Positions 1-64,000 of a stretch of DNA of 64,000 nucleotides are shown piece by piece. The notes under the pieces were generated by a model. That model was not told the DNA's origin. It was given only the letters and a program-made list of their open reading frames with translations, and made no database searches. The stretch's first letter is position 1. Every line of letters begins with the position of its first letter. Origin of the DNA: an uncultured bacterium (GTDB lineage Bacteria; Oederibacteriota; PGYV01; CAWJRG01). Location of the stretch: positions 288,001-352,000 of the forward strand of contig CAWJRG010000009.1 of NCBI GenBank assembly GCA_963845185.1. The letters are read 5' to 3'. The position numbers and the translations under genes were made by a program.

Positions 1-6
1 TGAAAC

Positions 7-963
7 GTGGATCAGGCAGAGAGACTGAGGGAACTTGTAAAAGCCAAAAGGGTGGAGTCGGGTTCAGAGATTGAATTTGAACCTGATGAAAGAGGAGAAG
101 AAACAGTTTATGCCCATCCGCAGAATGTAAAAAAAGTGATAGCAGTAGCAAGTGGTAAGGGTGGGGTTGGCAAGAGCAATTTTACTGTAAACCTTGCGAT
201 AGAACTAAGCAATCTGGGCAACAGGGTAATGATACTTGATGCGGATTTAGGACTGGCAAATGTCGATATTATACTTGGAATAAATCCGAAATATAATCTT
301 GCGCACGTTATAACCGAAGAAAAAGACATTAAGGACATAGTGACAGAGACAGAATATGGAGTTAAGGTAATAGCAAGCGGATCCGGAGTTAAAGAACTTG
401 TTAATTTAAGTAATCAGCAAAGAGAGAGATTTGTCAGTAAAATATCCGAACTTGAAGATCTGGTAGACATATTGCTTATAGATACAGGAGCTGGCATAAG
501 CAAAAATACTTTAAGCTTTATATATGCTTCTGATTATTCTATTGTAATTACGACACCAGAGCCTACAGCGCTTATGGATGCTTATGGCCTCATAAAAGTT
601 GTTTCTTTAAGCAAAAAAAATATTCCACTTAAACTTATAGTTAATATGGTTTCATCTAAAGAAGAAGCAAAAGAAATAGCATCCAGAGTTATACTTCTAT
701 CGAGAAGATTTTTAAACATATTTGTCGAATATTACGGATTAATATTCAGGGACAAAAATGTACTAAACAGCGTTATGTCACAAAGACCGTTTTCTGTTTT
801 GTATCCAGCAACAAAAGCTACTGAATGTGTTAAAGAAATAGCACAAAAGATATCTTTAAAGATAACAAAAGAAAATGAAAAATTGAAGGACACAGTGTCG
901 AATATTCCCACTACGGTTACGACTGGTATTTTTAAAAGATTATTTGAAATATTCAGGCAATAG
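7..963 (+). CDS. flhG: MinD/ParA-family flagellar number regulator FlhG/FleN
   Basis: N-terminal MDQAERLR, deviant Walker A GKGGVGKS, DADLGLANVD, DTGAG, TTPEPTA; flagellar context. Confidence 0.92.
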   Translation: MDQAERLRELVKAKRVESGSEIEFEPDERGEETVYAHPQNVKKVIAVASGKGGVGKSNFTVNLAIELSNLGNRVMILDADLGLANVDIILGINPKYNLAHVITEEKDIKDIVTETEYGVKVIASGSGVKELVNLSNQQRERFVSKISELEDLVDILLIDTGAGISKNTLSFIYASDYSIVITTPEPTALMDAYGLIKVVSLSKKNIPLKLIVNMVSSKEEAKEIASRVILLSRRFLNIFVEYYGLIFRDKNVLNSVMSQRPFSVLYPATKATECVKEIAQKISLKITKENEKLKDTVSNIPTTVTTGIFKRLFEIFRQ

Positions 964-977
964 AAAGGAGAATTTTT

Positions 978-1355
978 ATGGAAAAAAGAAGATTTGTAAG
1001 ATTAAATAAAATGATAGAAGTTGCATGCAAAGAGATTATTGATAAATATGCTAATCCAGTTATACCACCTTCAGTACTTTATACTCAAAATATAAGCGGT
1101 GGGGGTTTATTGCTGTTTAGCCCGAAATACATGGAAAAAGACACCAAACTTGAATTTACGATTGTATTACCTGATAATAAACGTGGTATCGACGCGGTAG
1201 GAAAGGTACTAGGCAGCTCAGAATATAATGTTGAAGGCATAAAACAATATCAGATTAAAGTAAATTTTACTGAAATAAATGAAAATGATAGAGATAGGTT
1301 GATAAAGTATATTTTAAGAGAAGATATAAGAGCAAATAAGAAAAAAAAGGAGTAG
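978..1355 (+). CDS. PilZ-domain (c-di-GMP-binding) protein
   Basis: RRFVR (RxxxR) and NISGGG (D/NxSxxG) motifs. Confidence 0.85.
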   Translation: MEKRRFVRLNKMIEVACKEIIDKYANPVIPPSVLYTQNISGGGLLLFSPKYMEKDTKLEFTIVLPDNKRGIDAVGKVLGSSEYNVEGIKQYQIKVNFTEINENDRDRLIKYILREDIRANKKKKE

Positions 1356-1359
1356 TTTT

Positions 1360-1653
1360 ATGAGGGGTTTTTTTAATGATAATTTTAAGATTGAAATAGC
1401 AATGCTTGTTGGAATATTTGCATTTTTTTTGGGAGGAATGATTGGTTTAAAAAATAATATAACAACAATAATAATATATGCAGCAATAACAGGAATTTTT
1501 GGTTTTTTTCTGGCATATTTTATAATAGAAGCAACAATTTCAAAAAAAGTGAATAAAATTAATGATAGTGATAAAACTGAAAATATAAAAAATACAATTA
1601 ATAAAGGCAAAAAAATAGATATAACAGTTGATAATAAGAACGAAAATATGTGA
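1360..1653 (+). CDS. Small hypothetical membrane protein (two TM segments)
   Basis: ORF with GGAG RBS, two hydrophobic segments, position between PilZ and fliA. Confidence 0.65.
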   Translation: MRGFFNDNFKIEIAMLVGIFAFFLGGMIGLKNNITTIIIYAAITGIFGFFLAYFIIEATISKKVNKINDSDKTENIKNTINKGKKIDITVDNKNENM

Positions 1654-1762
1654 AAAGAATTGACGAGTGACGTAAAATATAAAGGCAGTTTTATAGTTTG
1701 AAAACATATCAGTATTATTTGCCTTTAAGAAGAAGGAAAGTGGCGCAAAAAAGTAATTTAAT

Positions 1763-2527
1763 ATGGAAAAGATAAATGAATTATGGCAGGAATATAAAAA
1801 GACACATGATGAAAAAATACATGAACAACTTGTAAAAAACTATTTACCACTTGTTAAATACTTGGTGGATAATATTTTGTATCATTTACCTTTAAACGTA
1901 AAAAACAACGAAAAGGAAGATTTATTTATAGAGGGGATAATAGGCCTGATGGATGCAATGGAGAGATTTGATCTTCAAAAAAATGTAAAGTTTGAAACTT
2001 ATGCAAGTAAACGTATAAGGGGCTCGGTATTAGATGTTCTTAGACATGAAGATATACTGCCTAAAAATGTACGTGAGACAGCGAAAAAGATAGAACAGGC
2101 ATACATAGATTTTGAAAGCAAGACAGGCAGGACTGCGTCAGATGATGAAATTACAAAAGAATTAAGGATGACAAAAGAGGAATTTTATGTTATACTCGAT
2201 AAAGTAAAAGGGATTTCGCTTTTATCGATGGAATCTGAGATATTTAATAAAAATGGCGAAAAGTTTTTTGTTCAAGATATAATTGGTGAGGATAATCGAA
2301 CTCTTTTTGAATTTGAGAAAGAAGAAATTGTTAAATATTTGGCGCAATTCATTGACGAACTTGAGGCCGAAGAAAGGATTGTTCTTGAGATGTATTACTG
2401 GGATGAACTTACATTGAAGGAAATCGGAGTGGCTCTCAAGGTATCTGAATCGAGAATATGTCAGATACATACTAAGATAATACTTAGGTTAAGAAGCAGG
2501 TTTAAAAAATTGGAAAAAGCGAGGTGA
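1763..2527 (+). CDS. fliA: RNA polymerase sigma-28 factor FliA/WhiG
   Basis: GIIGLMDAMERFD, KFETYASKRIRGSVLDVLR, LTLKEIGVALKVSESRICQIH. Confidence 0.95.
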   Translation: MEKINELWQEYKKTHDEKIHEQLVKNYLPLVKYLVDNILYHLPLNVKNNEKEDLFIEGIIGLMDAMERFDLQKNVKFETYASKRIRGSVLDVLRHEDILPKNVRETAKKIEQAYIDFESKTGRTASDDEITKELRMTKEEFYVILDKVKGISLLSMESEIFNKNGEKFFVQDIIGEDNRTLFEFEKEEIVKYLAQFIDELEAEERIVLEMYYWDELTLKEIGVALKVSESRICQIHTKIILRLRSRFKKLEKAR

Positions 2528-2531
2528 TGTT

Positions 2532-4185
2532 ATGGTCGATATGGATGGGTATCCAACTATAACAACAGAATCTGATGGCGTTTATTTGACGGTATATCCG
2601 CCTAAAGGAAAAGGCAAAGCTGTAGATTTGAACTCAATAAAAAAGGAAATTGATAAATATAGTATTAAAAATATAAACATGGACGCTGTTGAGCGTGCTG
2701 TTAAAGAAGCGACCGGAAAACAGGTCTTAATAGTCGAGGAAAAAATAGCTATAAAAGACGGTCAAGTCTTTATTAATTTAACCCCTGATGAAATGACAGC
2801 ACAATTAACTGTTGTACCGCCTCAAGGAGGCGGTAAAGAAGTTGAAATGGATGATGTGCAGATGGCGTTAAAACAGCACAATGTTATATTTGGTGTAAAA
2901 GAAGACAAGATAAAAGTACTTTTGGATAAAAGCAAGAAAGCAAAAGATGATCCGACTATTTTTCTCGAACCGATTGAAGATGTAATTGCCGAAGGTCAAA
3001 ATGTTCAAAACGGAGAGAATGCAAAACTCGAATTTTTATTTGAGCAGGAAGCTGCAAAACAGGAAAAATCGCCTGAACAGGAAGCGGACCAGGGTGGATT
3101 ATAGAGATGTAAAAAGCATACAGAATGTCAAGAAAGGTCAGGCACTTGCGAAAAAGATGCCGGCGACAAACGGCGTACCTGGAATGACGGTTACCGGGAA
3201 AGAAATCGCTGCCGAACCAGGTAAAGAAGTAAAGTTTATATTTGGCAAAGGTGTTGAGTCAGCCGTAGGAAATCCCGAGTTATATGTTGCCGCAAACGAT
3301 GGGCAGGTTATATACAAAGAAAACAAGTTGCAGGTGCTGGCTATATATGAGATTCCCGGAGACTTGGATATGTCAATTGGGAATATTGATTTTGTAGGGA
3401 GCTTGATAATTCACGGAAACGTAGGTGAATTTAAAGTTTATGCAGGCGAGGATATTATTATTGACGGAGTTGCCGATGGGACTGAAATCAAAGCTGGCGG
3501 AAAAGTAACGGTAAAAGGTGGCATTATTGGGAAGAAAGCTCATGTAGTTGCACAAGGTGAAGTGACCACCAAGTATATAAGAAATGCGTATGTAGAAACT
3601 GAAGCTAATATAATAGTAAGCGAAGCCGCAATGCATTCTACTTTAATAGCTGGCGGAAAAATAGCTGTTGTGGGTGCAAAGGGGTTGATAGTTGGAGGAA
3701 CTATTGTAGCTGGACATGAAATATCTGCAAGGACAATTGGTTCAAACCTTGCAACTCCGACAGATTTGGAAGTAGGTGAAACACCAAAAATGAGGGAAGA
3801 AATGCAGAAAGCTGCTTCTGAGCTTAAAAATTTGGAAGACCAACTTGATAAAACTAAAAAAGGAATAATGTTTTTAAAAGATTTAAGTTCCAAGTCTGGC
3901 GGAAATCTTCAACCAGACAAAAGAGATCTCTTAGCAAAGTTAACAAGGACACAGTTTAAACTCTTGACTGAACAAAAGAAATGGGAAGAAGTTAAAAATA
4001 AGATAGAATTAAAAGCAAAAGAAATGCAAACAACAAAAAGAGGCAAAGTTAGTTGTATGGGTTTGGTTTATACAGGTGTCAAAATAACAATAAACAAAGT
4101 AAGCAGGTCAATAACGGACGAAATGAAATATTCATCATTTGTTGAAAAAAATCACGAAATACAAGTCATACCTTATTCAGGGTAG
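2532..4185 (+). pseudogene. fapA: FapA/DUF342 flagellar assembly protein, split by a frameshift near 3090 (possibly a sequencing error)
   Basis: ORF 2532-3104 is the FapA N-terminal part; ORF 2986-4185 resumes with RVDYRDVKSIQNV and GNIDFVG. Removing one C in GCGGACCAGGGTG joins the frames. Confidence 0.85.
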
Positions 4186-4330
4186 CATTTTATAAGCTCT
4201 TTAGACAAAAAAACGATAGTTTCTGTCTAGTAATTAATTTATAGATTTGTGTTCTTGCGATAAAATGGTATCTTTTACTTGGCAAGCAACTAATTTCATT
4301 AGTTAATTCGCATATGGAGATGAAGAATAT

Positions 4331-4657
4331 TTGATAAGGTTGTATGATATTCAGGTAATAATCAGTAGTGCAACCAGTGCTGAACGGTTTCAAAATATCG
4401 CTCAGTATCAGGCGCAATTAGCCCAAGCCCGCACGGCTATTCAGTTACAAAATGAAACAATCCAGAAACACGATCAGGTACAACCATCCGAGCAGGAAAC
4501 AAATACAAAAGCAATTGATAATACAAACGCGCGTTTACATCAATGGAAAAAAGAAAAATTTTTGGAAAGAGAAAAACATAGTAAAGAAGACGATGCGGGA
4601 CAACAAGTGCAAGACCGGGCTTTGGAAATAAGCCATATAATAGATATCATCATTTAA
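4331..4657 (+). CDS. Hypothetical protein in flagellar cluster
   Basis: TTG-start ORF with upstream GGAG, Gln-rich, ends IIDIII; follows fapA. Confidence 0.6.
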   Translation: MIRLYDIQVIISSATSAERFQNIAQYQAQLAQARTAIQLQNETIQKHDQVQPSEQETNTKAIDNTNARLHQWKKEKFLEREKHSKEDDAGQQVQDRALEISHIIDIII

Positions 4658-4666
4658 AGTGACAAA

Positions 4667-5248
4667 ATGACCACAATACTAATAATTATAAATGTTGTTC
4701 TAATAATTATAGTTATAATATTGTTAACCAGCCAGAAGGAGGGTAAGGCAAATAATATATTTACAAAAATGGAAGATTTTGAATTACTTGAATTTCAAGA
4801 TAATTTAAAATCCCTTATAACCGAACTTAATAAGGTGTCTTCAACAAGTGTGAGAGATATGGAAACAAAAAAATATGAAGTTGAAAAGTTACTAGGAGAA
4901 GCAGAATTCAAAATAAGGGAAATGAAATACCTGATAGAAAGAGTACAACTTTTGAAAAAGCCTTCAATCAAACCTGAACCGCAGAAAAACGAAACAGGCA
5001 TCTTAAAATTTGCACCGAAAGATATACGAGAAGAAAACAGTATCCCTAATGAAAATATAAATGAACTCTCGAAAAAATCCAATACAAAATTTATCATTGA
5101 TGATACTGAGGTTGCAAGAAACAAGGAAAAATATAAATATGACAATATTGAAAATTTATTAAAGCAAGGAATGCCTATAAATGAAATTGCAAAAATAACA
5201 AATCTTACAATCGGAGAGATTGAACTAATAAGGAATCTTAAAAAATAG
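4667..5248 (+). CDS. Membrane-anchored DUF2802/DUF6115-like (SwrB/YlxL-like) protein
   Basis: N-terminal TM, coiled coil, C-terminal HTH-like GMPINEIAKITNLTIGEIELI; downstream of fliA-fapA. Confidence 0.6.
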   Translation: MTTILIIINVVLIIIVIILLTSQKEGKANNIFTKMEDFELLEFQDNLKSLITELNKVSSTSVRDMETKKYEVEKLLGEAEFKIREMKYLIERVQLLKKPSIKPEPQKNETGILKFAPKDIREENSIPNENINELSKKSNTKFIIDDTEVARNKEKYKYDNIENLLKQGMPINEIAKITNLTIGEIELIRNLKK

Positions 5249-5314
5249 GATTTTAAGAAATAAATGATTAAGAAATAATGGAAAACAATAAAACGGGATT
5301 AATTTAAAATCAAG

Positions 5315-5341
5315 TAAAGAAAACTAATCTATTTCCGATAT
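5315..5341 (+). promoter_or_regulatory. Sigma-28 (FliA) promoter
   Basis: TAAA-N15-TCCGATAT versus consensus TAAA-N15-GCCGATAW, 43 nt upstream of the fliK-like start. Confidence 0.75.
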
Positions 5342-5383
5342 ATAATAGTAGAAGTTTATTATATTATAAAATAAGGTGATTAT

Positions 5384-8017
5384 ATGGAGATAATGGGCAT
5401 ACAAGGAAATCTATTACAACTTTTTGCATCAGCGGATAAAAAAGTTGAAGATTTTCTGTTGTCTTTGAAACAAGGAGATATATTAAAAGGAAAGGTACTT
5501 GAAATATTTGCAAATGATAACCGTGCCTTAATTAATTTTAAAGGATATAATGTAGTATCACAGTTACCTCAAACCAACCTGATACAAAAAGGGGATATTA
5601 TAAACGTTGTTGTAAGTCAGATGGGTGATAAAGTACTAATGAAACTCATAAATGAAAGTACGGCTGGAATTTCTACAACACCGCAGGATTTAAATGGTGA
5701 ATCAGGTATAACTGGAAAACAATTATTATCTTTTTTGGAGTCAATCCAAGTACCTGTAAATGAGCAAAATGTTTTTATTGCTCAACGGATGATTGATTAT
5801 CAAGTACCTATAACAAAAGAAAATCTTAATTCAATAAATATGGCACTAGCAAGATATGTAACAAATAACAGCGTTTATGAAACGCAGAATCCATTATCTA
5901 AAAAGCAGGAAATCCTGCTTGCTTTGATTTCGGCTGCTAAACAAAGCGGAAGTATCACAAATAGTGAAGAAGCAAATAATGTTAGTTCAAACAAACAAAA
6001 TGAAGTCAGTACAAATAACAACGGCAATAATATGCCTAACATATTTAATAAAATAAATTCAGATGAGATTTCATTGAGCGCAGCCAGCGGGAATCTTATT
6101 TTGAATTTAAAAAATATCGACGATAATTTTATTAAAAATTTAATTTTTCAGGCGGTTACAGATAATATTATAACACAAAGCGAAGGTGAAAATTTAGTCA
6201 ATACACTTACTGCAACTGGATCTGCAAATTTATCCGATATTCAGTTTACAACAGGAACGTCAGGTCTGCAGCATACATTTAATACAGCATTGACTGAAAA
6301 TACTATCCCTATACCCGCAGTAAATAAAAATATCAATGAAGCTGAGTTTGTAACAAATAAAACGGCTATTGAGGAAAATACGAACATTATACAAGCAAAT
6401 CTTGATAATACGATAATCAACAAACAACCGCCAAACATTACAGAAATTAACACTGCAAACAATAAATTGATAATAGAAAACGACATAACATTATTGCAAA
6501 GAAATCCTTCTGCTTTTACAACAAATAGACCAACGGCAAATATAGCAGATATGCAGATTGTAAGAGATAAAGCAAGTTTACAGTTTATTTTTAGCAATAA
6601 TAGTAAAATTACAAACAATTCGGTTATTATGACCAGTAATGAAAAAGAACTTGTTTCGCAAATACAAAGTGATTTTGATAATATTGAAAATAACATGCAC
6701 TTATTTAATAATACAAATATAAAGGAAATGCTGCCGATTTTGAATAGATTAAATGAAGAGATAAACACTTTGAGTAATAAACTTTCAGTCTTAACTAATT
6801 CAACCAATTATACTGAGGACATTAATAAAGTCTCAACAATGATTAATAAAAATATAATTGACATTCAAAACGGATCTGCTTCATCAGAGTCGGGCAAGAT
6901 AAAGCAGTTTATTACAGATTTTATAAATTTTACAAGAAATACAACGCTGTTTAAAACACTTTCCAATACAAATATTAGCTTACAAAGCATTAAAGATGGC
7001 GCACAGCAATATGCGCAATCGAGTGTTGACATAGAATCAGCAATTGAGTCACTAGTATTTCTGAAATCAAGAAACATTCCTATTGAAAACGATAAATTTA
7101 TAGATACTATGGCAAAATATTTCAGAGACGATATGAAATTAAATCAAGGGCTTGAAAAAATTAATGATCTTATAAATAAATTTAATAATTTAGGTAAAAC
7201 GCCAAACGACGAATTTACAAATAATATTAATAAGATTAATGATGCAATTAAAAACCTAATAAATGAAGCATCAATTAAACTTCAAGACGACAATTTAAAG
7301 CAAGAAAATGTTACGCAACAAATAAGAAATTTTATTGATAAAAGCGGGCTTAATATTGAAAACAAATTAAAAGAAGCTTTATTAAATATATCCGGAAACG
7401 AAGAAAAACCCGGCGATATAAGAAATACATTTTCTCCCGATACCAAAGAAAACCTAAAATCTATGCTTATTAAACTTTTAGACGAGCTCAACAATACGAA
7501 TGACCAAAAACAGCTTTCCGTGCCACAAAAAGACACACTTAACCAGATAAAAGATGCATCAACCAATATACTAAATAACATGAATGCCATTCAGCTTATT
7601 AATCAAAAACCGGCAGCTTTTGATATGATTTATACTCAGATACCTATATTTTCCGGTAGTAGGTTATTTAATGGTGAAATTCAGGTGTGGTACAGGAAGG
7701 GCAGCATAAAAGAAAATTTTAAAAATTCATCCGCACCTGTAAATATAGTATTCCTTCTTAATACCTCGGGATTGGGAAATGTAAAAATATCTCTAAACAT
7801 ATTAAAAAATGATGTCCAATGTTCTATTAAAACTGAAAGCGAAAAAGCAAAACAGGTATTGTCCGGAGGGAAAAATAATTTTATTGATAACCTTAAAGAC
7901 ATTAATTTCAATGTAAAAGGTTTTAATATTAATATTGATAAAGACGACAAAGCAGAAATAAAACCGCTATCCAATGATAATTATATTCAGAGCGGAATGA
8001 TAAATTTTAAGGCATAA
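5384..8017 (+). CDS. Flagellar hook-length control protein FliK-like (long Asn/Ile-rich protein)
   Basis: C-terminal YTQIP...GEIQV...LNTSGLGNVKISL FliK-C-like segment; followed by a flhB-like gene; sigma-28 promoter. Confidence 0.65.
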   Translation: MEIMGIQGNLLQLFASADKKVEDFLLSLKQGDILKGKVLEIFANDNRALINFKGYNVVSQLPQTNLIQKGDIINVVVSQMGDKVLMKLINESTAGISTTPQDLNGESGITGKQLLSFLESIQVPVNEQNVFIAQRMIDYQVPITKENLNSINMALARYVTNNSVYETQNPLSKKQEILLALISAAKQSGSITNSEEANNVSSNKQNEVSTNNNGNNMPNIFNKINSDEISLSAASGNLILNLKNIDDNFIKNLIFQAVTDNIITQSEGENLVNTLTATGSANLSDIQFTTGTSGLQHTFNTALTENTIPIPAVNKNINEAEFVTNKTAIEENTNIIQANLDNTIINKQPPNITEINTANNKLIIENDITLLQRNPSAFTTNRPTANIADMQIVRDKASLQFIFSNNSKITNNSVIMTSNEKELVSQIQSDFDNIENNMHLFNNTNIKEMLPILNRLNEEINTLSNKLSVLTNSTNYTEDINKVSTMINKNIIDIQNGSASSESGKIKQFITDFINFTRNTTLFKTLSNTNISLQSIKDGAQQYAQSSVDIESAIESLVFLKSRNIPIENDKFIDTMAKYFRDDMKLNQGLEKINDLINKFNNLGKTPNDEFTNNINKINDAIKNLINEASIKLQDDNLKQENVTQQIRNFIDKSGLNIENKLKEALLNISGNEEKPGDIRNTFSPDTKENLKSMLIKLLDELNNTNDQKQLSVPQKDTLNQIKDASTNILNNMNAIQLINQKPAAFDMIYTQIPIFSGSRLFNGEIQVWYRKGSIKENFKNSSAPVNIVFLLNTSGLGNVKISLNILKNDVQCSIKTESEKAKQVLSGGKNNFIDNLKDINFNVKGFNINIDKDDKAEIKPLSNDNYIQSGMINFKA

Positions 8018-8029
8018 GGCAACAGTTCC

Positions 8030-8320
8030 ATGGCAATTATAAAACCCAGAAAACAAAAAAAATCGGCAATAGCACTTCATTATGAAAAAGAAACCCAGGA
8101 TGCACCCCAGATTGTGGCAAAAGGCAAAGGCGCAATAGCGGAAAAAATAATAGCCTTGGCAAAAGAACACAATATACCATTATATGAGGATCCTGATTTA
8201 ATAGAAGTACTTTCAAAACTCGACCTTGGGCAGGAAATTCCTCCGGAAATGTACAAATTAATAGCTGAAGTGCTTATATACGTTTATAAAGCCAACAACA
8301 AAGTAAGCAAGATAATATAA
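8030..8320 (+). CDS. FlhB C-terminal-like (EscU/YscU/HrcU family) export switch protein
   Basis: AIALHYE..DAPQIVAKGKG.IAEKII..AKEHNIP, EIPPEMY. Confidence 0.9.
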   Translation: MAIIKPRKQKKSAIALHYEKETQDAPQIVAKGKGAIAEKIIALAKEHNIPLYEDPDLIEVLSKLDLGQEIPPEMYKLIAEVLIYVYKANNKVSKII

Positions 8321-8737
8321 TTATTGATTATCCTTTGGTTTATTCTCAAAGTTTAGTTCGGTTTCCTTTATATCGGGCAGTGGTTCAACAGGTTTATGTT
8401 GACCTCCTGTTAATAGTTCCTTATCAATCAATCCTATCAAACCTTCAATTCTGCTCCTTATTGCGGCCATCTGCTCGTCAAGCTGTTCGGATGGGACATG
8501 TTCCTTTAATAGTTTTCTACACTCAAATAATTCATCAGTAATATTGATTCCAGCAAGAATAGCTATTTTTTTTGCGTCTTTAAGGCCAGTTGTTTCCTGG
8601 ACTTCATTCATCTTGCCGTTCAAGTAATTTGCAAGAGAAATGATATATTCGGGCTTTGCAACACCCTTAATAGTGTATTCATTGCCGAATATATTTACTG
8701 TTATAATTGATTTATCCATATTATTCATCTTCATCAA
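8321..8737 (-). CDS. zapA: Cell division protein ZapA
   Basis: VNIFGNEYTI, LANYLNGKM, IAILAGINITDEL; downstream of pheT. Confidence 0.85.
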   Translation of the reverse strand: MMKMNNMDKSIITVNIFGNEYTIKGVAKPEYIISLANYLNGKMNEVQETTGLKDAKKIAILAGINITDELFECRKLLKEHVPSEQLDEQMAAIRSRIEGLIGLIDKELLTGGQHKPVEPLPDIKETELNFENKPKDNQ

Positions 8738-9017
8738 TGTAGCTTGCTGTAGCCTTATTTATTATATTGTCGAGTTTCCCAATAATGGCATAAACCCTGT
8801 TGTAAGCAAGCTTTTTTTGGTTTTTAAGTTTTAAAACTTCCTGACGCAGTGTTTCGAGCTCATAAAGCATTTGAGGCGATATGGTTTGCTCCCCAGATAT
8901 ACCAGGCTTTATTTCAAGTTGGTTTTTTAAAATCATATTCTCATCTTTCAGATGCTGCATTGTCAAAATTAATTCTTTAACCTTATTTTCGAGAATATCA
9001 AGGGCTATTAAGGGCAT
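8721..9017 (-). CDS. Coiled-coil ZapB-like protein
   Basis: Short coiled coil (LENKVKELI..LKDEN..LK) between pheT and zapA. Confidence 0.55.
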   Translation of the reverse strand: MPLIALDILENKVKELILTMQHLKDENMILKNQLEIKPGISGEQTISPQMLYELETLRQEVLKLKNQKKLAYNRVYAIIGKLDNIINKATASYIDEDE

Positions 9018-9018
9018 A

Positions 9019-11430
9019 CTATGACCTCAATTCCGCGTTTATTTCACTTTTAAGGTTGGTTATAATACGTTCCATGACTTTGTTTATTTCAATCTCCGAA
9101 AGTGTCTTTTTATCGGACTGAAAAATTATGCTGTAAGTCAAGCTTTTACAACCGGCAGGAACCTGTTCTGCTTTATATAAATCATACAATCTTAATGATT
9201 TTATTAATTGTTTATGTTCTTTGTTAATTATATGTTCGACGTTTATTTGCGGTATATCGTCCTTTACTATCAATGACAAATCCCTTTTGATAACAGGGAA
9301 GGATGATATTTTTTTGTATTTTATGTTTTTTTCAATAAATTTTTTTAATAAATCAAGTTTTATTTCGAAAAGAAAAGCTTTGTCTTTGAATTTGTTTGCA
9401 TACAGGATTTCCTGGCTTAGCTGGCCAATAACACCGATATTTGTGTCACCGATTATGATATCCGATGAATATTCAAAATACCTTGGGATTTCACGTGATA
9501 CATCAAATCTTATATACCTGTCGGTTTTTATATAGTTATAGATTGCGTCAATGACGGATTTTAAATAAAAGAAATCAGTTTTTAACTGGTTATGGTTAAA
9601 CGCTGGCTCAACCAGAAAACCGTAGGATATTGCAGCAAGCATAGGGGACTGGGAATAACCGCTATTTGACTTATTAAATATATTGGCTATTTCAAATAAG
9701 TGAATGTTCTCATTTTCGTTGTTATAATTCGTTACCAAGCTCCTGATTAAATCGGGAATTAGTGTTGTTTTCATGTGTGTTTCTTCATCGTTGAACGGGT
9801 TTTTAAGGGGTATGGCATCTTTACTCAAATAAGTAGGATCAAAATTTATGGATTTTAAAAATTTATTATTAAGAAAACTGTAATTTACTATACTGTTAAA
9901 ACCGCAGCCGGCCATTATATTTGATATATTATTGTTAAATATATTTTCAGGCGTGTCCGAGCCTACGCTTATTTTAGAACACGGGAGAGTAGTTGTTATA
10001 TTATTATAACCGTAAATTTCGGCAACATCCTCTATAACGTCAATCTCCTGTGACATGTCGGGCCTGTAGCCAGGGATTATTATTTCCATGCCGTTAATGG
10101 TTTCCTTGTTTATTTTGAAATGCAGGGCTTCGATAATGGACTTTATTTTGCCGTTTTCAAGGTTAAGGCCGAGTATCTTATTAAGGCGGTCATACCTGAA
10201 AGTTATGGTCCTGGGTTCGTGTTTGCCGGGATAAACATCTATATAATTCGATGAGACTTTGCCGCCGCATATTTCAGCTATAAGCTGGCTTGCCCTGTTA
10301 AGTGCAATATCCACGGAATCCATGTCTATACCGCGCTCGAACCGGTATGATGACTCAGACATCAAACCCAGCGTACGGGAAGTCTTTCTTATGGATGCAG
10401 GGTTAAAGTAAGCGGATTCAAGCACCACGGCAACGGTATCGGGGGATATGGAGAAATTTTCGCCGCCCATTACTCCGGCTATTGCTATAGGGCCGCCATC
10501 ATCGGCTATTACAAGGTCAGCGGTATCGAGTTCGTACAGCTTGCCGTCCAGAGCCTTAATTTTCTCCTTTGCCGCAGCAGTTCTGACCGTAATCTTTGAG
10601 CCCTTTATTTTTGAATAATCAAAAGCATGCAAAGGCTGGTTCAGCTCAAGCATGACATAATTGGTTATGTCGACTATGTTATTTACAGGCCTTATATTTG
10701 AAGCTGTAAGGCGATCTTTAAGCCAACCGGGGGATTCCGAAACTTTTAACCCGGCAATAATTCTTGCCGTGTACCTGGGGCATTTTTTAGAGGAAAGGAT
10801 TTCAACCTTTAAATTTTTGTTTATATCATACTTGGCATCTATATTTAAAGTTTTTACCGCGCAGTCAGGCATTGAAAAGGGAATATTTAATATGCTTGAG
10901 ATAAACCTGGCAATACCGGTCATGCATAAAAGGTCTGGGCGGTTTGGAGTTATTTCGAGATTAAGGATTGTATCGGGCTCTGATGCCTTGAATTCCTGGC
11001 CGGGTATATATTTTTTTTCGTCAAGCACTAAAATGCCGGACGCATCATTACCTAGGCCGAGTTCAACCGAGGAGCAAATCATGCCGTTTGATTCAATACC
11101 GCGTATTTTTGACTGTTTTATATTAATTCCGCATGGAAGTTCGGCGCCTGCAAGGGCCAAAGGAACGGTTTGCCCCTGCTTTACGTTTGGAGCGCCGCAT
11201 ACTACCTTTAAAATCTCTTTGCCGTTGTCTACTTCGCATAAAGAAAGATTGTCGGCATTGGGATGTTTGTCTACTTTCAATACTTTAGCGACTACAACAC
11301 CGGTAAATTCAGGTTTTTTTTCTATTATTTCGGCTACAGCGAGTCCGGCCATGTTTAACTTATCAGCCAGCATTGAAGGAGAGAGGTCTATTTTGATATA
11401 TTCTTTTAGCCAATTGCAACTCATGAACAT
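9019..11430 (-). CDS. pheT: Phenylalanyl-tRNA synthetase beta subunit
   Basis: HPNADNL, VVCGAPN, SNGMICS, EITPNRPD, NNIVDITNYVM, SYRFERG, C-terminal FDX-ACB (RDLS). Confidence 0.97.
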   Translation of the reverse strand: MFMSCNWLKEYIKIDLSPSMLADKLNMAGLAVAEIIEKKPEFTGVVVAKVLKVDKHPNADNLSLCEVDNGKEILKVVCGAPNVKQGQTVPLALAGAELPCGINIKQSKIRGIESNGMICSSVELGLGNDASGILVLDEKKYIPGQEFKASEPDTILNLEITPNRPDLLCMTGIARFISSILNIPFSMPDCAVKTLNIDAKYDINKNLKVEILSSKKCPRYTARIIAGLKVSESPGWLKDRLTASNIRPVNNIVDITNYVMLELNQPLHAFDYSKIKGSKITVRTAAAKEKIKALDGKLYELDTADLVIADDGGPIAIAGVMGGENFSISPDTVAVVLESAYFNPASIRKTSRTLGLMSESSYRFERGIDMDSVDIALNRASQLIAEICGGKVSSNYIDVYPGKHEPRTITFRYDRLNKILGLNLENGKIKSIIEALHFKINKETINGMEIIIPGYRPDMSQEIDVIEDVAEIYGYNNITTTLPCSKISVGSDTPENIFNNNISNIMAGCGFNSIVNYSFLNNKFLKSINFDPTYLSKDAIPLKNPFNDEETHMKTTLIPDLIRSLVTNYNNENENIHLFEIANIFNKSNSGYSQSPMLAAISYGFLVEPAFNHNQLKTDFFYLKSVIDAIYNYIKTDRYIRFDVSREIPRYFEYSSDIIIGDTNIGVIGQLSQEILYANKFKDKAFLFEIKLDLLKKFIEKNIKYKKISSFPVIKRDLSLIVKDDIPQINVEHIINKEHKQLIKSLRLYDLYKAEQVPAGCKSLTYSIIFQSDKKTLSEIEINKVMERIITNLKSEINAELRS

Positions 11431-11785
11431 TATTTAAAAATCCTCCGTATGCATGATAATAAGCCTATTTGTAGCGTAATTATTGCATAAAAGTCAATAT
11501 GTGTCAATCTTTAAAGTCCTGCTTAAATAAATCGTCAATTATTGAATATGCAAGGCAATTATGAGGTTTTTGAATGAAAGAGCATTAAAATTAATATAAT
11601 GCCTTTGAAATAAAGGGATTTTTGCTGGTAAAGGCGGGTAAAAATGGCATAAAGTCGTCGTTTGGTTAAGATTAGTATTTTTCCAGGCAATAGTCGAATT
11701 TACAAGAAATGCGTTCATGAGAACACAAGCTTCCGGCAACGATGGCTTTAGCTGCTTTAGCAGAGAAGGTTAGCCTTGGCCAAGT

Positions 11786-12012
11786 AAAAGCAAGCTAAAA
11801 TCAAACCTATAACCTAGTTTGGAGGTACCAAATGTCTCCAGACATTTGGTATAAGTGCAGGACGATGAAACCGCAGGGCTACAGGGCAATGGCTGTGTGG
11901 GTTTCCATATAGGCCAAACTTATTAAAAATAGTATTTTATGGTTATAACTCATGCCTTATAAAAAAGTTAATCCGGAAAGAAATCCCACAACTTCAGTTG
12001 GTGGGATGAATT
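11786..12012 (+). mobile_element. Possible non-coding remnant of an IS200/IS605-family element
   Basis: Perfect 12-2-12 hairpin at 11826-11851; terminal AATCCCACAACTTCAGTTGGTGGGATGAATT hairpin resembling IS200/IS605 ends as recalled; no transposase ORF. Confidence 0.4.
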
Positions 12013-12217
12013 ATATCCGCTCGACTTCGCTCGGGACTATAGCCTTTCCGGAGGGAACTCTTTATAACCTCCGGTGGGTTTTAGAGGAGTCCCTCATACG
12101 AAGCCTTCGGGATAATAACCTTCGACTCCTGTCGGCGGGGTTCCGCTCTGCTGCAAAAGAAATATTAAAAATTTTTTATGCCGTTGTTACGCATGCAGCA
12201 AAAAAAATAAAAATTCC

Positions 12218-12246
12218 TTGTAAAAAATAAAAAAATATATTACTAT
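12218..12246 (+). promoter_or_regulatory. Putative sigma-70 promoter of prfB
   Basis: TTGTAA-N17-TACTAT. Confidence 0.5.
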
Positions 12247-12277
12247 TTTACACGAATTAAGGCAAGGAGGAATAAAA

Positions 12278-13403
12278 ATGGAAATAAAAGAGATAAAACA
12301 TAATATGAAGGAAGTAAAGGACAGGATATTAAAGCTTGAGGTGTATCTTTGACATCAAGAACAATATGGCTTTAAAGGAAGAGCTGGTCAAGAAAAGCCA
12401 GGAACCGGATTTTTGGAAGGATACTGCAAAAGCAAAAGAAATTCAGTCACATATAAAGCGCATAGAGGCGGACATAAGCAGAATGAATGCTATAAAAAAC
12501 CAGGCGGGCGAGCTGGAAGCGATGATTCAGCTACTGGAGACTGAAAACGACCCGGCTTTGGAAAAAGAACTTTCTATAAAATACCCAGATTTGGTCAAGG
12601 ACATTGACGCTGAAGAGTTCAACCTGATGCTCGGAGGCAAGTACGACAGGAATAACGCTATTGTTACCCTGCATTCCGGTGCCGGAGGCACGGAAGCATG
12701 CGATTGGGTTTCAATGCTATTAAGGATGTACATGATGTGGACAGAGAAAAAGGGATTCAAGACAACCATAACAGATATTCAGCCCGGCGATGAGGCAGGC
12801 ATAAAAAGCGTGACATTTGAAGTGTGCGGCGATTATGCTTACGGCCTTTTTAGGGCGGAAAAAGGCGTGCACAGGCTTGTCCGGATATCGCCTTTTGATT
12901 CAAATAAAAGGCGCCATACTTCATTTGCTTCTGTTGAGATTATACCTGAAATAGACGAAGAAATTGACGTTGAGGTAAAGGAAGAGGATATAAAAATCGA
13001 CACTTACAGGGCATCCGGGGCGGGCGGGCAGCATGTAAACAAGACTGAATCCGCGGTAAGGATAACCCATTTGCCCACCAACATAATAGTCCAATGCCAA
13101 AGCGACAGGTCGCAGATAAAGAACAGGGAAACATGTATGAAGATCTTAAAATCCAAGCTTTTTGTACATTATGAAGAGCAAAAAAAGCAGGAGCTTGTTG
13201 AAATAGCCGGCGAGAAAAAAAGCATAGGATGGAGTAGTCAGATAAGGTCGTATGTATTTCACCCGTACAAAATGATAAAGGACTTAAGAACCGATTATGA
13301 AAGAGGAGACGTGGATAACGTAATGAACGGAGACATAGATGATTATATTCATACGTTTTTAAAAATGGAAGCAGGGGAGAAGAGGCACAAAGACAATGCA
13401 TAA
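12278..13403 (+). CDS. prfB: Peptide chain release factor 2 with programmed +1 frameshift
   Basis: AGGAGG RBS, ATG 12278, in-frame GAGGTG TAT CTT TGA C at 12338-12353; SPF and GGQ motifs in the +1 frame. Confidence 0.97.
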
Positions 13404-14130
13404 AATAAAATTTCAGCTTGAATTTGCGACTTTACTGCCTGCCTTTATAGAGCAGTTTTTAATGACCGATTACGTTGACAACAAGAGTTTTACAAGCATG
13501 GAACTTGAGGATTTAAGGGATGTATTGAAGAAAATAGACGACCCTGCGCTATCGTCCATAAAGGAATTCCTAGCAATTGAGCCGGTTAAGGAGCAGGAAA
13601 AAGAGCCGGAAGAGGAGGAGGAAAAGGAAGAACACGACCATGAAACCGACGGCGAAGACGAGGAAGAAAATATGTATAATTTAGACGGCACTAAAAAGGG
13701 CCTGCTTGACGATGTGGAAGAAGAGTTGGACGAAGTTGATGATTTTAACTTTAACCGCTATACAGCGGAGGAGCTTAAATATATATTTTCACAGGTAATC
13801 GAAAATATAGATGAATTAAGCGGCATTTACAGAAAAAAAAGCGGTCTGGATCTGGCAATTACAATAGGTTTCCAGCTTAATACAAATAAAATGAGCAAGA
13901 AAAGGGAAAAACGAAAAAATTATGAGGCAAGCATGGTTGTTGAATTCGTAAAAATAAAGGATAAGTTCGAGCCTGCGGAGGATTCTTTCCTGCTTCCTAT
14001 AAAGAAGCCGAACGTAAGCGACAGCATAAAGTCAAATGTTTATTTTATTTACAATAAGAAATACGAAAAAAAATACATGGAGTTTTTTGACAAGATAGCT
14101 GAAGTCATGAATATGAAAGACGTGCATTAA
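13396..14130 (+). CDS. Hypothetical acidic protein
   Basis: Long ORF overlapping the prfB stop; Glu/Asp-rich central tract. Confidence 0.7.
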   Translation: MHKIKFQLEFATLLPAFIEQFLMTDYVDNKSFTSMELEDLRDVLKKIDDPALSSIKEFLAIEPVKEQEKEPEEEEEKEEHDHETDGEDEEENMYNLDGTKKGLLDDVEEELDEVDDFNFNRYTAEELKYIFSQVIENIDELSGIYRKKSGLDLAITIGFQLNTNKMSKKREKRKNYEASMVVEFVKIKDKFEPAEDSFLLPIKKPNVSDSIKSNVYFIYNKKYEKKYMEFFDKIAEVMNMKDVH

Positions 14131-14265
14131 TTTATTACATGTCTGCATAAAAAGCCATCCGGGCATTATCCCTGGGTATGACCGCCGCAGGCTATGTATT
14201 TTTTCGACAAGGGATGTTATAATAATTAAGTTCAGTAAATTTCAGCTAAAACCAGGAGGGTTAAA

Positions 14266-16710
14266 ATGAGAAAAAAAATAATCCTGCTCGCGGCACTTTC
14301 TACCCTTGGGGCTTGTTTTTGTTTTGCTTCACCCGGGGATATCCTTAATTTCTGCGTAACCGACGGCCCTGTCGTGAATATGACGGCTACGGCAAATACC
14401 ATCTACTTATGCGGAAACTTTTTTAACATTGGCGAGAGGACAGGCAAAGGAACCGAGGTTGATTTGACCACTGCGCACAGCACCAGGCAGCTGCCAATGA
14501 TAAATAACGTTATAAATGCGGTCGCTTCAGACGGCCAGGGCGGATGGTTTGTAGGCGGGAGTTTCAACCAGGCAGGACAGGTTAGCAAACATAATCTGGC
14601 GCACATTAAAAACGACGGTACATTAGATATTCTCTGGGCCCCAAACCCGAATGGTCAGGTGAACTGCATTGATGCTGTCGGAAATACTGTTTTTGTGGGA
14701 GGAGCTTTCAGTACAATAGGCGGCGGAAACAGCAACGGACTTGCGGCCCTTGACAAGACCACAGGGCTTCTTTTTAATTCAAATCCTCAAATAGAAGGCA
14801 GCGGAGTCTATGCTATAGAAGCAGTTGGCAATACTTTATATATCGGCGGAAATTTTCCGGGCATAAACGGCGTGACAAGAAGCAACATAGCAGCGCTGAA
14901 TATAAATGATTTGAGTTTGCAGTCGTGGGATCCCGAGGCTTTAGGCGGCGAGGTATACGGCATAGACGTCAATGGAAACACTGTCTTTGCGGCAGGGAGT
15001 TTCTTGAGCATAGGAGGCCAGCCAATAGGCTGTTTGGCTGCCCTTGACAGGAATACCGACACAAATAATGCTTTCACGTGGAATCCGGGGTTGAGTAATC
15101 TGGGTAACGGCGTATCCGCATTGTCGGTAGATGTGCAGGGTAATACTATTTTTGTAGCCGGCTCTTATCAGAATGCGAGCTTAATGATGACTGGCTATAT
15201 CGAAGCATTTGCCCTTGATTCAGGCACACTTCTTCCTTGGAACCCGTCACCAAACGGCATAGTCAATAAAATAAAGATAAACGGTGCAAATATTTATGCC
15301 GGAGGATATTTTACCAGCATGAATGGCCAGCAAAGGACATACATTGCCTCTTTTGATACATCCGCTGGCAATATGACAAATTTTGCACCTGATATAATCG
15401 CTCCTATCGGCAGCGGAAATATACTGGATTTTGATTTTTATGCAAATACTATTTATTATGGAGGCAGTATTATCTGCGGTGATGCGGCGTCCAGGTCGTT
15501 TGTGGCTGCAGTGGATGCTGTCACAGGAAGTGTGTCAAACTGGAATCCGTTGCCGGATAATCCTGTTACTTGCCTTGGCATTCAAGGGAACAACGTCATA
15601 GCCGGTGGAAAGTTCAGCAACATAGGCGGTCAGAGCAGGCAATATCTCGCGGCTATTGATATGATTTCGGGCACTGTAACGGCATGGAGTCCGGCATTAT
15701 ATGGCAATGTTACAGCACTGGAAATATACGGTAATACTATTTTTGCGGCAGGCAATTTTCCCCAAGGAGTTGTTGCAATAGACGCGCAATCAGGGCAGAC
15801 ACTTACATGGAACCCGGGCATGACGCCCGCGACTTATAACTGCTTAAAGCTTAATGGAGATACTTTGTATATCGGCGGAGAATTCCAGACAAGCACTACT
15901 AATTGGACCCGCAATTATTTAGCTGCTGTTGATAAAAATACGGGCAATATGCTTGCCTGGAACCCTTCAGTAAATGATTATATAAATTCAGTGGATGTTT
16001 ACGGAAACACGGTTTTTGCCGCGGGAAATTTCACCGTGGCAGGAGGACAGGTAAGAAACGGACTGGCGGCAATCGACGCAGGCTCAGGCGCAGTTACCGC
16101 ATGGGATCCGGGGCTGGAAGCAAACGGGACAACAGTAACAGTCCGTTCCGTAAAAGTATTCGGCAACATGCTGTATATCGGCGGGGGTTTTAATACTTTC
16201 ATGGGCAATTATCTCCAGAACTTCGTTGGTTTTGAAATTGACAACCAATCTATCATGCCGAATACGCCGTCTTTTCAAAACGGCGTTTGCGACAGCCTGC
16301 TTCCTGTGAATACCAGCCTGTATGTTGGAGGGCATTTTACCGGGGCTAATAACAACGCAGATAGCGAGTTCGTAGACCAGGTACAGATAGAACCGATTCC
16401 ACAGCCCACTGCCACGCCTGGGCCAGCGCCGGTGAAAAAATTCCTCATGCAGAAAAATATGGTTGACTTATCAAGAGGAGAGACGGCGTTTATAAGGTTC
16501 CCGGATAGCGAAGCCGGACTCAAAGCAACCATAACAATATATAACAGGAACGTCAAACTGGTCAAAAAAATAGAAACAACCCTTTCGGGCAGCAGTTTTG
16601 AATGGGACGGGAAAGACAGTTCAGGCGCAACCGTGGGAGCGGGAGTTTATGTCATATTCATTGAAACGCCTGATTTCAAGGAAATACTCAAGGTTGTTAT
16701 AATAAAATAA
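14266..16710 (+). CDS. Secreted beta-propeller-like repeat protein with C-terminal FlgD-Ig/T9SS-CTD-like domain
   Basis: Signal peptide; many ~50 aa repeats W.P....V......GNT..(A/V)GG.F....G..R..LAA.D; PTATP linker; WDGKD..G..V..GVY...ILKVVIIK C-terminus. Confidence 0.75.
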   Translation: MRKKIILLAALSTLGACFCFASPGDILNFCVTDGPVVNMTATANTIYLCGNFFNIGERTGKGTEVDLTTAHSTRQLPMINNVINAVASDGQGGWFVGGSFNQAGQVSKHNLAHIKNDGTLDILWAPNPNGQVNCIDAVGNTVFVGGAFSTIGGGNSNGLAALDKTTGLLFNSNPQIEGSGVYAIEAVGNTLYIGGNFPGINGVTRSNIAALNINDLSLQSWDPEALGGEVYGIDVNGNTVFAAGSFLSIGGQPIGCLAALDRNTDTNNAFTWNPGLSNLGNGVSALSVDVQGNTIFVAGSYQNASLMMTGYIEAFALDSGTLLPWNPSPNGIVNKIKINGANIYAGGYFTSMNGQQRTYIASFDTSAGNMTNFAPDIIAPIGSGNILDFDFYANTIYYGGSIICGDAASRSFVAAVDAVTGSVSNWNPLPDNPVTCLGIQGNNVIAGGKFSNIGGQSRQYLAAIDMISGTVTAWSPALYGNVTALEIYGNTIFAAGNFPQGVVAIDAQSGQTLTWNPGMTPATYNCLKLNGDTLYIGGEFQTSTTNWTRNYLAAVDKNTGNMLAWNPSVNDYINSVDVYGNTVFAAGNFTVAGGQVRNGLAAIDAGSGAVTAWDPGLEANGTTVTVRSVKVFGNMLYIGGGFNTFMGNYLQNFVGFEIDNQSIMPNTPSFQNGVCDSLLPVNTSLYVGGHFTGANNNADSEFVDQVQIEPIPQPTATPGPAPVKKFLMQKNMVDLSRGETAFIRFPDSEAGLKATITIYNRNVKLVKKIETTLSGSSFEWDGKDSSGATVGAGVYVIFIETPDFKEILKVVIIK

Positions 16711-16746
16711 TGCAACCCCTCTTCGTGGGGATTGTGCGATAAGGCA

Positions 16747-16792
16747 ACCCCCCTTTGCTTTCCCCCTTGTTAAAGGGGATAATAGGGGTTTT
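16747..16792. repeat. REP-like palindrome (CCCCTT..AAGGGG family)
   Basis: TCCCCCTTGTTAAAGGGGA; related copies at 44878-44932. Confidence 0.5.
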
Positions 16793-16840
16793 TATGGCAG
16801 TTAAAATAAAGCGTAATAAACGAAATTTAAGGAGGTCACT

Positions 16841-17749
16841 ATGAAAAAAGCAATATCAACTGCTTTGCTTTTATTATTCCTTGTCTGTTCCGCATTCGGA
16901 GCAAGCAAGGAAGGAGGGCTTATCCTGGATACAAATTCCGGTGCAAAGCCCGCCAGCCTTGCAGGCGCTTTTACAGCCAGCCAGGGCGATGCGGAATCAA
17001 TCTGGTACAACCCGGCAGGCTTGGCAGGGATTGGGAAGATCGACGTGAAAGCCACATATTTTGCCGATATTACTGGCATGATGAATACGTTTATTAGCGC
17101 AAGCATCCCGCTGAATGTGACTGACAATGTGGGAGTTGGAGCGGCGTACAGTAGCGCGGGTGAAATAAACAATGCTGTCGAGGGCGGGTCTGTGCAGGCG
17201 TATGATATGGCTTTTGTGCTTGGTTACAGCCGTATATTAACAAATGAATTTAAAGCAGGGCTTAACCTGAAATACCTATATTCGAAATTGGGAGATTACA
17301 ACGCTGCAAGCTTAAGCGCGGATTTGGGAATGATTTATGTTCCTATTGATTTTATTTCGGTTGGTTTAGCAATCAGGAATTTTTTGGGCGGGTTAAAATA
17401 CGATACCACAACAACGCCTTTGCCGTTTACACTGGACCTGGGGCTAAGCGTGAAGGCATTAAACATAAACGATAATGTAGTCTCAATAAATCTTGACGGC
17501 AAATACAATGTTGTGGATGCGGATGCTACAGAAGGCATAGGTATTGAATATACTTATGCAAAAGAATTGTTTTTAAGGCTTGGTTATATATTTGAAAATA
17601 ATTCGGCAAATGGAATAACGCTTGGCGCAGGCATGAAAATGGCCATGCCGTGGGGCGCTTTGAACATTGATTACGCGTTTTTGCCTGCCTTTATGACAAG
17701 CGATATGCAGGAGAACAGGAATATCGTGACGCTGGGCGTGGATTTTTAA
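16841..17749 (+). CDS. PorV/PorQ (UPF0164)-like outer-membrane beta-barrel
   Basis: Signal peptide, GAKPASLAGAFTA, SIWYNPAGLA, LFLRLGY, IDYAF, terminal Phe. Confidence 0.8.
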   Translation: MKKAISTALLLLFLVCSAFGASKEGGLILDTNSGAKPASLAGAFTASQGDAESIWYNPAGLAGIGKIDVKATYFADITGMMNTFISASIPLNVTDNVGVGAAYSSAGEINNAVEGGSVQAYDMAFVLGYSRILTNEFKAGLNLKYLYSKLGDYNAASLSADLGMIYVPIDFISVGLAIRNFLGGLKYDTTTTPLPFTLDLGLSVKALNINDNVVSINLDGKYNVVDADATEGIGIEYTYAKELFLRLGYIFENNSANGITLGAGMKMAMPWGALNIDYAFLPAFMTSDMQENRNIVTLGVDF

Positions 17750-18058
17750 TAATTCTTCGCAAAAACCAATCCGTTAGAGGCAGAGCGTAATACGGCATTT
17801 ATTAATATGTTAAATTCAAAAGTTTGTATACGCAGTGCAATCATTAACCTCTTATTTTTGTTCAAATATGCCCATAATGGTTAAAAATTTTGGATCCCGG
17901 AATAGGCGTTAAGTTCATTATAAACTTTAAAAACCGTTTAAAGATGGGAGAAGTATGGTGGCCAGTGTAATCAAATATGCGTGATTGCAGAGAGTTTAAA
18001 ACCACCGTGTGAATGCAAGGATTACCTGAAGTTTACAGGAGTTCAGGAGGAAAATTAT

Positions 18059-19486
18059 ATGCCGCGTATAGTATTAATCGAGGTTTTAAACAAACTTGAC
18101 GAAGTATCGCCTTCTGTATCGCTGGGATATCTGGCTTCGTATCTTTTGAAATATCTTGGGGAAGTCGAGATAAAAATAGAAAGATCCACGGGAAAAATAC
18201 CGATAAAACTGCTTCCCGACGACCTTGTAGGGATTTCTGTTGTAACACAAAATTATAATTTCGCATTAGAACTCGCAAAGAATATAAAAAGCAAATTTAA
18301 ATCGATACCCGTAATAATAGGGGGACATCATATAAGCCCGCTTCCCGAGAGCATGAGCGAAGACATGAATATCGCGGTCCTTTATGAAGGCCATGAGACT
18401 TTCCTGGAGCTTGTTAAATTATATTTCAGTTCGGGATTCAACAAACAAAAATTGCTCAGCGTTATGGGAATAGCTTTCATAGATAAAGGCAAACTCATCA
18501 GGACGCCTGCAAGGCCGTATGTCAAGAATCTGGACGATATACCTCCACCCGCAAGGCACCTTACAATTAAAAGCAAACCGGTAAAAACGCTTGAGATTAT
18601 TACATCCATGGGATGCCCTTATCAATGTGTTTTCTGCGGTTGTTCGGCGTATTGGGGAAAGATACGGTATCACTCACCGGAATATGTAAATGACGAAATT
18701 GACCAGGTCATGTCTGAATATCAGCCGACCCGTTTGAATTTTTTGGATGACCTTATTATAGCCGATAAGGACAGATTTTACAAAATCATAAGCCATTTCA
18801 GGGAAAAGAATTATCACAAGACAACAGACCTGTATTTTACCGGGCATGTAAATTTTATAGACAAGGATTTATGCGAAATGATAAAAGGCATTAAATGCTC
18901 TATTTGGTTTGGATTTGAATCAGGAAGCGATAATATATTGAAAAAGTTCAAAACAGGGAACGTAACCGTTGAAAAAAATCAGAAAATCCTGGATCTATTG
19001 ACCAAATATCCCGATGTGCTGGTTGGAGGTTTTTTTATGTGCGGGCTTCCGGGTGAAACAGTAGAAGACCTTGAAAAAACCTATAAATTTATCTCATCAA
19101 ATAAAAGACTTGACCATTTTGGGATGAGCGTTGTAACGCCTTTCCCAGGCACATATCTATGGAAATATGCGTTTGACAAAGGCCTTGTAAGCGCGCATAT
19201 GGACTGGAACAAGCTTAGGTTTAATTCAAAGACGTCTCTTGCCGGCAAAGTACTGATAAATGACGTAATTACACGCAAAGAATTTGAAAGGATGATGCAT
19301 AAGATTAATAATTACGGATATGGGCTTATCGCGAAAGCATATTCATTTGGGGATATAGTCAGGCTTTTCCGGGTAGACGCACTTTATGTATTGAAAAATA
19401 TCATTGGGAATCCGACCAAATTTTTTAATATACTTTATCAACTGATGGCAACAAAAATCAAACTATTACTGGGAAGTAAAAGATAA
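18059..19486 (+). CDS. B12-binding-domain radical SAM protein
   Basis: SLGYLASYL, IIGGHH, YEG, GCPYQCVFC (CxxxCxxC), GFESGS, TPFPGT; start inferred from the AGGAGG RBS. Confidence 0.9.
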   Translation: MPRIVLIEVLNKLDEVSPSVSLGYLASYLLKYLGEVEIKIERSTGKIPIKLLPDDLVGISVVTQNYNFALELAKNIKSKFKSIPVIIGGHHISPLPESMSEDMNIAVLYEGHETFLELVKLYFSSGFNKQKLLSVMGIAFIDKGKLIRTPARPYVKNLDDIPPPARHLTIKSKPVKTLEIITSMGCPYQCVFCGCSAYWGKIRYHSPEYVNDEIDQVMSEYQPTRLNFLDDLIIADKDRFYKIISHFREKNYHKTTDLYFTGHVNFIDKDLCEMIKGIKCSIWFGFESGSDNILKKFKTGNVTVEKNQKILDLLTKYPDVLVGGFFMCGLPGETVEDLEKTYKFISSNKRLDHFGMSVVTPFPGTYLWKYAFDKGLVSAHMDWNKLRFNSKTSLAGKVLINDVITRKEFERMMHKINNYGYGLIAKAYSFGDIVRLFRVDALYVLKNIIGNPTKFFNILYQLMATKIKLLLGSKR

Positions 19487-19893
19487 GGATTTTTTCAAAA
19501 ATCCGGGTGATTGGGAACAGAACAATTGACGGGCTCAATATACTGCTTTGCCGGTATGTAAATAAAACGGAATTCCCGAATAATTATAAATAGCGGAGGT
19601 TTGGTAAAAAAGATAGCATAATAATTATAAATCAAGAATTTTTAATAAAAACTATCAAACGTAAATTAAGAGCAAATAAAATCTGGCTTGATTTTTTAAA
19701 TGGCTTGCCGGATAATCTGCAATATAATATTGTAAAGGCAATAGAACAGGAAAAACGTGAAGTAACCTATGGCTCGTTTTTTTGGCGTTTATGAATTTCT
19801 TTGCGCCAAAGGCACTCGATAAGATGTTTTATAAGGCGATGGTAAAGAAAAAGTAAATTTTGCAATAAAATATTAAAAGGATAAGATATAGTA

Positions 19894-21819
19894 ATGAAAA
19901 AAGAAAATCTTTTTGTAATTGTTTGTCTTGCAGTCTTTATTCTGTCCGCGTTTCTTATCCGCATGCCCATGATAAATTACGGCCTGCCATACCTTTTCCA
20001 CCCGGATGAATATGCAATCAGCAATGAAACTACGGAAAATATAAAATTTATGAGGCTGGACACGCATTATTACCTTTATCCTATTTATTCTGTTTATTTT
20101 TATACGGCTGTCGATTATGCATTCTGGAAAGCAGGCAGTTATTTTTGGCCTGACCAGATTCCCAAAAGCAGAAAAAATCTTGAGCCGAAAGTTTTTTATC
20201 AGGTCAACAGGACTGTTTCTGTTTTATTGGCTGTTTTATGCGTAATTGCTGTTTTTGTTTTGGGGAAAGTTTATTCAAATATTTACACAGGGCTGGCTTC
20301 TGCGGCGCTCTTATGCTTTTCGCCTGCCCATTTGCAAAATTCATGGATTATCAAACCGGACTCAGGAATGCTTCTTTTTTCAATAATTGCGCTTATATTT
20401 TATTATAAGTCGCTTAAGATACCTTCTCTTTTGAATCTGACATTTTCCTTCCTTTTAACAGCTGCAGCGATTCTGTTTAAACTAAACGCGTTTTGTCTAA
20501 TTATACCTGCTTTTTTTCTTGCCGGTTTTCTATGGGAAGAGAGCAGAGCCAACATAATAAAAGCATTACTCATTACTTTTGCTGTTGTAGCCGTAACAAT
20601 TCTGCCGGTTATTGGAAAAATTGGGACGATGATCAGCAAGCCGTTAAAGGCTTATATAAGTTATCAGACGGCTGAAGGAAGCAAATTTCCCAATCTTTAT
20701 TTTTTTAAGTATTATTTTGCCGGCGGGTTGGGCATTATTACTGCAACAGCTTGTTTCGGGGCTCTTTTATACGGAACGATAAAAATAGACAGAAGAAATA
20801 TTTTTATTTATTGGTATGTATGGGCTTATCTTATTGTTTTGCTGTTTGTAAAGAGAGATTTGGACCAGCATGCATTACTGATAGTCCCAGCGCTGTATTT
20901 GATATGCGCCGATACCCTGCAGGCATTGACTGTAAAGATTAAATATCTATTTCCGGTCTTGATTGGCATATTTGTCATTTCCGGCGCGCCTTTGTTGGCA
21001 GATTATATAAACATTCACATGATGAAAGATTCCAGAATATCTGCAAGAGAATGGGTTGAAAAAAGCATCAAGCCGGATGAGCCAGTTTTGTACGAGGTTA
21101 ATGGGCCGCCGATGTGTGATTTTGACCCTCCGCTGGATGGAAACCCGTCACTTGTATTAAAGAACATGAACATAACGTATATGAACAGGATGATAGATAA
21201 AAATGATATCATTGGTTGTGAATATTATATATTATCAAGATATACAAAATATGAGGGAGAACTTTCCAGCGAAGGCATTGTTGTTAAAAAATTTGAGGCA
21301 AAGGGGCTGGGCCCGGAGATAAAGATTTACAAAAAAAAATATGTTTTCAGACCTGAATTTTCAGACAAGACAATTGTGCCTTTCGGCGATACTTCTAAAA
21401 AATGGTACTATATTAACAGAGTAAGACCCATTTATCCGGCTATTGAATATGAAAATAACGGGATATTAATGAGTTTCGTTGACACTGAGAGAAAAGATGC
21501 TTATCATTATTTTCTTCAGCAATCTGATTTAAATACTTTTTTCGGATGGGAAAAACTCATAGATGATGACAGCTTTTTAATTACCAGACTGAAATGGGAC
21601 TCTAACGCGAGATTGTCTATTTGTACAATCGGAGAAAACGGGAATACAATATTAATTGAAGGCAAACGCGGCCTTGACAGGGAAACCGAACTTATATTAC
21701 ATGTTCCAAAGGGAAAGATATCAGGATTTATGTTCTATTTAAGTACTCCACATATGCTGCAGGAAACAAACAAGCGTATTTTTCTGCATATATATAAATC
21801 ATATATAGGAAAGTTATAA
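19894..21819 (+). CDS. Polytopic membrane glycosyltransferase (ArnT/PMT, GT39-like)
   Basis: HPDE motif after first TM, ~11 TM segments, DSRISAREWV. Confidence 0.7.
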   Translation: MKKENLFVIVCLAVFILSAFLIRMPMINYGLPYLFHPDEYAISNETTENIKFMRLDTHYYLYPIYSVYFYTAVDYAFWKAGSYFWPDQIPKSRKNLEPKVFYQVNRTVSVLLAVLCVIAVFVLGKVYSNIYTGLASAALLCFSPAHLQNSWIIKPDSGMLLFSIIALIFYYKSLKIPSLLNLTFSFLLTAAAILFKLNAFCLIIPAFFLAGFLWEESRANIIKALLITFAVVAVTILPVIGKIGTMISKPLKAYISYQTAEGSKFPNLYFFKYYFAGGLGIITATACFGALLYGTIKIDRRNIFIYWYVWAYLIVLLFVKRDLDQHALLIVPALYLICADTLQALTVKIKYLFPVLIGIFVISGAPLLADYINIHMMKDSRISAREWVEKSIKPDEPVLYEVNGPPMCDFDPPLDGNPSLVLKNMNITYMNRMIDKNDIIGCEYYILSRYTKYEGELSSEGIVVKKFEAKGLGPEIKIYKKKYVFRPEFSDKTIVPFGDTSKKWYYINRVRPIYPAIEYENNGILMSFVDTERKDAYHYFLQQSDLNTFFGWEKLIDDDSFLITRLKWDSNARLSICTIGENGNTILIEGKRGLDRETELILHVPKGKISGFMFYLSTPHMLQETNKRIFLHIYKSYIGKL

Positions 21820-21920
21820 ATTTATACGATGGTAATTTATTATTGCTTAAAAAGATAGTCATGATAAAATAATTAAAAATAAATAATATTGTATTACTTT
21901 CGACTTGAAAAAGCGAACTG

Positions 21921-22024
21921 ATACCGCTTGTCCGGACCTTGCGGTCCGGACTGGAGCGGGTACATGATAGCGTAATATTTTGTCGGCGCCTTCGGCTTGA
22001 CAAAATAAACGCTATCAAGGGAGA
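21921..22024 (+). repeat. Structured ~104 nt leader repeat, copy 1
   Basis: Near-identical to 23221-23324; two hairpins ending at the AAGGGAG RBS. Confidence 0.85.
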
Positions 22025-22027
22025 AAA

Positions 22028-23083
22028 ATGAAACAATTAAAAGTAGGCATAATCGGCTGCGGGATAATATTCCCAATGCACGCCGAGTCGATAAAACGCG
22101 ATAAATTTGGCGTATTAAAAGCTGTGTGCGATATAGAGCCGGGCATTGCGAAAAAAGCAGGCAATAAATACCGCGTCCCTTATTATACGGATTATAAAAC
22201 CATGGCCAAAATGGAAGAGCTCGACGTAGTACATGTTTGCACGCCGCATTATCTGCACAAAGAAATGTCCGTATACTGCTTGGATGCAGGCATAAATGTC
22301 CTGCAGGAAAAACCAATGGCAATGAGCGTCAAAGAAGCCCTTGAAATTACGCGCAAAGCAAAGGCTGTAAAAGTAAAATACGGCGTGATTTTCCAGAACA
22401 GGTATACTCCTGCGGCAATACTCTCCAGGAAAACAATCAATTCTGGCAGACTGGGGAAAATATGCTCGGCAAAACTCATCCTTACATGGCATAAACCCGA
22501 CAAGTATTATTTGAAAAGCAGATGGAGGGGTACTTTTGACAAGGAAGGCGGCGGGGTTATAATTGACCAGGCCATACACTCGCTTGATTTATTAAGATGG
22601 CTGTTTAATTCCGAAGTTGAGTATGTGGACGCTTCTACATTTAACAGGCTGCACGATATTGTGGAAGTAGAGGATGAAGCGATTGGCGTCATAATGTTTA
22701 AGTCCGGCGCGTATATAAGCTTCTATACCATGAATCATTATTCCTACGATGACGATGTGTTTATGGAAATACACGGCAAAAACGGAAGGATAAAGATAAT
22801 TAAAGACAGCGCGGATGTTTATTATAAAACAGGCAAAGCGGAAAGAGCTGCGCCGAAATCGGGAGATTATATTGACTACGGCAATGGGGTAAAGGATTAC
22901 TGGGGCATATGCCATTCCATTCAAATAAACAAGTTTTACGGGGCAATATTGAAAAACAAGCCTTTTGAAATCAACGCTGACGAGGGACTTAAAACCCAGT
23001 GGCTCGTCAATGCCATATATGAATCAAGCCGGCTTAAAAAGCGGCTTTATATGGACGAGTTCAAGGAAAACTTGCGCAGATAA
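22028..23083 (+). CDS. Gfo/Idh/MocA family oxidoreductase
   Basis: GIIGCG, CTPHYLH, EKPMA, GGGVIIDQAIHSLD. Confidence 0.92.
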   Translation: MKQLKVGIIGCGIIFPMHAESIKRDKFGVLKAVCDIEPGIAKKAGNKYRVPYYTDYKTMAKMEELDVVHVCTPHYLHKEMSVYCLDAGINVLQEKPMAMSVKEALEITRKAKAVKVKYGVIFQNRYTPAAILSRKTINSGRLGKICSAKLILTWHKPDKYYLKSRWRGTFDKEGGGVIIDQAIHSLDLLRWLFNSEVEYVDASTFNRLHDIVEVEDEAIGVIMFKSGAYISFYTMNHYSYDDDVFMEIHGKNGRIKIIKDSADVYYKTGKAERAAPKSGDYIDYGNGVKDYWGICHSIQINKFYGAILKNKPFEINADEGLKTQWLVNAIYESSRLKKRLYMDEFKENLRR

Positions 23084-23122
23084 ATCCGGGCATAAGTATT
23101 ACATTCGGATTTCGCCCACCAA

Positions 23123-23151
23123 TTGACACCAATTTTTATTTATGTTATTAT
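23123..23151 (+). promoter_or_regulatory. Sigma-70 promoter of the lysine operon
   Basis: TTGACA-N17-TATTAT with extended TG. Confidence 0.7.
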
Positions 23152-23220
23152 TCATATGTTATATTTTACCTGGCATACAATCCATCCTTGGGCTGATGAA
23201 GCTTGAAGGGCACACAATAA

Positions 23221-23324
23221 ATACCGCTTGTCCTCGGCTGAAGCCTCGGACTTGAGCGGGTACATGATAGCGTAATATTTTGCCGGCGCCTTCGGCTTGA
23301 CAAAATAAACGCTATCAAGGGAGA
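23221..23324 (+). repeat. Structured ~104 nt leader repeat, copy 2
   Basis: Near-identical to 21921-22024, exactly 1300 bp downstream; lies in the predicted lysA 5' UTR. Confidence 0.85.
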
Positions 23325-23329
23325 CAGCA

Positions 23330-24583
23330 ATGGATTATTTTTCTTTTAAAGACAATGTATTATTCGCAGAGGATGTGGACGTAAACAAGCTGGCTAAAAA
23401 ATACGGGACACCCCTATATATTTACAGCCACAGAACCTTTGTCGAGCATTTCAGGAAAATAAAAAATGCCTTTGCCGACATGGACACCCTTATATGCTAT
23501 TCGGCAAAAGCCTGCTCGAATCTTACCGTAATGAAAGAGCTTGAAAAAGAGGGAGCGGGATTTGACATAGTGTCCGGGGGCGAGCTTTACCGCGCCATTA
23601 AAATAGGGGCAGACCCGAAAAAAATAGTTTATGCCGGTGTCGGCAAAACAAAAGAAGAAATGGAATATTCCATTGAGTCGGGCATACTTATGTTCAACGT
23701 GGAAAGCGTAAATGAGCTTAAAGCAATTGACCACATGGCAAGAGCCATGAAGAAAAAAATAAGCGTAGCGCTGAGGATAAACCCGGATGTGGATTCGCCG
23801 ACGCACGAGTACATAACAACAGGGAAAAAAGAAAACAAATTCGGAATTGACATAGTGCTGGCATACGAGCTTTTCAGGAACAGCAAAAAGTATAAAAATA
23901 TCAGCATTAAAGGCATACACATGCATATAGGGTCGCAGATAACCATTGCTCAGCCCTACATAGAGGCAATAAGCAAGATAGGCAAATTCATTAAAGACCT
24001 GAAAAACGAGGGCATAACAATAGAGTACTTTAATATAGGCGGAGGCCTTGGCATCATTTACAACGAGGAAAGGCCGTCGACTGCAGATTCTTTTGCCCTG
24101 GCAATAAAACCATACCTTGCAGGGCTTGATATAAAACTTATCCTGGAGCCCGGCAGGTTTATAGTCGGCAATGCAGGCATACTTGTGACGAGTGTAATTT
24201 ACAACAAAAAGGGAATAAAGAAAAATTTCCTGATTGTTGACGCAGGCATGAACGACCTGATAAGGCCGAGCCTTTACCACGCATATCACAAAATAATACC
24301 GGTAAATCCGGCTAAAGGCACACTTGAGTTTTATGACGTGGTGGGACCGATATGCGAAAGCGCGGATTTTCTTGGCAAGGACAGGCACCTGCCTCCTATA
24401 AAAGAAGGCGATTTACTCGCAGTAAGGAGCGCAGGGGCTTACGGCTTTTCGATGTCGTCAAATTACAACTCAAGGCCGAGGGCAGCGGAAGTGCTTGTGA
24501 AAGGCGGAAAAGATTACCTTATCCGCGCAAGGGAAAGTTTCGAGGACCTTGTCAACAACGAAAAAATAGTGAATATAAAATAA
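23330..24583 (+). CDS. lysA: Diaminopimelate decarboxylase
   Basis: YGTPLYIY, YSAKA (PLP Lys), DIVSGGEL, HIGSQ, EPGRF, GPICESAD, MSSNYNSRPR. Confidence 0.97.
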   Translation: MDYFSFKDNVLFAEDVDVNKLAKKYGTPLYIYSHRTFVEHFRKIKNAFADMDTLICYSAKACSNLTVMKELEKEGAGFDIVSGGELYRAIKIGADPKKIVYAGVGKTKEEMEYSIESGILMFNVESVNELKAIDHMARAMKKKISVALRINPDVDSPTHEYITTGKKENKFGIDIVLAYELFRNSKKYKNISIKGIHMHIGSQITIAQPYIEAISKIGKFIKDLKNEGITIEYFNIGGGLGIIYNEERPSTADSFALAIKPYLAGLDIKLILEPGRFIVGNAGILVTSVIYNKKGIKKNFLIVDAGMNDLIRPSLYHAYHKIIPVNPAKGTLEFYDVVGPICESADFLGKDRHLPPIKEGDLLAVRSAGAYGFSMSSNYNSRPRAAEVLVKGGKDYLIRARESFEDLVNNEKIVNIK

Positions 24584-24654
24584 ACCCAATTCAGGCAGCA
24601 AGTGTTTTGCAGGGGTAATCGAAGCGTAAATTTGCCAATGAAAGGATGATATAT

Positions 24655-25494
24655 ATGAAAGAACTGCATTTTATGAAAATGTCCGGAGCGGGCAATGATT
24701 TTATCATGATTGACAACTATGACGGCAAAATAAAAATCACCCCGAAGGAAATAGAAAAGATATGTGACAGGCACCACGCGCTGGGCGCGGACGGGGTTCT
24801 TATTGTCGAAGAGCCGCCTTCGGATGAATATGATTTTTACATGAGGTATTACAATTCCGACGGCTCTGAAGCAGAGATGTGCGGCAACGGCGCAAGGTGC
24901 ATTGCAAGGTTTGCCTATATCAAACAACACGCAGCGGATAAAATGAGATTCCTCGCCAAAGACGGCGAGCATTACGCTGAAGTAAAAAAAGACGGCAGCG
25001 TGAAAGTCGGCATGATTGAGCCGTATGACATACGGAAAAACGTTACTGTAAACTCGATAAAAGGAGCCTTTATAAATACGGGCGTGCCTCATTTCGTGAC
25101 AGAAGTAAAGGACATAACAAAAGTTGACGTTAAAAATATCGGCAGGGAAATAAGGTTCCACAAAAATTTTGCGCCAAAAGGCACGAATGTGGATTTTGTG
25201 CAGGCAAAAGGCACGAACGTGAATTTTGTTCAGGCAAAAGGCCATGGGCTGCTTATACGGACATACGAGAGGGGCGTTGAGGATGAAACTCTTGCCTGTG
25301 GCACAGGCGCAGTAGCGGCGGCTGTCATAATGCATTTGACAAAAAATATAAAAAAGCCGGTTATTGTATTTGCTTGCGGAGGCGAATTGAAAGTTCATTT
25401 TGACGCCAAGGCGGATAAAATAAGCAATGTGTTTTTGGAAGGAAGCGCAAAAAAAATCGCGGAAGGCGAAATAATGCCGGAAGTTTTCAGGTAA
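24655..25494 (+). CDS. dapF: Diaminopimelate epimerase (carries a 10-aa tandem duplication)
   Basis: KMSGAGNDF, EMCGNGARC, NTGVPH, ERGVEDETLACGTG. Confidence 0.96.
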   Translation: MKELHFMKMSGAGNDFIMIDNYDGKIKITPKEIEKICDRHHALGADGVLIVEEPPSDEYDFYMRYYNSDGSEAEMCGNGARCIARFAYIKQHAADKMRFLAKDGEHYAEVKKDGSVKVGMIEPYDIRKNVTVNSIKGAFINTGVPHFVTEVKDITKVDVKNIGREIRFHKNFAPKGTNVDFVQAKGTNVNFVQAKGHGLLIRTYERGVEDETLACGTGAVAAAVIMHLTKNIKKPVIVFACGGELKVHFDAKADKISNVFLEGSAKKIAEGEIMPEVFR

Positions 25495-25517
25495 ATCCGG
25501 GGAAAAGGAGAAAAACC

Positions 25518-26393
25518 ATGTTCAAAGGTTCCTATGTAGCGATAGTAACGCCGTTTAAAGACGGGAAAATAGACGAAGATTCATACAAAACCCTTATTGA
25601 GATGCACGCGAACGCGGGCACCGACGGCATTGTGCCGTGCGGTACCACAGGAGAATCGCCGACACTTTCACCCGAGGAGCATGAGTACATGATTGACCTG
25701 ACGGTAAAACTTGTGAATAAAAGGATGAAAGTAGTCGCAGGTACAGGCTCAAATTCGACACAAGAGGCAATAGAGTATACAAAAGCAGCTGAAAAATCAG
25801 GAGCTGACGCGGCGCTTTTGGTAAGCCCGTATTACAACAAACCTACGCAAAAAGGGCTGTATGCGCATTTTAAAGCAGTGGCAGACGCGGTAAAAATACC
25901 TATTATCGTGTATAACATACAATCACGTACAGGCGTAAATATTACAACGCCTATTATGGCGCAGCTTTCGAAAATCCCGAACATAAGGGGCGTAAAAGAG
26001 GCAAGCGGAGACCTGGCTCAGATGAGCGAGGTTATCAACACGTGCGGTTCTGATTTTGACGTTTTGTCGGGTGACGACGCTTTAACCCTGCCATTGCTTG
26101 CGATAGGCGGCAAAGGTATAATATCAGTTATCGCGAATATCATACCAAAGGATGTTAAGGACATGGTTTCTGCCTTTTTTAAAGGCGACATTAAAAAAGC
26201 GCAGGATTTACACCACAGGATGTTCCCGCTTGTTAAAGCAATGTTTATCGAGACCAATCCGATACCGGTAAAAGCCGCATGCAGCCTGATGGGGCTTACA
26301 GGGCCTGAGATAAGGCTGCCCATGACTTATATCGAGGGTGACAATTTGCAAAAACTAAAAAAAGCAATGCAGGATTATGGACTGAAAGTATAA
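25518..26393 (+). CDS. dapA: 4-hydroxy-tetrahydrodipicolinate synthase
   Basis: GTTGESPTL, PYYNKPTQ, YNIQSRT, GVKEASG, ETNPIPVK. Confidence 0.97.
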   Translation: MFKGSYVAIVTPFKDGKIDEDSYKTLIEMHANAGTDGIVPCGTTGESPTLSPEEHEYMIDLTVKLVNKRMKVVAGTGSNSTQEAIEYTKAAEKSGADAALLVSPYYNKPTQKGLYAHFKAVADAVKIPIIVYNIQSRTGVNITTPIMAQLSKIPNIRGVKEASGDLAQMSEVINTCGSDFDVLSGDDALTLPLLAIGGKGIISVIANIIPKDVKDMVSAFFKGDIKKAQDLHHRMFPLVKAMFIETNPIPVKAACSLMGLTGPEIRLPMTYIEGDNLQKLKKAMQDYGLKV

Positions 26394-26485
26394 AGTAGAG
26401 TGATAAGTGGTAAGTGAGAAGTGGTAAGGGAAAAACTGGAAACCTGAAACTGTAAACTGGAAACTCAATTGAGGAGATGATAAAT

Positions 26486-27262
26486 ATGATTAAGGTTGGA
26501 ATTACAGGCGTTGGCGGACGCGTGGGGTCTATAATAGCAGAGCTTGTGTCAAAAACAGAGGATATTAAACTCGTTGCCTGCCTGGAGAAAAAAGGGCACA
26601 GCATCGTCGGCAGGGAAATTGGGGGCTGCAAAGTCATTGACAACATAAAAGACGGGATATCCGGCATAGAAGTGTTTATTGATTTTACAATGCCTGAAGC
26701 AACCTTAAGTAATTTAAAAGCAGTTGTTGACGGCGGCAAGGCCATGGTGATAGGCACAACAGGGTTCAAGGAAAACGAATTAAAGGAAATCGACAATGCT
26801 GCAAAAAAAATACCAATTGTTTTATCGTCAAATTACAGTGTGGGCGTAAATGTCATGTGGAAGCTCGCCAAAGAGGCGACAAAAATCTTAAAACAGGACT
26901 ATGATATAGATATTATCGAAGCGCATCACAGGATGAAAAAAGACGCGCCATCAGGCACTGCCATGACAGCCGCGAAAATAATCATAGATGAGAAAAACGG
27001 GGATTTAAACAGGGATATTGTTTTTGGCAGGCAGGGCAGGGACAATGAAAGGCCCCGGGCTCAAATAGGCATGCTGTCTGTGCGCGCAGGAGGCATAGTG
27101 GGCGAGCACACCATAATATTCGCCAGCATGGGTGACAAGCTCGAGATATCCCATACTGCTTTTTCACGTGAGACTTTCGCGGAAGGTGCCTTAAAAGCTG
27201 TACGGTTCATAGCAGGCAAGAAACCCGGACTTTATTCAATGTCTGATGTGCTTGGCATATAG
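26486..27262 (+). CDS. dapB: 4-hydroxy-tetrahydrodipicolinate reductase
   Basis: IDFT, VIGTTG, EAHHRMKKDAPSGTA, GEH. Confidence 0.96.
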   Translation: MIKVGITGVGGRVGSIIAELVSKTEDIKLVACLEKKGHSIVGREIGGCKVIDNIKDGISGIEVFIDFTMPEATLSNLKAVVDGGKAMVIGTTGFKENELKEIDNAAKKIPIVLSSNYSVGVNVMWKLAKEATKILKQDYDIDIIEAHHRMKKDAPSGTAMTAAKIIIDEKNGDLNRDIVFGRQGRDNERPRAQIGMLSVRAGGIVGEHTIIFASMGDKLEISHTAFSRETFAEGALKAVRFIAGKKPGLYSMSDVLGI

Positions 27263-27288
27263 ATTTTAAGATACGGCAACGGAAAAAA

Positions 27289-27972
27289 ATGACCAAATTC
27301 GTCAGATACATGCAAGCCGGCGGTAAGCCTAAGTGGGGAATGGTAAATAACAACAATGAGTTTCTGGAACTTGCAGGCGATGTATTTACCAATTACGACA
27401 TTACGAAAAAAATAGTGAAAGCCGAAGATGTTAAAATTTTGCCTCCGGCAATGCCGTCAAAAATAATCGCGGCAGGCCTGAATTACAGGAAGCACTCTGA
27501 TGAAATGAACATGAAACTGCCTGACGAGCCGGTTATTTTTTTGAAGCCTGGCACTGCAGTCATAGGACATTTGGATAAAATAATTTATCCCGAAGGGGCA
27601 ACGAGGGTGGATTATGAAGCTGAACTGGCAATAGTAATAAAAGAAAAATGCAGGAACTTAAGCGAGGATGAAATTGACAAATATATCCTGGGCTATACCT
27701 GTTTGAACGACGTGACCGAGCGCGACATGCAGAAAAAAGACGGGCAATGGACAAGGGCAAAGTCATTCGATACTTTCGCGCCAATGGGGCCGTATATTGT
27801 ACAGGGGATAGACCCGGACAACCAGGATGTCAGGCTGTATTTGAACGGCGAAATAAAACAGGACTCAAACACGGCAAATTTTATTTTTAATACAAAAAAG
27901 CTGGTGAGTTTTATATCAAAAGTAATGACTTTGTTACCCGGAGACGTGATTTCAACAGGCACTGCCATCTAG
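27289..27972 (+). pseudogene. Fumarylacetoacetate-hydrolase family gene, 5' part, interrupted at GDVISTGT
   Basis: GLNYRKH, DYEAELA, NDVTERD, KSFDTFAPMGP, LLPGDVISTGT; the missing C-terminus is at 31557-31643. Confidence 0.9.
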
Positions 27973-28215
27973 AGCACACAATGCAGATCGTCCAATGAAT
28001 ATGTATGATTATATCGGACAATATCAGTCTATTTTTCCAAACCTGGATTTTGTGGAAGTAATATCTGAAATTCAGCATGAATCACGGGGTGATGCATCTT
28101 TAGTTACTTATGAGCCCAGAGTACATGATTATAGCTGGGGTATTCTTCAGGTGCGTGGACAAACATTAAGATATATGGGATATACAGGTTCGTTCAAAAA
28201 TATGCTTAATTTAAA
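27965..28215 (+). pseudogene. Lytic transglycosylase (SLT)-like gene fragment, truncated at both ends
   Basis: EIQHESRGD...SWGILQV resembles the ES..GLMQ motifs; frame open to the left junction; cut by IS1380. Confidence 0.55.
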
Positions 28216-29892
28216 CCCGCATCCGTTATATCAAATTCATAAAAGAGAATGAAAAAGGGCTAAAAGTATTATATAATAAGGTAAATAAAAGTTTTTGAGC
28301 TGTAAAAAGGAGGACACCTAATGGGTGAAGCGAAAAAACACTGTTTTAAATTCAGTTTTACTGACAAAGTAAAAGCATATTTTAAGGGTTCTGAAATTAC
28401 GTCGGACGGTGGATTAATTGCTATTCGAGAACTTGATGAAAAAATGGGTCTGACTATTTTGGCTGAAAAACACCTGACTGATAAAAGAAACGGAAGAAAT
28501 ATTCAACATGACTTAACCGAACTTTTACGACAATCCATATATAGCCGTTTGGCGGGCTACGAAGATGTAAATGATGCCAAGCAACTAAGGAACGACCCTT
28601 CTTTAAGGGCAGTACTTGGTGACCGGGCATTACAGAGAAATGGCAGCAGTGAGGCCACTGTTGGAAAATTCGAAACAGAAATACTCACCGAAGGAAATAA
28701 CCTGGAAAAACTCGATGAGATGTTAATGAATTGGATAGGCAAAGCGGATAAGATTAGGGGCGTTAAAAAAATAGTGCTTGATTTGGATTCGTCCGAAAGC
28801 CCGGTATATGGTGAACAGGAAGGAAGCGCTTATAACGGTTATTTCGGATCAAAATGTTATCACCCCCTTTTCTGTTTCAATCAATTTGGAGATTGTCTTA
28901 AGGCAAAATTAAGACCGGGTAATGTCCATAGCGCCGATGCGTGGTTGGAGTTTATCGAACCCGTTTTAAGAAATTATATCAGCAAAGGGTTTAAAGTCAC
29001 CTTCCGTGCAGACGCGGCTTTTGGGATACCGGAATTATATGAACTCTGCGAAGAACTTGGCGTAGAATACGTCATTAGGCTAAGAGAGAATAATTGCCTT
29101 GCAGAAGAGATATCCGGCTTACTGAAAAAGCCCGTCAAAAAAACCGACAAAAAGTTCATCACGCTGTATAAAGATTTTATGTATCGAGCCAAGTCGTGGA
29201 ATAAAAAAAGAAGAGTGATTGCAAAAATAGAATATCACCATGGCGAATTGTTTCCGCGGGTGGGATTTATTATAACAAGTTTAAACTGGCTCGATAAAAA
29301 AGCAGTAAAATTTTATAACAAACGTGGTACTTGCGAACAATGGATCAAGGAGGGAAAACACACGCTGAATTGGACGAAGCTATCCTGCAAGAGATTTAAG
29401 GAGAATGAAGCGAGATTGAAATTATTTATTTTGGCATATAATTCAGGAAATTTCTTACGGACCTGGTTTTACCAAAGAAGATAAAACACTGGTCGTTAAA
29501 AACGATACAGTTAAAGTTGATAAAAATAGGTGGCAGATTAATAAAACATGCCAGGTATTACTGGTTGTTATTGGCCGAGGTTTCTATTACAGCAAAGATA
29601 TTTTCCGGTTTAATGCATAATATTCGGAAATTACGCCCGGCAAGCGGCTGATAGAATTGGCTTGGTAACATGTAACATATTTATAGAGGAGCAAACAAAA
29701 ATGATTGGACAGGCTTGTCTAAAAATATGGAATTGGGAAAGATTAGACCGAAAAATCGGGTAATCGGTATAGTTTGGAGGAAAATATTTCATTGAACCAA
29801 CAGAATAAAAACATTTCTCTTGATTTTGACATCATTTGGAGTAAAATTAATGATGAAAATAGGCTGGTTGATTTTGATATGACGGATACCAG
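28216..29892 (+). mobile_element. IS1380-family insertion sequence
   Basis: Imperfect terminal IRs (CCCGCATCCGTTATATCAAA and TTTGATATGACGGATACCAG) around a DDE transposase; no target duplication visible. Confidence 0.85.
28321..29651 (+). pseudogene. IS1380-family transposase, frameshifted near 29461
   Basis: TSDGGL, GYEDVNDA, LDLDSS, CYHPL, LRPGNVHSA, RADAAF, FYNKRGTCEQWIKEGK; C-terminus LVLPKKIKHWSL...KHARYYW continues in another frame to TGA 29651. Confidence 0.9.
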
Positions 29893-30375
29893 ACAAATAC
29901 TCCAATAGTAGCGGATACATTTACTTTTACGAAAACTCCCACTTATACTCCGACTCGTGGAAGCCTATTCACCCATACTAATACTCCTACAAATTCTTCG
30001 ACGGCGACTGATACGCCATCTTTTACCGCTTCATCTACATTTACTGCTACTCCAATTTTTACCGCTACTCCGACAGTGAACGTTACTCCTCAGTATTTTT
30101 ACAATGACGCAGCCATTATATTTAATAACAACATATTTATTACGTCCGTTACTGGAATGTGGACTATTCCAAATCTATATGGATCAGCCACAGTCGGAAT
30201 GGCTTTTCTTAGAAATGGTCCCAGTGGTTCTTTTGAGGCAACATTAGCTATAGATTCCATGACGGTAACTGTTACCGTGCAAGCTGTGGATGGATCGCCA
30301 ATTAATTGCAGTGGATATCCAGCTGAAGTAGGATTGACGCTCTATAAAGGAAATTCTTTAGCTCCATGGCAATAA
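29893..30375 (+). pseudogene. 5'-truncated Thr/Pro-rich (phage-like) gene
   Basis: Frame open from the IS right end: TNTP..TKTPTYTPT..TATPIFTATPT, then ORF 30076-30375. Confidence 0.55.
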
Positions 30376-30376
30376 A

Positions 30377-30405
30377 TGGACAAATTAAGAAGAAAACAGT
30401 ATAAT
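30377..30405 (+). promoter_or_regulatory. Sigma-70-type promoter inside the phage fragment
   Basis: TGGACA-N17-TATAAT followed by AGGAGG RBS and ATG 30441. Confidence 0.6.
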
Positions 30406-30440
30406 ATAATACTAGACATTAACTTTTAGGAGGAATAATT

Positions 30441-31643
30441 ATGGCGCAAATAAAACCGCTTTTTCAGGATGGAACATACGTAAAAACAAATGATCTTAAC
30501 GCAATTACCACTTATATTGATACAATAGGTGCAATATTGGGAAACTTATTCCAGCCTGGTATTATTGGAGGATTACAGCTTACTGGTGCACCTTACTCGG
30601 GAAGAGTAAATGGGACTATAAGCTGCACTGCTGGGTTTGCAATGTTGAATTCCGGGAAACTGGTGCAATTTAATGCCGGAGATTTATATGTTCAAGCTGT
30701 AACATTTTATAACAACATAAGTTCTTCTGCAGTACCTGTATATGCAATACAAACGGGCACTATAGCCACAGCACAACGCCCAAATCTTGTTGGCCAAATA
30801 CAGACTGTTCAATTTGAAGATGTATTTACATTACAGTTTGGAGGACCTCCTCCAACTACTACTTTGAATTATTTTTTATGGATTACCATTGGCCAGAAAA
30901 TAAGCGGAAGTTTCATAAACCAAAGCGCGCTGCCTTCAACATTTGTGCTTGGATATAATTATGCCTTGAACAGTTTACAACATTTAGGCGGCATACCATC
31001 AACTACTTCACGATATACAGGTCCTTTGCTAGATGGAACAAACGCTATTGTTCCTGGTTCCATTACAAATCAATCACTTGGAGCGGCTTGTGTTACAACT
31101 GCGAATATTGCCCCCCTTGCAGTAACTGCAGCACAGATCGCTAATACTACTTTAACTCCATCTCAAATTGCAGCCGGTTATGGATTGATTCCAACTGGCA
31201 CAATTTTACCTTATGCAGGACTAAATAGCGGTATAAATAGCGGTACAATGTTTGGTCAATTTGTTACAAATGCTGGGTTTGTTTTGTGTGATGGTTCAAC
31301 ATATTCAATAGGAAATCCTGGAGATAAATACTATAATTTATCGCAGGTACTTTTGGGTACAAAGTGGAATCACACAGCTTATTCAGGAGGAAGTCCTCTA
31401 AGTTCTCCAGGAAGTGGTTCTTTTAGAGTTCCGGATCTACGTGGTTTATTTTTGCGTGGAGAAGATATGCTTAGTGGCAGTCCAGCATCAACAAGTGGAC
31501 GCGATTCTATAACTAATGGTGAGATTCCAGGAACATACCATGCAGATGAGATAGCCTCCGAGGGCGTAGGCCCGATGAATCGCGGAGATAAGGTAGAGGT
31601 TGAAGTAGGAGAAATAGGAAGATTGATTAATATAGTGGAATGA
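30441..31643 (+). CDS. Phage tail-collar/tail-fibre protein fused in frame to the FAH C-terminal ~28 aa
   Basis: IPTGTILPYAG..GFVLCDGS..FRVPDLRGLFLRG collar motif; ends with EGVGPMNRGDKVEVEVGEIGRLINIVE typical of FAH proteins. Confidence 0.8.
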   Translation: MAQIKPLFQDGTYVKTNDLNAITTYIDTIGAILGNLFQPGIIGGLQLTGAPYSGRVNGTISCTAGFAMLNSGKLVQFNAGDLYVQAVTFYNNISSSAVPVYAIQTGTIATAQRPNLVGQIQTVQFEDVFTLQFGGPPPTTTLNYFLWITIGQKISGSFINQSALPSTFVLGYNYALNSLQHLGGIPSTTSRYTGPLLDGTNAIVPGSITNQSLGAACVTTANIAPLAVTAAQIANTTLTPSQIAAGYGLIPTGTILPYAGLNSGINSGTMFGQFVTNAGFVLCDGSTYSIGNPGDKYYNLSQVLLGTKWNHTAYSGGSPLSSPGSGSFRVPDLRGLFLRGEDMLSGSPASTSGRDSITNGEIPGTYHADEIASEGVGPMNRGDKVEVEVGEIGRLINIVE

Positions 31644-31665
31644 TTTAAGGCGAGATATAGCCAAT

Positions 31666-31842
31666 CCGCCGACAAAGTTGGCGGTATCCTCTCCCTTGAC
31701 GGGAGAGGATAAAGGTGAGGGTGAAGCAGCAGCAAAACGGCATTAATGGTATAGATGTAAAGTGCCGCTACATCACCCTCATCCCGACCTTCCCCCGTCG
31801 AGGGGGAAGGGGTGTTCTTAAAGCCGCTGATAAAGTTGGCGG
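31666..31842. repeat. BIME-like cluster of REP-like palindromes
   Basis: CCTCTCCCTTGACGGGAGAGG..GGTGAGGGTG and inverted CACCCTCATCCCGACCTTCCCCCGTCGAGGGGGAAGGG, flanked by two CCGCYGAYAAAGTTGGCGG hairpins. Confidence 0.7.
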
Positions 31843-31858
31843 TAATTTATTAGGAGGA

Positions 31859-33019
31859 ATGAAAATGAAATATAACGACAGGATTTACAAACTACCGCCG
31901 TATATTTTTATTGAAATGGATAAAAAGAAAAAAGCAGCGCGGGAGGCAGGAAAGGATTTAATTGACCTTGGCATCGGCGATCCTGACAGGCCGACGCCTG
32001 AAAGGATACTTGGGTTTATCAAAGAGGAAGCAGACAAGCCGGCAAACCATACTTATCCCATAGGCAGGGGGCATAAAGTTTTTAAGGAAGCAATAATAAG
32101 ATGGATGTTGAAAAGATTTGACGTGGATGTAAACGACAAGGAGGTCCTTGCTTTGATAGGCGCCAAGGACGGCATCACGCATCTGCCGCTTGCTTTTGTC
32201 AATCCCGGGGATGTTGTCCTGATACCTGACCCTGGTTATCCGGGCTATATTGGCAGCGCCATAATTGCCGGAGCCACGCCTTACATAATGCCGCTGACAA
32301 AAGAAAATAATTTTCTGCCTGATATGAAAAAAATTCCCGAGGATGTTTATAAAAAAACAAAAATAATGTTTTTGAACTACCCAAATAACCCTACTTCCGC
32401 AATGGCAGGATTTGAGTTTTACGAGGAGGCGCTTTTTTACGCGCAAAAATATGATTTTATAATAGCGCAGGACGCGCCTTATTCCGAAATATATTTCAAG
32501 GATCCGCCCATATCGATACTGGAAATAAAGGACGCGAAAAAGAACGTGATTGAGTATTTCTCGATGTCAAAAACCTATAATATGACAGGATGGAGAGTCG
32601 GGTTCGCCGTAGGCGGCGAGGATATAATAAACGGGCTTGGCATTGTGAAAGAAAACATGGATTCAGGCACGGTTACCGCGCTTCAGATAGCATCTGCCCG
32701 CGCGCTTGATAACTGCGACAAAGAGGCCAGCCAGATAAGGGCGCTTTACAAGAAACGCGCTGAAGTGTTTTATAAAGGCTTAAAATCAGCGGGTTTTGGC
32801 GTGCTGGAGCCGGTCGCGACGCTTTATTTGTGGATGGCGATACCGGATAAATATACATCCATGGAATTTGCCTCCAAACTGCTGGATGAAGCAGGAGTTG
32901 TGGTTACTCCGGGCATAGGCTTCGGCCAGTCAGGCGATAAATACATAAGGATAGCGCTGACAATCGAGGAAGAAGTGATTGAAAAAGCGCTGGACCGGCT
33001 GGGTAGATTCAAGGCGTAA
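31859..33019 (+). CDS. dapL: LL-diaminopimelate aminotransferase (class I PLP aminotransferase)
   Basis: LPPYIF, DLGIGDPD, NYPNNPT, SMSKTYNMTGWRVG; last gene of the dap operon; AGGAGG RBS. Confidence 0.85.
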   Translation: MKMKYNDRIYKLPPYIFIEMDKKKKAAREAGKDLIDLGIGDPDRPTPERILGFIKEEADKPANHTYPIGRGHKVFKEAIIRWMLKRFDVDVNDKEVLALIGAKDGITHLPLAFVNPGDVVLIPDPGYPGYIGSAIIAGATPYIMPLTKENNFLPDMKKIPEDVYKKTKIMFLNYPNNPTSAMAGFEFYEEALFYAQKYDFIIAQDAPYSEIYFKDPPISILEIKDAKKNVIEYFSMSKTYNMTGWRVGFAVGGEDIINGLGIVKENMDSGTVTALQIASARALDNCDKEASQIRALYKKRAEVFYKGLKSAGFGVLEPVATLYLWMAIPDKYTSMEFASKLLDEAGVVVTPGIGFGQSGDKYIRIALTIEEEVIEKALDRLGRFKA

Positions 33020-33119
33020 TCCCTTCTCCCTTTTTTACGGTAATACAGCGCAAACCAGCCAGGCAGGGCGAAAAATCCCCAAAAGCCGGCGGAAAAGAAA
33101 AATTTATGCGGGGTACATC

Positions 33120-34970
33120 ATGAAGATATCAATTTCCAAAATCCGCTTTAATCCCGAAAACCCAAGGCATTTTATCAACCCTGACGGTATAGACAGCCTG
33201 GCCGCGTCCATGGAGGCAGATGGCCAGCTTGAATCCGTGAAAGTCCGCGAACTAACTCCCCAGGACACACCATCGCAGGGGTGCACCGCTATAGAGCCTG
33301 CCGAATACGAGCTTTTTGAGGGCGAGAGGCGCCTGCGGGCAGCAATGAAACTGGGCTGGACCGAGATAGAGGCTGAAGTATTTACGGGAAACAGGGAGGA
33401 CTTTTCCCTGAAGGGGTTCATGAACAATAATGGGGAGCCATACCACTGGCTGGACAAGTACAGGTATATAGCCGATTACATGGCAAAGCACCCCGACCTG
33501 ACACAAAGACAAATTGCAGACAAGCTTAACGTCGGCCTGACCATAGTTAATAACGCAAACAAAGTCATACCCCTGCTAAATGAGGGCGCAATGGCTGAAA
33601 TTGTTCGCATTGCGAACAAAACCACTGACTGGGAGGTGCCTGAAAGGTCAGTAGTTACGCTTTCCGGGCTGGCAAATGGCCAAAATAACGTTCTTGACCT
33701 TATGGAAAGGGCTCTGAAGGTGCTTATAGCCGGGAAAATGACTGAAAAACAGGTCAAAAAGCTGGCGGAGTGGGTAAAAGCAGGCAATTCACCGGAATCC
33801 TTCGGGGAGAGCGGCAAAACACACCCCTCGCCCCCTGAGGCGGGAGAGAGTCAGAGTGAGGGGGCTACTTCTGTAGCTGCAAATTCCGCTGAAGGCGACC
33901 AGGAATCCGGCCTAAACGGCGGGCGGCATGCCAAATTGTTGCAGGAGCTGAAGGATACAGGGTATTTTGAGATAAAAACGCCAGCCAAGAGCGGCCTTAA
34001 TATTATAATACAGGACGAGGACAGCGGCGCATTGGCAGCGCTTGGCGCGGCAGGGGCGATTTGGGCGCTGGGTCATCCGGATGGCGGCAAGCTGGACGAT
34101 AACCCGTATCTGGCAGACTTGCCCGGGCTCATAAAAGAAGTTCAAGGTTCAAGGCTCAATGGTCAACCAGCCTACGCCAACGCTATGGCGCACAAGCAGG
34201 CGGCTAAGGCAGCTCAAGAGGAAAGTAAAGTTCAAGGTTCAAAAGCTCAAGGGGTTCAAAGTGAGGGTATGGTAAGTAAATTCCAAATCCCAAACTCTGA
34301 AAATCCCAAATTGAATTCCCTTGACCTTGTTAAAAATATTTTGACAGCTGCCTCGGGCCACACGCCAAAGACTTTTTCCGGCAAAATATTGAAAACAGCG
34401 GCCATGTGGATGGCAAATAAGTTCAATAGCTCAACGGTCAAGGTTCAAGGTAATGAATTCCAAATTCCAAACTCTGAAAATCCCAAATTGAATAGTGCCA
34501 AATCCCAAATTCCGAATGGCTCTGCCGTAGTACGCAACACGATATTTGTAGTCATTGCTATTGCGATAGGTGCCTTTGCCCTGCTGCTTGGCCTGAAGAA
34601 GATAGCGCCTGGCGGACACTTCAGGGCTGCGTATTCTGCGGCGGCGCAAAAGCCAGGTGTTGTAACGCCTGTCACGTATAATAAGAGCAGGGAGTGGAAA
34701 CAGGCAATGCAGTGTTTTGCGGCAGCGGATTACGCAAGCGCGTTTATGTGGCTTGGAAAAACCGAGGAGAAATACGGCGACCAGGCGGATATTTACAGAT
34801 TAATGGGAGACTGCGAAAATAAACTGGGTAATTATCCGGATGCGGTAGAGCTCTATGAAAAGTATTCGAAAATGAACCCGGACGACGAGGAAATAAAAGC
34901 GAAGATTGAAGAGTTAAAGTCGACTGTGTCGCCGCCCGCCGGAATGGAAGAACCCACGCAGGAGCAGTAG
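33120..34970 (+). CDS. ParB-N domain protein with HTH, low-complexity linker, TM segment and C-terminal TPR
   Basis: NPENPR, LAASM..DGQL, YELFEGERRLRA..LGW; LTQRQIADKL HTH; TM IFVVIAIAIGAFALLLG; TPR-like tail. Confidence 0.75.
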   Translation: MKISISKIRFNPENPRHFINPDGIDSLAASMEADGQLESVKVRELTPQDTPSQGCTAIEPAEYELFEGERRLRAAMKLGWTEIEAEVFTGNREDFSLKGFMNNNGEPYHWLDKYRYIADYMAKHPDLTQRQIADKLNVGLTIVNNANKVIPLLNEGAMAEIVRIANKTTDWEVPERSVVTLSGLANGQNNVLDLMERALKVLIAGKMTEKQVKKLAEWVKAGNSPESFGESGKTHPSPPEAGESQSEGATSVAANSAEGDQESGLNGGRHAKLLQELKDTGYFEIKTPAKSGLNIIIQDEDSGALAALGAAGAIWALGHPDGGKLDDNPYLADLPGLIKEVQGSRLNGQPAYANAMAHKQAAKAAQEESKVQGSKAQGVQSEGMVSKFQIPNSENPKLNSLDLVKNILTAASGHTPKTFSGKILKTAAMWMANKFNSSTVKVQGNEFQIPNSENPKLNSAKSQIPNGSAVVRNTIFVVIAIAIGAFALLLGLKKIAPGGHFRAAYSAAAQKPGVVTPVTYNKSREWKQAMQCFAAADYASAFMWLGKTEEKYGDQADIYRLMGDCENKLGNYPDAVELYEKYSKMNPDDEEIKAKIEELKSTVSPPAGMEEPTQEQ

Positions 34971-34980
34971 AAGTGATGCT

Positions 34981-35131
34981 AAAAAAGCTTTGGACCATTT
35001 TAAGAAGGGTTCGTGAATACCGAATGCCGAATTCCAAATGGCCTTGGCGGAAGGCGGTAAAATGGATATTAAAGAAATTAAAAAAGGGTTCATGATTGGA
35101 ATGCGTTGAGAAAGCAGTGGAAAAGTGGTAA
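34981..35131 (+). repeat. Island intergenic module, copy A
   Basis: Similar to 36430-36592; core TWAARAAGGRTT.RTGA..GAATGC occurs twice. Confidence 0.8.
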
Positions 35132-35174
35132 GCTGGACAAAACACCTGATAAAATAACAGAAAGGATCAGGGAA

Positions 35175-36293
35175 ATGAGATTAAATAATCTTATAGAAGT
35201 AATAGAAAAAACACAGCAGGCTCTGAAAAAGAACGCGCTGACGGCGGTTAATGTTTCGCTGACAATACGAAACTGGCTGATAGGATATTATGTAGTAAGG
35301 TATGAACAAAAAGGGGAAGACAGGGCAAAATACGGTGAAAAACTGTTTGTTGAGATTTCTGGAAAACTTAAAAATAAAGGAATAAAGGGAATGTCGGAAA
35401 CGGCGTTAAGGCTATTCAGGCAATTTTATAAAACTTATCCTGAGCTGCTTAATCCGCCAGCCGGGCTTTTGCAGGCGTCCGGAGGAATAATTCATCAGTC
35501 AGTGACTGATGAATTGGTAAAAGAAGCACAAAAAGGCCTGCGTAGTGAAATGATAAAACAGATGTCTTTTACGCATATCGTTGAGCTTCTTAAAGTTGAT
35601 ACGGAATATAAACGCACGTTTTATGAAACTGAAGCAATCAGAGGCAACTGGTCTGTAAGGCAGTTAAAAAGGCAGATGGGTTCTCTACTGTATGAAAGAA
35701 CAGCGCTTTCAAAACGCAAGGCCCATCTTGTAAAAAAGACGGAATCCGTGCCGGACAAATTTAAAATCGAAGATACAATCAAAGACCCATATGTGCTTGA
35801 ATTCGCGGGCCTGCAGGAAAAGCCCGAGTACTCCGAAAACGACCTTGAAAGGGCCCTTATTACACATATTCAGGAATTTCTGCTGGAGCTTGGGACAGGT
35901 TTCTGTTTTGAAGGCAGGCAATACAGGATAACTACAGGCGGGGAACATGACAGGATAGACCTCGTTTTTTATCACAGGATTCTTCGCTGCCATGTCCTGA
36001 TAGACCTGAAAATAAGGGAGTTTTCACATGCCGATGCAGGGCAGATGAATTTTTATCTTAACTATTTCAGGGACAAGGTGATGAAACCGGGAGACAACCC
36101 GCCTGTGGGGTTGATACTATGTACTTATAAAGACAAAGCAAAGGTAAAATACTCCACAATAGGGCTCGACAACAGGTTGTTTGTTTCAAAATACAAAGTA
36201 TATCTGCCTTCGGAGCGCGAATTACTTCAGGAACTTGAAAGGGAAAAAGAGGATTTTATGCTTAAAGAAGAAGCGGCAAAATATGGGGAATGA
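35175..36293 (+). CDS. DUF1016/YhcG family PD-(D/E)XK nuclease, copy 1
   Basis: RNWLIGYY, RAKYG, WSVRQLKRQ, KDPYVLEF, FLLELGTGFCF, IDLVFYHRILRC, GQMNFY. Confidence 0.92.
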   Translation: MRLNNLIEVIEKTQQALKKNALTAVNVSLTIRNWLIGYYVVRYEQKGEDRAKYGEKLFVEISGKLKNKGIKGMSETALRLFRQFYKTYPELLNPPAGLLQASGGIIHQSVTDELVKEAQKGLRSEMIKQMSFTHIVELLKVDTEYKRTFYETEAIRGNWSVRQLKRQMGSLLYERTALSKRKAHLVKKTESVPDKFKIEDTIKDPYVLEFAGLQEKPEYSENDLERALITHIQEFLLELGTGFCFEGRQYRITTGGEHDRIDLVFYHRILRCHVLIDLKIREFSHADAGQMNFYLNYFRDKVMKPGDNPPVGLILCTYKDKAKVKYSTIGLDNRLFVSKYKVYLPSERELLQELEREKEDFMLKEEAAKYGE

Positions 36294-36429
36294 ATCCCGT
36301 AAAGACAAGCCTCTGGTTTCTGGTTTCAAGTCTCTATGTAAGGAAGCCTCTGAACAAGAAACCAGGAATCAGAAATTAGAAACTTTTTCAGAATGCCGAA
36401 TCCCGAATGGCCTTTAATGAACCGGCGCA

Positions 36430-36592
36430 AAAAAGCTGTGGAAGCATTTTAAGAAGGGTTCGTGATGGAATGCCAAATTCCAAATTCCGAATTCCAAATG
36501 GTTTTTAATGAAGAAAGGGGTAAAATGGATTTTAAAGAAATTTAAGAAGGATTTGTGATGGGATGCGTTGAGAAAGCAGTGGAAAAGTGATA
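36430..36592 (+). repeat. Island intergenic module, copy B
   Basis: Similar to 34981-35131; shares ATGCGTTGAGAAAGCAGTGGAAAAGTG exactly. Confidence 0.8.
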
Positions 36593-36665
36593 AAGTAAGA
36601 TAACATGAAAGAGGATAAATTACCAGGGAACAGGCAAATCAAAACCTAAAGTATAAGGAGCAGGA

Positions 36666-37787
36666 ATGAAAATCATTGAGAAGGCAGGCACTTTTAACAG
36701 CCTTGTATCCGCAATAAAGGACGTAGATAAACAGTTGGCGGCGCAGGCAAACAAAGCGGTTAATGTCAGCCTGACAATGAGAAACTGGTTTATAGGGTTC
36801 TATATACACGAATACGAAATGAATGGCGCCGACCGTTCCAGATATGGCGCGCGCCTGCTGCCTGCATTATCTGAAAAGCTGTCTGCAGTAAATGTAAGCA
36901 ATACAAACCGCAGGCAACTGTACCGGTATTTACGGTTTTACAGATTGTATCCCTCAATTGTGCGGACACTGCCCCCACAATTGGCAAAAGCCCTGCTGCA
37001 AGGCGCTGTAACAGAAAAAGTGGGGACACTGTCCCCACTTTTGGCAAAGAGGCAGGGAGAAATTATAAGCAGACTTTCTTACAGCCATATCGAACTGCTT
37101 GTTGACATGGAAGACGATACTAAACGCGCTTTTTATGAAATGGAATGCATGCGCGGTGGATGGTCGGTCAGGGAACTAGAGCGGCAGATAAACAGCCTGT
37201 ATTACGAACGCTCCGGACTTTCGAAAAATAAGAAGAAATTAAGCGTAATGACTCATGCAAAGGCCGAAAAAAACGAAAACAAACTGGACATAAGGGACCC
37301 GTTTGTTTTTGAGTTTCTAGGCCTTAAAGCAAAGGAAGTCATGGCTGAATCGCAAATAGAGGACGCCCTGATTGACAAACTGCAGGAATTCCTGCTGGAA
37401 CTCGGGCACGGGTTTTGTTTTGAGGCAAGGCAGAAACGTATACTGATAGGCGAAGAAAACGGGTTCATAGACCTGGTGTTTTATCACAGGGTTTTAAAGT
37501 GCCATGTACTTGTGGAGCTGAAACTCGGAAAATTCAGCCATGAGAATATAGGGCAGCTCAATACTTACGTGAGCTGGTATAAAAAGAACATGATGGAAAA
37601 GGGCGATAATCCGCCTGTGGGAATACTCCTTTGCACCAAAAAAGACCATGCGCTTGTCGAATACGCGCTTGCCGGCATGGATAACAAACTTTTCGTGTCG
37701 AAATACAAGCTTGAGCTGCCGAAGAAAGAAGAAATGGAAAGGTTTATGGAGGAACAAATTGAAAGAACCGGGACGGGCAGGTTGTAA
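36666..37787 (+). CDS. DUF1016/YhcG family PD-(D/E)XK nuclease, copy 2
   Basis: RNWFIGFY, WSVRELERQ, RDPFVFEFL, FLLELGHGFCFEARQ, GQLNTY. Confidence 0.92.
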   Translation: MKIIEKAGTFNSLVSAIKDVDKQLAAQANKAVNVSLTMRNWFIGFYIHEYEMNGADRSRYGARLLPALSEKLSAVNVSNTNRRQLYRYLRFYRLYPSIVRTLPPQLAKALLQGAVTEKVGTLSPLLAKRQGEIISRLSYSHIELLVDMEDDTKRAFYEMECMRGGWSVRELERQINSLYYERSGLSKNKKKLSVMTHAKAEKNENKLDIRDPFVFEFLGLKAKEVMAESQIEDALIDKLQEFLLELGHGFCFEARQKRILIGEENGFIDLVFYHRVLKCHVLVELKLGKFSHENIGQLNTYVSWYKKNMMEKGDNPPVGILLCTKKDHALVEYALAGMDNKLFVSKYKLELPKKEEMERFMEEQIERTGTGRL

Positions 37788-38019
37788 TCCAAAATCTTGA
37801 ATTATTTTTTCATTGAAAATTGGAAATTGATAATTGAGAATTGTTGAATGATGGATTTTAAAGAAATTCAAGAAGGATATTTGATTGAAATGCCAAAGGG
37901 AGGAATATCAGATATCCGATATTTGATACTGGATATTTTAATCCCGGATTCCGAACAGTCTTTACTTCACCAGAAACCAGGAATTAGAAACAAGAAACTT
38001 CAGATAGGAGGAGAATTTT

Positions 38020-38478
38020 ATGGCGCAGCGAACTAAGTACATAGGTTTGGGCAGGTCGGCTTTAAAAATAAAGTACAAAAAGGCTTTTTATGACTGGGTG
38101 AATTTTAACTATAAATACGACGACCCCTGTGGCGTATATCCGGTGAGACCCGAGGAGGAGTACGACACAGGCAATGTGTACCTCATCCGTGAATTGAACG
38201 ACTCACCAATGGTTTGGGAAAAATGGATAAGGAAGAATTTTCTCAAGATATTCAGGCATGAATTGTACATATGGGAAAACCACAGCAACAGATGGCCCAA
38301 GAACCTGACATGGAAGAAATTCGATAAATTTTTCGAGTATGGTTTCAATCTGGGAGTGTACGATCTTGACGAAGGCAGGCCGATTTACGGCCTCAGCCCT
38401 GGCAGCAGTGAATTGAAACTAATGGATAGGCAGGTCAAAACTTTGAAAAAATGGATGCGCATGCGGGGAAAAATATAG
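38020..38478 (+). CDS. Hypothetical protein
   Basis: AGGAG RBS; aromatic-rich ORF (FYDWVN..VYLI.E..IFRHEL..WPKNL). Confidence 0.7.
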   Translation: MAQRTKYIGLGRSALKIKYKKAFYDWVNFNYKYDDPCGVYPVRPEEEYDTGNVYLIRELNDSPMVWEKWIRKNFLKIFRHELYIWENHSNRWPKNLTWKKFDKFFEYGFNLGVYDLDEGRPIYGLSPGSSELKLMDRQVKTLKKWMRMRGKI

Positions 38479-38603
38479 AAGCCGGCCGGCCGCCTAAAAA
38501 AAAGCGTGAAAAAGCTGTGGAAGCATTTTAAGAAGGATATTTGATTGGAATGCCGAAGGGTTTGTTGAAGGATGGATTTTGAGGTGAAAGGAGAAACTTT
38601 ATA

Positions 38604-39245
38604 ATGAAAAGAAAAAAAATGAAAAAAATTTTTATCGAATGTCCCTTTTGTAACGATAAAAATGAAGGAGAAATAATTGGAACTAATCTAGAGGATGTTA
38701 ATCCAGAAGATGATATTCCATATACGACGATATCATTAGTTAGATGCAAGAAATGTAGAAAGGCAATTCTGTTAAAAGATGAATTACAACCAATCAAAGA
38801 TACCGATGAGTGGGCCTGTAGTGGTGATGAACGCTTATGGCCAAGTCCGGAATTTATTTTTGACAATGCGATACCAGCAAATATAAGAAAATCCTTGGAA
38901 GAAGCATACAGATGTTATAAAGTTAGAGCTTATGATGCTTGTGCGGTAATGTGCGGAAAAGCACTTGAAGCTGTCGGGAAAGAATATAAGGTTGAGTCTG
39001 ATACTCTTGATAAAATTCTTAAAGAATTAAAAGAAAAAGAAATTATAGATAAAAGAATTGTTGAATGGGGGGATGCATTAAGAAGAATTAGAAATATAGG
39101 AGCTCATGCTTCGACTGCTGAAATAACGAATCAAGATGCGGTTGATTTGCTTGAATTTATAAAGGCCATATGCGAATATATATTTGTATTAACTAAAAGG
39201 TATGATACTTTCAAGGCCAGATTAGGAAAAAAGATAGGTGAATGA
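38604..39245 (+). CDS. Zn-ribbon plus DUF4145 (HEPN-like) protein
   Basis: CPFC/CKKC, EEAYRCY..ACAVMCGKALE, RRIRNIGAH (RxxRNxxxH). Confidence 0.8.
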   Translation: MKRKKMKKIFIECPFCNDKNEGEIIGTNLEDVNPEDDIPYTTISLVRCKKCRKAILLKDELQPIKDTDEWACSGDERLWPSPEFIFDNAIPANIRKSLEEAYRCYKVRAYDACAVMCGKALEAVGKEYKVESDTLDKILKELKEKEIIDKRIVEWGDALRRIRNIGAHASTAEITNQDAVDLLEFIKAICEYIFVLTKRYDTFKARLGKKIGE

Positions 39246-39431
39246 ATGGACGAGAAATTGGAAAACGTACTAAAAGGACAATCTGAAGCCTCAGAAAAGA
39301 GATTTTGAAGCTGAAACTAAGGAAGGTTATCTCGCTCTTTGAGCGTAACGATAAGCTAAAAATCAACACTGTTTACAGATGAAGAACGCAGAAATAGAGT
39401 TTAAAACTATATAGGGGAAGGTGATAAATTA

Positions 39432-39671
39432 ATGGACACCGTCGTAATAAATGCTAAGGAAGAATATGCATATGGTTATATAATTAATGCGTTAGCGGGA
39501 GGATTATATCCCGATAAATTTCATGTCATAAGAGAATATATTCAAAATGGTTATGATGCAATAATAAATTGGAAGAAGATTTCGAAAGATAAAACTTCAA
39601 GTATTAAGGTTGTATTAAATAAACCTTCTATTATCAGACCTTGCCCTTTGAACAGTTCAGAACTTAACTAA
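39432..39671 (+). pseudogene. Truncated GHKL (Hsp90/MORC-like) ATPase N-terminus
   Basis: LAGGLYPDKFHVIREYIQNGYDA N-box; breaks off before the expected DNG motif. Confidence 0.65.
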
Positions 39672-39719
39672 TTGCTGATTTAAACCAATTATTTAAAGGA
39701 GTGTGAAGGTGTACAAATA

Positions 39720-40562
39720 ATGAGCTTACATGATAAAGTAAAAGAACAAGTGCTGTTAAGCTGTAATAGTCTAGGTTTTCAAGCCAAGGAAGAATACAGT
39801 GGTAAAGATTGGCAAGCAGATGTTTTTGTGCTTACTAATTACGCAAAATATGCCTTTGAAGTTCAAATAACTCAGCAGTCATTGAATGAAACGTTGGCAA
39901 GACAGGAAAAATATAAAAGGGATGGTGTCATCGGCTGTTGGCTGTTTGAAAAAGAGCCAGCTGGGCAAAAAGATGAAAGAGAAGACCTTCCTTTATTTAA
40001 GATAAAAAATGTAGAAGATAAAACTATTGTATCCATCAAAGATAGAAAAGAACTGCCACTAGAAGTTTTTATTAGTGATTATCTTCAGAATAAAATTAAA
40101 TTTTGTCAAACACTTAGGATGCCTATAGCAGAGATTAGATTTGTAAAAGAAAAATGTTGGAAATGTGGCTTCGAATATCATATCTACTATATTGGTAACT
40201 TTATTTCGCCGTGCAATGCAAAAATATTGCCTAATGAAGCAATGTGGGTTTCAGACAAATTAGCATTTAAGCCTGAGATTATTACTAAAGTGAATGACTA
40301 TGCAATATCCGTAAAGGAACAAAACTTGAATATTGGAACAATAAAAGAACGGTACAGTAAAACGACAGAGAGTTCATATGTATCTTTTGGGTGTCCGCAA
40401 TGCGATGCTATATTCGGGGACTGGTTTCTTCACGAAGCAATTATTGACACATTCTATGGAGGAATTGCTGATAAAATACTAATTGAGGGGAATTTTGGTA
40501 CGCAATTAGAACGAAGTATTCCACATTGGTGTCATCCCGGCGAACATATGTTTTGTGAGTGA
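39720..40562 (+). CDS. CoiA-like PD-(D/E)XK nuclease with Zn-binding motifs
   Basis: WQADVFV..YAFEVQIT..RQEKY...GV..CWLF; CWKC and CPQC. Confidence 0.6.
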   Translation: MSLHDKVKEQVLLSCNSLGFQAKEEYSGKDWQADVFVLTNYAKYAFEVQITQQSLNETLARQEKYKRDGVIGCWLFEKEPAGQKDEREDLPLFKIKNVEDKTIVSIKDRKELPLEVFISDYLQNKIKFCQTLRMPIAEIRFVKEKCWKCGFEYHIYYIGNFISPCNAKILPNEAMWVSDKLAFKPEIITKVNDYAISVKEQNLNIGTIKERYSKTTESSYVSFGCPQCDAIFGDWFLHEAIIDTFYGGIADKILIEGNFGTQLERSIPHWCHPGEHMFCE

Positions 40563-40875
40563 CGGGAAAGCTGCTGCCGGATTTTACCCCACGCTAGCGA
40601 GAGAGTTGAAAGTTGAACAGGCGATGGAAAGATAGAAAAGGAAATCGGGAATAGAGAATAGGGAATAGGAGAAGGAAAATGTTGGGTGCAGATTGTAGAG
40701 TGTTGATTGAAAGATGAAAACGTAACTTTTAAGGCCTGACACCAACTTTCCCCGGCTTCCGGTGTCGAAAGTATTGTAATTATAAGTTGATATGCGGCAG
40801 AGGATGTTATATTATGTATTCCTGTAAGGAATATAGAGACAAAAAAAATGCCCTGAGAAGGGCGGGAGGCAACAA

Positions 40876-41352
40876 ATGGCACAGAAAAAGCAACAGGCAA
40901 AAAAGGAAAAGACAGGCAACAGTAATCCGGTAGTTATCTGCATTGCGGCAGTGCTTGCCGTAGCTTTAATCATCGCGGCAGTTAAATTGGGCGGCGCCAA
41001 TAAGAAATTGGCGGCAGCAACCGCCCAGTTAAAAACAGCCCAGGCAACTATTGCCCAGCAGCAAACCCTGCTGGCAGCGAAACCGCCGCTTCCGGTTTCC
41101 ACCGCGCTTTCCACACCCGGCCAGTATAAAAACACCGTGGTTTTTTTAACAAATACAAACGTGCCGCAGCCTCTTACAGTCACGGCAACCCTGTCAAACC
41201 CGGCTCCCAATAAACCAGGCACATACGTGTTAAACATAAATCCCGGCGCGAAAAAGTCTTTTGGCCACGCGCAGGGACTGATTTTTAACCACGGAGACAG
41301 GATCACTTTCCACAACGACAGTTATTCTGATGTCACGGTGGTAATACCGTAA
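40876..41352 (+). CDS. Hypothetical membrane-anchored protein
   Basis: GGAGG RBS, basic N-terminus, TM, short coiled coil, beta-rich C-terminus. Confidence 0.7.
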   Translation: MAQKKQQAKKEKTGNSNPVVICIAAVLAVALIIAAVKLGGANKKLAAATAQLKTAQATIAQQQTLLAAKPPLPVSTALSTPGQYKNTVVFLTNTNVPQPLTVTATLSNPAPNKPGTYVLNINPGAKKSFGHAQGLIFNHGDRITFHNDSYSDVTVVIP

Positions 41353-41374
41353 ATCAGGCGTAAAAAAGAGTCCT

Positions 41375-41415
41375 AAAAAACCACGGGAACAATACGAGCC
41401 CCGTGGTTTTTTTTT
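41375..41415. terminator. Bidirectional rho-independent terminator
   Basis: A6-CCACGGG...CCCGTGG-T9. Confidence 0.7.
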
Positions 41416-41639
41416 AGGAGATGCGCTTTGAAAGCGAAAGAAAAAAGCAAAAAGTGTTAGACCTTGCTTCGTGCTTTATTAAATTTATTTTATGTCAAGA
41501 ACTGTTTTTTTCAGGAGAGGGAGATAAAGCACCCTCACCCTGTTCCTGTTGAAGAATACTTATTATATATTTTATGGACTCTCAACGTTGAATATTCCAC
41601 TGGAATATTCAACCCCTTCTCTGAAAAGGCTTGTCAAGC

Positions 41640-41758
41640 ACAAATCCAAGTATAAGGGCTAAAATGTTAATTAACCTTCTCTTCGCCGCAGTTCTTTTCA
41701 CCCGGCATTATAACAAATCAAATTAAGGCCCTCTAACCTCTCCCACAGCCCAGAAGAT
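41640..41758 (-). ncRNA. Putative bridge/seek RNA of the IS110 element
   Basis: Non-coding region 3' of the recombinase with a 10/11 match to the target flank and an 8/8 match to the donor end. Confidence 0.6.
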
Positions 41759-42808
41759 TTACTGACTCAGGGGAAAACAGAGCGGCCTATAAGTATATTT
41801 TTTATATATCCTTTCTTCATAACCACGATTTTCTTTGAGCATTTTAAATATTATTTCTGCCATGTGCCTTGCAACTGCTATTATTGCCTTGTTTGAACCT
41901 CTGCGGCTTTTTACGTTCAAGTATATTGATTTAAAATACAAAGAACTTCTTACCGCTGTCCAAGCTGCTTCTACAAACGCACATTTTAAATGTTTGTTTG
42001 CCTGCCTTATTATCGGACCTCTATGTATTGTTTTATTACTCGCATATTCGCTTGGAACCAATCCGGCATATGACGCTAATCGTTTTGCCTTAGAGAATCT
42101 ATTTATATCAACTATTTCAAACGCCACTACCTTTGAAAGAACTTCTCCAAATCCAGGTACCGTCTTTATTATTTCCACATATCTATCTTTCCCTGTCATT
42201 TCTTTTGCAAGTTTTTCTGTTGCCTTTATTCCTGTATTAAGTTCGTCCACCAAATGCATCTCGAGGTTCAGCAATTCACGTTCGCTTTTTACCAGTTCGA
42301 CTCTTTCTATTGTGTCCCTGCCTTTTTTCCCAAACAAATCGCTGTGTACGCTTGTATCTATATGGTTCCTTGTCAATAACTGGTGCACCCTATTTTTTAC
42401 AGCTGTCCGTGTGCTCACCAGGAATTGCCTCTCTCTTAATATGTTCTTCTTAAGCCTTATTTCCTTCGACGGCACATATACTTCCGGTATTAAATTTGCT
42501 CTCAACAAATGGGCCAATATCTCCGAATCCCTTACATCGTTTTTTATCTGGCTTTCCGCTATCGCTCTCAGCTTCTGCGCATGCGCCAATTTTGTCTTTA
42601 CGCCGAGTTCCTCCAAAAGGTCGTACACTACTCCCCAGCAGTACGTTGTCTCAATTACCGCTTCGCATTCCTCTCCAATCTCAGCCAGCATTTTCTTAAA
42701 ATCCTCTGTCCTGTTTGAAAGAGCTCCTCTAAATCTGACTTGACCTTCTTTTGTCACCGCTGTAACATAAGACACGTTCTTGTGCACGTCCACACCAAGA
42801 TACAACAT
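41759..42808 (-). CDS. IS110-family DEDD recombinase/transposase
   Basis: LGVDVHK, AVIET, KNDVRDS, TVPGFG, LASYAGLVPSEYAS, AIIAVAR. Confidence 0.95.
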   Translation of the reverse strand: MLYLGVDVHKNVSYVTAVTKEGQVRFRGALSNRTEDFKKMLAEIGEECEAVIETTYCWGVVYDLLEELGVKTKLAHAQKLRAIAESQIKNDVRDSEILAHLLRANLIPEVYVPSKEIRLKKNILRERQFLVSTRTAVKNRVHQLLTRNHIDTSVHSDLFGKKGRDTIERVELVKSERELLNLEMHLVDELNTGIKATEKLAKEMTGKDRYVEIIKTVPGFGEVLSKVVAFEIVDINRFSKAKRLASYAGLVPSEYASNKTIHRGPIIRQANKHLKCAFVEAAWTAVRSSLYFKSIYLNVKSRRGSNKAIIAVARHMAEIIFKMLKENRGYEERIYKKYTYRPLCFPLSQ

Positions 42809-42929
42809 ACGGCACCTCCTAGGTTTTTAATGTTGTGGGTGCTAACACACGCCACGTTACCATTATACCTGGGGGTGCCTTCTTTTCATATTACCTCTCC
42901 CGCAAGTGGGGGAGGGAGATAAGGATAAA

Positions 42930-43421
42930 ATGAAAAATACTATATATCTTTCTCTCGGAAGCAACATAGGAGACAGGAAAAAAAACATAGCTGAAGCTAT
43001 TGATTCACTGGAAAAAGCAGGAATCAGAATAAAAAAAAAATCAGCATTATATGAAACCGAGCCTGTGGGCATAAAGGAACAGGAAAATTTTTATAATATG
43101 TGCTTAGCCGCGGAAACAGAGCTCGAGCCTGAAGATTTATTGAAAAAAATAAAAGAAATAGAAGCGAAAATCGGCAGGCTTCCATCGCAGCGCTGGGGGC
43201 CGAGGATTATAGATATTGACATATTATTTTATAATAATATAATATTTGAGAATGAAGATTTAAAAATTCCGCATCCTGAAATTTTAAACAGGAAATTTGT
43301 GCTTATCCCCATGGCTGAAATAGCAGGTGACTATGTTCATCCGGTAATTAATTCAAAAATCAAGGATATTTTGAAAAATAGCAATTTGATTGAGAAGGTA
43401 ATAAAAATAGGAGTTATATAA
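42930..43421 (+). CDS. folK: 2-amino-4-hydroxy-6-hydroxymethyldihydropteridine pyrophosphokinase
   Basis: YLSLGSNIGD, YETEP, RWGPRIIDIDIL, IPHP, RKFVLIP. Confidence 0.96.
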   Translation: MKNTIYLSLGSNIGDRKKNIAEAIDSLEKAGIRIKKKSALYETEPVGIKEQENFYNMCLAAETELEPEDLLKKIKEIEAKIGRLPSQRWGPRIIDIDILFYNNIIFENEDLKIPHPEILNRKFVLIPMAEIAGDYVHPVINSKIKDILKNSNLIEKVIKIGVI

Positions 43422-43424
43422 TTT

Positions 43425-44072
43425 ATGGCGGATTTCCATTATATCGCTATCGAAGGCGTATTAGGGGCAGGAAAGACTTCTTTTGCAAAGAGAATGGCAA
43501 AAGACCTGTCGGCGCGGCTGGTGCTGGAGGAAGTGGACAATAACCCGTTTCTTCCGGGCTTTTACAAGGACATGAAAAATTTCGCTTTGCAGACCCAGCT
43601 TTTTTTCCTTTTAAACAGGGCAAAACAGCAGGCGCCTTTAAAGCAGATGGATTTATTTGAAAACAAGATAGTGGCGGATTATTTGATTGAAAAGGACAGG
43701 ATTTTCGCTTATGTGATACTTGACGAAAACGAACTTAACCTTTATGAGAAAATTTACCCAATAGTGGTTGACGACGCAAAGTTATTAAAACCCGACATTG
43801 TAGTGTATTTGCAGGCAAGCGCCGAGGTTTTAATAGAAAGGATAAAAAGGCGCGGCAGGGACTTTGAAAAGCACATTTCAAAAGAGTATATAGGCAGGCT
43901 TGCAGAGGCGTATACTTATTTTTTTACGCATTTTGACAGCAGGACACCGCTTGTAATAGTAAATACCGATGAAATTGATTTTGTGAACGACGAGGAGCAT
44001 TACCAGATGATTAAACAATTTATTTTTAATATAAAAGGCGGAGTTAATTATTACACCCCGCGCCCAAAATAA
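43425..44072 (+). CDS. Deoxynucleoside kinase
   Basis: IAIEGVLGAGKTS, NPFLPGFY, TQLFFL, RIKRRGRDFE. Confidence 0.9.
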   Translation: MADFHYIAIEGVLGAGKTSFAKRMAKDLSARLVLEEVDNNPFLPGFYKDMKNFALQTQLFFLLNRAKQQAPLKQMDLFENKIVADYLIEKDRIFAYVILDENELNLYEKIYPIVVDDAKLLKPDIVVYLQASAEVLIERIKRRGRDFEKHISKEYIGRLAEAYTYFFTHFDSRTPLVIVNTDEIDFVNDEEHYQMIKQFIFNIKGGVNYYTPRPK

Positions 44073-44076
44073 AAAC

Positions 44077-44865
44077 ATGCTTAATATAAACCAAATAAAA
44101 GCCCTTAAAAACAGAAAAAAAATCGTAATGTTGACTGCTTATGACTACACAATGGCTTCGTTCCTGGAGCAGGCCGGCGTGGACATAATACTCGTGGGAG
44201 ATACGCTGGGAATGGTTTTTGCCGGGAATAAAAGCACCATGCCGGTTAGCGTTGAAGACATGATTTACCATACAAAAGCAGTCAAAAGGGGCGCAAGGAA
44301 CACTTTTATCACGGTTGACATGCCTTTTATGTCTTATCAGGCGTCAATCCGCGACGCAAAGGCAAACGCCGGGAAGATTATGAAGGAAACAGGCGCAAAC
44401 GCTGTAAAGCTCGAGGGCGGCAAGGAAGCAGCCGGGCAGATAAAGGCAATAGTCGATATAGGCATACCGGTTATGGGACATATCGGGCTGCAGCCCCAAT
44501 CGGTAAATAAATACGGCGGTTATGCTTTACAGGGAACAACAGAAGAAGAAAAGGCAAAGCTTATAAAAAGCGCAATTGCGCTTGAAAAAGCAGGAGTGTT
44601 TTCAATCGTTGTGGAAAAGACAAAAAAGGAAACAACCAGGGAAATAACAAATAGCGTGTCCGTGCCTGTCATAGGCATTGGCGCAGGGCCGTTTTGCGAC
44701 GGCCAGGTGCTTGTTACATATGACATGCTCGGCCTCTTTGAGGATTTCAGCCCAAAATTTGTAAAAAAATACGACAACATAGCAGGCAGGATAAAAAAGG
44801 CAGTAAAGTCTTTTATTAGTGATGTAAAAGGCAAAAAATTTCCGGGAAACAAATACAGTTTTTAA
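44077..44865 (+). CDS. panB: 3-methyl-2-oxobutanoate hydroxymethyltransferase
   Basis: MLTAYD, ILVGDT, DMPFMSY, AVKLEGG, GHIGL, IGIGAG..CDGQVLV. Confidence 0.96.
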   Translation: MLNINQIKALKNRKKIVMLTAYDYTMASFLEQAGVDIILVGDTLGMVFAGNKSTMPVSVEDMIYHTKAVKRGARNTFITVDMPFMSYQASIRDAKANAGKIMKETGANAVKLEGGKEAAGQIKAIVDIGIPVMGHIGLQPQSVNKYGGYALQGTTEEEKAKLIKSAIALEKAGVFSIVVEKTKKETTREITNSVSVPVIGIGAGPFCDGQVLVTYDMLGLFEDFSPKFVKKYDNIAGRIKKAVKSFISDVKGKKFPGNKYSF

Positions 44866-44877
44866 CTGCCTTAATTT

Positions 44878-44932
44878 ATCCCCTTTGACAAAGGGGATTT
44901 AAAATCCCCCTCACCCCCTTTATTAAAGGGGG
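44878..44932. repeat. Tandem REP-like palindromes
   Basis: ATCCCCTTTGACAAAGGGGAT and CACCCCCTTTATTAAAGGGGGTG. Confidence 0.6.
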
Positions 44933-44949
44933 TGGAAAGAAGAAAACGA

Positions 44950-45804
44950 ATGAAAGTAATGAAAAAAGTTTCAGAAGTACAAGAGCACATTAAAAAGCTG
45001 AAAAAAAGAGGGCACCTTATCGGCTTTGTGCCGACTATGGGATATCTGCATGAAGGGCATATTTCACTCGTCGAGCGGGCTGCGCAGGAAACAAAAAAAG
45101 TATTAGTAAGTATTTTTATAAATCCAACCCAGTTTGGGCCGGATGAAGACTTTGGAAGTTACCCCAGAAATGAAAAAAGAGATTTGAAAATGCTGAAAGC
45201 GACCAAAAAAGTGAACTGCGTTTTTATGCCTGAAAAAGAGGAAATGTACAAAGAAGATTTTTCAACTTATGTGAACCTTGAAAATTATATGACTGAGATT
45301 CTTGAGGGCGCGTCAAGGCCCGGGCATTTCAAAGGCGTGACGACAGTTATCGCGAAACTGGTAAATATTGTCCTGCCGGACAGGATATACCTGGGGCAAA
45401 AAGATTTTCAGCAGGCAGCGATACTTGCCAAAATGGCAAAAGACTTAAATTACGCTGCCGAAGTCATCGTATGCCCGACAATAAGGGAAAAAGACGGCCT
45501 TGCCATGAGCTCGAGGAATACTTATCTTTCCGCGGAAGAAAGGGAAAGGGCACTTATAATAAACAAATCCCTGCAGATGGCTGAAAGCATGGTAGAACTG
45601 GGCGAGAGGGATGCCGAAACAGTAATAAAGGAGATAAGGAGAAAAATAAAGGAAGTAAACGTAGAAATTGATTATGTTGAAGTCGTTGACGCAGGGACAC
45701 TGCAAAAAATAAGTAAATTTTCAGGAAAGTCCGCAATAGTCATTGCGGCTGTAGTAGGTAAAACGAGGCTGATAGACAACACGATAATTGAGATTAAAAA
45801 CTAG
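44950..45804 (+). CDS. panC: Pantoate--beta-alanine ligase
   Basis: FVPTMGYLHEGH, SIFINPTQF, RPGHFKGV, GQKDFQQ, GLAMSSRN, RLIDN. Confidence 0.97.
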   Translation: MKVMKKVSEVQEHIKKLKKRGHLIGFVPTMGYLHEGHISLVERAAQETKKVLVSIFINPTQFGPDEDFGSYPRNEKRDLKMLKATKKVNCVFMPEKEEMYKEDFSTYVNLENYMTEILEGASRPGHFKGVTTVIAKLVNIVLPDRIYLGQKDFQQAAILAKMAKDLNYAAEVIVCPTIREKDGLAMSSRNTYLSAEERERALIINKSLQMAESMVELGERDAETVIKEIRRKIKEVNVEIDYVEVVDAGTLQKISKFSGKSAIVIAAVVGKTRLIDNTIIEIKN

Positions 45805-45842
45805 GCGCAGGTTGATTAAAAAAATCAGGAGGTAAAGCATAG

Positions 45843-46217
45843 ATGCTTGTAGAAATGTGCAAGTCGAAAATTCACAGGGCTACTGTAACGGATAAAAACA
45901 TCAATTATGAAGGCAGTATTACAATAGATGGAAAGCTTTTAAATGCCGCAGGAATCAATGTCTATGAAAAAGTGCATGTGTTCAACCTCAACACAGGCGA
46001 CAGGTTTGAGACCTACGCGATAAAAGGCAGGTTGGGCTCAGGAACTGTATGTTTAAACGGCGCCGCGGCTCGGCTTGGAGAAAAAGGCGACCAAATAATT
46101 ATTCTTTCGTATGCCACCGTTCAAGATTACGAGGCAAAAGACTTTAAACCCAGCATTGTTCATGTGGATTCGAAAAACAGGATAAAAAAGTCAGCTTTAA
46201 AGAAGAAAAATAAATAA
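45843..46217 (+). CDS. panD: Aspartate 1-decarboxylase
   Basis: [18 protein letters not shown] (G-S cleavage site), RFETY, NGAAAR. Confidence 0.97.
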
Positions 46218-46235
46218 GAAAAGGAGAGACTGGAA

Positions 46236-47069
46236 ATGACGGAGCAGGAGAACCAGATAAAAAGGAAAAAACTCGGCATTATAGGATGCGGCAATATAGG
46301 CAATGAAATAGCGCAGGCAATTGATAAGGGTGATATTGATGTTGTTTTGTCCGGATGTTTTGACGTAAAAAAAGAACAATTTGACAATCTGGCCGGGAAG
46401 CTGAAAAATATAAAGCCTCAATTTTTCGAGATGGAAGAACTAATAAAAAACTGCGATATAATACTTGAATGCGCGGTAAAGAGCGCGGTTAAAGGAATAT
46501 TTGAGCTCATTATTAAATACCACAGGGACAGTATATTCTTAAGCGCCGGCGGTGTGCTGGAGAATATGGGCCTTGTTGAAGAAGCCCAGAAAAAAAGGAT
46601 AAATATATACGTGCCTTCCGGCGCGGTCGTGGGGCTTGACGGCCTTGACGCGGCAAAATACAGGGGCTTAAAAAAAGTGACGCTTATAACCAGAAAGCCG
46701 CCCAAGGCTTTCAAGGGAGTGAAATACCTGCAGGAGAAAAATATAGACGTGGATAACATAAAAACAGAAACCGTGGCATTTGAGGGTAATGCAAGGGATG
46801 CCGTCCGGTATTTTCCAGCTAATATAAATGTAGCGGCTACCTTAAGCATAGCCGGAGTTGGACCTGAAAAAACATATGTAAAAATCGTGATAGACCCTTT
46901 TATCACGGCAAACATACATGAAATTATCGTGGAAGGTGATTTCGGCAGGTTCAGGACCATAACCGAAAACCTGCCTTCACCAAACAACCCGAAGACAAGC
47001 TATCTTACTTCGCTTTCTGCCATAGTCCTGATAAAAAAAATAGTGGAACCATTACACATTGGGACTTAA
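46236..47069 (+). CDS. nadX: L-aspartate dehydrogenase
   Basis: GIIGCGNIG, PSGAVVGLDG, RKPP, FPANINVAA, NPKTS. Confidence 0.9.
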   Translation: MTEQENQIKRKKLGIIGCGNIGNEIAQAIDKGDIDVVLSGCFDVKKEQFDNLAGKLKNIKPQFFEMEELIKNCDIILECAVKSAVKGIFELIIKYHRDSIFLSAGGVLENMGLVEEAQKKRINIYVPSGAVVGLDGLDAAKYRGLKKVTLITRKPPKAFKGVKYLQEKNIDVDNIKTETVAFEGNARDAVRYFPANINVAATLSIAGVGPEKTYVKIVIDPFITANIHEIIVEGDFGRFRTITENLPSPNNPKTSYLTSLSAIVLIKKIVEPLHIGT

Positions 47070-48059
47070 ATGATTTACGGAACACCTTCCGCTGTTCCCG
47101 ATTCCCAACTCCCGATTCCCGAACACCTACCCTATTTATCGCTAAATCATTATTTCAGAGAGAAATACAAGAAACGCGTTCAGAAAATTACGGTTTCTCT
47201 CCCTTTTACCTGCCCAAACAGGGACGGGAAAATTTCAAAGGGCGGATGCACATACTGCTATAAGGGCAGCATGCCGCCGAAAAACTCAACAGATATCCCG
47301 CTTGAAAAGCAGATTGAAGAAGGAATATTCAGGGGCAAAAGAAAATTCGGGAAAGACACTTTGTTTATGGTTTATTTTCAGACATACTCAAACACATACG
47401 CTGGTATTGATGAATTAAAAAGCAGATATGATATGGCGCTTAAATATGCGGATGTAATAGGCATTGACGTCGGCACAAGGCCTGACTGCGTTTCGGAGGA
47501 AACCCTTGATTTGCTAAAATCATATTCAAATAAATTGCAGGAAGTATGGATTGAATACGGGCTTCAGTCGGCAAATGACGAGACATTAAAAAGAATAAAC
47601 CGCGGCCATAATGCCGTTGATTTTATAAATGCAGTAAAGCGCACAAAGAAAAAAGGTCTTAAAGTAACAGCGCATATGATTGTTGGGTTCCCATGGGAAA
47701 ACCATGATGATTTCATAAAAACAGCAGAGTTGATATCATCATTGCCAGCTGACGGCATAAAAATACACCCGCTATATATCATGGAAGCTACAAAACTCGG
47801 CGAAGAATATAAAAATAACAAATTTAAATTATTGACCGTTGAAGAATATACCAGTATACTTGCCGATATTGTTGAAATGCTTCCTGAAGATATGGTTATA
47901 ATGCGATTTACAGCAGAAGGTGAAGACAAAGGCCTGCTTGCGCCGGAATACTGCAAGCCGCAGTATAAAAACAGTATAAAAGAAATGCTTATTGAGGAAC
48001 TAAGAAAAAGAGGCACACGCCAAAGTGTGAAATTTAAAGCAAATAGGTCAATAAAATAA
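47070..48059 (+). CDS. Radical SAM protein, YhcC/TIGR01212-like
   Basis: FTCPNRDG...GGCTYC, YFQTYSNTY, GTRPDC, EYGLQS, INRGH. Confidence 0.9.
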   Translation: MIYGTPSAVPDSQLPIPEHLPYLSLNHYFREKYKKRVQKITVSLPFTCPNRDGKISKGGCTYCYKGSMPPKNSTDIPLEKQIEEGIFRGKRKFGKDTLFMVYFQTYSNTYAGIDELKSRYDMALKYADVIGIDVGTRPDCVSEETLDLLKSYSNKLQEVWIEYGLQSANDETLKRINRGHNAVDFINAVKRTKKKGLKVTAHMIVGFPWENHDDFIKTAELISSLPADGIKIHPLYIMEATKLGEEYKNNKFKLLTVEEYTSILADIVEMLPEDMVIMRFTAEGEDKGLLAPEYCKPQYKNSIKEMLIEELRKRGTRQSVKFKANRSIK

Positions 48060-48178
48060 GGAATTTCCGGCTTGTTATCGGCTGTTAAAAGATAATAATA
48101 TACACAACGGAACATTTTATAAAGCAAAGACGTCTAAATTTAGGTTAAAAAACTTTAAAAAGGATTGATACGGCCAAA

Positions 48179-49487
48179 GTGAAGATTATCAGAATACTTA
48201 TACTTGCCATGTTTGTGTTTGTTGGCAGCGTGAAAGCCCAAGATGCCTTAACATGGAAAGACTGCGTTGACGAAACGCTCAAGAACAACCCGACTATAAA
48301 GGCAGCCGCAGCGCAAGTGACGCAAACTAAAGCCCAGGGATGGTCTTCTTTTGCTTCGGCGCTCCCCCAGGTAAGCGCGTATGCAAGCGGGCAGAGAAAC
48401 GGGGAAGACCTGATCTCCAGTACCGAGATAAACGGAATTAATTTTACTACGTTAAACACATCCCATGCCCAAACTTACTCGTATGGAATAACAGCAAAAC
48501 AGCTAATTTTTGACGGGTTCTCGACTTTGCACCTTATGTTAAGCGCATCAGAGAACTCAAAGGCAGCTGAAGAGAATTACAAAGCAAGTTCAGCTTCGGT
48601 AAGGCAGGAGCTTGTTCAGTCATTTGCCGGCCTTTTGGCAGCTCAGGATCTTGTAAAAATAGATACCGATATTCTAAGCCTCAGGAAAAGTCAGCTTAAC
48701 GATATAACCCTTATGTACCAGTCAGGCAGGGAAGATAAAGGGAACTACATGCATACGGAGGCAGCATACGAGCAGTCGGTTTACAGTAAAAATCAGGCTG
48801 TCAGGGGGCTGGAATTGGCAAAGGCCCAGCTGTGTTTCGTATTGGGCAGGAACGAGAAACAGGATATTACAGTGACTGGAGATTTTGCAATATCTTCAGA
48901 CATAAACAGCGAGCCGGATTATAATGCGCTTGCCAAAGATAACCCTTCAATGCAGGCGCTGACAGCCCAGAAAAAATTCGGCTGATTATGCTTCAAAGGC
49001 AGCTCTCGGCAACTTTCTGCCGTCGGTTTATATAACTGGAAGCGCTGGCAGGGAGGACGATGTATGGCTGCCTCAAGCCCAAAGAGTATGGAGCGTTGGC
49101 GTTAGCGCGTCGATGCCGCTTTTTGAAGGCGGCGCACTTGTAGCGAAAGCAATCCAGACACACGCTGCGGCAGATCAGGCAGAAGCAAATGAGAAAGCCG
49201 GCAGGGACCAGATAATACAGGCGCTTATACAGTCGTGGAAGAGCCTTAAAGATGCATATGAATTTGTCGGCGTTCAGAAAAAAAATCTCGACGCTGAAGC
49301 TGAAAGGGCAAAAATTGCCGACGTGGAATACCAGACAGGCCTGATGAATTTTAATGATTGGACAGTAATACAGGATTCTTTTATAGGCTCAAAGACATCA
49401 TACCTTAACTCTCAAACTAATCTGCTTACAACCGAAGCAGCCTGGATACAGGCCAAAGGAGGAACACTCGAAGATGAAAAAAAATAG
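48179..49487 (+). pseudogene. TolC-family outer membrane protein, frameshifted near 48977
   Basis: Signal peptide, NNP..LPQVS..IFDGF, then MPLFEGG; deleting one T in AAAAAATTCGGCTGAT restores KKSADYASKAALGNFLP. Confidence 0.85.
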
Positions 49488-50460
49488 AAGATGGATAACA
49501 ATTTCCGCTGTTGTTGTGGCGGTAATCCTGTTGATAATTATAATTAAAGCAGTGAACGGCAAGGATAAAACAGTCAAAACCATTAACCCGGTTCGCGGAG
49601 AAATCAAGCTTGTGGTTAGTACCACGGGCAGTGTTACCCCGCAGAACAGGCTGGCGATAGAGCCTCCTGTTCCAGGGCGCCTTGACAAGATACTTGTTGT
49701 TGAGGGGCAAAAGGTAAAAGCAGGGCAAACGCTGGTCCTTATGAGTTCGAGTGACAGGGCGGCTATTATGGACGCGGCAGCAGGTTCAGGTAACAAAGAC
49801 CTAAAAGCCTGGACCGATGTTTACAAACCAATTCCGCTTATAGCGCCGATAAACGGTGAAGTAATAGTATCTCAAATGCAGCCCGGGCAGTCAGTATCCA
49901 CTACTGACGCGGTAGTTGTACTGTCAGACAGGCTCATAGTCCGCGCACAGGTGGACGAAACAGACATAGGGAAGGTGCAACTCGGGCAGACTGCTGAAAT
50001 TACGCTTGACGCTTATCAGAATACTGTAGTTGCCGCGACAGTTGACCACATTTACTATGAATCGCAGGTAGTGAACAATGTTACAATTTATGATGTCGAT
50101 ATCCTTGCCAATAACGTGCCTGATTATTTCCGTTCGGGCATGAGCGCCAATATAAATATTATTCTAGCTGACCATAAAGATGTCCTTACGCTTCCTATTG
50201 ACGCAGTAAAAAGGCAGAAAGACGGCAAGGCTTTTGTTATAGTACAGCTGCCAAATGGCAAGCATGAGAAACGCGATGTGATAACAGGGATTCAAGATGA
50301 TAATAATACCAATACTATTGAAATTGCATCCGGCCTCAGCGAAACAGATAACGTAATAGAGAAAAGCCAGAATTATAGTGCTTCGCAAAATTCGGGTGCA
50401 GTTAATCCGTTCATGCCACAAAGGCCAAGAGGAGCCGGAGGCGGCGGTGGAGGCCGTTAG
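49474..50460 (+). CDS. MacA-like periplasmic adaptor
   Basis: STTGSV.P, V.EGQKVKAGQ, APINGEV, VDETDIGKVQLGQ, RSGMSAN. Confidence 0.88.
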   Translation: MKKNRRWITISAVVVAVILLIIIIKAVNGKDKTVKTINPVRGEIKLVVSTTGSVTPQNRLAIEPPVPGRLDKILVVEGQKVKAGQTLVLMSSSDRAAIMDAAAGSGNKDLKAWTDVYKPIPLIAPINGEVIVSQMQPGQSVSTTDAVVVLSDRLIVRAQVDETDIGKVQLGQTAEITLDAYQNTVVAATVDHIYYESQVVNNVTIYDVDILANNVPDYFRSGMSANINIILADHKDVLTLPIDAVKRQKDGKAFVIVQLPNGKHEKRDVITGIQDDNNTNTIEIASGLSETDNVIEKSQNYSASQNSGAVNPFMPQRPRGAGGGGGGR

Positions 50461-50471
50461 AAGGGTAGCAC

Positions 50472-52427
50472 ATGATTAAAATAAAAAATTTAAGTAAGAC
50501 TTATGCCACAGGATTAATAAAATTTAAGGCACTTGATAATGTATCGCTTACAATAGATGACGGCGAGTTTGTCGCAATAATGGGGCCCTCAGGTTCGGGC
50601 AAATCCACACTTTTACATCTTATGGGTTTCCTTGACTCGCCGGATTCAGGCTCATATATAATTGATGGAATTGAGACCTCGAAGCTCAAGGACGAGGAAT
50701 ACGCGGAAATGAGGAAAAACAAGATTGGTTTTGTTTTTCAGCAGTTTTTTCTGCTGCCGAGGGTAAATACGCTGGGTAATGTATCACTTCCTTTGATATA
50801 TTCGGGAAAGCCACCTGAGCAAACCCCGTCGCAACTCCTTGCGGAAGTTGGGCTTGCATCAAAAGAAAAGAACATGCCGAATGAACTTTCCGGCGGAGAG
50901 CGTCAGAGAGTTGCCGTAGCCAGGTCGCTGGTTAATGCGCCTGATATAATAATGGCTGACGAGCCGACGGGAAACCTTGACTCGAAGAGCCAGACCGAAA
51001 TAATGGAACTTCTCGTTGCTTTAAATAAAAAAGGCAAGACAGTAGTGGTGGTTACGCATGACGATGAAGTTTCTCAATATGCCAGGAGGATAATAAGGAT
51101 AAGGGACGGCAAAATAATATCCGATGAAAAGAAGAAAAACAAAACAGGAGAAAGCAAGGTAAAGCCGGTTCGGACGAAAAAAGAAATTGAGCATAATGTG
51201 GTTACGATGAACAGGATAGAATTTCTCGATTTTGTAAAGCAGGCGCTTGACGCCATGCTGGGCAATAAACTGCGCTCATTGTTATCAATGCTTGGAATCC
51301 TTATCGGTGTTGCCGCGGTCATAGCCATGCTTGCCCTCGGCGCAGGCGCAAAAGCCATGATAGAAAAGGCCCTGTCGTCACTTGGCTCAAACCTACTTAT
51401 GGTAATGCCAGGTGCGACCATGATGGGCGGAGTAAATACGGCAGCCGGTACAGTCACAAGGTTTACTGTCCTGGATGTAGAGGCTATTGCAAAACTTCCT
51501 GAAATTCAAGCTACATCAGGCAATGTCAACGGCAGGGTGCAGACAGTTTACGGGGCCAACAACTGGAACACGAGAGTACAGGGAGCAGGCGCCAATTACT
51601 TTACAATACATAATGCAATGCCGACATTTGGTGTTCCTTTCACAGATAATGACGTCAGGATGAGGGCAAGAGTGGCTGAAATAGGTACAACGGTAGCGAA
51701 CAACCTGTTTGGCGATTCAAACCCCATAGGGCAGACTATAAAGATAAACAAAATAGCTTTTAAAGTTATTGGCGTATTGCCGTCAAAAGGCTCGACAGGA
51801 TTTATGGACCAGGATGATATTATTGTAATACCGTTATTAACAGGCATGTACAGACTTTTAGGACAGGATTATGTCGGTACGATAGACTGCCAGGCAAAGG
51901 ATGCTTCGCTGACAACACCGGCAATTGCCAGTATAACAGCCCTGCTAAGGAAAAGGCACGGTATAACAAATCCAAGAGACACGAGTTTCCAGATAAGAAA
52001 TATGGCTGATATACAGGCGGCAATGTCGGCCTCGACTAATGCCATGACAATGCTTCTTGGGTTTATAGCAGCTATTTCGCTTATAGTCGGAGGCATAGGA
52101 ATAATGAATATAATGCTCGTATCTGTGACCGAGAGAACAAGGGAAATAGGCCTGCGGAAAGCCATAGGCGCGCGCAGGAGCGATATACTAACGCAGTTTA
52201 TAATTGAAGCAGTACTTATGACCGTAATAGGAGGCATAGGAGGCATTATACTAGGAGCAGGAGCGTCTCTGCTCCTTTCGGCAGTTGCACATTGGAATAC
52301 AATAATATCCGTATTTTCTATTTTTATTTCAACTTTCTTTTCGATTTTGATAGGATTGATTTTCGGTATATGGCCAGCGAGAATGGCAGCCAAGCTCAGC
52401 CCTATAGACGCACTAAGATACGAGTAA
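50472..52427 (+). CDS. macB: MacB-like fused ABC ATPase/permease
   Basis: GPSGSGKST, LSGGERQR, ADEPTGNLD, GGIGIMNIMLVSVTERTREIG, PIDALRYE. Confidence 0.9.
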   Translation: MIKIKNLSKTYATGLIKFKALDNVSLTIDDGEFVAIMGPSGSGKSTLLHLMGFLDSPDSGSYIIDGIETSKLKDEEYAEMRKNKIGFVFQQFFLLPRVNTLGNVSLPLIYSGKPPEQTPSQLLAEVGLASKEKNMPNELSGGERQRVAVARSLVNAPDIIMADEPTGNLDSKSQTEIMELLVALNKKGKTVVVVTHDDEVSQYARRIIRIRDGKIISDEKKKNKTGESKVKPVRTKKEIEHNVVTMNRIEFLDFVKQALDAMLGNKLRSLLSMLGILIGVAAVIAMLALGAGAKAMIEKALSSLGSNLLMVMPGATMMGGVNTAAGTVTRFTVLDVEAIAKLPEIQATSGNVNGRVQTVYGANNWNTRVQGAGANYFTIHNAMPTFGVPFTDNDVRMRARVAEIGTTVANNLFGDSNPIGQTIKINKIAFKVIGVLPSKGSTGFMDQDDIIVIPLLTGMYRLLGQDYVGTIDCQAKDASLTTPAIASITALLRKRHGITNPRDTSFQIRNMADIQAAMSASTNAMTMLLGFIAAISLIVGGIGIMNIMLVSVTERTREIGLRKAIGARRSDILTQFIIEAVLMTVIGGIGGIILGAGASLLLSAVAHWNTIISVFSIFISTFFSILIGLIFGIWPARMAAKLSPIDALRYE

Positions 52428-52504
52428 CAATATATGGAAAAATAAAAGGCAGGAAAAATTCTTTTATCTACTATCCAATATCTAAATATCAAATATTGCA
52501 CCTC

Positions 52505-52533
52505 TTGACTGTCTATTTTTTTGGGGATATAAT
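52505..52533 (+). promoter_or_regulatory. Sigma-70 promoter
   Basis: TTGACT-N17-TATAAT. Confidence 0.65.
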
Positions 52534-52599
52534 AAATGCAATCAAGTATTTAACATGTGAAATTTGGGACTTGAAATATCAAAAAATAAGGAGGAAAAA

Positions 52600-53625
52600 A
52601 TGGGCACTAAAAACATCGGGGAATTCCTATTAGGCTACCGTTTTAAACTAGTAGTTTATTTTATTTTGCTTTTATTATGTAGCAGCACAATGATAGTCTG
52701 TCAACAGGGTAACGAGGATGAAAAGACATTAATGAACCAAAGGATTGACAGCGTGGAAAACAAGGTAAATGCCGAAATCAAGCTTTTAAGATTGGAAGTT
52801 GCCAAGCTGGAAAAGGAAAAGCAATATTTGGAAAACGAAAAAGACGAAATAAGAAAAGAAAACGTCGAAGGCATAAGCAAAATACTGGCAAGCGCACAAA
52901 ACAACTCGTTTAAGCAAATACTTGCAATAATAATAGGCATTATTGCGACCGCATTTTTTGCGTATAAAATCAACGATAGCAAGATAAAGGAAGAAAAAAG
53001 GCTTCACCACCTTTCGAAAATCAAGAGATATCTTAGGAGCGCAGAAAACGACGAGGAATTTTTCAGGAACCCGCTTTACGAGGATCTGAGCAGCCATTTT
53101 AAGCCTCTTTATCAGGAAACGGAAAAATATAAGAAAATCTGGGATATAAAGAACAGTTTAATAAACAAATCAATTGAAGAGTTTTTAAGCTCGTTTAAGA
53201 AACGCGTGCCTTTTGAAATACAGATTGTCAAAAGCAATATTTATAATTTGTTTGGGAATCCGAATTTAAAGATTTTTACAATGCTGAAATACGATACGCA
53301 AAACGGCACAATAGGCGCGGCGGGCATGAACTATGTGGGCTTTTCAACCGGAAAACCGGAAAATTTTGTTTCGCTTGCAGATAAATTCACAGAGAAGATG
53401 CAAAAATGGAGGGATGGCAAAGACGCTATGGAAATAAAAAAATGCAATGCCGATTTATCCGAAATAAGCGCTGTTATCAAAAAGATACGCGACGAAGCCG
53501 ACAAATATGAAAACTTGCCAGGCAAATGTAAATTCATCAACAATATGAATAATACGAAGCAAAAATCCGGCTCATATGTTTATGGAATTTCAGACGAACG
53601 AAGAAAATTAGGGAAGAAGACATAA
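52600..53625 (+). CDS. Hypothetical membrane protein (TM-coiled coil-TM-soluble domain)
   Basis: AAGGAGG RBS, two hydrophobic segments flanking a coiled coil. Confidence 0.7.
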   Translation: MGTKNIGEFLLGYRFKLVVYFILLLLCSSTMIVCQQGNEDEKTLMNQRIDSVENKVNAEIKLLRLEVAKLEKEKQYLENEKDEIRKENVEGISKILASAQNNSFKQILAIIIGIIATAFFAYKINDSKIKEEKRLHHLSKIKRYLRSAENDEEFFRNPLYEDLSSHFKPLYQETEKYKKIWDIKNSLINKSIEEFLSSFKKRVPFEIQIVKSNIYNLFGNPNLKIFTMLKYDTQNGTIGAAGMNYVGFSTGKPENFVSLADKFTEKMQKWRDGKDAMEIKKCNADLSEISAVIKKIRDEADKYENLPGKCKFINNMNNTKQKSGSYVYGISDERRKLGKKT

Positions 53626-53658
53626 ACTTGGAGAGTTCGCGAGTTTTTATGTATACAA

Positions 53659-55647
53659 ATGAACCAAAATACTAAAAAATTACTAACTAGCTGCGGAGTT
53701 TTTTTTGTAGTATTTATTATTTTATGGCAGATATGCATACTAAAAGTCGCGCCATGCTTTAACGCAGACGACAGTCCTGAAACTACGGTCGCTTTTTCCA
53801 CGCTCGGCATCCAGCACCCGCCAGGATATCCCTTAAATACTTTAGTAGGCAAAATTTTTACTTTGATCCCGGTGGGTGATGTAATGTTCAGAAGCAATTT
53901 AATGTCAATGTTTTTCCTTTTTGCCGCATGCATATTTTTATTTTTTTTCCTTAAGAAAAATATCAATTTCGGAAGAAACAAGGAATTTGAAGATTACTTT
54001 TTTGCGTTTCTTGCGGTAGTTTTTTTTATATCTGGGCATACCACGTTTTTTCAGGCTACATTCGCAAAAGGCAGTATTTATTCAATGAATGCCTTTTTTG
54101 TAACAGCTATACTTTTTTTTGCCGCGGGTAAGGGAAATAATATAAAGAATTTCTATATTACGCTGTTCTTATACGGATTATCGCTTGGAAACCACTGGCA
54201 GAGCATGACCGTACTCTTTCCTGCGTTTTTAATATACCTGTTTTGGGGCGCAAAAAAACTACCTAATGGAGCACTTTTTACAGGGCTTGTTTTCTTTTTC
54301 TTTGGCGCTAGCATTTATATTTTTGCTGCAATAAGGAGCAATACTGCTCCTGTTTACGCGTGGGGTCATATAAAAAATGTTGATGATTTTATTTGGTTGG
54401 TAAGTAGAAGCCAGTATGCTGGGGCAGAAGGAAGACATTCTTTTAGCGACACAATTAATCTTTTACGATATTATTTTACAGAATTTATAGGTAGGGAATA
54501 TCCGCTTTTCGTGGCTGCTCTTTCAGTGCCAGGGATTTATTTTTTGCTTAAAAATTCAAAACGAGAATGCATGGTTTTTCTAACGGCATATTTATCAATT
54601 ATTGTATCTATTTTTATTTTTGCGACACCTCCGGAATCAATGACATGGCTAATAAAACCCTATCTTGTATCATCCAATATTTTTCTTTCTGTTTTTATGG
54701 CTGCGGGAATATGTTTCTTTATAAGAATGGCGACTAACATTAAAAGAATATTTGCGTACCCGATTATAGTAGTTTTTATTTTAACGATTTTTTGTATAGA
54801 AGCACCAAACAACTCGCACTATATGATAGGTTACGATTATTCCGAGAATATTATTAAATCAATGCATGAAAATTCCATTATTTTTGTGGAACAGGACATG
54901 AATATAGGGAGCGTGCTTTATCAAAGCTTTATAAAAAAAGAAAAAATTATCCCTGTAATACCTTCGGTGCTTGGTTCTAAATGGTACGGCGAACAATTGA
55001 AAAGAAATTTTGGGAGTTTTTTGTCATTCCCGGAACTGGGACGCGATGTAGGCGCTGACATTACCGGCATTATTAATGCGAATCCCAGTAAAGATTCATA
55101 CTATTCAATAGTTTATTCCAAGCAATGGAGAAATTTTCCGGTGAGGCAGAAAGGTATTGTTTATGAAATAAAAAATAATGGCAAAGTTGGATTGGCAGCG
55201 GATGAAGAAATTTTTAAATTATACAGTTTCAGGGGGCTGCTTGATGATAAAATCGAATACGACGAATTCACAAAATCCTACGCAGTTGAGAATTATGGTA
55301 TAAGTTTTTTTAACATGGGGGATTCTTACATGAATGCAGGGCAATACGATGAGGCTCTGCGATATTATAAAAAAGGGATTATTTTTTTAAAAAATGAAGG
55401 TGTTTTTATCAACATGGGCAGTATTTATTATAGAAAAAATAGTTTTTCGGAAGCCGAGGAGTGCTGGCAGGAAGCAATAAAGCTGGATAATAAATCGGTT
55501 TATGCATATGCGAATCTCGCATTACTGCATTTTAACCGGAATGATAAGGAGAAGGCTTACGAATACGTTCAAAAGGCTTTGATTTTGGACGGAAATAATG
55601 CAACTGCAATGCAGGTAAAGGGAATGCTTGAAAATCAGATGAAATAA
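53659..55647 (+). CDS. DUF2723 (TMEM260-like) membrane glycosyltransferase-like protein with C-terminal TPRs
   Basis: DDSPETT...LGIQHPPGYPL, GLSLGNH, multiple TMs, TPR tail. Confidence 0.82.
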   Translation: MNQNTKKLLTSCGVFFVVFIILWQICILKVAPCFNADDSPETTVAFSTLGIQHPPGYPLNTLVGKIFTLIPVGDVMFRSNLMSMFFLFAACIFLFFFLKKNINFGRNKEFEDYFFAFLAVVFFISGHTTFFQATFAKGSIYSMNAFFVTAILFFAAGKGNNIKNFYITLFLYGLSLGNHWQSMTVLFPAFLIYLFWGAKKLPNGALFTGLVFFFFGASIYIFAAIRSNTAPVYAWGHIKNVDDFIWLVSRSQYAGAEGRHSFSDTINLLRYYFTEFIGREYPLFVAALSVPGIYFLLKNSKRECMVFLTAYLSIIVSIFIFATPPESMTWLIKPYLVSSNIFLSVFMAAGICFFIRMATNIKRIFAYPIIVVFILTIFCIEAPNNSHYMIGYDYSENIIKSMHENSIIFVEQDMNIGSVLYQSFIKKEKIIPVIPSVLGSKWYGEQLKRNFGSFLSFPELGRDVGADITGIINANPSKDSYYSIVYSKQWRNFPVRQKGIVYEIKNNGKVGLAADEEIFKLYSFRGLLDDKIEYDEFTKSYAVENYGISFFNMGDSYMNAGQYDEALRYYKKGIIFLKNEGVFINMGSIYYRKNSFSEAEECWQEAIKLDNKSVYAYANLALLHFNRNDKEKAYEYVQKALILDGNNATAMQVKGMLENQMK

Positions 55648-55701
55648 TGGAACAGTTTGCATAAACGAAACACGCGGTAATGGATGCTTTTTGCCGGAGA
55701 C

Positions 55702-56079
55702 TTAATGCCTTTTTTTGAATTCTCTCTTTTTCTTTTCTTTTTCCTTTTTTTTCTGCGCTTCCTTAAGTTCAGATACCTTATCGATACAATCCTGGCATAA
55801 GGTGCCTTTTTTTACATCTTTTCCGCAAAGCCTGCATTTGAGGGCTTCGGGCGGGGCTGTCAATATCAGGCTGCCTTGCCTTACAAACCTGAGAATCTGC
55901 GTGGCTGATACGCCAGTGTGTTCGCTTACCTCGGTTATATTGGCAAGCGGGAAACTCCGTAGGTATTCAACGACTGTTTTTAAATCATCTTTTTCTTTGA
56001 TGGTGCAGTCGGGGCAGATATTGGTATTTTTGTCAGGAGCAAAAACATTGCCACACCTTATGCAATTCACGATTGGCAT
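55702..56079 (-). CDS. Flagellar operon protein YvyF-like (Zn-ribbon/HTH)
   Basis: NCIRCG.VF..ICPDC, VVEYLR..ANITEVSEHTGVS, CRLCG...LCQDC; GGAG RBS before ATG 56079. Confidence 0.75.
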   Translation of the reverse strand: MPIVNCIRCGNVFAPDKNTNICPDCTIKEKDDLKTVVEYLRSFPLANITEVSEHTGVSATQILRFVRQGSLILTAPPEALKCRLCGKDVKKGTLCQDCIDKVSELKEAQKKKEKEKKKREFKKRH

Positions 56080-56294
56080 AAATTCAACTCCAATATAATA
56101 ATTTATTTTATCTTTTATATTATACATTATTTTCATAAATATTAAAGTTTTAAAAGGGATTATTTGAGTTATTTAAAGTTTCGTTTTGATTTAGCCAAAC
56201 TTTGATAAACCAGCATAACTTTTTTTTAAATTAATATTGCCCGTTTTAATATAGGTTGCTATAATCAACTTATAAATTTTGCAGGAGGATTTAG

Positions 56295-57623
56295 ATGAAT
56301 TTTAAAAGATTGGTAGTATTTATACTTTCTATAGCCGTTATTATTTTGGCTTACGCTATTTATTATGAATATTTTTCAAAGCAATTCCCGTTGCCTTTCC
56401 GGTTTAATCTTAACGAAAAAAGCGCGGTGGGCACACCTGTTTCGCCACCTGACTCGAGAAAACTGGATTTAAACCCAGCTGCTGCTTATCTGTCAGACGC
56501 ATATCTTTCTAATAGCGAAGCTGTAATACTTGGCAGGAGTGAAAATGACAAGGTGATATGCCTTTTAACATTGGAAAATCTACCTAAAACCAGCATTTTA
56601 AACCCGGGGCTGATATTCGACAATAAGGCTTTTAATTGCGCTGTATTGTCACCAGACTTCAAAAAAGTGGCTTTTTCAGTAGCCGGGCAAAACAGCTGGG
56701 CAGGAGTATTGGATACGGCTACGAGCAGTCTGACAGGGCTGGTATATGTGGAAAACGGTAATATAGGAAAACTTTTATGGTCGCCTGACAACACCTATCT
56801 GGCAGCGTCGGTTTTTAACAACAACGGAACCCTGGTTATTAAAGTGGCGGATGTTGGAAACGCAAAGATTGTCACGGAGTTTGGCAGCGTGGATAAAAGG
56901 ATAAATGCGTATGAACCTCAATGGTCTCCGAGCGGCGTGAGAATTGCATACAAAATGAAGATAAAAAATACTGGACAAATAAAAGAGGCGGCTTATGATT
57001 TTTTGCCGGAAGGGGAGAAACCCGTAACTCAGACAGCCGGGGCAATTGATATCAAATATTTTCAAAAACAACTTGCCGGTATTGAGTATGAGTTAAATAA
57101 ATACGATGCTGAATTTATGAAAAAGGGAACGGAGAATCAAAAAGAGCTAAATACTATTATAAATAGGCTGTTGAAACTTCTTAAAAACAATATAGGCGAC
57201 GGATGCTGCAACCGCGTTAAAAATATATTAAATAAAAGAGACGATGATTACCCGGAACCGTACCAGGAAGGGATAAAATATTCGAGCGGTTATAAAGAAT
57301 TTACATATGAACGATTTATGGACATGATGAAAACAGGTGAACACCCTGCCGGTGGGGTGGGAGTTGAGACCACAATATCCGATGCCTGCGAAGGCCTTGG
57401 TGCGCTGAATAATAAAAAGGCCATACCCGCACTCAGACAAAGAGTTATTAAGGAACTTGATAAGTTGATATGGAATAATATAAGCGAAGAACAGGTAAAT
57501 TCAGAAGCAGGGGAGCCTGAGATGTTCAGTGTTTTAATAAGTGCGTCACGGGCACTTGTACGTCTAACCGATACCGATAAAAAATTAAGGTACAGACCGC
57601 ATTATTTTCACATGCAGTATTGA
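56295..57623 (+). CDS. Membrane-anchored protein with TolB-like propeller repeats and a HEAT-like C-terminus
   Basis: N-terminal TM; LSPD..KVAF, WSPDNTYLA, WSPSG.RIAY; ACEGLGAL..KKAIPAL. Confidence 0.65.
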   Translation: MNFKRLVVFILSIAVIILAYAIYYEYFSKQFPLPFRFNLNEKSAVGTPVSPPDSRKLDLNPAAAYLSDAYLSNSEAVILGRSENDKVICLLTLENLPKTSILNPGLIFDNKAFNCAVLSPDFKKVAFSVAGQNSWAGVLDTATSSLTGLVYVENGNIGKLLWSPDNTYLAASVFNNNGTLVIKVADVGNAKIVTEFGSVDKRINAYEPQWSPSGVRIAYKMKIKNTGQIKEAAYDFLPEGEKPVTQTAGAIDIKYFQKQLAGIEYELNKYDAEFMKKGTENQKELNTIINRLLKLLKNNIGDGCCNRVKNILNKRDDDYPEPYQEGIKYSSGYKEFTYERFMDMMKTGEHPAGGVGVETTISDACEGLGALNNKKAIPALRQRVIKELDKLIWNNISEEQVNSEAGEPEMFSVLISASRALVRLTDTDKKLRYRPHYFHMQY

Positions 57624-57686
57624 AAAATTTTGGATGCCTGGCTATTATTGGGACAACTGCCAGGAAGCAAAGTGCGAAAGGATAAA

Positions 57687-59747
57687 ATGAAAATAATACT
57701 TGCAATCATATCGCTGGCGATATTCGGCATATTTTTAACCACAATACCTCCGACCGTTTATATCGGCGACAGCGGTGAAATATCCGCAGCTGCATATACG
57801 CTCGGAATAAGCCATCCTCCTGGATATCCGCTTTATATGCTACTGGGAAAAATAGCCTCGTTTGTCCCGGTAGGAGATATGGCATTTAGGATAAACATGC
57901 TTGCTGCATTCCTTGCAATAATGGTATTTCTGGCATTATACAAATCGGTTGTTTATGCAATAAAAATAACTTTCGAAGAAAGAGAAAACTCAAGCATAAG
58001 TCTTACGGCAATAGTAATTGCGTTGGTTTATATGTTTTCTTATATTTTTTGGTTTGAGGCCATAAACGCAAAAGGCGGCATTTATGTATTAACCATCCTC
58101 GCGGAGATTTTATGCATCTATTACTGTGTGAGGTTTACTTTTGAAAGGGGGAAAAAGCATCTTTATATTTCTGCATATATCGCGGGTTTGCTGCCGGCTT
58201 TACACCATACAACAGGTTTAATAACTTTTTTTGTTATTGTGGCATTAATAGTAAATTTTAAGGATATAAAAACACGTTCGAAATTAACAGCAATGGCCAT
58301 GTTTTTATTTTCATTTACAACCCCATATCTCTATCTATTTATAAGGGTAAAAGCAGCACCCGCGATATGTTGGGGAGATATAAATACCGCGGGCCAGGTA
58401 GTAAGTCATATTTTAAGAAGAGTATATTACAATTTCCCTTTTATAGCTTTTACCAGCGAGACGGAATTTTTTAAGCTAAAAAACTATATTTTGCAATACT
58501 GGGTAAGTTACAAATTTGCCTTTGTTTTTGTTTTAGTCGGATTGATCGTATTGTACAATAAAAAAAAGGGATTATTTTTTGCGGCTGGCTTGTTTATAGT
58601 CTTAAACATCCTTGCGCTTTTTTATTTTACTGGAAATTCTTTTTCACCTGCTTCTATTTATATGAATAGCGGGTTTTACCTTATAGTGGATATTATTACG
58701 TTAATAATAGCTGGCATGGGATTATACCGATTGGCAGGGTTTATAAGCGACAAAGCAGGCATAAAAATGATTTATTGTGTCATGGCTGCTCTGATATTGC
58801 CAGTTATTTTAATTTTTACATATTATGGCCCTGATAATCTATCCAGGAGATACCTTGCTTATGATTATGCAGAAAATATGTTAAGGACGCTGAACAGTAA
58901 GGACTTTTTATTTGCCGACGAAGATGAAGCTGTGTTTAATCTTCTTTATCTGCAGTATGTAAAGGGTTTATACAGGGACATAAAGACGTTTGACAGGCTG
59001 GGAAATTTTCTTGATACTTCAATCTATAAAGAAGCAAAGGACGCAAACATAAAAGTTGTTTACAGGCAGGGCAATCCTAACGAAGAAAAATATAATGCAA
59101 TAAAATTAAGGGCCACTGAAATGTTGGAACGTAAAACGGAGATGGAGATATATAATAATAATCCGGCTAGGTTGTTTTACGCCTCCTTTGACGAGTTCCA
59201 AAAAGAAAAAATGGAATCAAGGCCCTATGGAATAATTTTTAAGTTGTATAAAGAAAACGAAAAAATTACAGATACAAGCGCAATGATGAGGCTCTGCACA
59301 ATCAGAGATTATTATTACAACAAAGGTTACGATTTTTTCAGCAGGTCGCTTCTGGCACGATATTTTTTACAATATGCAAGGTATGCAGCTATCAAGAAAG
59401 ATGAAGAACGATTCCAGATATACCTGTCGAAAGTTGAAGAACTGGCGTATGATAGCCCGGTTATTTTGAATTTAATAAGCTCAATTTATTATTATGACTT
59501 GAAAGAATATCAGACCGCAATAGAATACATGGAAAGAATAATGAAAATTGATCCGTACGATTTTAAATCTCTGGAAGTGCTTATCAATATGTGCCTGTCT
59601 TATGCTCCGGAAAAAGCAATAGATTGGCTTAGATATTATTATTACAGGACAAATGACGAGGAAAAAAAGGATAAGATTTTGATTTTAATAAGCAAAGTCA
59701 GGGATGCCATTGCGAATAAAGCAAATACATCCAAAACAAATAAATAG
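57687..59747 (+). CDS. DUF2723 (TMEM260-like) membrane glycosyltransferase-like protein with C-terminal TPR
   Basis: PTVYIGDSGEI..AAYTLGISHPPGYPLY, multiple TMs. Confidence 0.85.
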   Translation: MKIILAIISLAIFGIFLTTIPPTVYIGDSGEISAAAYTLGISHPPGYPLYMLLGKIASFVPVGDMAFRINMLAAFLAIMVFLALYKSVVYAIKITFEERENSSISLTAIVIALVYMFSYIFWFEAINAKGGIYVLTILAEILCIYYCVRFTFERGKKHLYISAYIAGLLPALHHTTGLITFFVIVALIVNFKDIKTRSKLTAMAMFLFSFTTPYLYLFIRVKAAPAICWGDINTAGQVVSHILRRVYYNFPFIAFTSETEFFKLKNYILQYWVSYKFAFVFVLVGLIVLYNKKKGLFFAAGLFIVLNILALFYFTGNSFSPASIYMNSGFYLIVDIITLIIAGMGLYRLAGFISDKAGIKMIYCVMAALILPVILIFTYYGPDNLSRRYLAYDYAENMLRTLNSKDFLFADEDEAVFNLLYLQYVKGLYRDIKTFDRLGNFLDTSIYKEAKDANIKVVYRQGNPNEEKYNAIKLRATEMLERKTEMEIYNNNPARLFYASFDEFQKEKMESRPYGIIFKLYKENEKITDTSAMMRLCTIRDYYYNKGYDFFSRSLLARYFLQYARYAAIKKDEERFQIYLSKVEELAYDSPVILNLISSIYYYDLKEYQTAIEYMERIMKIDPYDFKSLEVLINMCLSYAPEKAIDWLRYYYYRTNDEEKKDKILILISKVRDAIANKANTSKTNK

Positions 59748-59928
59748 CAGAAAGAATTAATGGTAAAAACCCAATGAAAGTTTTGATATAAGTATATATA
59801 TAATACCATTTTGGGGTAGTTTATATATTATATAACTTATAGAATCTACCCGTTAAATATTCTACTAGACTATTTTACTAGTCCGTCTATTATTTCTAGG
59901 CATGACGGCTTGGGCTGGGCGGTTGAAA

Positions 59929-59980
59929 GATAATATAATATTTTGTTGCTGTTTTCGGCTTGACAAAATAAATATATTCA
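59929..59980 (+). repeat. Degenerate third copy of the structured leader (hairpin 2)
   Basis: TAATATTTTGT...TTCGGCTTGACAAAATAAA shared with the 21921 and 23221 copies; just upstream of ATG 59998. Confidence 0.65.
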
Positions 59981-59997
59981 CGGAAAGCGAGACGAAT

Positions 59998-61486
59998 ATG
60001 AATGACGTGTTTTTAATCTTAGAGATATCAGCGCTTATAATTGTAAGCGTTTTGGCTAGCAAAGTATCCGATAAATTCGGAGTACCGGCCTTGCTTATTT
60101 TTCTTATTATTGGCATGCTTGCCGGCGCTGAAGGCCCGGGAAAAATATATTTTGCAAATGTAGTATTTGCAAAATCGCTTGGAATAATGGCGCTTGCCCT
60201 GATTCTTTTTTACGGCGGACTTGATACAGACCTTGTAAAGATAAAACCGGTTTTATTCAGAGGCATCAGTTTAGCTACGATAGGAGTACTTATAACCGCA
60301 GCAATACTTGCGATACTTTCAATGATTTTTCTTAAGTTTTCACTTGCGGAAGGTTTGCTTGTAGGCGCAATCGTTTCATCTACAGATGCAGCTGCTGTTT
60401 TTTCTGTTTTAAGATCAAGAAACGTAAATTTAAAAGGCAATATAAAACCGCTTTTGGAGCTTGAGTCAGGCATTAATGACCCGATGGCGGTTTTTTTGAC
60501 GGTTGGTATGGTAAGCCTTATTAAGTTTAAAGCCTCTATAATTGAACTTATTCCGGAATTTTTTCTTGAAATGACAATTGGAGTTATAATAGGGTATCTG
60601 GTAGCAAAAATAATGATTTATGTCATAAACAGAATAAAACTCAGAGCATGAAGGTTTATATCCGGTTTTAGCCATGGCTTTTGTTATTTTTGACTATTCC
60701 TTGGCGGCGGCTGTGCACGGTAATGGATTTCTTTCAGTTTATATTACAGGCCTGATAGTCGGCAATTCGGAATTTCTACATAAAAAAAGCCTTATACACT
60801 TTCATGCAGGGCTTGCATGGCTTATGCAAATATCAATGTTTTTAACCCTGGGTCTTTTGATTTCACCGGCTAAAATTGTCCCTGTAATTGGCGACGGGCT
60901 GCTGCTTTCCATATTGCTTATGTTTTTGGCAAGGCCCATAAGCATTTTTATCTGCCTTATTGGCTCTGGATTCAATTTCCGGGAGCAACTTATGATTGCG
61001 TGGGTAGGACTGCGCGGAGCAGTCCCGATTATTCTTGCCATATTCCCATTGATAGCAGGGGTGCCGAAAGCGGATGTGATATTTAATGTTGTTTTTTTTA
61101 TTGTGCTTTCTTCCGCATTGCTACAGGGCACTTCGATAACGGCTGTTTCAAAATTTCTCGGAGTTTACGAGCCAATGAAAAACAAGCCACGCTACCCAAT
61201 AGAATTCGAAAATATGCCCGGGATGAACGCGGAGTTAAACGAGGTTTTTATCCCGTTTGAGTCAAAAGTGGCCGGCATATCGCTTTTTGAAGTTGGCGTG
61301 CCGAAAGAAGCACTCGTTACTCTTGTTTCTCGTGAAGATAAATTTATAATACCTAACGGCTCAACAGTATTAGAAGGCGGGGATGTCCTTCTGGTATTGT
61401 CCAATAAGGACGATTTAAAAAAGCTGGAAAATAGAGTCAATAAGATAAAGTCTAAAAACAACGAAGAAAAAGGAAATGGGAATTAA
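59998..61486 (+). pseudogene. cvrA: K+/H+ antiporter NhaP2/CvrA with TrkA-C domain, frameshifted near 60643
   Basis: STDAAAVFSVLR, LELESGINDPMA, WVGLRGAVPI; deleting one A in CTCAGAGCATGAA restores KLEHEGLYPVL. Confidence 0.85.
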
Positions 61487-61508
61487 CAAATTTTAAATCA
61501 AAAATTAA

Positions 61509-61537
61509 TTGACAAGTCATGTATTTTATGTTATAAG
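61509..61537 (+). promoter_or_regulatory. Sigma-70 promoter
   Basis: TTGACA-N17-TATAAG with extended TG. Confidence 0.65.
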
Positions 61538-61581
61538 TTCTGCTAATTTAAGTTGAACTTTTAAAGCAAGAGGTATAACTA

Positions 61582-61989
61582 ATGAAAAAGTTTTTGGCAA
61601 TAGTAAATATCCTAGTGCTGATGGCGGTTACAGTTTATGCGGATAGAGGTCCTGTTTCCGTTGAAAATGAGTACAAGCAATTTTTAAACAGTCATCATAT
61701 AATTATTTTTACATCAAAGAAACATCACAGAAACTATGTGAAAATTAGAAGTAATTTTTTGAAAACAGAAAAATACCCCGGTGCACCTTGTTATGCCAAA
61801 AGGCAAATGATTGAATTCGTAGATGAGACAGATTCAATTGAAGCTACGGTAGCCAATGAAAACAACAAGCTAGACATAGCCGTAATTCCGGAGATAAGAA
61901 AACTGGAAATCGAAAGAAGTTTAACCGGGGAAAATAAATATATAAGCGAGTCCTTTTTATTCAATAACACCAACCAACAGCGAAAATAA
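61582..61989 (+). CDS. Hypothetical secreted protein
   Basis: GAGG RBS, signal peptide MKKFLAIV..VYA. Confidence 0.65.
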   Translation: MKKFLAIVNILVLMAVTVYADRGPVSVENEYKQFLNSHHIIIFTSKKHHRNYVKIRSNFLKTEKYPGAPCYAKRQMIEFVDETDSIEATVANENNKLDIAVIPEIRKLEIERSLTGENKYISESFLFNNTNQQRK

Positions 61990-62102
61990 TACCTCTTATA
62001 CCCTTTTTTGCGCATGGCATGTTTTAACAGTCTTGCGCAATACTATAATAAGTTATAAAAAAACTTATTAATTTATCTCAAGGAAGGAAGGAGGTGAATC
62101 TA

Positions 62103-62342
62103 ATGAAGAAATTAATCGTAGTTTTAATGGCACTTGCGTTTTCAGCAGCAGTGTTAATGGCAGATGAGGCGGCAGCTCCGGCTACGTCAACAACGCCAGT
62201 CGCAGCGGCAGCAGCAGCTCCAGCAGCACCAGCAAAGGTTGTTAAGAAAAAAGTGAAAAAAGCAAAAAAAGCCAAAAAGGCAGCGGCAGCAGCAGCGGCG
62301 GTAACGCCAGCAGCGGCAGCAGAAACACCAGTAGCAAAGTAA
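62103..62342 (+). CDS. Small secreted Ala/Lys/Pro-rich protein
   Basis: GGAGGTG RBS, signal peptide, AAAAPAAP and KKKVKKAKKAKK tracts, downstream terminator. Confidence 0.75.
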   Translation: MKKLIVVLMALAFSAAVLMADEAAAPATSTTPVAAAAAAPAAPAKVVKKKVKKAKKAKKAAAAAAAVTPAAAAETPVAK

Positions 62343-62361
62343 TTAGCTGCAAAATATCGTC

Positions 62362-62403
62362 AAAAAGGGCATGGACGTAACAATCCATGCCTTTTTTGTT
62401 TTT
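62362..62403 (+). terminator. Rho-independent terminator
   Basis: GGCATGGA...TCCATGCC followed by a T-run. Confidence 0.8.
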
Positions 62404-62481
62404 TATTATTCTACTATACATTTTGAAGAGTAAATATAAGAATTAATTTTTAGCCTAAAAAGTTATAATTTAATTTTTTAT

Positions 62482-62510
62482 TTGACAGGGTAAATGTACT
62501 GTAATATAAT
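62482..62510 (+). promoter_or_regulatory. Consensus sigma-70 promoter of yceD-rpmF-plsX
   Basis: TTGACA-N17-TATAAT perfect match. Confidence 0.85.
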
Positions 62511-62562
62511 ACCAATCGTTTTCTTATCTTGCCCGGATAAAATAATTCCATGAAGAGGTTAT

Positions 62563-63060
62563 TTGAAAATGTTTAAATTTAATCTGGCGTCTTTTGATGT
62601 CAGGGAAGAATATTTCCTGGAAATAAAGCAGGGTGATGTTGTTTTTGACCCTGCACTTATAATTGGAGATGTTTTAAAAATAAAAGTAGTCCTTACAAAA
62701 GATAAAGACAATAGCGTAATCGCGGAAGGAGGAATTAAGGGAGATATTCTTCTTAAGTGCGGCAGGTGCCTTGAAGACTATAAAAAACTTATTGACATTA
62801 ATTTCGCGACGGTTTATAAAGGGAAAAAAGCTTATACAAAAGAAGATGAGGAAAGCGGATATAATATATATAAAAACAATGAAATAGATATGTATGATTA
62901 TATACGAGACACGCTTATTCTTGAAATTCCGATTAAGCTTGTCTGCCGGGAAGATTGTAAAGGACTTTGCCCTGTGTGCGGTAAAAATTTAAATAAACAA
63001 AAATGTGATTGTGCCAGACAAAGCCGTTTTAACATTTTTGAGGACTTAAAATTGGAATAA
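62563..63060 (+). CDS. yceD: DUF177/YceD family protein
   Basis: CGRCL, CREDCKGLCPVCGKNLN..CDC; upstream of rpmF. Confidence 0.9.
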   Translation: MKMFKFNLASFDVREEYFLEIKQGDVVFDPALIIGDVLKIKVVLTKDKDNSVIAEGGIKGDILLKCGRCLEDYKKLIDINFATVYKGKKAYTKEDEESGYNIYKNNEIDMYDYIRDTLILEIPIKLVCREDCKGLCPVCGKNLNKQKCDCARQSRFNIFEDLKLE

Positions 63061-63131
63061 TGATTGTAAAACTTCTGTATCATTGATTTTGATAGGAGAC
63101 GTGAGGAAAATATTCTGAAGGAGGTTTTAAA

Positions 63132-63317
63132 TTGGGTAATGTTACATGGCGAATATCAAAAAGAAAAACAAGACAGCGAAGGTCTGCAAACCTGAAATTA
63201 AAACAAAGTTTAAATTTGTCCGAATGCCCAAATTGCCATCATAAAAAAATGCCGCACAGGGTATGCCCGAATTGTGGTTTTTATGACGGCAGAGATGTTT
63301 TGCATTCGGCCGAATAA
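63132..63317 (+). CDS. rpmF: 50S ribosomal protein L32
   Basis: SKRKTRQRRS, CPNC...PHRVCPNCGFY; yceD-rpmF-plsX synteny. Confidence 0.92.
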   Translation: MGNVTWRISKRKTRQRRSANLKLKQSLNLSECPNCHHKKMPHRVCPNCGFYDGRDVLHSAE

Positions 63318-63332
63318 TAAGCGGAAACTGTT

Positions 63333-64000
63333 TTGAATATAGTACTTGATGCAATGGGCGGCGATAACGCACCTGCAATTGAAGTTGAAGGAGCTATCGA
63401 AGCCCTTAGAGAAAATAAGGATATCAACGTTATTCTGGTTGGAATAAAGGATAAACTTGAAAAACTGATACATGAAAAGTTAGGCGAAAAAAATAAAACA
63501 GTGACTTCAAGGCTTTCGATTGTCAATGCAAGTGAAGTAATAAACATGTCTGATTCACCAGCCACTGCGCATAAACAAAAACCCGACGCTTCTTTAGTTG
63601 TTGCTGGCAAACTCTTGAAAGAAGAAAAAGCTGACGCACTGGTATCAGCCGGGAATACAGGCGCTGTAATGGTGACCGCGCTTTTTTCTGTAGGGAGAAT
63701 TAAGGGCATTGTCAGGCCGGCCCTTTTAGCACCTATACCTTCCAAAAAAAATTACACAGCCATGCTTGACGCTGGCGCAAATGTCGATTGTAAACCGATT
63801 CATCTTGTGCAATTTGCCATTATGGGTGAACTTTATGCGAGATATATTTTAAATATTGAAAAGCCGCTTGTCGGACTTTTAAGCGTGGGCGAAGAAGATG
63901 TTAAAGGAAACGAATTGTCGCTGGCGACCTTGGATTTGATAAAAAAAACCAGCTTGAATTTTAAAGGAAATGTTGAAGGCAGGGATATAACAAACGGCTC
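63333..64000 (+). CDS. plsX: Phosphate acyltransferase PlsX (3'-partial, runs off the window)
   Basis: TTG start, IVLDAMGGDNAP, VSAGNTGA, RPAL, LDAGANVDC, GEE..KGN, GNVEGRD. Confidence 0.95.
   Translation, partial: MNIVLDAMGGDNAPAIEVEGAIEALRENKDINVILVGIKDKLEKLIHEKLGEKNKTVTSRLSIVNASEVINMSDSPATAHKQKPDASLVVAGKLLKEEKADALVSAGNTGAVMVTALFSVGRIKGIVRPALLAPIPSKKNYTAMLDAGANVDCKPIHLVQFAIMGELYARYILNIEKPLVGLLSVGEEDVKGNELSLATLDLIKKTSLNFKGNVEGRDITNG

Follow-up and report, generated by a model that had tools for sequence, protein, structure and literature searches.

Two nuclease genes with a palindrome in the reading frame

The window analysed here, a single stretch of DNA of 64 kb, contains two genes of the YhcG/DUF1016 nuclease family, and each of them carries a DNA palindrome within its own reading frame. 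The features of the two genes are as follows:

35175..36293, + strand: YhcG/DUF1016 nuclease gene, copy 1 (PF17761 3.6e-28, PF06250 1.6e-57, PADLOC PDC-S02 1.9e-129)
35394..35435, + strand: predicted recognition-helix codons of copy 1, model residues 73-86 (helix 74-86, pLDDT about 90; covariation)
35489..35515, + strand: palindrome of copy 1, perfect 13-1-13, encoding linker residues 104-113, IIHQSVTDEL (repeat search and our own scan)
35565..35591, + strand: codons of the putative second reading helix of copy 1, S-F-T-H-I-V-E-L-L (structure model, covariation)
36666..37787, + strand: YhcG/DUF1016 nuclease gene, copy 2 (PF17761 7.7e-25, PF06250 6.9e-55, PDC-S02 4e-124)
36900..36944, + strand: predicted recognition-helix codons of copy 2 (helix string listed with the core; coordinates from the sequence)
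36956..36982, + strand: first unit of copy 2, 11/13 palindrome, SIVRTLPPQL (repeat search, scoring)
37016..37042, + strand: second unit of copy 2, perfect 13-1-13, EKVGTLSPLL (repeat search and our own scan)
37077..37100, + strand: codons of the putative second reading helix of copy 2, S-Y-S-H-I-E-L-L (helix string; coordinates from the sequence)

The ATG of copy 1 is at 35175, with an in-frame TTG further upstream at 35106, and the reference sequence of this copy was counted with 35178 as its first codon. The perfect arms (35489-35501 with 35503-35515 in copy 1, 37016-37028 with 37030-37042 in copy 2) are 13 nt long each, 100% complementary and separated by a 1-nt spacer, and in both copies the palindrome starts at the third base of a codon, downstream of the F-Y-x-x-Y-P segment. 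The first-pass annotation had claimed that both DUF1016 genes carry a 13-1-13 palindrome at the same place and that an imperfect sister lies at 36956-36982; two scans confirmed the former, and the sister was recovered at 11/13, the repeat search also returning it as 14-nt arms that are 86% complementary. The second unit of copy 2 lies 60 nt downstream of the first and the cores of the two are related. In the structure model of copy 1 the linker has a pLDDT of 65-71. A neighbouring gene (32979-34970) has a match to PF02195, the ParB N-terminal domain.

YhcG/DUF1016 proteins form one of the commonest uncharacterised nuclease families in bacteria, in archaea and in the mobile elements of both; E. 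coli K-12 encodes one such protein, YhcG. To our knowledge none of them has been assigned a substrate, a site or a regulator. Copies 1 and 2 are ordinary members of this family (COG4804; PF17761 plus PF06250; PDC-S02), with DUF1016_N (PF17761) scores of 98.8 and 88.0 bits against a curated cut-off of 32.8, and YhcG_C PD-(D/E)XK (PF06250) scores of 194.2 and 185.6 bits (cut-off 32.5). Both match the PADLOC candidate defence protein PDC-S02, so that a role in phage defence has the status of a database candidate. The residues E237, D261 and K278 of the catalytic site are invariant among 139 family sequences, the last catalytic element being D-L-K in copy 1 and E-L-K in copy 2. Matches of the whole model in Foldseek were to the nuclease domain only, and pointed to a fold like that of NucS/EndoMS and, more weakly, of FokI, MspJI and SduA. 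The family is patchy and multi-copy, being present in 39 of 99 genomes of the phylum with up to 10 matches per genome. The YhcG family was assigned to the PD-(D/E)XK superfamily in 2005, in a description that gives its nuclease motif as E-D-E(I/L/V)K and that left the helical N-terminal domain of about 200 aa unassigned (PMC1189080). The neighbours of DUF1016 genes are frequently defence genes, those of type I restriction among them (PMC9881135), and the available passages of the literature found on YhcG/DUF1016 (including PMC9881135, PMC4316617, PMC7967276 and PMC1189080) mention neither a palindrome nor a DNA site of the protein.

Conservation, privacy and DNA-level constraint of the palindrome

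Perfect palindromes with arms of at least 11 nt and a spacer of at most 4 nt occur only five times in the whole window, and the 3.5-Mb genome has 35 palindromes with arms of at least 12 nt and a 1-nt spacer, most of them from two non-coding repeat families. This rarity led us to reject a chance origin. All five DUF1016 copies of the genome have the palindrome at the homologous place, with 13, 13 (plus the unit of 11), 13, 10 and 12 of 13 pairs. When homologue ORFs were chosen by an HMM-based pick and scanned for inverted repeats, 195 of 213 distinct homologues from many phyla had a palindrome with 10 or more of 13 pairs at the corresponding site; the codon phase was 2 in 203 of the 213, and in 189 of them the best palindrome of the whole ORF falls in the linker. 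The palindrome-bearing homologues span bacteria, archaea and viral contigs. Five genes score 7/13 or less, three of which have a perfect 12-0-12 instead and one an 11/12 with a 2-nt spacer.

The sequence of the site is private to each gene, as had been proposed. No second copy was found at up to 6 mismatches in 27 across the whole 3.5-Mb genome, a result by which we also reject a dispersed REP- or MITE-like repeat. Half-site matches in the genome are at about the chance level, and the flanks of 71 loci (184 kb) yielded no further copy near the promoter or downstream (19-nt core, up to 2 mismatches). The cores differ among the five paralogues of the genome, and the core similarity is 6.97/8 between two units of one gene versus 3.86/8 between genes.

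The earlier suggestion that selection acts on the symmetry of the DNA rather than on the protein was examined by synonymous permutation and holds: with the peptide fixed, the expected symmetry is 6.2/13 and the observed one 11.3/13 (a mean of 11.31 against 6.19 at the same site and 7.96 at the best linker site). For 44 of 86 genes none of 300 shuffles scored as high as the real sequence, and 77 of the 86 stood at 5% or below. In 147 units, 91.3% of the arm positions pair versus 64.5% after shuffling (0/500 shuffles as high), the arm covariation score is 0.662 versus 0.184, slid controls are 28-39% paired, and all 13 arm pairs show changes on both sides. Mismatches at positions 1-12 comprise 33 G-T, 37 A-C and 84 others, and G-U is nearly limited to the outermost and innermost pairs in these units. 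These results support a constraint on DNA symmetry rather than on the peptide, and an RNA helix is unlikely because the arms co-vary without an excess of G-U wobble.

Covariation of helix residues with palindrome bases

Coupling between columns of the protein alignment and positions of the palindrome was computed in 189 genes. The results support the suggestion of the first-pass annotation that specificity co-diversifies with the adjacent helix, in that individual palindrome bases are tracked by residues on the two flanking helices. All 82 genes with Arg at column 91 have G at arm position 7, and Arg at column 95 goes with G at position 8 in 40 of 47, while column 94 is coupled to position 6 (Tyr with T in 39/41, Glu with C in 12/14 and Lys with G in 23/30). 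Ser at column 149 goes with A at position 11 (112/119), and Arg at column 152 with A-C at positions 9-10 (22/26). These couplings top the 2058 column-by-position pairs (z of 8.4, 6.9 and 5.8); in the high-entropy columns 101 and 102, which lie even nearer to the palindrome, coupling is not elevated. In copy 1, T75, R78 and L79 of the recognition helix occupy the columns coupled to arm positions 7, 5-6 and 8, and T132 and V135 of the second helix co-vary with arm positions 11 and 9-10. In copy 2, R83, Y86 and R87 agree with its core G-T-G-G under the family rules and S140 pairs with A at arm position 11. Not every pairing is of the expected kind, since Lys or Gln at column 91 pairs with C, against the textbook preference, and we found no residue that tracks the outer A/T positions, though these are symmetric too.

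The coupling of column 91 follows the nucleotide and not the amino acid of the linker. Among linker Val codons, GTG is accompanied by Arg at column 91 in 35 of 35 genes and GTC, GTT or GTA in 0 of 17; the same holds for Arg (CGG 19/19, CGC or CGT 0/11), for Leu (CTG or TTG 8/9, other Leu codons 0/12) and for Gly (GGG 2/2, other Gly codons 0/12). A "third arm" artefact, in which the association would stem from a DNA repeat, was rejected: the codons of the recognition helix do not resemble the arms (4.56 versus 4.44 nt), and helix Arg is encoded by all six Arg codons.

Repeated origins were counted as independent pairs on supported branches, using trees built from other parts of the protein. For Arg and G at column 91 there were 9 such pairs, 8.7 in the same direction and 0 in the opposite one (P = 0.004); for Ser and A at column 149 there were 19 (17.7 against 0; P = 8e-6), and for Arg and G at column 95 there were 14 (10.5 against 0.4; P = 0.002). 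The rules were further applied to a hold-out of 55 new genes. Arg at column 91 predicted G in 16 of 17 genes (base rate 19/55) and a residue other than Arg predicted a base other than G in 35 of 38; Tyr, Phe or Trp predicted T in 17/17, Glu or Asp predicted C in 5/5 (base rate 6/55), and Arg at column 152 predicted C in 10/10 (base rate 12/55). Several of the rules are loose, among them Arg or Lys at column 94 with G (53 of 76 genes in training, 9 of 16 in the hold-out) and Arg at column 95 with G (13 of 21 in the hold-out). A natural swap is seen between cp3 and cp5, two paralogues of this genome with an identity of about 93% outside a divergent patch; the patch, of about 130 nt, takes in the palindrome centre and the second helix, and the two genes share the first helix and arm positions 5-8. 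Because the covarying helices adjoin the palindrome, a co-inherited recombination block could inflate the associations. The tracking of single bases by helix residues is new here.

A putative reader of its own gene and its known counterparts

The N-terminal head of these proteins is the candidate reader. Prediction of a homodimer gave an ipSAE of 0.69, the best control reaching 0.01, and in a benchmark the ipSAE mark was passed by 20 of 30 solved homodimers and 1 of 23 solved single chains. The dimer runs share at least 91% of contacts, with a partner pLDDT of at least 64, and linker residues 105-114 contact the partner in a model whose confidence is moderate (pLDDT 65-71), so that a two-fold YhcG/DUF1016 dimer is predicted. 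The head bears a weak resemblance to the DNA-binding domain of ParB, KorB and Noc, as far as models can suggest. HTH_ParB (PF17762) matches copy 2 only and weakly (E = 0.0075, 16.8 bits, under the cut-off of 22.6). Comparison of the head with solved folds (VIA) gave 6s6h_B (Z 5.7, rmsd 4.8, 101 aligned), 1vz0_A (Z 5.3, 2.5, 90), 8qa8_A (Z 4.8, 3.4, 96) and 1r71_A (Z 4.4, 3.4, 95), all within the inconclusive range of the tool. Foldseek with the N-domain returned nothing at E of 0.001 or below, all rows having E above 0.6, and a sequence search of solved structures gave one weak, irrelevant match.

Taking these results together, we consider it probable, though by no means certain, that each protein's own ParB/KorB-like head recognises the palindrome inside its own gene. 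The palindrome would then be a double-stranded DNA site for the protein that it partly encodes. The helical head would carry a helix-turn-helix, a long N-terminal helix would pair two heads into a two-fold dimer, and each half-site would be read by two helices, the one upstream of the linker reading positions 5-8 and the one downstream reading positions 9-11, with the palindrome-encoded linker between them being flexible. Each gene, both copies in the window included, would thus have a private address beside its specificity codons, and site and reader would be inherited together. The most likely purpose, in which our confidence is somewhat less than even, would be the self-limitation of a potentially toxic and horizontally mobile nuclease; the site would act as an operator independent of whichever promoter the gene had landed behind, either a roadblock or a cis-acting tether. 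The main alternative is that the palindrome is used for cleavage or recombination. Apart from the reservations given above (the weak likeness of the head to ParB, KorB and Noc, the nearness of the helices to the palindrome, the loose rules, Lys or Gln with C, the outer positions that no residue tracks and the moderate confidence of the dimer model), two more observations count against this reading: the spacer is 0, 1 or 2 nt long among genes, which a rigid dimer would not tolerate, and an operator 300-400 nt inside the ORF with no copy near the promoter is unusual.

If the palindrome is recognised as a substrate, the nuclease would cut or nick its own site, or a hairpin or cruciform formed there, leading to gene conversion, rearrangement or spread in a homing-like or selfish manner. 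The same residue-base covariation would apply, the PD-(D/E)XK domain retains its catalytic residues and resembles the nucleases named above, the family is multi-copy and patchy, the divergent patch between the near-identical cp3 and cp5 is sharp-edged, and a hairpin is possible on each strand (-10.5 and -12.5 kcal/mol). Cutting the sole cognate site of the genome would, however, break the nuclease's own gene, the flanks of the 71 loci hold no target-like extra copies, and neither empty and filled alleles nor excision products were seen, all of which makes this use improbable. We give still less credence to a self-perpetuating quasi-palindrome, in which template switching during replication copies one arm onto the other and the symmetry is a functionless mutation bias. 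Such a process would fit a symmetry that reaches the centre and includes outer A/T bases for which no reading residue was found, mismatches without strand or wobble bias, and the similarity of units within one gene. Yet under such a process the arm bases should be independent of residues encoded elsewhere in the gene, whereas Arg at column 91 tracks a silent third-codon base; the coupling rules held in new genes and arose repeatedly, and the keeping of a single codon phase and site in bacteria, archaea and viral contigs alike demands more than mutation bias. Template switching may nonetheless be the route by which both arms change together.

The two remaining explanations place the cause in the transcript or in the protein. 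An mRNA hairpin (12-bp stem, 3-nt loop) that controls how the nuclease transcript is translated, degraded or processed is very improbable. A stable fold is available on either strand, the arms co-vary and the gene whose ORF contains the site may be toxic; but the mismatches show no G-U excess, the pairing potential runs on into the would-be loop bases, there is no Rfam match at E of 1 or below, and the covarying residues lie on helix-turn-helix helices. The palindromes are also absent from the six terminator-like sites found in 34900-38100, by which an intrinsic terminator was rejected. It is barely credible that the symmetry arises secondarily, from selection acting on the linker peptide or from co-evolution of that peptide with the neighbouring helices: the site does have a recurring I/K-x-x-[ST]-[VLA]-[ST] pattern and its linker residues touch the partner in the dimer model, but the fixed peptide falls far short of the observed symmetry and a helix residue separates synonymous codons of one and the same linker amino acid.

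Recognition of the palindrome by the protein's own head is the first concrete hypothesis for what YhcG/DUF1016 proteins bind, and simple binding assays can test it. If true, this would be an unusually clean natural case of joint diversification between a DNA site and the protein that reads it. A site among the reader's codons limits synonymous choice throughout a protein family, and silent positions in DUF1016 genes are not neutral, a caution for recoding and for estimates of evolutionary rates. A bolder and rather unlikely extension is that the family forms a very large natural library of mutually orthogonal, self-addressed nucleases with a simple residue-to-base code that alignments reveal (Arg or Lys with G, Glu or Asp with C, aromatics and Thr with T) and with the site as a cis brake, independent of the promoter, or as a loading point for the nuclease. 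Site and reader would then change in step, so that paralogues in the same cell, of which there are five here, would not cross-talk, and specificity would be predictable from sequence, and open to direct tests, for thousands of uncharacterised enzymes.

Several known systems share part of these properties. Correction of quasi-palindromes by template switching also keeps arms complementary as the sequence drifts, although in the DUF1016 genes the bases of the arms are coupled to protein residues encoded outside the palindrome, which pure mutation does not predict. Repressor sites inside an ORF, downstream of the promoter, are represented by lac O2 in lacZ, gal OI in galE and the purR operators. 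These resemble the palindrome in lying within an ORF past the promoter, but they are auxiliary, serve a single regulon and are not the sole site, and they are not known to show family-wide in-frame conservation or covariation with the reader. ParB-parS, Noc-NBS and the KorB operator are cases of ParB-type helix-turn-helix domains on palindromes of 14-16 bp, and in B. subtilis one parS site falls within spo0J itself. The longest structural alignments of our head model, though weak, are to ParB-parS, Spo0J and KorB. In these systems the palindrome is occupied by two DNA-binding domains in two-fold symmetry, as we propose for YhcG, and the recognition helix plus further helices contact DNA, few residues setting the specificity; in the case of ParB and Noc, it is set by four residues on helix alpha4 and neighbouring helices (PMC7383237). 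Unlike ParB, the two YhcG proteins have no N-terminal CTPase domain (the CTP-binding domain PF02195 gave no match on either at E of 0.01 or below), and their head is fused to a PD-(D/E)XK nuclease. Unlike ParB sites, the YhcG palindrome is 27 bp long and forms, in frame, part of the linker that separates two putative reading helices. Finally, ParB and Noc specificity is conserved between species (PMC7383237), whereas the YhcG palindrome is present in nearly all members of the family and different in nearly all of them.

Palindromes inside the two nuclease genes

Two adjacent genes of the window encode YhcG/DUF1016 nucleases, copy 1 and copy 2, whose DUF1016_N (PF17761) and YhcG PD-(D/E)XK nuclease (PF06250) domains score far over the curated cut-offs, and both match the PADLOC candidate PDC-S02. 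The first-pass annotation had described a perfect 13-1-13 palindrome (13-nt arms, one-base spacer) in each gene and an imperfect sister in copy 2, and their coordinates and arms were borne out exactly:

35175-36293, + strand, YhcG/DUF1016 nuclease gene copy 1 (PF17761, PF06250; PDC-S02)
35489-35501 and 35503-35515, arms of the copy 1 palindrome, 13 nt each, fully complementary, one-base spacer
36666-37787, + strand, YhcG/DUF1016 nuclease gene copy 2 (PF17761, PF06250; PDC-S02)
36956-36982, sister palindrome in copy 2, 11 of 13 arm positions paired
37016-37028 and 37030-37042, arms of the copy 2 palindrome, 13 nt each, fully complementary, one-base spacer

All three begin at the third base of a codon and lie between an upstream F-Y-x-x-Y-P segment and a downstream S-[FYW]-[ST]-H motif. 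In the 64-kb window just five perfect palindromes have arms of at least 11 nt, and the 3.5-Mb genome holds 35 with arms of at least 12 nt and a one-base spacer, mostly belonging to two non-coding repeat families. The surroundings contain the following elements:

11826-11851, perfect 12-2-12 palindrome
32979-34970, 663-aa ORF with a ParB N-terminal domain and C-terminal TPR repeats
34978-35131, 36385-36593, 37839-37889 and 38499-38549, copies of a shared intergenic module
38020-40562, downstream neighbours: a 152-aa protein without family, a DUF4145 protein and a CoiA-like nuclease-domain protein
41587-41613, third perfect 13-1-13 palindrome, C-A-N-T-G centre, apparently non-coding

The intergenic module (about 50-150 nt, copies 61-96% alike) separates the genes of this stretch, and the genome has 186 occurrences of one of its 12-nt pieces when a single substitution is allowed. 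Because copies of this module stand between them, the nuclease genes and those around them resemble, from sequence, cassettes with a common upstream element; together with the downstream neighbours the nucleases look like a small defence-type island. The middle of the 663-aa ORF is a translation of the short A/T-rich repeats that fill the modules. The palindrome at 41587-41613 is one of about a dozen similar dispersed 27-mers on contigs C5, C9 and C10, unrelated in sequence to the DUF1016 palindromes, and a second dispersed family, G+C-rich and of 14-1-14 form, has at least 10 perfect copies outside the window (contigs C1, C5, C9 and C10) and may be a REP-like element or mobile-element ends.

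Constraint on the nucleotides of the linker

Each of the genome's five DUF1016 copies has a 13-1-13 palindrome at the homologous place, in an unchanged codon phase; of the 13 arm positions, 13, 13 (plus 11), 13, 10 and 12 are paired. This place falls in the linker, a flexible stretch between two putative reading helices. Sampling the DNA of homologues at 80 loci of named genomes, 80 of metagenomes and 80 of viral contigs, with HMM-based choice of the ORF, gave 213 distinct full-length DUF1016 genes. An inverted-repeat scan found the symmetry at the same place with at least 10/13 paired in 195/213 of them (13 in 40 genes, 12 in 69, 11 in 55, 10 in 31, 9 in 13, 7 in four and 6 in one); the codon phase was the same in 203/213, and the linker palindrome was the best 13-1-13 of the whole ORF in 189/213. 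Among the five genes scoring 7 or less, a perfect 12-0-12 palindrome is present in three and an 11/12 palindrome with a two-base spacer in one; these variants of the central spacer (0 or 2 nt, not 1; loci L065, L203, L213 and L202) imply a shifted half-site spacing inside the family. About a third of the genes carry two or more units. Comparing the 8-nt core of the first unit with that of the second in 62 of them gave a match at 6.97/8 positions, as against 3.86 between genes, the units being spaced 33 to 132 nt apart. The distribution of DUF1016_N is patchy and often multi-copy, with a match in 39/99 genomes of the same phylum and up to 10 per genome.

The earlier proposal that selection acts on DNA symmetry rather than on protein was upheld when synonymous codons were permuted inside each of 86 genes, keeping protein and codon usage: the mean palindrome score was 11.31 as observed and 6.19 at the same site after permutation, or 7.96 at the best site anywhere in the linker. 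No permutation out of 300 was as high as the observed score in 44/86 genes, and at most 5% reached it in 77/86, the remaining nine exceeding 5%. Across 147 aligned units two-sided changes were found at all 13 arm pairs, with 91.3% of cells paired against 64.5% after shuffling (0/500 shuffles as high), an arm covariation score of 0.662 against 0.184, and 28-39% paired in slid-register controls. The palindrome is thus a DNA-level, family-wide and phase-locked feature with synonymous-site constraint. An RNA helix is unlikely. Since a helix selected as RNA should favour G-U, G-T would be expected in excess among the mismatches, and at positions 1-12 of 111 distinct units of at least 10/13 these comprised 33 G-T, 37 A-C and 84 others; symmetry also extends into the bases that a hairpin would need for its loop, the palindromes match no Rfam family, and no terminator-like signature was found at the DUF1016 palindromes.

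The sites are unique in the source genome, agreeing with the idea of a private site in each paralogue: the four palindromes tested have no second genomic copy with up to 6 mismatches, half-site matches are at about chance level, and the cores differ among all five paralogues. Nor was a further copy found outside the ORF in the 1.5-kb flanks of 71 loci.

Covariation of arm bases with residues of the flanking helices

For 189 genes with a good unit aligned to a 380-column HMM, we computed mutual information between arm positions and protein columns (background over 2058 pairs: mean 0.21, sd 0.11). Outside the palindrome-encoded columns, column 91 and position 7 formed the top pair at 1.13 bits (z 8.4), followed by column 94 and position 6 at 0.97 bits (z 6.9) and column 149 and position 11 at 0.85 bits (z 5.8), the next-ranked being 94 with 5, 177 with 11 and 152 with 10. 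Columns 91, 94 and 95 belong to the helix directly upstream of the linker (G-F-S-x-R-N-L-x-x-M-R) and columns 149 and 152 to the S-W-S-H helix directly downstream. Columns 101 and 102 have high entropy and lie nearer the palindrome, yet their mutual information is not raised. Residues on both linker-flanking helices covary with arm bases, and the first-pass suggestion that specificity co-diversifies with the adjacent helix therefore stands.

Every gene with Arg at column 91 has G at position 7 (82/82), and 82/87 genes with that G have the Arg; C accompanies Asp, Ala, Gln or Lys at this column, and T is the usual partner of Thr. At column 94, Tyr accompanies T at position 6 (39/41), Glu accompanies C (12/14), and Lys (23/30) and Arg (30/46) accompany G. 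Further pairings are Arg at column 95 with G at position 8 (40/47), Ser at column 149 with A at position 11 (112/119) and Arg at column 152 with A-C at positions 9-10 (22/26). The contingency tables resemble direct read-out; by the textbook preferences, G is favoured by Arg and Lys, and C by acidic residues.

Three other sources of this covariation were rejected. Coupling to the linker amino acid fails because position 7 is the third base of a codon, and the Arg of column 91 tells synonymous codons apart, occurring with Val GTG in 35/35 genes and with GTC, GTT or GTA in 0/17, with Arg CGG in 19/19 and CGC or CGT in 0/11, with Leu CTG/TTG in 8/9 and other Leu codons in 0/12, and with Gly GGG in 2/2 and other Gly codons in 0/12. 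A hidden DNA repeat fails because the helix codons are no closer to their own arm (4.56 nt) than to another gene's (4.44 nt), Arg using all six codons. A single inherited accident is contradicted by trees of other regions of the protein, on which residue and base states changed about 29 to 44 times. Among the associations listed, pairs on supported branches point in the same direction almost without exception: for column 91 Arg/G, 8.7 agreed and 0 opposed among 9 pairs (p 0.004), for column 94 Arg-Lys/G, 7.6 and 0 among 10 (p 0.008), for column 95 Arg/G, 10.5 and 0.4 among 14 (p 0.002), and for column 149 Ser/A, 17.7 and 0 among 19 (p 8e-6).

The rules were reproduced in 55 held-out genes from other genomes of the phylum: Arg at column 91 to G 16/17 (base rate 19/55) and non-Arg to non-G 35/38, aromatic at column 94 to T 17/17 (38/55), acidic at column 94 to C 5/5 (6/55), Arg at column 152 to C 10/10 (12/55) and Ser at column 149 to A 16/18 (16/55), with looser rules for Arg-Lys at column 94 (G in 9/16) and Arg at column 95 (G in 13/21). 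Two further paralogues of the source genome, cp3 and cp5 (G000 C9:929605-930700, L001, and C9:655400-656500, L005/L006), are about 93% identical outside a patch of roughly 130 nt. The patch spans the centre of the palindrome and the second helix, leaving the first helix and positions 5-8 unchanged, and it has the look of a partial exchange of specificity that occurred in nature; cp5 is frameshifted.

A predicted dimeric head and its possible use

The AlphaFold model of copy 1 (mean pLDDT 83.8) has the following parts:

residues 2-45, long N-terminal helix
52-66 and 74-86, helix-turn-helix carrying T75, R78 and L79
91-125, linker, of lower confidence (pLDDT 65-71), including palindrome-encoded residues 104-113
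131-138 (with T132 and V135) and 160-168, helices, followed by the nuclease domain

By structure comparison the modelled nuclease domain is most like NucS/EndoMS (2vld, E 2e-5) and more weakly like Can2/Card1, MspJI, FokI and SduA. A homodimer was predicted with ipSAE 0.69 against 0.01 for the best control, the ipSAE mark being reached in calibration by 20/30 solved homodimers and 1/23 solved single chains; contacts agreed by at least 91% between runs, partner pLDDT was at least 64, and the interface comprises helix 1-42, residues 59-72 and linker residues 97-114. The modelling supports pairing of the N-terminal helical part, the head, as a homodimer.

We infer that the dimeric head binds the palindrome DNA, and likewise what such binding is for. 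An operator inside the ORF, adjoining the specificity codons, would move wherever the gene moves and would allow it to control itself without having its own promoter; members of the family habitually lie inside foreign operons, according to PMC9881135. Self-control of this kind is the likeliest purpose of the palindrome, a tentative choice held at rather less than an even chance. The main alternative is that the palindrome is used for cleavage or recombination instead. Template switching may be the route by which the two arms change in step, but alone it leaves the link between palindrome and protein unexplained. In those parts of the DUF1016/YhcG literature covered, neither a palindrome nor a DNA site is mentioned.

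For the head alone (model pLDDT 86.5) Foldseek gave no significant match; VIA aligned it over the greatest length with the DNA-binding domains of ParB-parS, Spo0J and KorB, weakly at Z 4.4-5.7, and a sub-threshold Pfam match to HTH_ParB agrees with this. In ParB, as described in PMC7383237, the recognition helix of the helix-turn-helix and two further helices contact a palindromic site, and specificity is set by four residues. The arrangement that we propose for the DUF1016 head, by analogy, would resemble that of ParB, with a recognition helix and further helices placed on a palindrome.

Follow-up and report, generated by a model that had tools for sequence, protein, structure and literature searches.

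A probable IS1111-type insertion sequence with a predicted 3′ bridge (seek) RNA in an uncultured bacterial lineage

Introduction

Insertion sequences of the IS1111 group have inverted repeats that are subterminal, and their length is given as usually 11–13 bp in the cited part of PMC11187229 and as 7–17 bp in that of PMC11208160. The same part of PMC11187229 describes terminal extensions beyond the repeats of 7 (or 6) and 3 bases, and IS1111-type seekRNAs that carry the top-strand complement 5′ of the bottom-strand match. For the IS1111-type elements ISEc11, ISKpn4 and ISPa11, it gives recombinases of 330–350 aa (PMC11187229, Siddiquee et al. 2024).

The element described here, which encodes a recombinase of 349 aa, is found in a window of 64,000 nucleotides, i.e. 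the whole stretch of DNA analysed. It is a jumping gene of the IS110/IS1111 type, a kind that is already known, and its mechanism is not new. The element is very probably an intact IS110-family insertion sequence with an IS1111-type layout, consisting of a short left end, the recombinase gene and a bridge (seek) RNA. A previous interpretation made from the letters of the DNA, termed here the sequence-only reading, had proposed an apparently intact RNA-guided recombinase element, and this proposal is supported by protein models, by an RNA family and by the manner in which guide segments follow the flanks of related elements. Features are listed in Table 1.

Table 1. Positions of element features in the window
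Feature	Position	Strand	Remarks
IS110-family element	41616-42896	-	core CT at both ends (AG on minus strand)
Core copies	41616-41617 and 42895-42896		CT on plus strand, AG on minus strand
Right end	41618-41637	-	carries TTGACA and the right subterminal inverted repeat
Right subterminal inverted repeat	41622-41630		GCCTTTTCA, then GAGA, then core
Putative -35 box of junction promoter, TTGACA	41632-41637	-	right end
Predicted bridge/seek RNA	41662-41798	-	extent of covariance-model match
Span closed by candidate donor-loop stem	41667-41726	-	set by hand
Left donor guide, AGAGAAG plus one base	41675-41682	-	8/8 with 41615-41622
Donor-binding-loop hairpin	41685-41706	-	loop holds UGAAAAGAA (the TTCTTTTCA of the sequence-only reading)
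Candidate right donor guide, GUUAU	41710-41714	-	pairs with left-end GTAAT
Left target guide, GGGAGAG plus one base	41737-41744	-	8/8 with left flank
Hairpin between the two target guides, AGUCAG...CUGGGCU	41747-41767	-	reproduced by MFE fold
Recombinase gene, 349 aa	41759-42808	-	DEDD (RuvC-like) domain and Transposase_20 domain
Candidate right target guide, UUUUCCCCU	41769-41777	-	within last gene codons (F-P-L)
5′ strand of target-loop closing stem, GGCCGCUCU	41779-41787	-	pairs with 41727-41734 (AGAGGGCC)
Left end, 5′ of gene	42809-42894	-	86 nt
Resident promoter-like site, ATGAAA-16-TATAAT	42889..42862	-	in left end
Left subterminal inverted repeat	42877-42888		TGAAAAGAAGGC on minus strand
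Putative future -10 box of junction promoter, TAATAT	42888-42893	-	left end
Target remnant, hairpin CTCCC-GCAAGT-GGGGGAGGG	42897-42922	.	just upstream of Shine-Dalgarno site of HPPK gene

Genomic copies and the target site

Two empty paralogs of one occupied insertion site (C9:653654 and C10:218756) give a length of 1279 bp for the inserted DNA with one core copy counted. The boundary is ambiguous by 3 nt, which read AGG on the minus strand and CCT on the plus strand, and the CCT noted earlier at 41615–41617 and 42894–42896 is present. Both empty paralogs read GGGAGAGGGG, which places the insertion point at GGGAG-AG-GGG, where AG is the core common to element and target. The genome has five copies of the element with common limits (41613/41615 to 42900/42901), beyond which the sequence diverges; the comparison with other copies and empty sites that had been proposed as a check thus gave consistent boundaries. 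All five copies have the left flank (G/A)GGAG-AG and the right flank GG(G/A); the latter is GGA in a single copy and GGG in the four others. No dinucleotide but AG (CT on the plus strand) is common to both junctions in all elements compared, in agreement with the AG/CT core suggested earlier. The five copies and empty paralogs show site-specific insertion with a short common core and no ordinary target duplication.

In four copies the interior is identical and the 349-aa frame is kept, and their flanks are unrelated right up to the common target bases; the flanks of all five are unrelated. This argues against a dead relic whose copies arose by segmental duplication or assembly rather than by transposition. 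A relic might be suspected from the copy at C9:95265–96552, where two single-base indels break the frame, and from a 228-bp remnant elsewhere in the genome that is 92% identical to the element; the two unoccupied paralogs of an occupied site and the intact putative catalytic residues speak against it, and we regard a relic as quite improbable. The intact insertion sequence has probably been active recently, as judged from these sequence comparisons. A search for element DNA in 40 relatives, a set without close kin of this genome, found none save two chance-level matches.

The target sequence of the element is GGGAGAGGGGAA. The sequence-only reading had proposed a REP-like palindrome as target and had pointed to another member of the palindrome family at 31688, which is indeed present (CCTCTCCC-TTGAC-GGGAGAGG). 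The REP-like hairpin is found about two dozen times in the genome. Three of the five insertions and both empty paralogs are at the 3′ edge of a CCCTCTCCC-N5/6-GGGAGAGG hairpin, and to this extent the proposal stands; the other two insertions are elsewhere. It is highly likely that the 3′ edge of the REP-like hairpin is the preferred site. Seven more perfect target sites are present in the genome and are unoccupied.

The recombinase

By its domains and its score against family thresholds, the recombinase is assigned to the IS110 family. It matches Pfam PF01548 (69.2 bits) and PF02371 (76 bits), and scores 221.5 bits with the curated NCBIfam model NF033542, ‘IS110 family RNA-guided transposase’, which has a cut-off of 140. 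Alignments A1 (25 sequences) and A2 (17 sequences) show no variation at D7, E53, D91, D94 or S257, and in ISCro4 the residue aligned with S257 is the Ser of an ESG motif. From their position, D7/E53/D91/D94 and S257 would be the catalytic residues.

The motif GL-P----S(t)G reads GLVPSEYASN, i.e. GL-P----S is present and N replaces G. This N after the putative catalytic Ser, in place of the G of the published SG/TG motif, counts against the interpretation favoured here. The residue at this position varies within the clade (N/S/G/A). The best protein relatives have 73%, 71% and 66% identity, with nothing above 73% in the protein collection searched, and the nearest usable RNA relative is a truncated copy (L102).

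A conserved RNA 3′ of the recombinase gene

Comparative evidence shows that the region 3′ of the recombinase gene is part of a conserved, structured RNA family of related elements. A covariance model, R1, was built from 24 related elements by a leave-one-out approach that excluded the element under study. In the window R1 has a single significant match, which is full length (61.8 bits, E 3.3e-17; next best E 0.19) and is present in all five copies. The model finds 27 of 29 non-seed sources among relatives, and picks up the RNA downstream of related recombinase genes from many phyla. The predicted RNA starts ~37 nt before the recombinase stop codon, i.e. inside the coding region. Rfam 15, searched over 40500–44000 with E values up to 1, shows no relevant family and only a chance snoRNA match (E 0.89), and R1 gives nothing better than E 1.6 on an ISEc11-family locus and a Klebsiella IS110-family locus.

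Two stems covary. Base-pairing is found in 94.0% of cells vs 37–56% when the partners are slid, changes on both sides occur in 14 of 16 pairs, and none of 500 shuffles reached the observed values. The target-loop stem, helix 1 of alignment A3, has both-side changes in 9 of 11 pairs and pairs in 95.4% of cells; the basal stem of the donor hairpin, helix 2, has such changes in 5 of 5 pairs. Compensatory changes in the hairpin between the target guides were read by eye in relatives L099 and L101. The donor-binding loop is proposed to be closed by pairing of UUAAUU (41721–41726) with AAUUAA (41667–41672), which fits a constrained fold. The fold of minus-strand 41613–41770 alone is no more stable than shuffles (z 0.17); the 5′ part of the RNA is outside that segment. 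The covariance modelling with homologs that had been suggested as a check gave the R1 match and the two covarying stems. Comparative evidence supports a two-loop bridge/seek RNA, whose transcription is predicted, as is activity of the element; a search of sequencing runs gave no RNA run and no circle-junction read.

The position of this RNA bears on whether the element is of the IS110 group in the narrow sense, which would be IS621-like and have its bridge RNA in the left end upstream of the gene, with the 3′ region being only terminal. The promoter-like site in the left end could be looked at in this way, but the left end is only 86 nt long. In addition, the conserved structured RNA follows the gene both here and in 51 of the 53 sources that were searched, and all four guide-like segments are in that RNA. 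A left-end bridge RNA therefore appears extremely improbable.

Guide segments

The left target guide, which covers the left target and the AG core, has top-strand sense and therefore would pair with the bottom strand. It is conserved in all five copies. The sequence-only reading had proposed that the segment at 41737–41747 (CCTCTCCCACA) matches 42894–42904 (CCTCTCCCGCA) at 10/11. The match is real, but it overstates the guide: only (G/A)GGAGAGG is common to the five left flanks, and the extra TG.C match is particular to this copy. The corresponding 10-nt segment of relatives agrees with the 5′ flank of its own element over at least 7 nt in 16 of 21 cases, vs 16 of 462 in cross comparisons; 5 of the 21 have no left-flank match of 7 nt or more.

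The right target guide, which could not be found by eye earlier, is most likely UUUUCCCCU, a segment inside the end of the recombinase gene that is complementary to top-strand AG-GGG(AAAA). The equivalent loop position in relatives matches the 3′ flank in 12 of 17 own vs 24 of 272 cross comparisons, with no right-flank match of at least 6 nt in 5 of the 17. Since the register shifts by 1–2 columns between elements, this guide was scored by alignment-free matching and not by positional reading of the model alignment. Between copies, the pairing of the candidate would range from 5 to 7 nt, and a longest-match search tied it with a spurious AATAT. Another segment considered for this role, GCCCU (~41657–41661), was dropped, as it is more likely the pairing partner of AGGGC.

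The 8/8 match between 41675–41682 and 41615–41622 reported earlier is confirmed, and gives a left donor guide with the sense of the last right-end bases plus the core. A repeat of this type of at least 7 nt is found in 18 of 27 related elements. The right donor guide is tentatively GUUAU, which could form three Watson-Crick and two G-U pairs with the first five left-end bases, GTAAT. The corresponding columns of A3 (106–110) pair fully with the left end in 7 of 16 own vs 26 of 240 cross comparisons. AUAAUGCC (41704–41711) was also considered for this role and was demoted, being less well placed in the alignment than GUUAU.

Both same-sense segments follow TAA/TTAA and begin with CCT, as had been noted, and AG is invariant in both in an alignment of 26 sequences. 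When 41623–41758 was subjected to 20000 mononucleotide shuffles, the two 8-mers turned up 58 and 47 times, respectively, and never together. In relatives, the positions of these two segments, which the sequence-only reading had picked out, covary with the left flank and the right element end. Within the RNA family, the sequence comparisons show four loop segments, of which two track the left and right flanks of the element that carries them and two its right and left ends.

The target might be chosen by the protein or by similarity between element end and target, in which case the internal matches would be by-products that guide nothing. The target GGGAGAGG does resemble the right end AGAGAAGG, the sequencing runs gave no RNA evidence and the single-sequence fold is not unusually stable, all of which are compatible with such a choice. 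In relatives, however, the segment changes with the flank (TGTAAAG, TGTAGAG, GTATCAG, TTTACAG, GCTATAG and others), and the left target guide's preference for its own flank is found in relatives with unrelated targets. The right target side tracks its flank likewise, and the flanking stems covary. Choice of target by protein or by similarity is, on this evidence, highly improbable.

Element ends and junction promoter

When the ends are joined on the minus strand, TTGACA and TAATAT come to lie 17 nt apart, exactly as the sequence-only reading had it, and the joined right and left ends would read ...CAGAGA-AG-GTAATATG... The joined ends would form a near-consensus promoter in a predicted circle. 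Within the element, a promoter-like site at 41962..41933 (minus strand) is weak and not above chance, the scan giving 6 sites vs 3.5 ± 2.0 in shuffles. Three metagenome runs from one study each have one contig of 160–458 nt that is wholly inside the element, without joints or ends, and is uninformative on expression or circles.

The inverted repeat TGAAAAG/CTTTTCA is 7 bp when perfect, or 10/12 with a 3-nt bulge, and reaches 12–15 bp in relatives L084 and L074. Six bases on the left and four on the right lie beyond the repeats, in addition to the 2-nt core; the sum is 12, not 10, and depends on the core assignment. It should be pointed out that the ends of single-copy relatives were set by the inverted repeat and the guide repeat, and not by empty sites. 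TTCTTTTCA at 41692–41700, earlier described as a repeat of the left subterminal inverted repeat, does recur in the left end (42880–42888); the repeat is not conserved. It was rejected as a functional feature, such a 9-nt match being found in 1 of 13 compared elements, namely this one.

Proposed mechanism and significance

The following steps are inferred by analogy with IS621 and ISEc11, whose mechanism has been published. The recombinase would excise the element as a circle, the junction promoter would drive the gene, and the RNA would be made by read-through. The donor loop would then hold the circle junction and the target loop would hold GGGAG-AG-GGG(A), with GGGAGAG paired to the bottom strand and UUUUCCCCU to the top strand. 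Strand exchange at the AG core by the DEDD/Ser recombinase would leave the element inserted, with duplication limited to the common core.

The last recombinase codons contain the 5′ stem strand and the candidate right target guide, and in relatives L022 and L029 the left target guide as well. Immediately 3′ of each same-sense guide, the bases tend to agree with the other partner: after the left target guide they are identical to the left-end bases at +1 in 15 of 16 elements and at +2 in 11 of 16, and after the left donor guide they agree with the right flank at +2 in 6 of 12. Perhaps the guide RNA of this clade reaches into the gene such that retargeting rewrites a variable C-terminal tail, and has a bottom-strand counterpart of the handshake guides; we consider this unlikely. 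The handshake guides of IS621 pair with the top strand, whereas the counterpart here would be bottom-strand.

At 1279 bp the element is compact. Its sequence lets all four guide segments be read, and empty paralogs in the genome that carries it define the target to the base. Its source is an uncultured lineage, and nothing in the protein collection searched exceeds 73% identity to its recombinase; it therefore adds a divergent, well-annotated member to the bridge recombinases, a set now being searched for genome-editing tools. The covariance model defines an RNA family undetected by Rfam 15 in this region. Knowledge of how such elements work is unchanged.

Comparison with known systems

IS621 (Durrant et al. 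2024, PMC11208160; Hiraizumi et al. 2024, PMC11208158) likewise has two loops, a same-sense left and an antisense right guide, and a 2-nt core, according to the cited parts of these papers. Also common to both are a distal hairpin per loop, a DEDD plus Ser recombinase, a REP-type target and the core CT on the other strand. Unlike the IS621 of those accounts, the element has its RNA 3′ and not 5′ of the gene, and the guide order within each loop is reversed. With the solved IS621 and ISCro4 chains, the protein match covers the C-terminal domain only (E 1.8e-7 and 7.5e-9).

ISPpu9 and ISPpu10 of Pseudomonas putida are IS110-family elements present in several copies and inserted in repetitive extragenic palindromes, as here, and ISPpu9 also has a small-RNA gene downstream of its transposase gene (cited part of PMC12288879). 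By that description only, the downstream RNA of ISPpu9 is not needed for transposition and its circles have no hybrid promoter. The element described here differs, in that its ends would give a near-consensus promoter and its 3′ RNA bears guide-like segments.

From the IS1111-type elements of the cited literature, it differs in several details. An ISEc11-family transposase has only ~25% identity to this recombinase, and R1 does not detect the ISEc11 3′ region. The inverted repeat, at 7 bp perfect (10/12 with the bulge) vs the usual 11–13 bp, is at the lower limit of the stated range, and the bases beyond the repeats are 6 and 4 plus a 2-nt core vs 7 and 3. In addition, the RNA starts inside the coding region, and SN is found where the published motif is SG/TG. 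The long non-coding end with an RNA downstream of the gene is nevertheless present, the RNA overlapping the gene end. Guide order is as in the IS1111 type, with the right target guide 5′ of the left target guide, and the strand rules are those given in the cited part of PMC11208160. As far as the cited descriptions go, the element has in common with IS1111-type elements a downstream non-coding region and guide RNA, subterminal inverted repeats, and a junction promoter that would form on joining of the ends.

Copies, termini and insertion point

The genome of the window, G000 (3.50 Mb in 11 contigs, 42% G+C), has five full copies of the element, and four of these are identical inside the element, the exception being the copy with a broken frame. 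Flanks of the five copies are unrelated outside the common junction bases. In gene direction, (G/A)GGAGAGG stands before TAATATGAAAAG in all copies, and ...TTTTCAGAGAAGG is followed by GG(A/T) in four copies and by GA in one. Two empty sites, C9:653654 and C10:218756, share ~70 nt of paralogous sequence with the occupied C10 site. This mapping of copies and empty sites, which the sequence-only reading had proposed, reveals an insert of 1279 bp within GGGAG-AG-GGG, its position being ambiguous by 3 nt (AGG). AG is the sole dinucleotide at both junctions in every related element, loci L084 and L090 being decisive, and thus the core is AG, or CT on the plus strand. The AG/CT core suggested earlier is therefore borne out by the junctions of relatives, and the CCT described at both boundaries is present.

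A 228-bp remnant of a related copy, 92% identical, is found at C10:481955–482182. It has the left end and ~45 codons with a broken frame, and its flank, GGGAGATG, is one base off the target.

Seven unoccupied GGGAGAGGGG sites are found in G000, versus ~2.5 expected from base composition. The genome also has at least 23 REP-like palindromes, CCCTCTCCC-N5/6-GGGAGAGGG, often adjoining GGGTGAGGGTG; GGGAGAGGG occurs 53 times versus ~12 expected from base composition. The palindrome previously pointed out at 31688 is one of these. The idea of a REP-like target holds for the C10, C5 and window copies, whose insertions are at the 3′ edge of a perfect or imperfect palindrome hairpin, but fails for the other two of the five, which lie elsewhere. 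The element is therefore aimed at a 10–12-nt word, often supplied by the palindrome family, rather than at the hairpin itself.

Positions of the element's features, its copies and its surroundings (window coordinates, or contig of G000 where prefixed)
Feature	Position	Strand	Remarks
Recombinase reading frame	41759–42808	minus	349 aa; single long frame within 41400–43100
Left target guide	41737–41744	minus	GGGAGAG+G
Left donor guide	41675–41682	minus	AGAGAAG+G
Candidate right target guide	41769–41777	minus	UUUUCCCCU; loop position with this role in relatives
5′ stem strand	41779–41787	minus	also inside recombinase gene
Candidate right donor guide	41710–41714	minus	GUUAU; with GTAAT three Watson-Crick and two G-U pairs
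Full copy (window)	C9:329613–330901
Full copy, broken frame	C9:95265–96552		two single-base indels
Full copy	C10:445104–446392
Full copy	C5:335600–336888
Full copy	C1:322287–323574
REP-like palindrome in window	31688–31712
Paralogs of ~90-nt repeat	C10:190917–191013; C5:752902–752974; C5:23153–23231; C9:622826–622893
Neighbour gene	39720–40562		CoiA-like nuclease-domain protein (PF06054)
Neighbour genes past element	42930–44072		HPPK (PF01288), deoxynucleoside kinase (PF01712)

Recombinase

The protein has the Pfam domains PF01548 (E 4e-19) and PF02371 (E 3e-21). With 221.5 bits it also exceeds the cut-off of 140 set for NF033542, the curated NCBIfam model ‘IS110 family RNA-guided transposase’. 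Alignments with 24 and with 16 relatives show no variation at D7, E53, D91, D94 and S257, and the last of these is aligned to the Ser of the ESG motif in the solved ISCro4 chain. A protein search yields 1770 relatives at E up to 0.001, with a top non-self identity of 73%. DNA of relatives consisted of 80 loci from species genomes (identity at most 47%) and 21 metagenome loci, the latter including four elements at 53–56% identity plus two truncated ones (63% and 81%).

RNA structure

Side-by-side reading of the ends and 3′ regions of relatives reveals one common layout. The first loop has a stem strand, a variable segment, a hairpin and a further variable segment with AG at its end. It is followed by the motif N-U-A-RRR..CC, which closes the first-loop stem, and by a second loop of the same build that ends in a segment such as AGAGAAG; the last part consists of TTGACA, the inverted repeat and the element end. 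Twenty-seven elements with a visible motif were picked, and 26, including this one, were aligned with MAFFT. AG is invariant in both same-sense segments, and RNAalifold predicts two helices, with both-side changes in 14 of 16 pairs. Helix cells pair in 94.0% of cases, versus 37–56% when partners are slid 1–3 columns, and 0 of 500 shuffles reach the observed values. Folded on its own, a part of this element's RNA region shows no unusual stability.

A covariance model from homologs, the check put forward earlier, was seeded with 24 relatives; neither this element nor L102, the relative nearest to it, was among the seeds. In the 64-kb window it gives a single match, at 41662–41798 on the minus strand, over the full model length (61.8 bits, E 3.3e-17; the second-best match has E 0.19), and across the whole of G000 it matches exactly the five copies. 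Run on 53 of 87 sources of relatives (near-duplicate rhizobial loci and L100 were left out), it matched 51, including 27 of 29 non-seed sources; the two without a match, L021 and L103, are missing the RNA region.

Two more IS110-family recombinase genes are present in G000, at C6:73855–74838 and at C9:363019–363990, ~11 kb past the window end. They score 206.8 and 195.3 bits, respectively, against NF033542 and so pass its cut-off. The whole-genome search with the covariance model gave no match at either, and therefore they probably carry another RNA type.

Guides and flanks in relatives

Guide-flank tests were run independently of the alignment; for single-copy relatives, element ends are inferred. 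The 10 nt directly 5′ of the N-U-A motif were compared with 130 nt of 5′ flank in 22 of the 27 elements (L101, L027 and L085 have a short flank, and L102 and L061 are without the gene start). Removal of L023, a slicing artefact, changed the count from 17/22 to 16/21. Thus the left target guide has an exact match of at least 7 nt in its own flank in 16 of 21 elements versus 16 of 462 cross pairs, and loop segments vary with targets, as had been anticipated. In 15 of these 16 elements the reported match lies directly against the left end; in L094 it is elsewhere, and an equally long one abuts the left end. In 18 of 27 elements the second loop and the right end share a repeat of 7 nt or more, which corresponds to the left donor guide.

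The search for the right target guide covered the sequence on the 5′ side of the first hairpin in 17 elements, i.e. the 18 with a defined right end minus L099, whose contig stops 5 nt past the core. Complementarity of 6 nt or more to the core and 12 nt of 3′ flank is seen in 12 of 17 own pairs versus 24 of 272 cross pairs. The longest match is 10 nt (L084); most finish with the core complement, directly before the hairpin. Full pairing of five second-loop alignment columns with the first five left-end bases, the right donor guide, occurs in 7 of 16 own and 26 of 240 cross pairs.

Guides of this element

The guide strand rules used here are those of PMC11208160. The two left guides are the segments for which a 10/11 match to the host flank (target) and an 8/8 match to the element end (donor) had been described; both matches hold, as does their common TAA-CCT context. 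The two 8-mers arise in 58 and 47 of 20000 shuffles, and in none together; neither is likely by chance.

Right guides are candidates. UUUUCCCCU, the complement of AG-GGG(AAAA), lies within the recombinase gene (codons F-P-L). Against the right flanks it pairs over 5, 7, 5 and 6 nt in four copies, and over 4 nt plus a mismatch in the fifth. In the longest-match search it tied with a spurious AATAT. Because of its loop position and because GGG is conserved in the five flanks, it is proposed, with modest confidence, as the right target guide. GUUAU is the most likely right donor guide.

The target is G-rich to either side of its core; as a result, the predicted minimum-energy fold of the free RNA (41737–41777) pairs the two target guides together (UUUCCCC and GGGAGAG). 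Such pairing could mask the guides until protein binding.

The repeat of TTCTTTTCA remarked on earlier is present. The donor-side hairpin loop at 41692–41700, UGAAAAGAA, reproduces nine bases of the left subterminal repeat exactly and in the same sense; such a match is found only in this element (1 of 13 compared), and could be a coincidence or specific to the lineage.

The two bases past the core in the same-sense guides (41735–41736 and 41673–41674, and equivalents in related loci L018–L101) tend to equal the non-cognate partner. Past the core, the left target guide continues with the left-end base in 15/16 cases at +1 and in 11/16 at +2; for the left donor guide, the +2 base is that of the right flank in 6/12. 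The +2 signal is in large part a conserved U/T. There is thus a hint that bases past the core in both guides match the other partner.

Neighbourhood

A ~90-nt repeat with an internal hairpin (CTCAACGTTGAATATTCCACTGGAATATTCAAC) is found at 41524–41612. Every copy of this repeat is followed by a short GC-rich hairpin, and in the window by a Shine-Dalgarno site and the HPPK gene start. The element is located between repeat and GC-rich hairpin; it is oriented away from HPPK and separates this gene from whatever promoter stood upstream.

Comparison with known systems

The steps from excision through to strand exchange would follow those of IS621 and ISEc11. Joined ends do give TTGACA-17-TAATAT, as had been read, and the left end has a resident promoter-like site, ATGAAA-16-TATAAT. 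As judged from sequence, the predicted circle-junction promoter is much better than the left-end site, and both fit the IS621/ISEc11 scheme. Three DNA runs gave short contigs internal to the element only.

The residue following S257 is N, at a position variable across the element's clade, whereas PMC11187229 describes SG or TG at the catalytic-Ser motif. The guide order agrees with that given there for IS1111-type seekRNAs, with the top-strand complement first. The ISEc11 RNA, which has been studied experimentally, lies beyond the reach of the covariance model, and recombinase identity to the ISEc11 family is only ~25%; the element is therefore placed in the IS110 family without a subgroup, its layout being of IS1111 type. 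What may set this element apart is its compact form, with RNA reaching into the gene, its short inverted repeat, and the hinted match of bases past the core to the other partner. All of its components match 2024 publications, and the element is a well-supported member of the already known IS110 RNA-guided kind.
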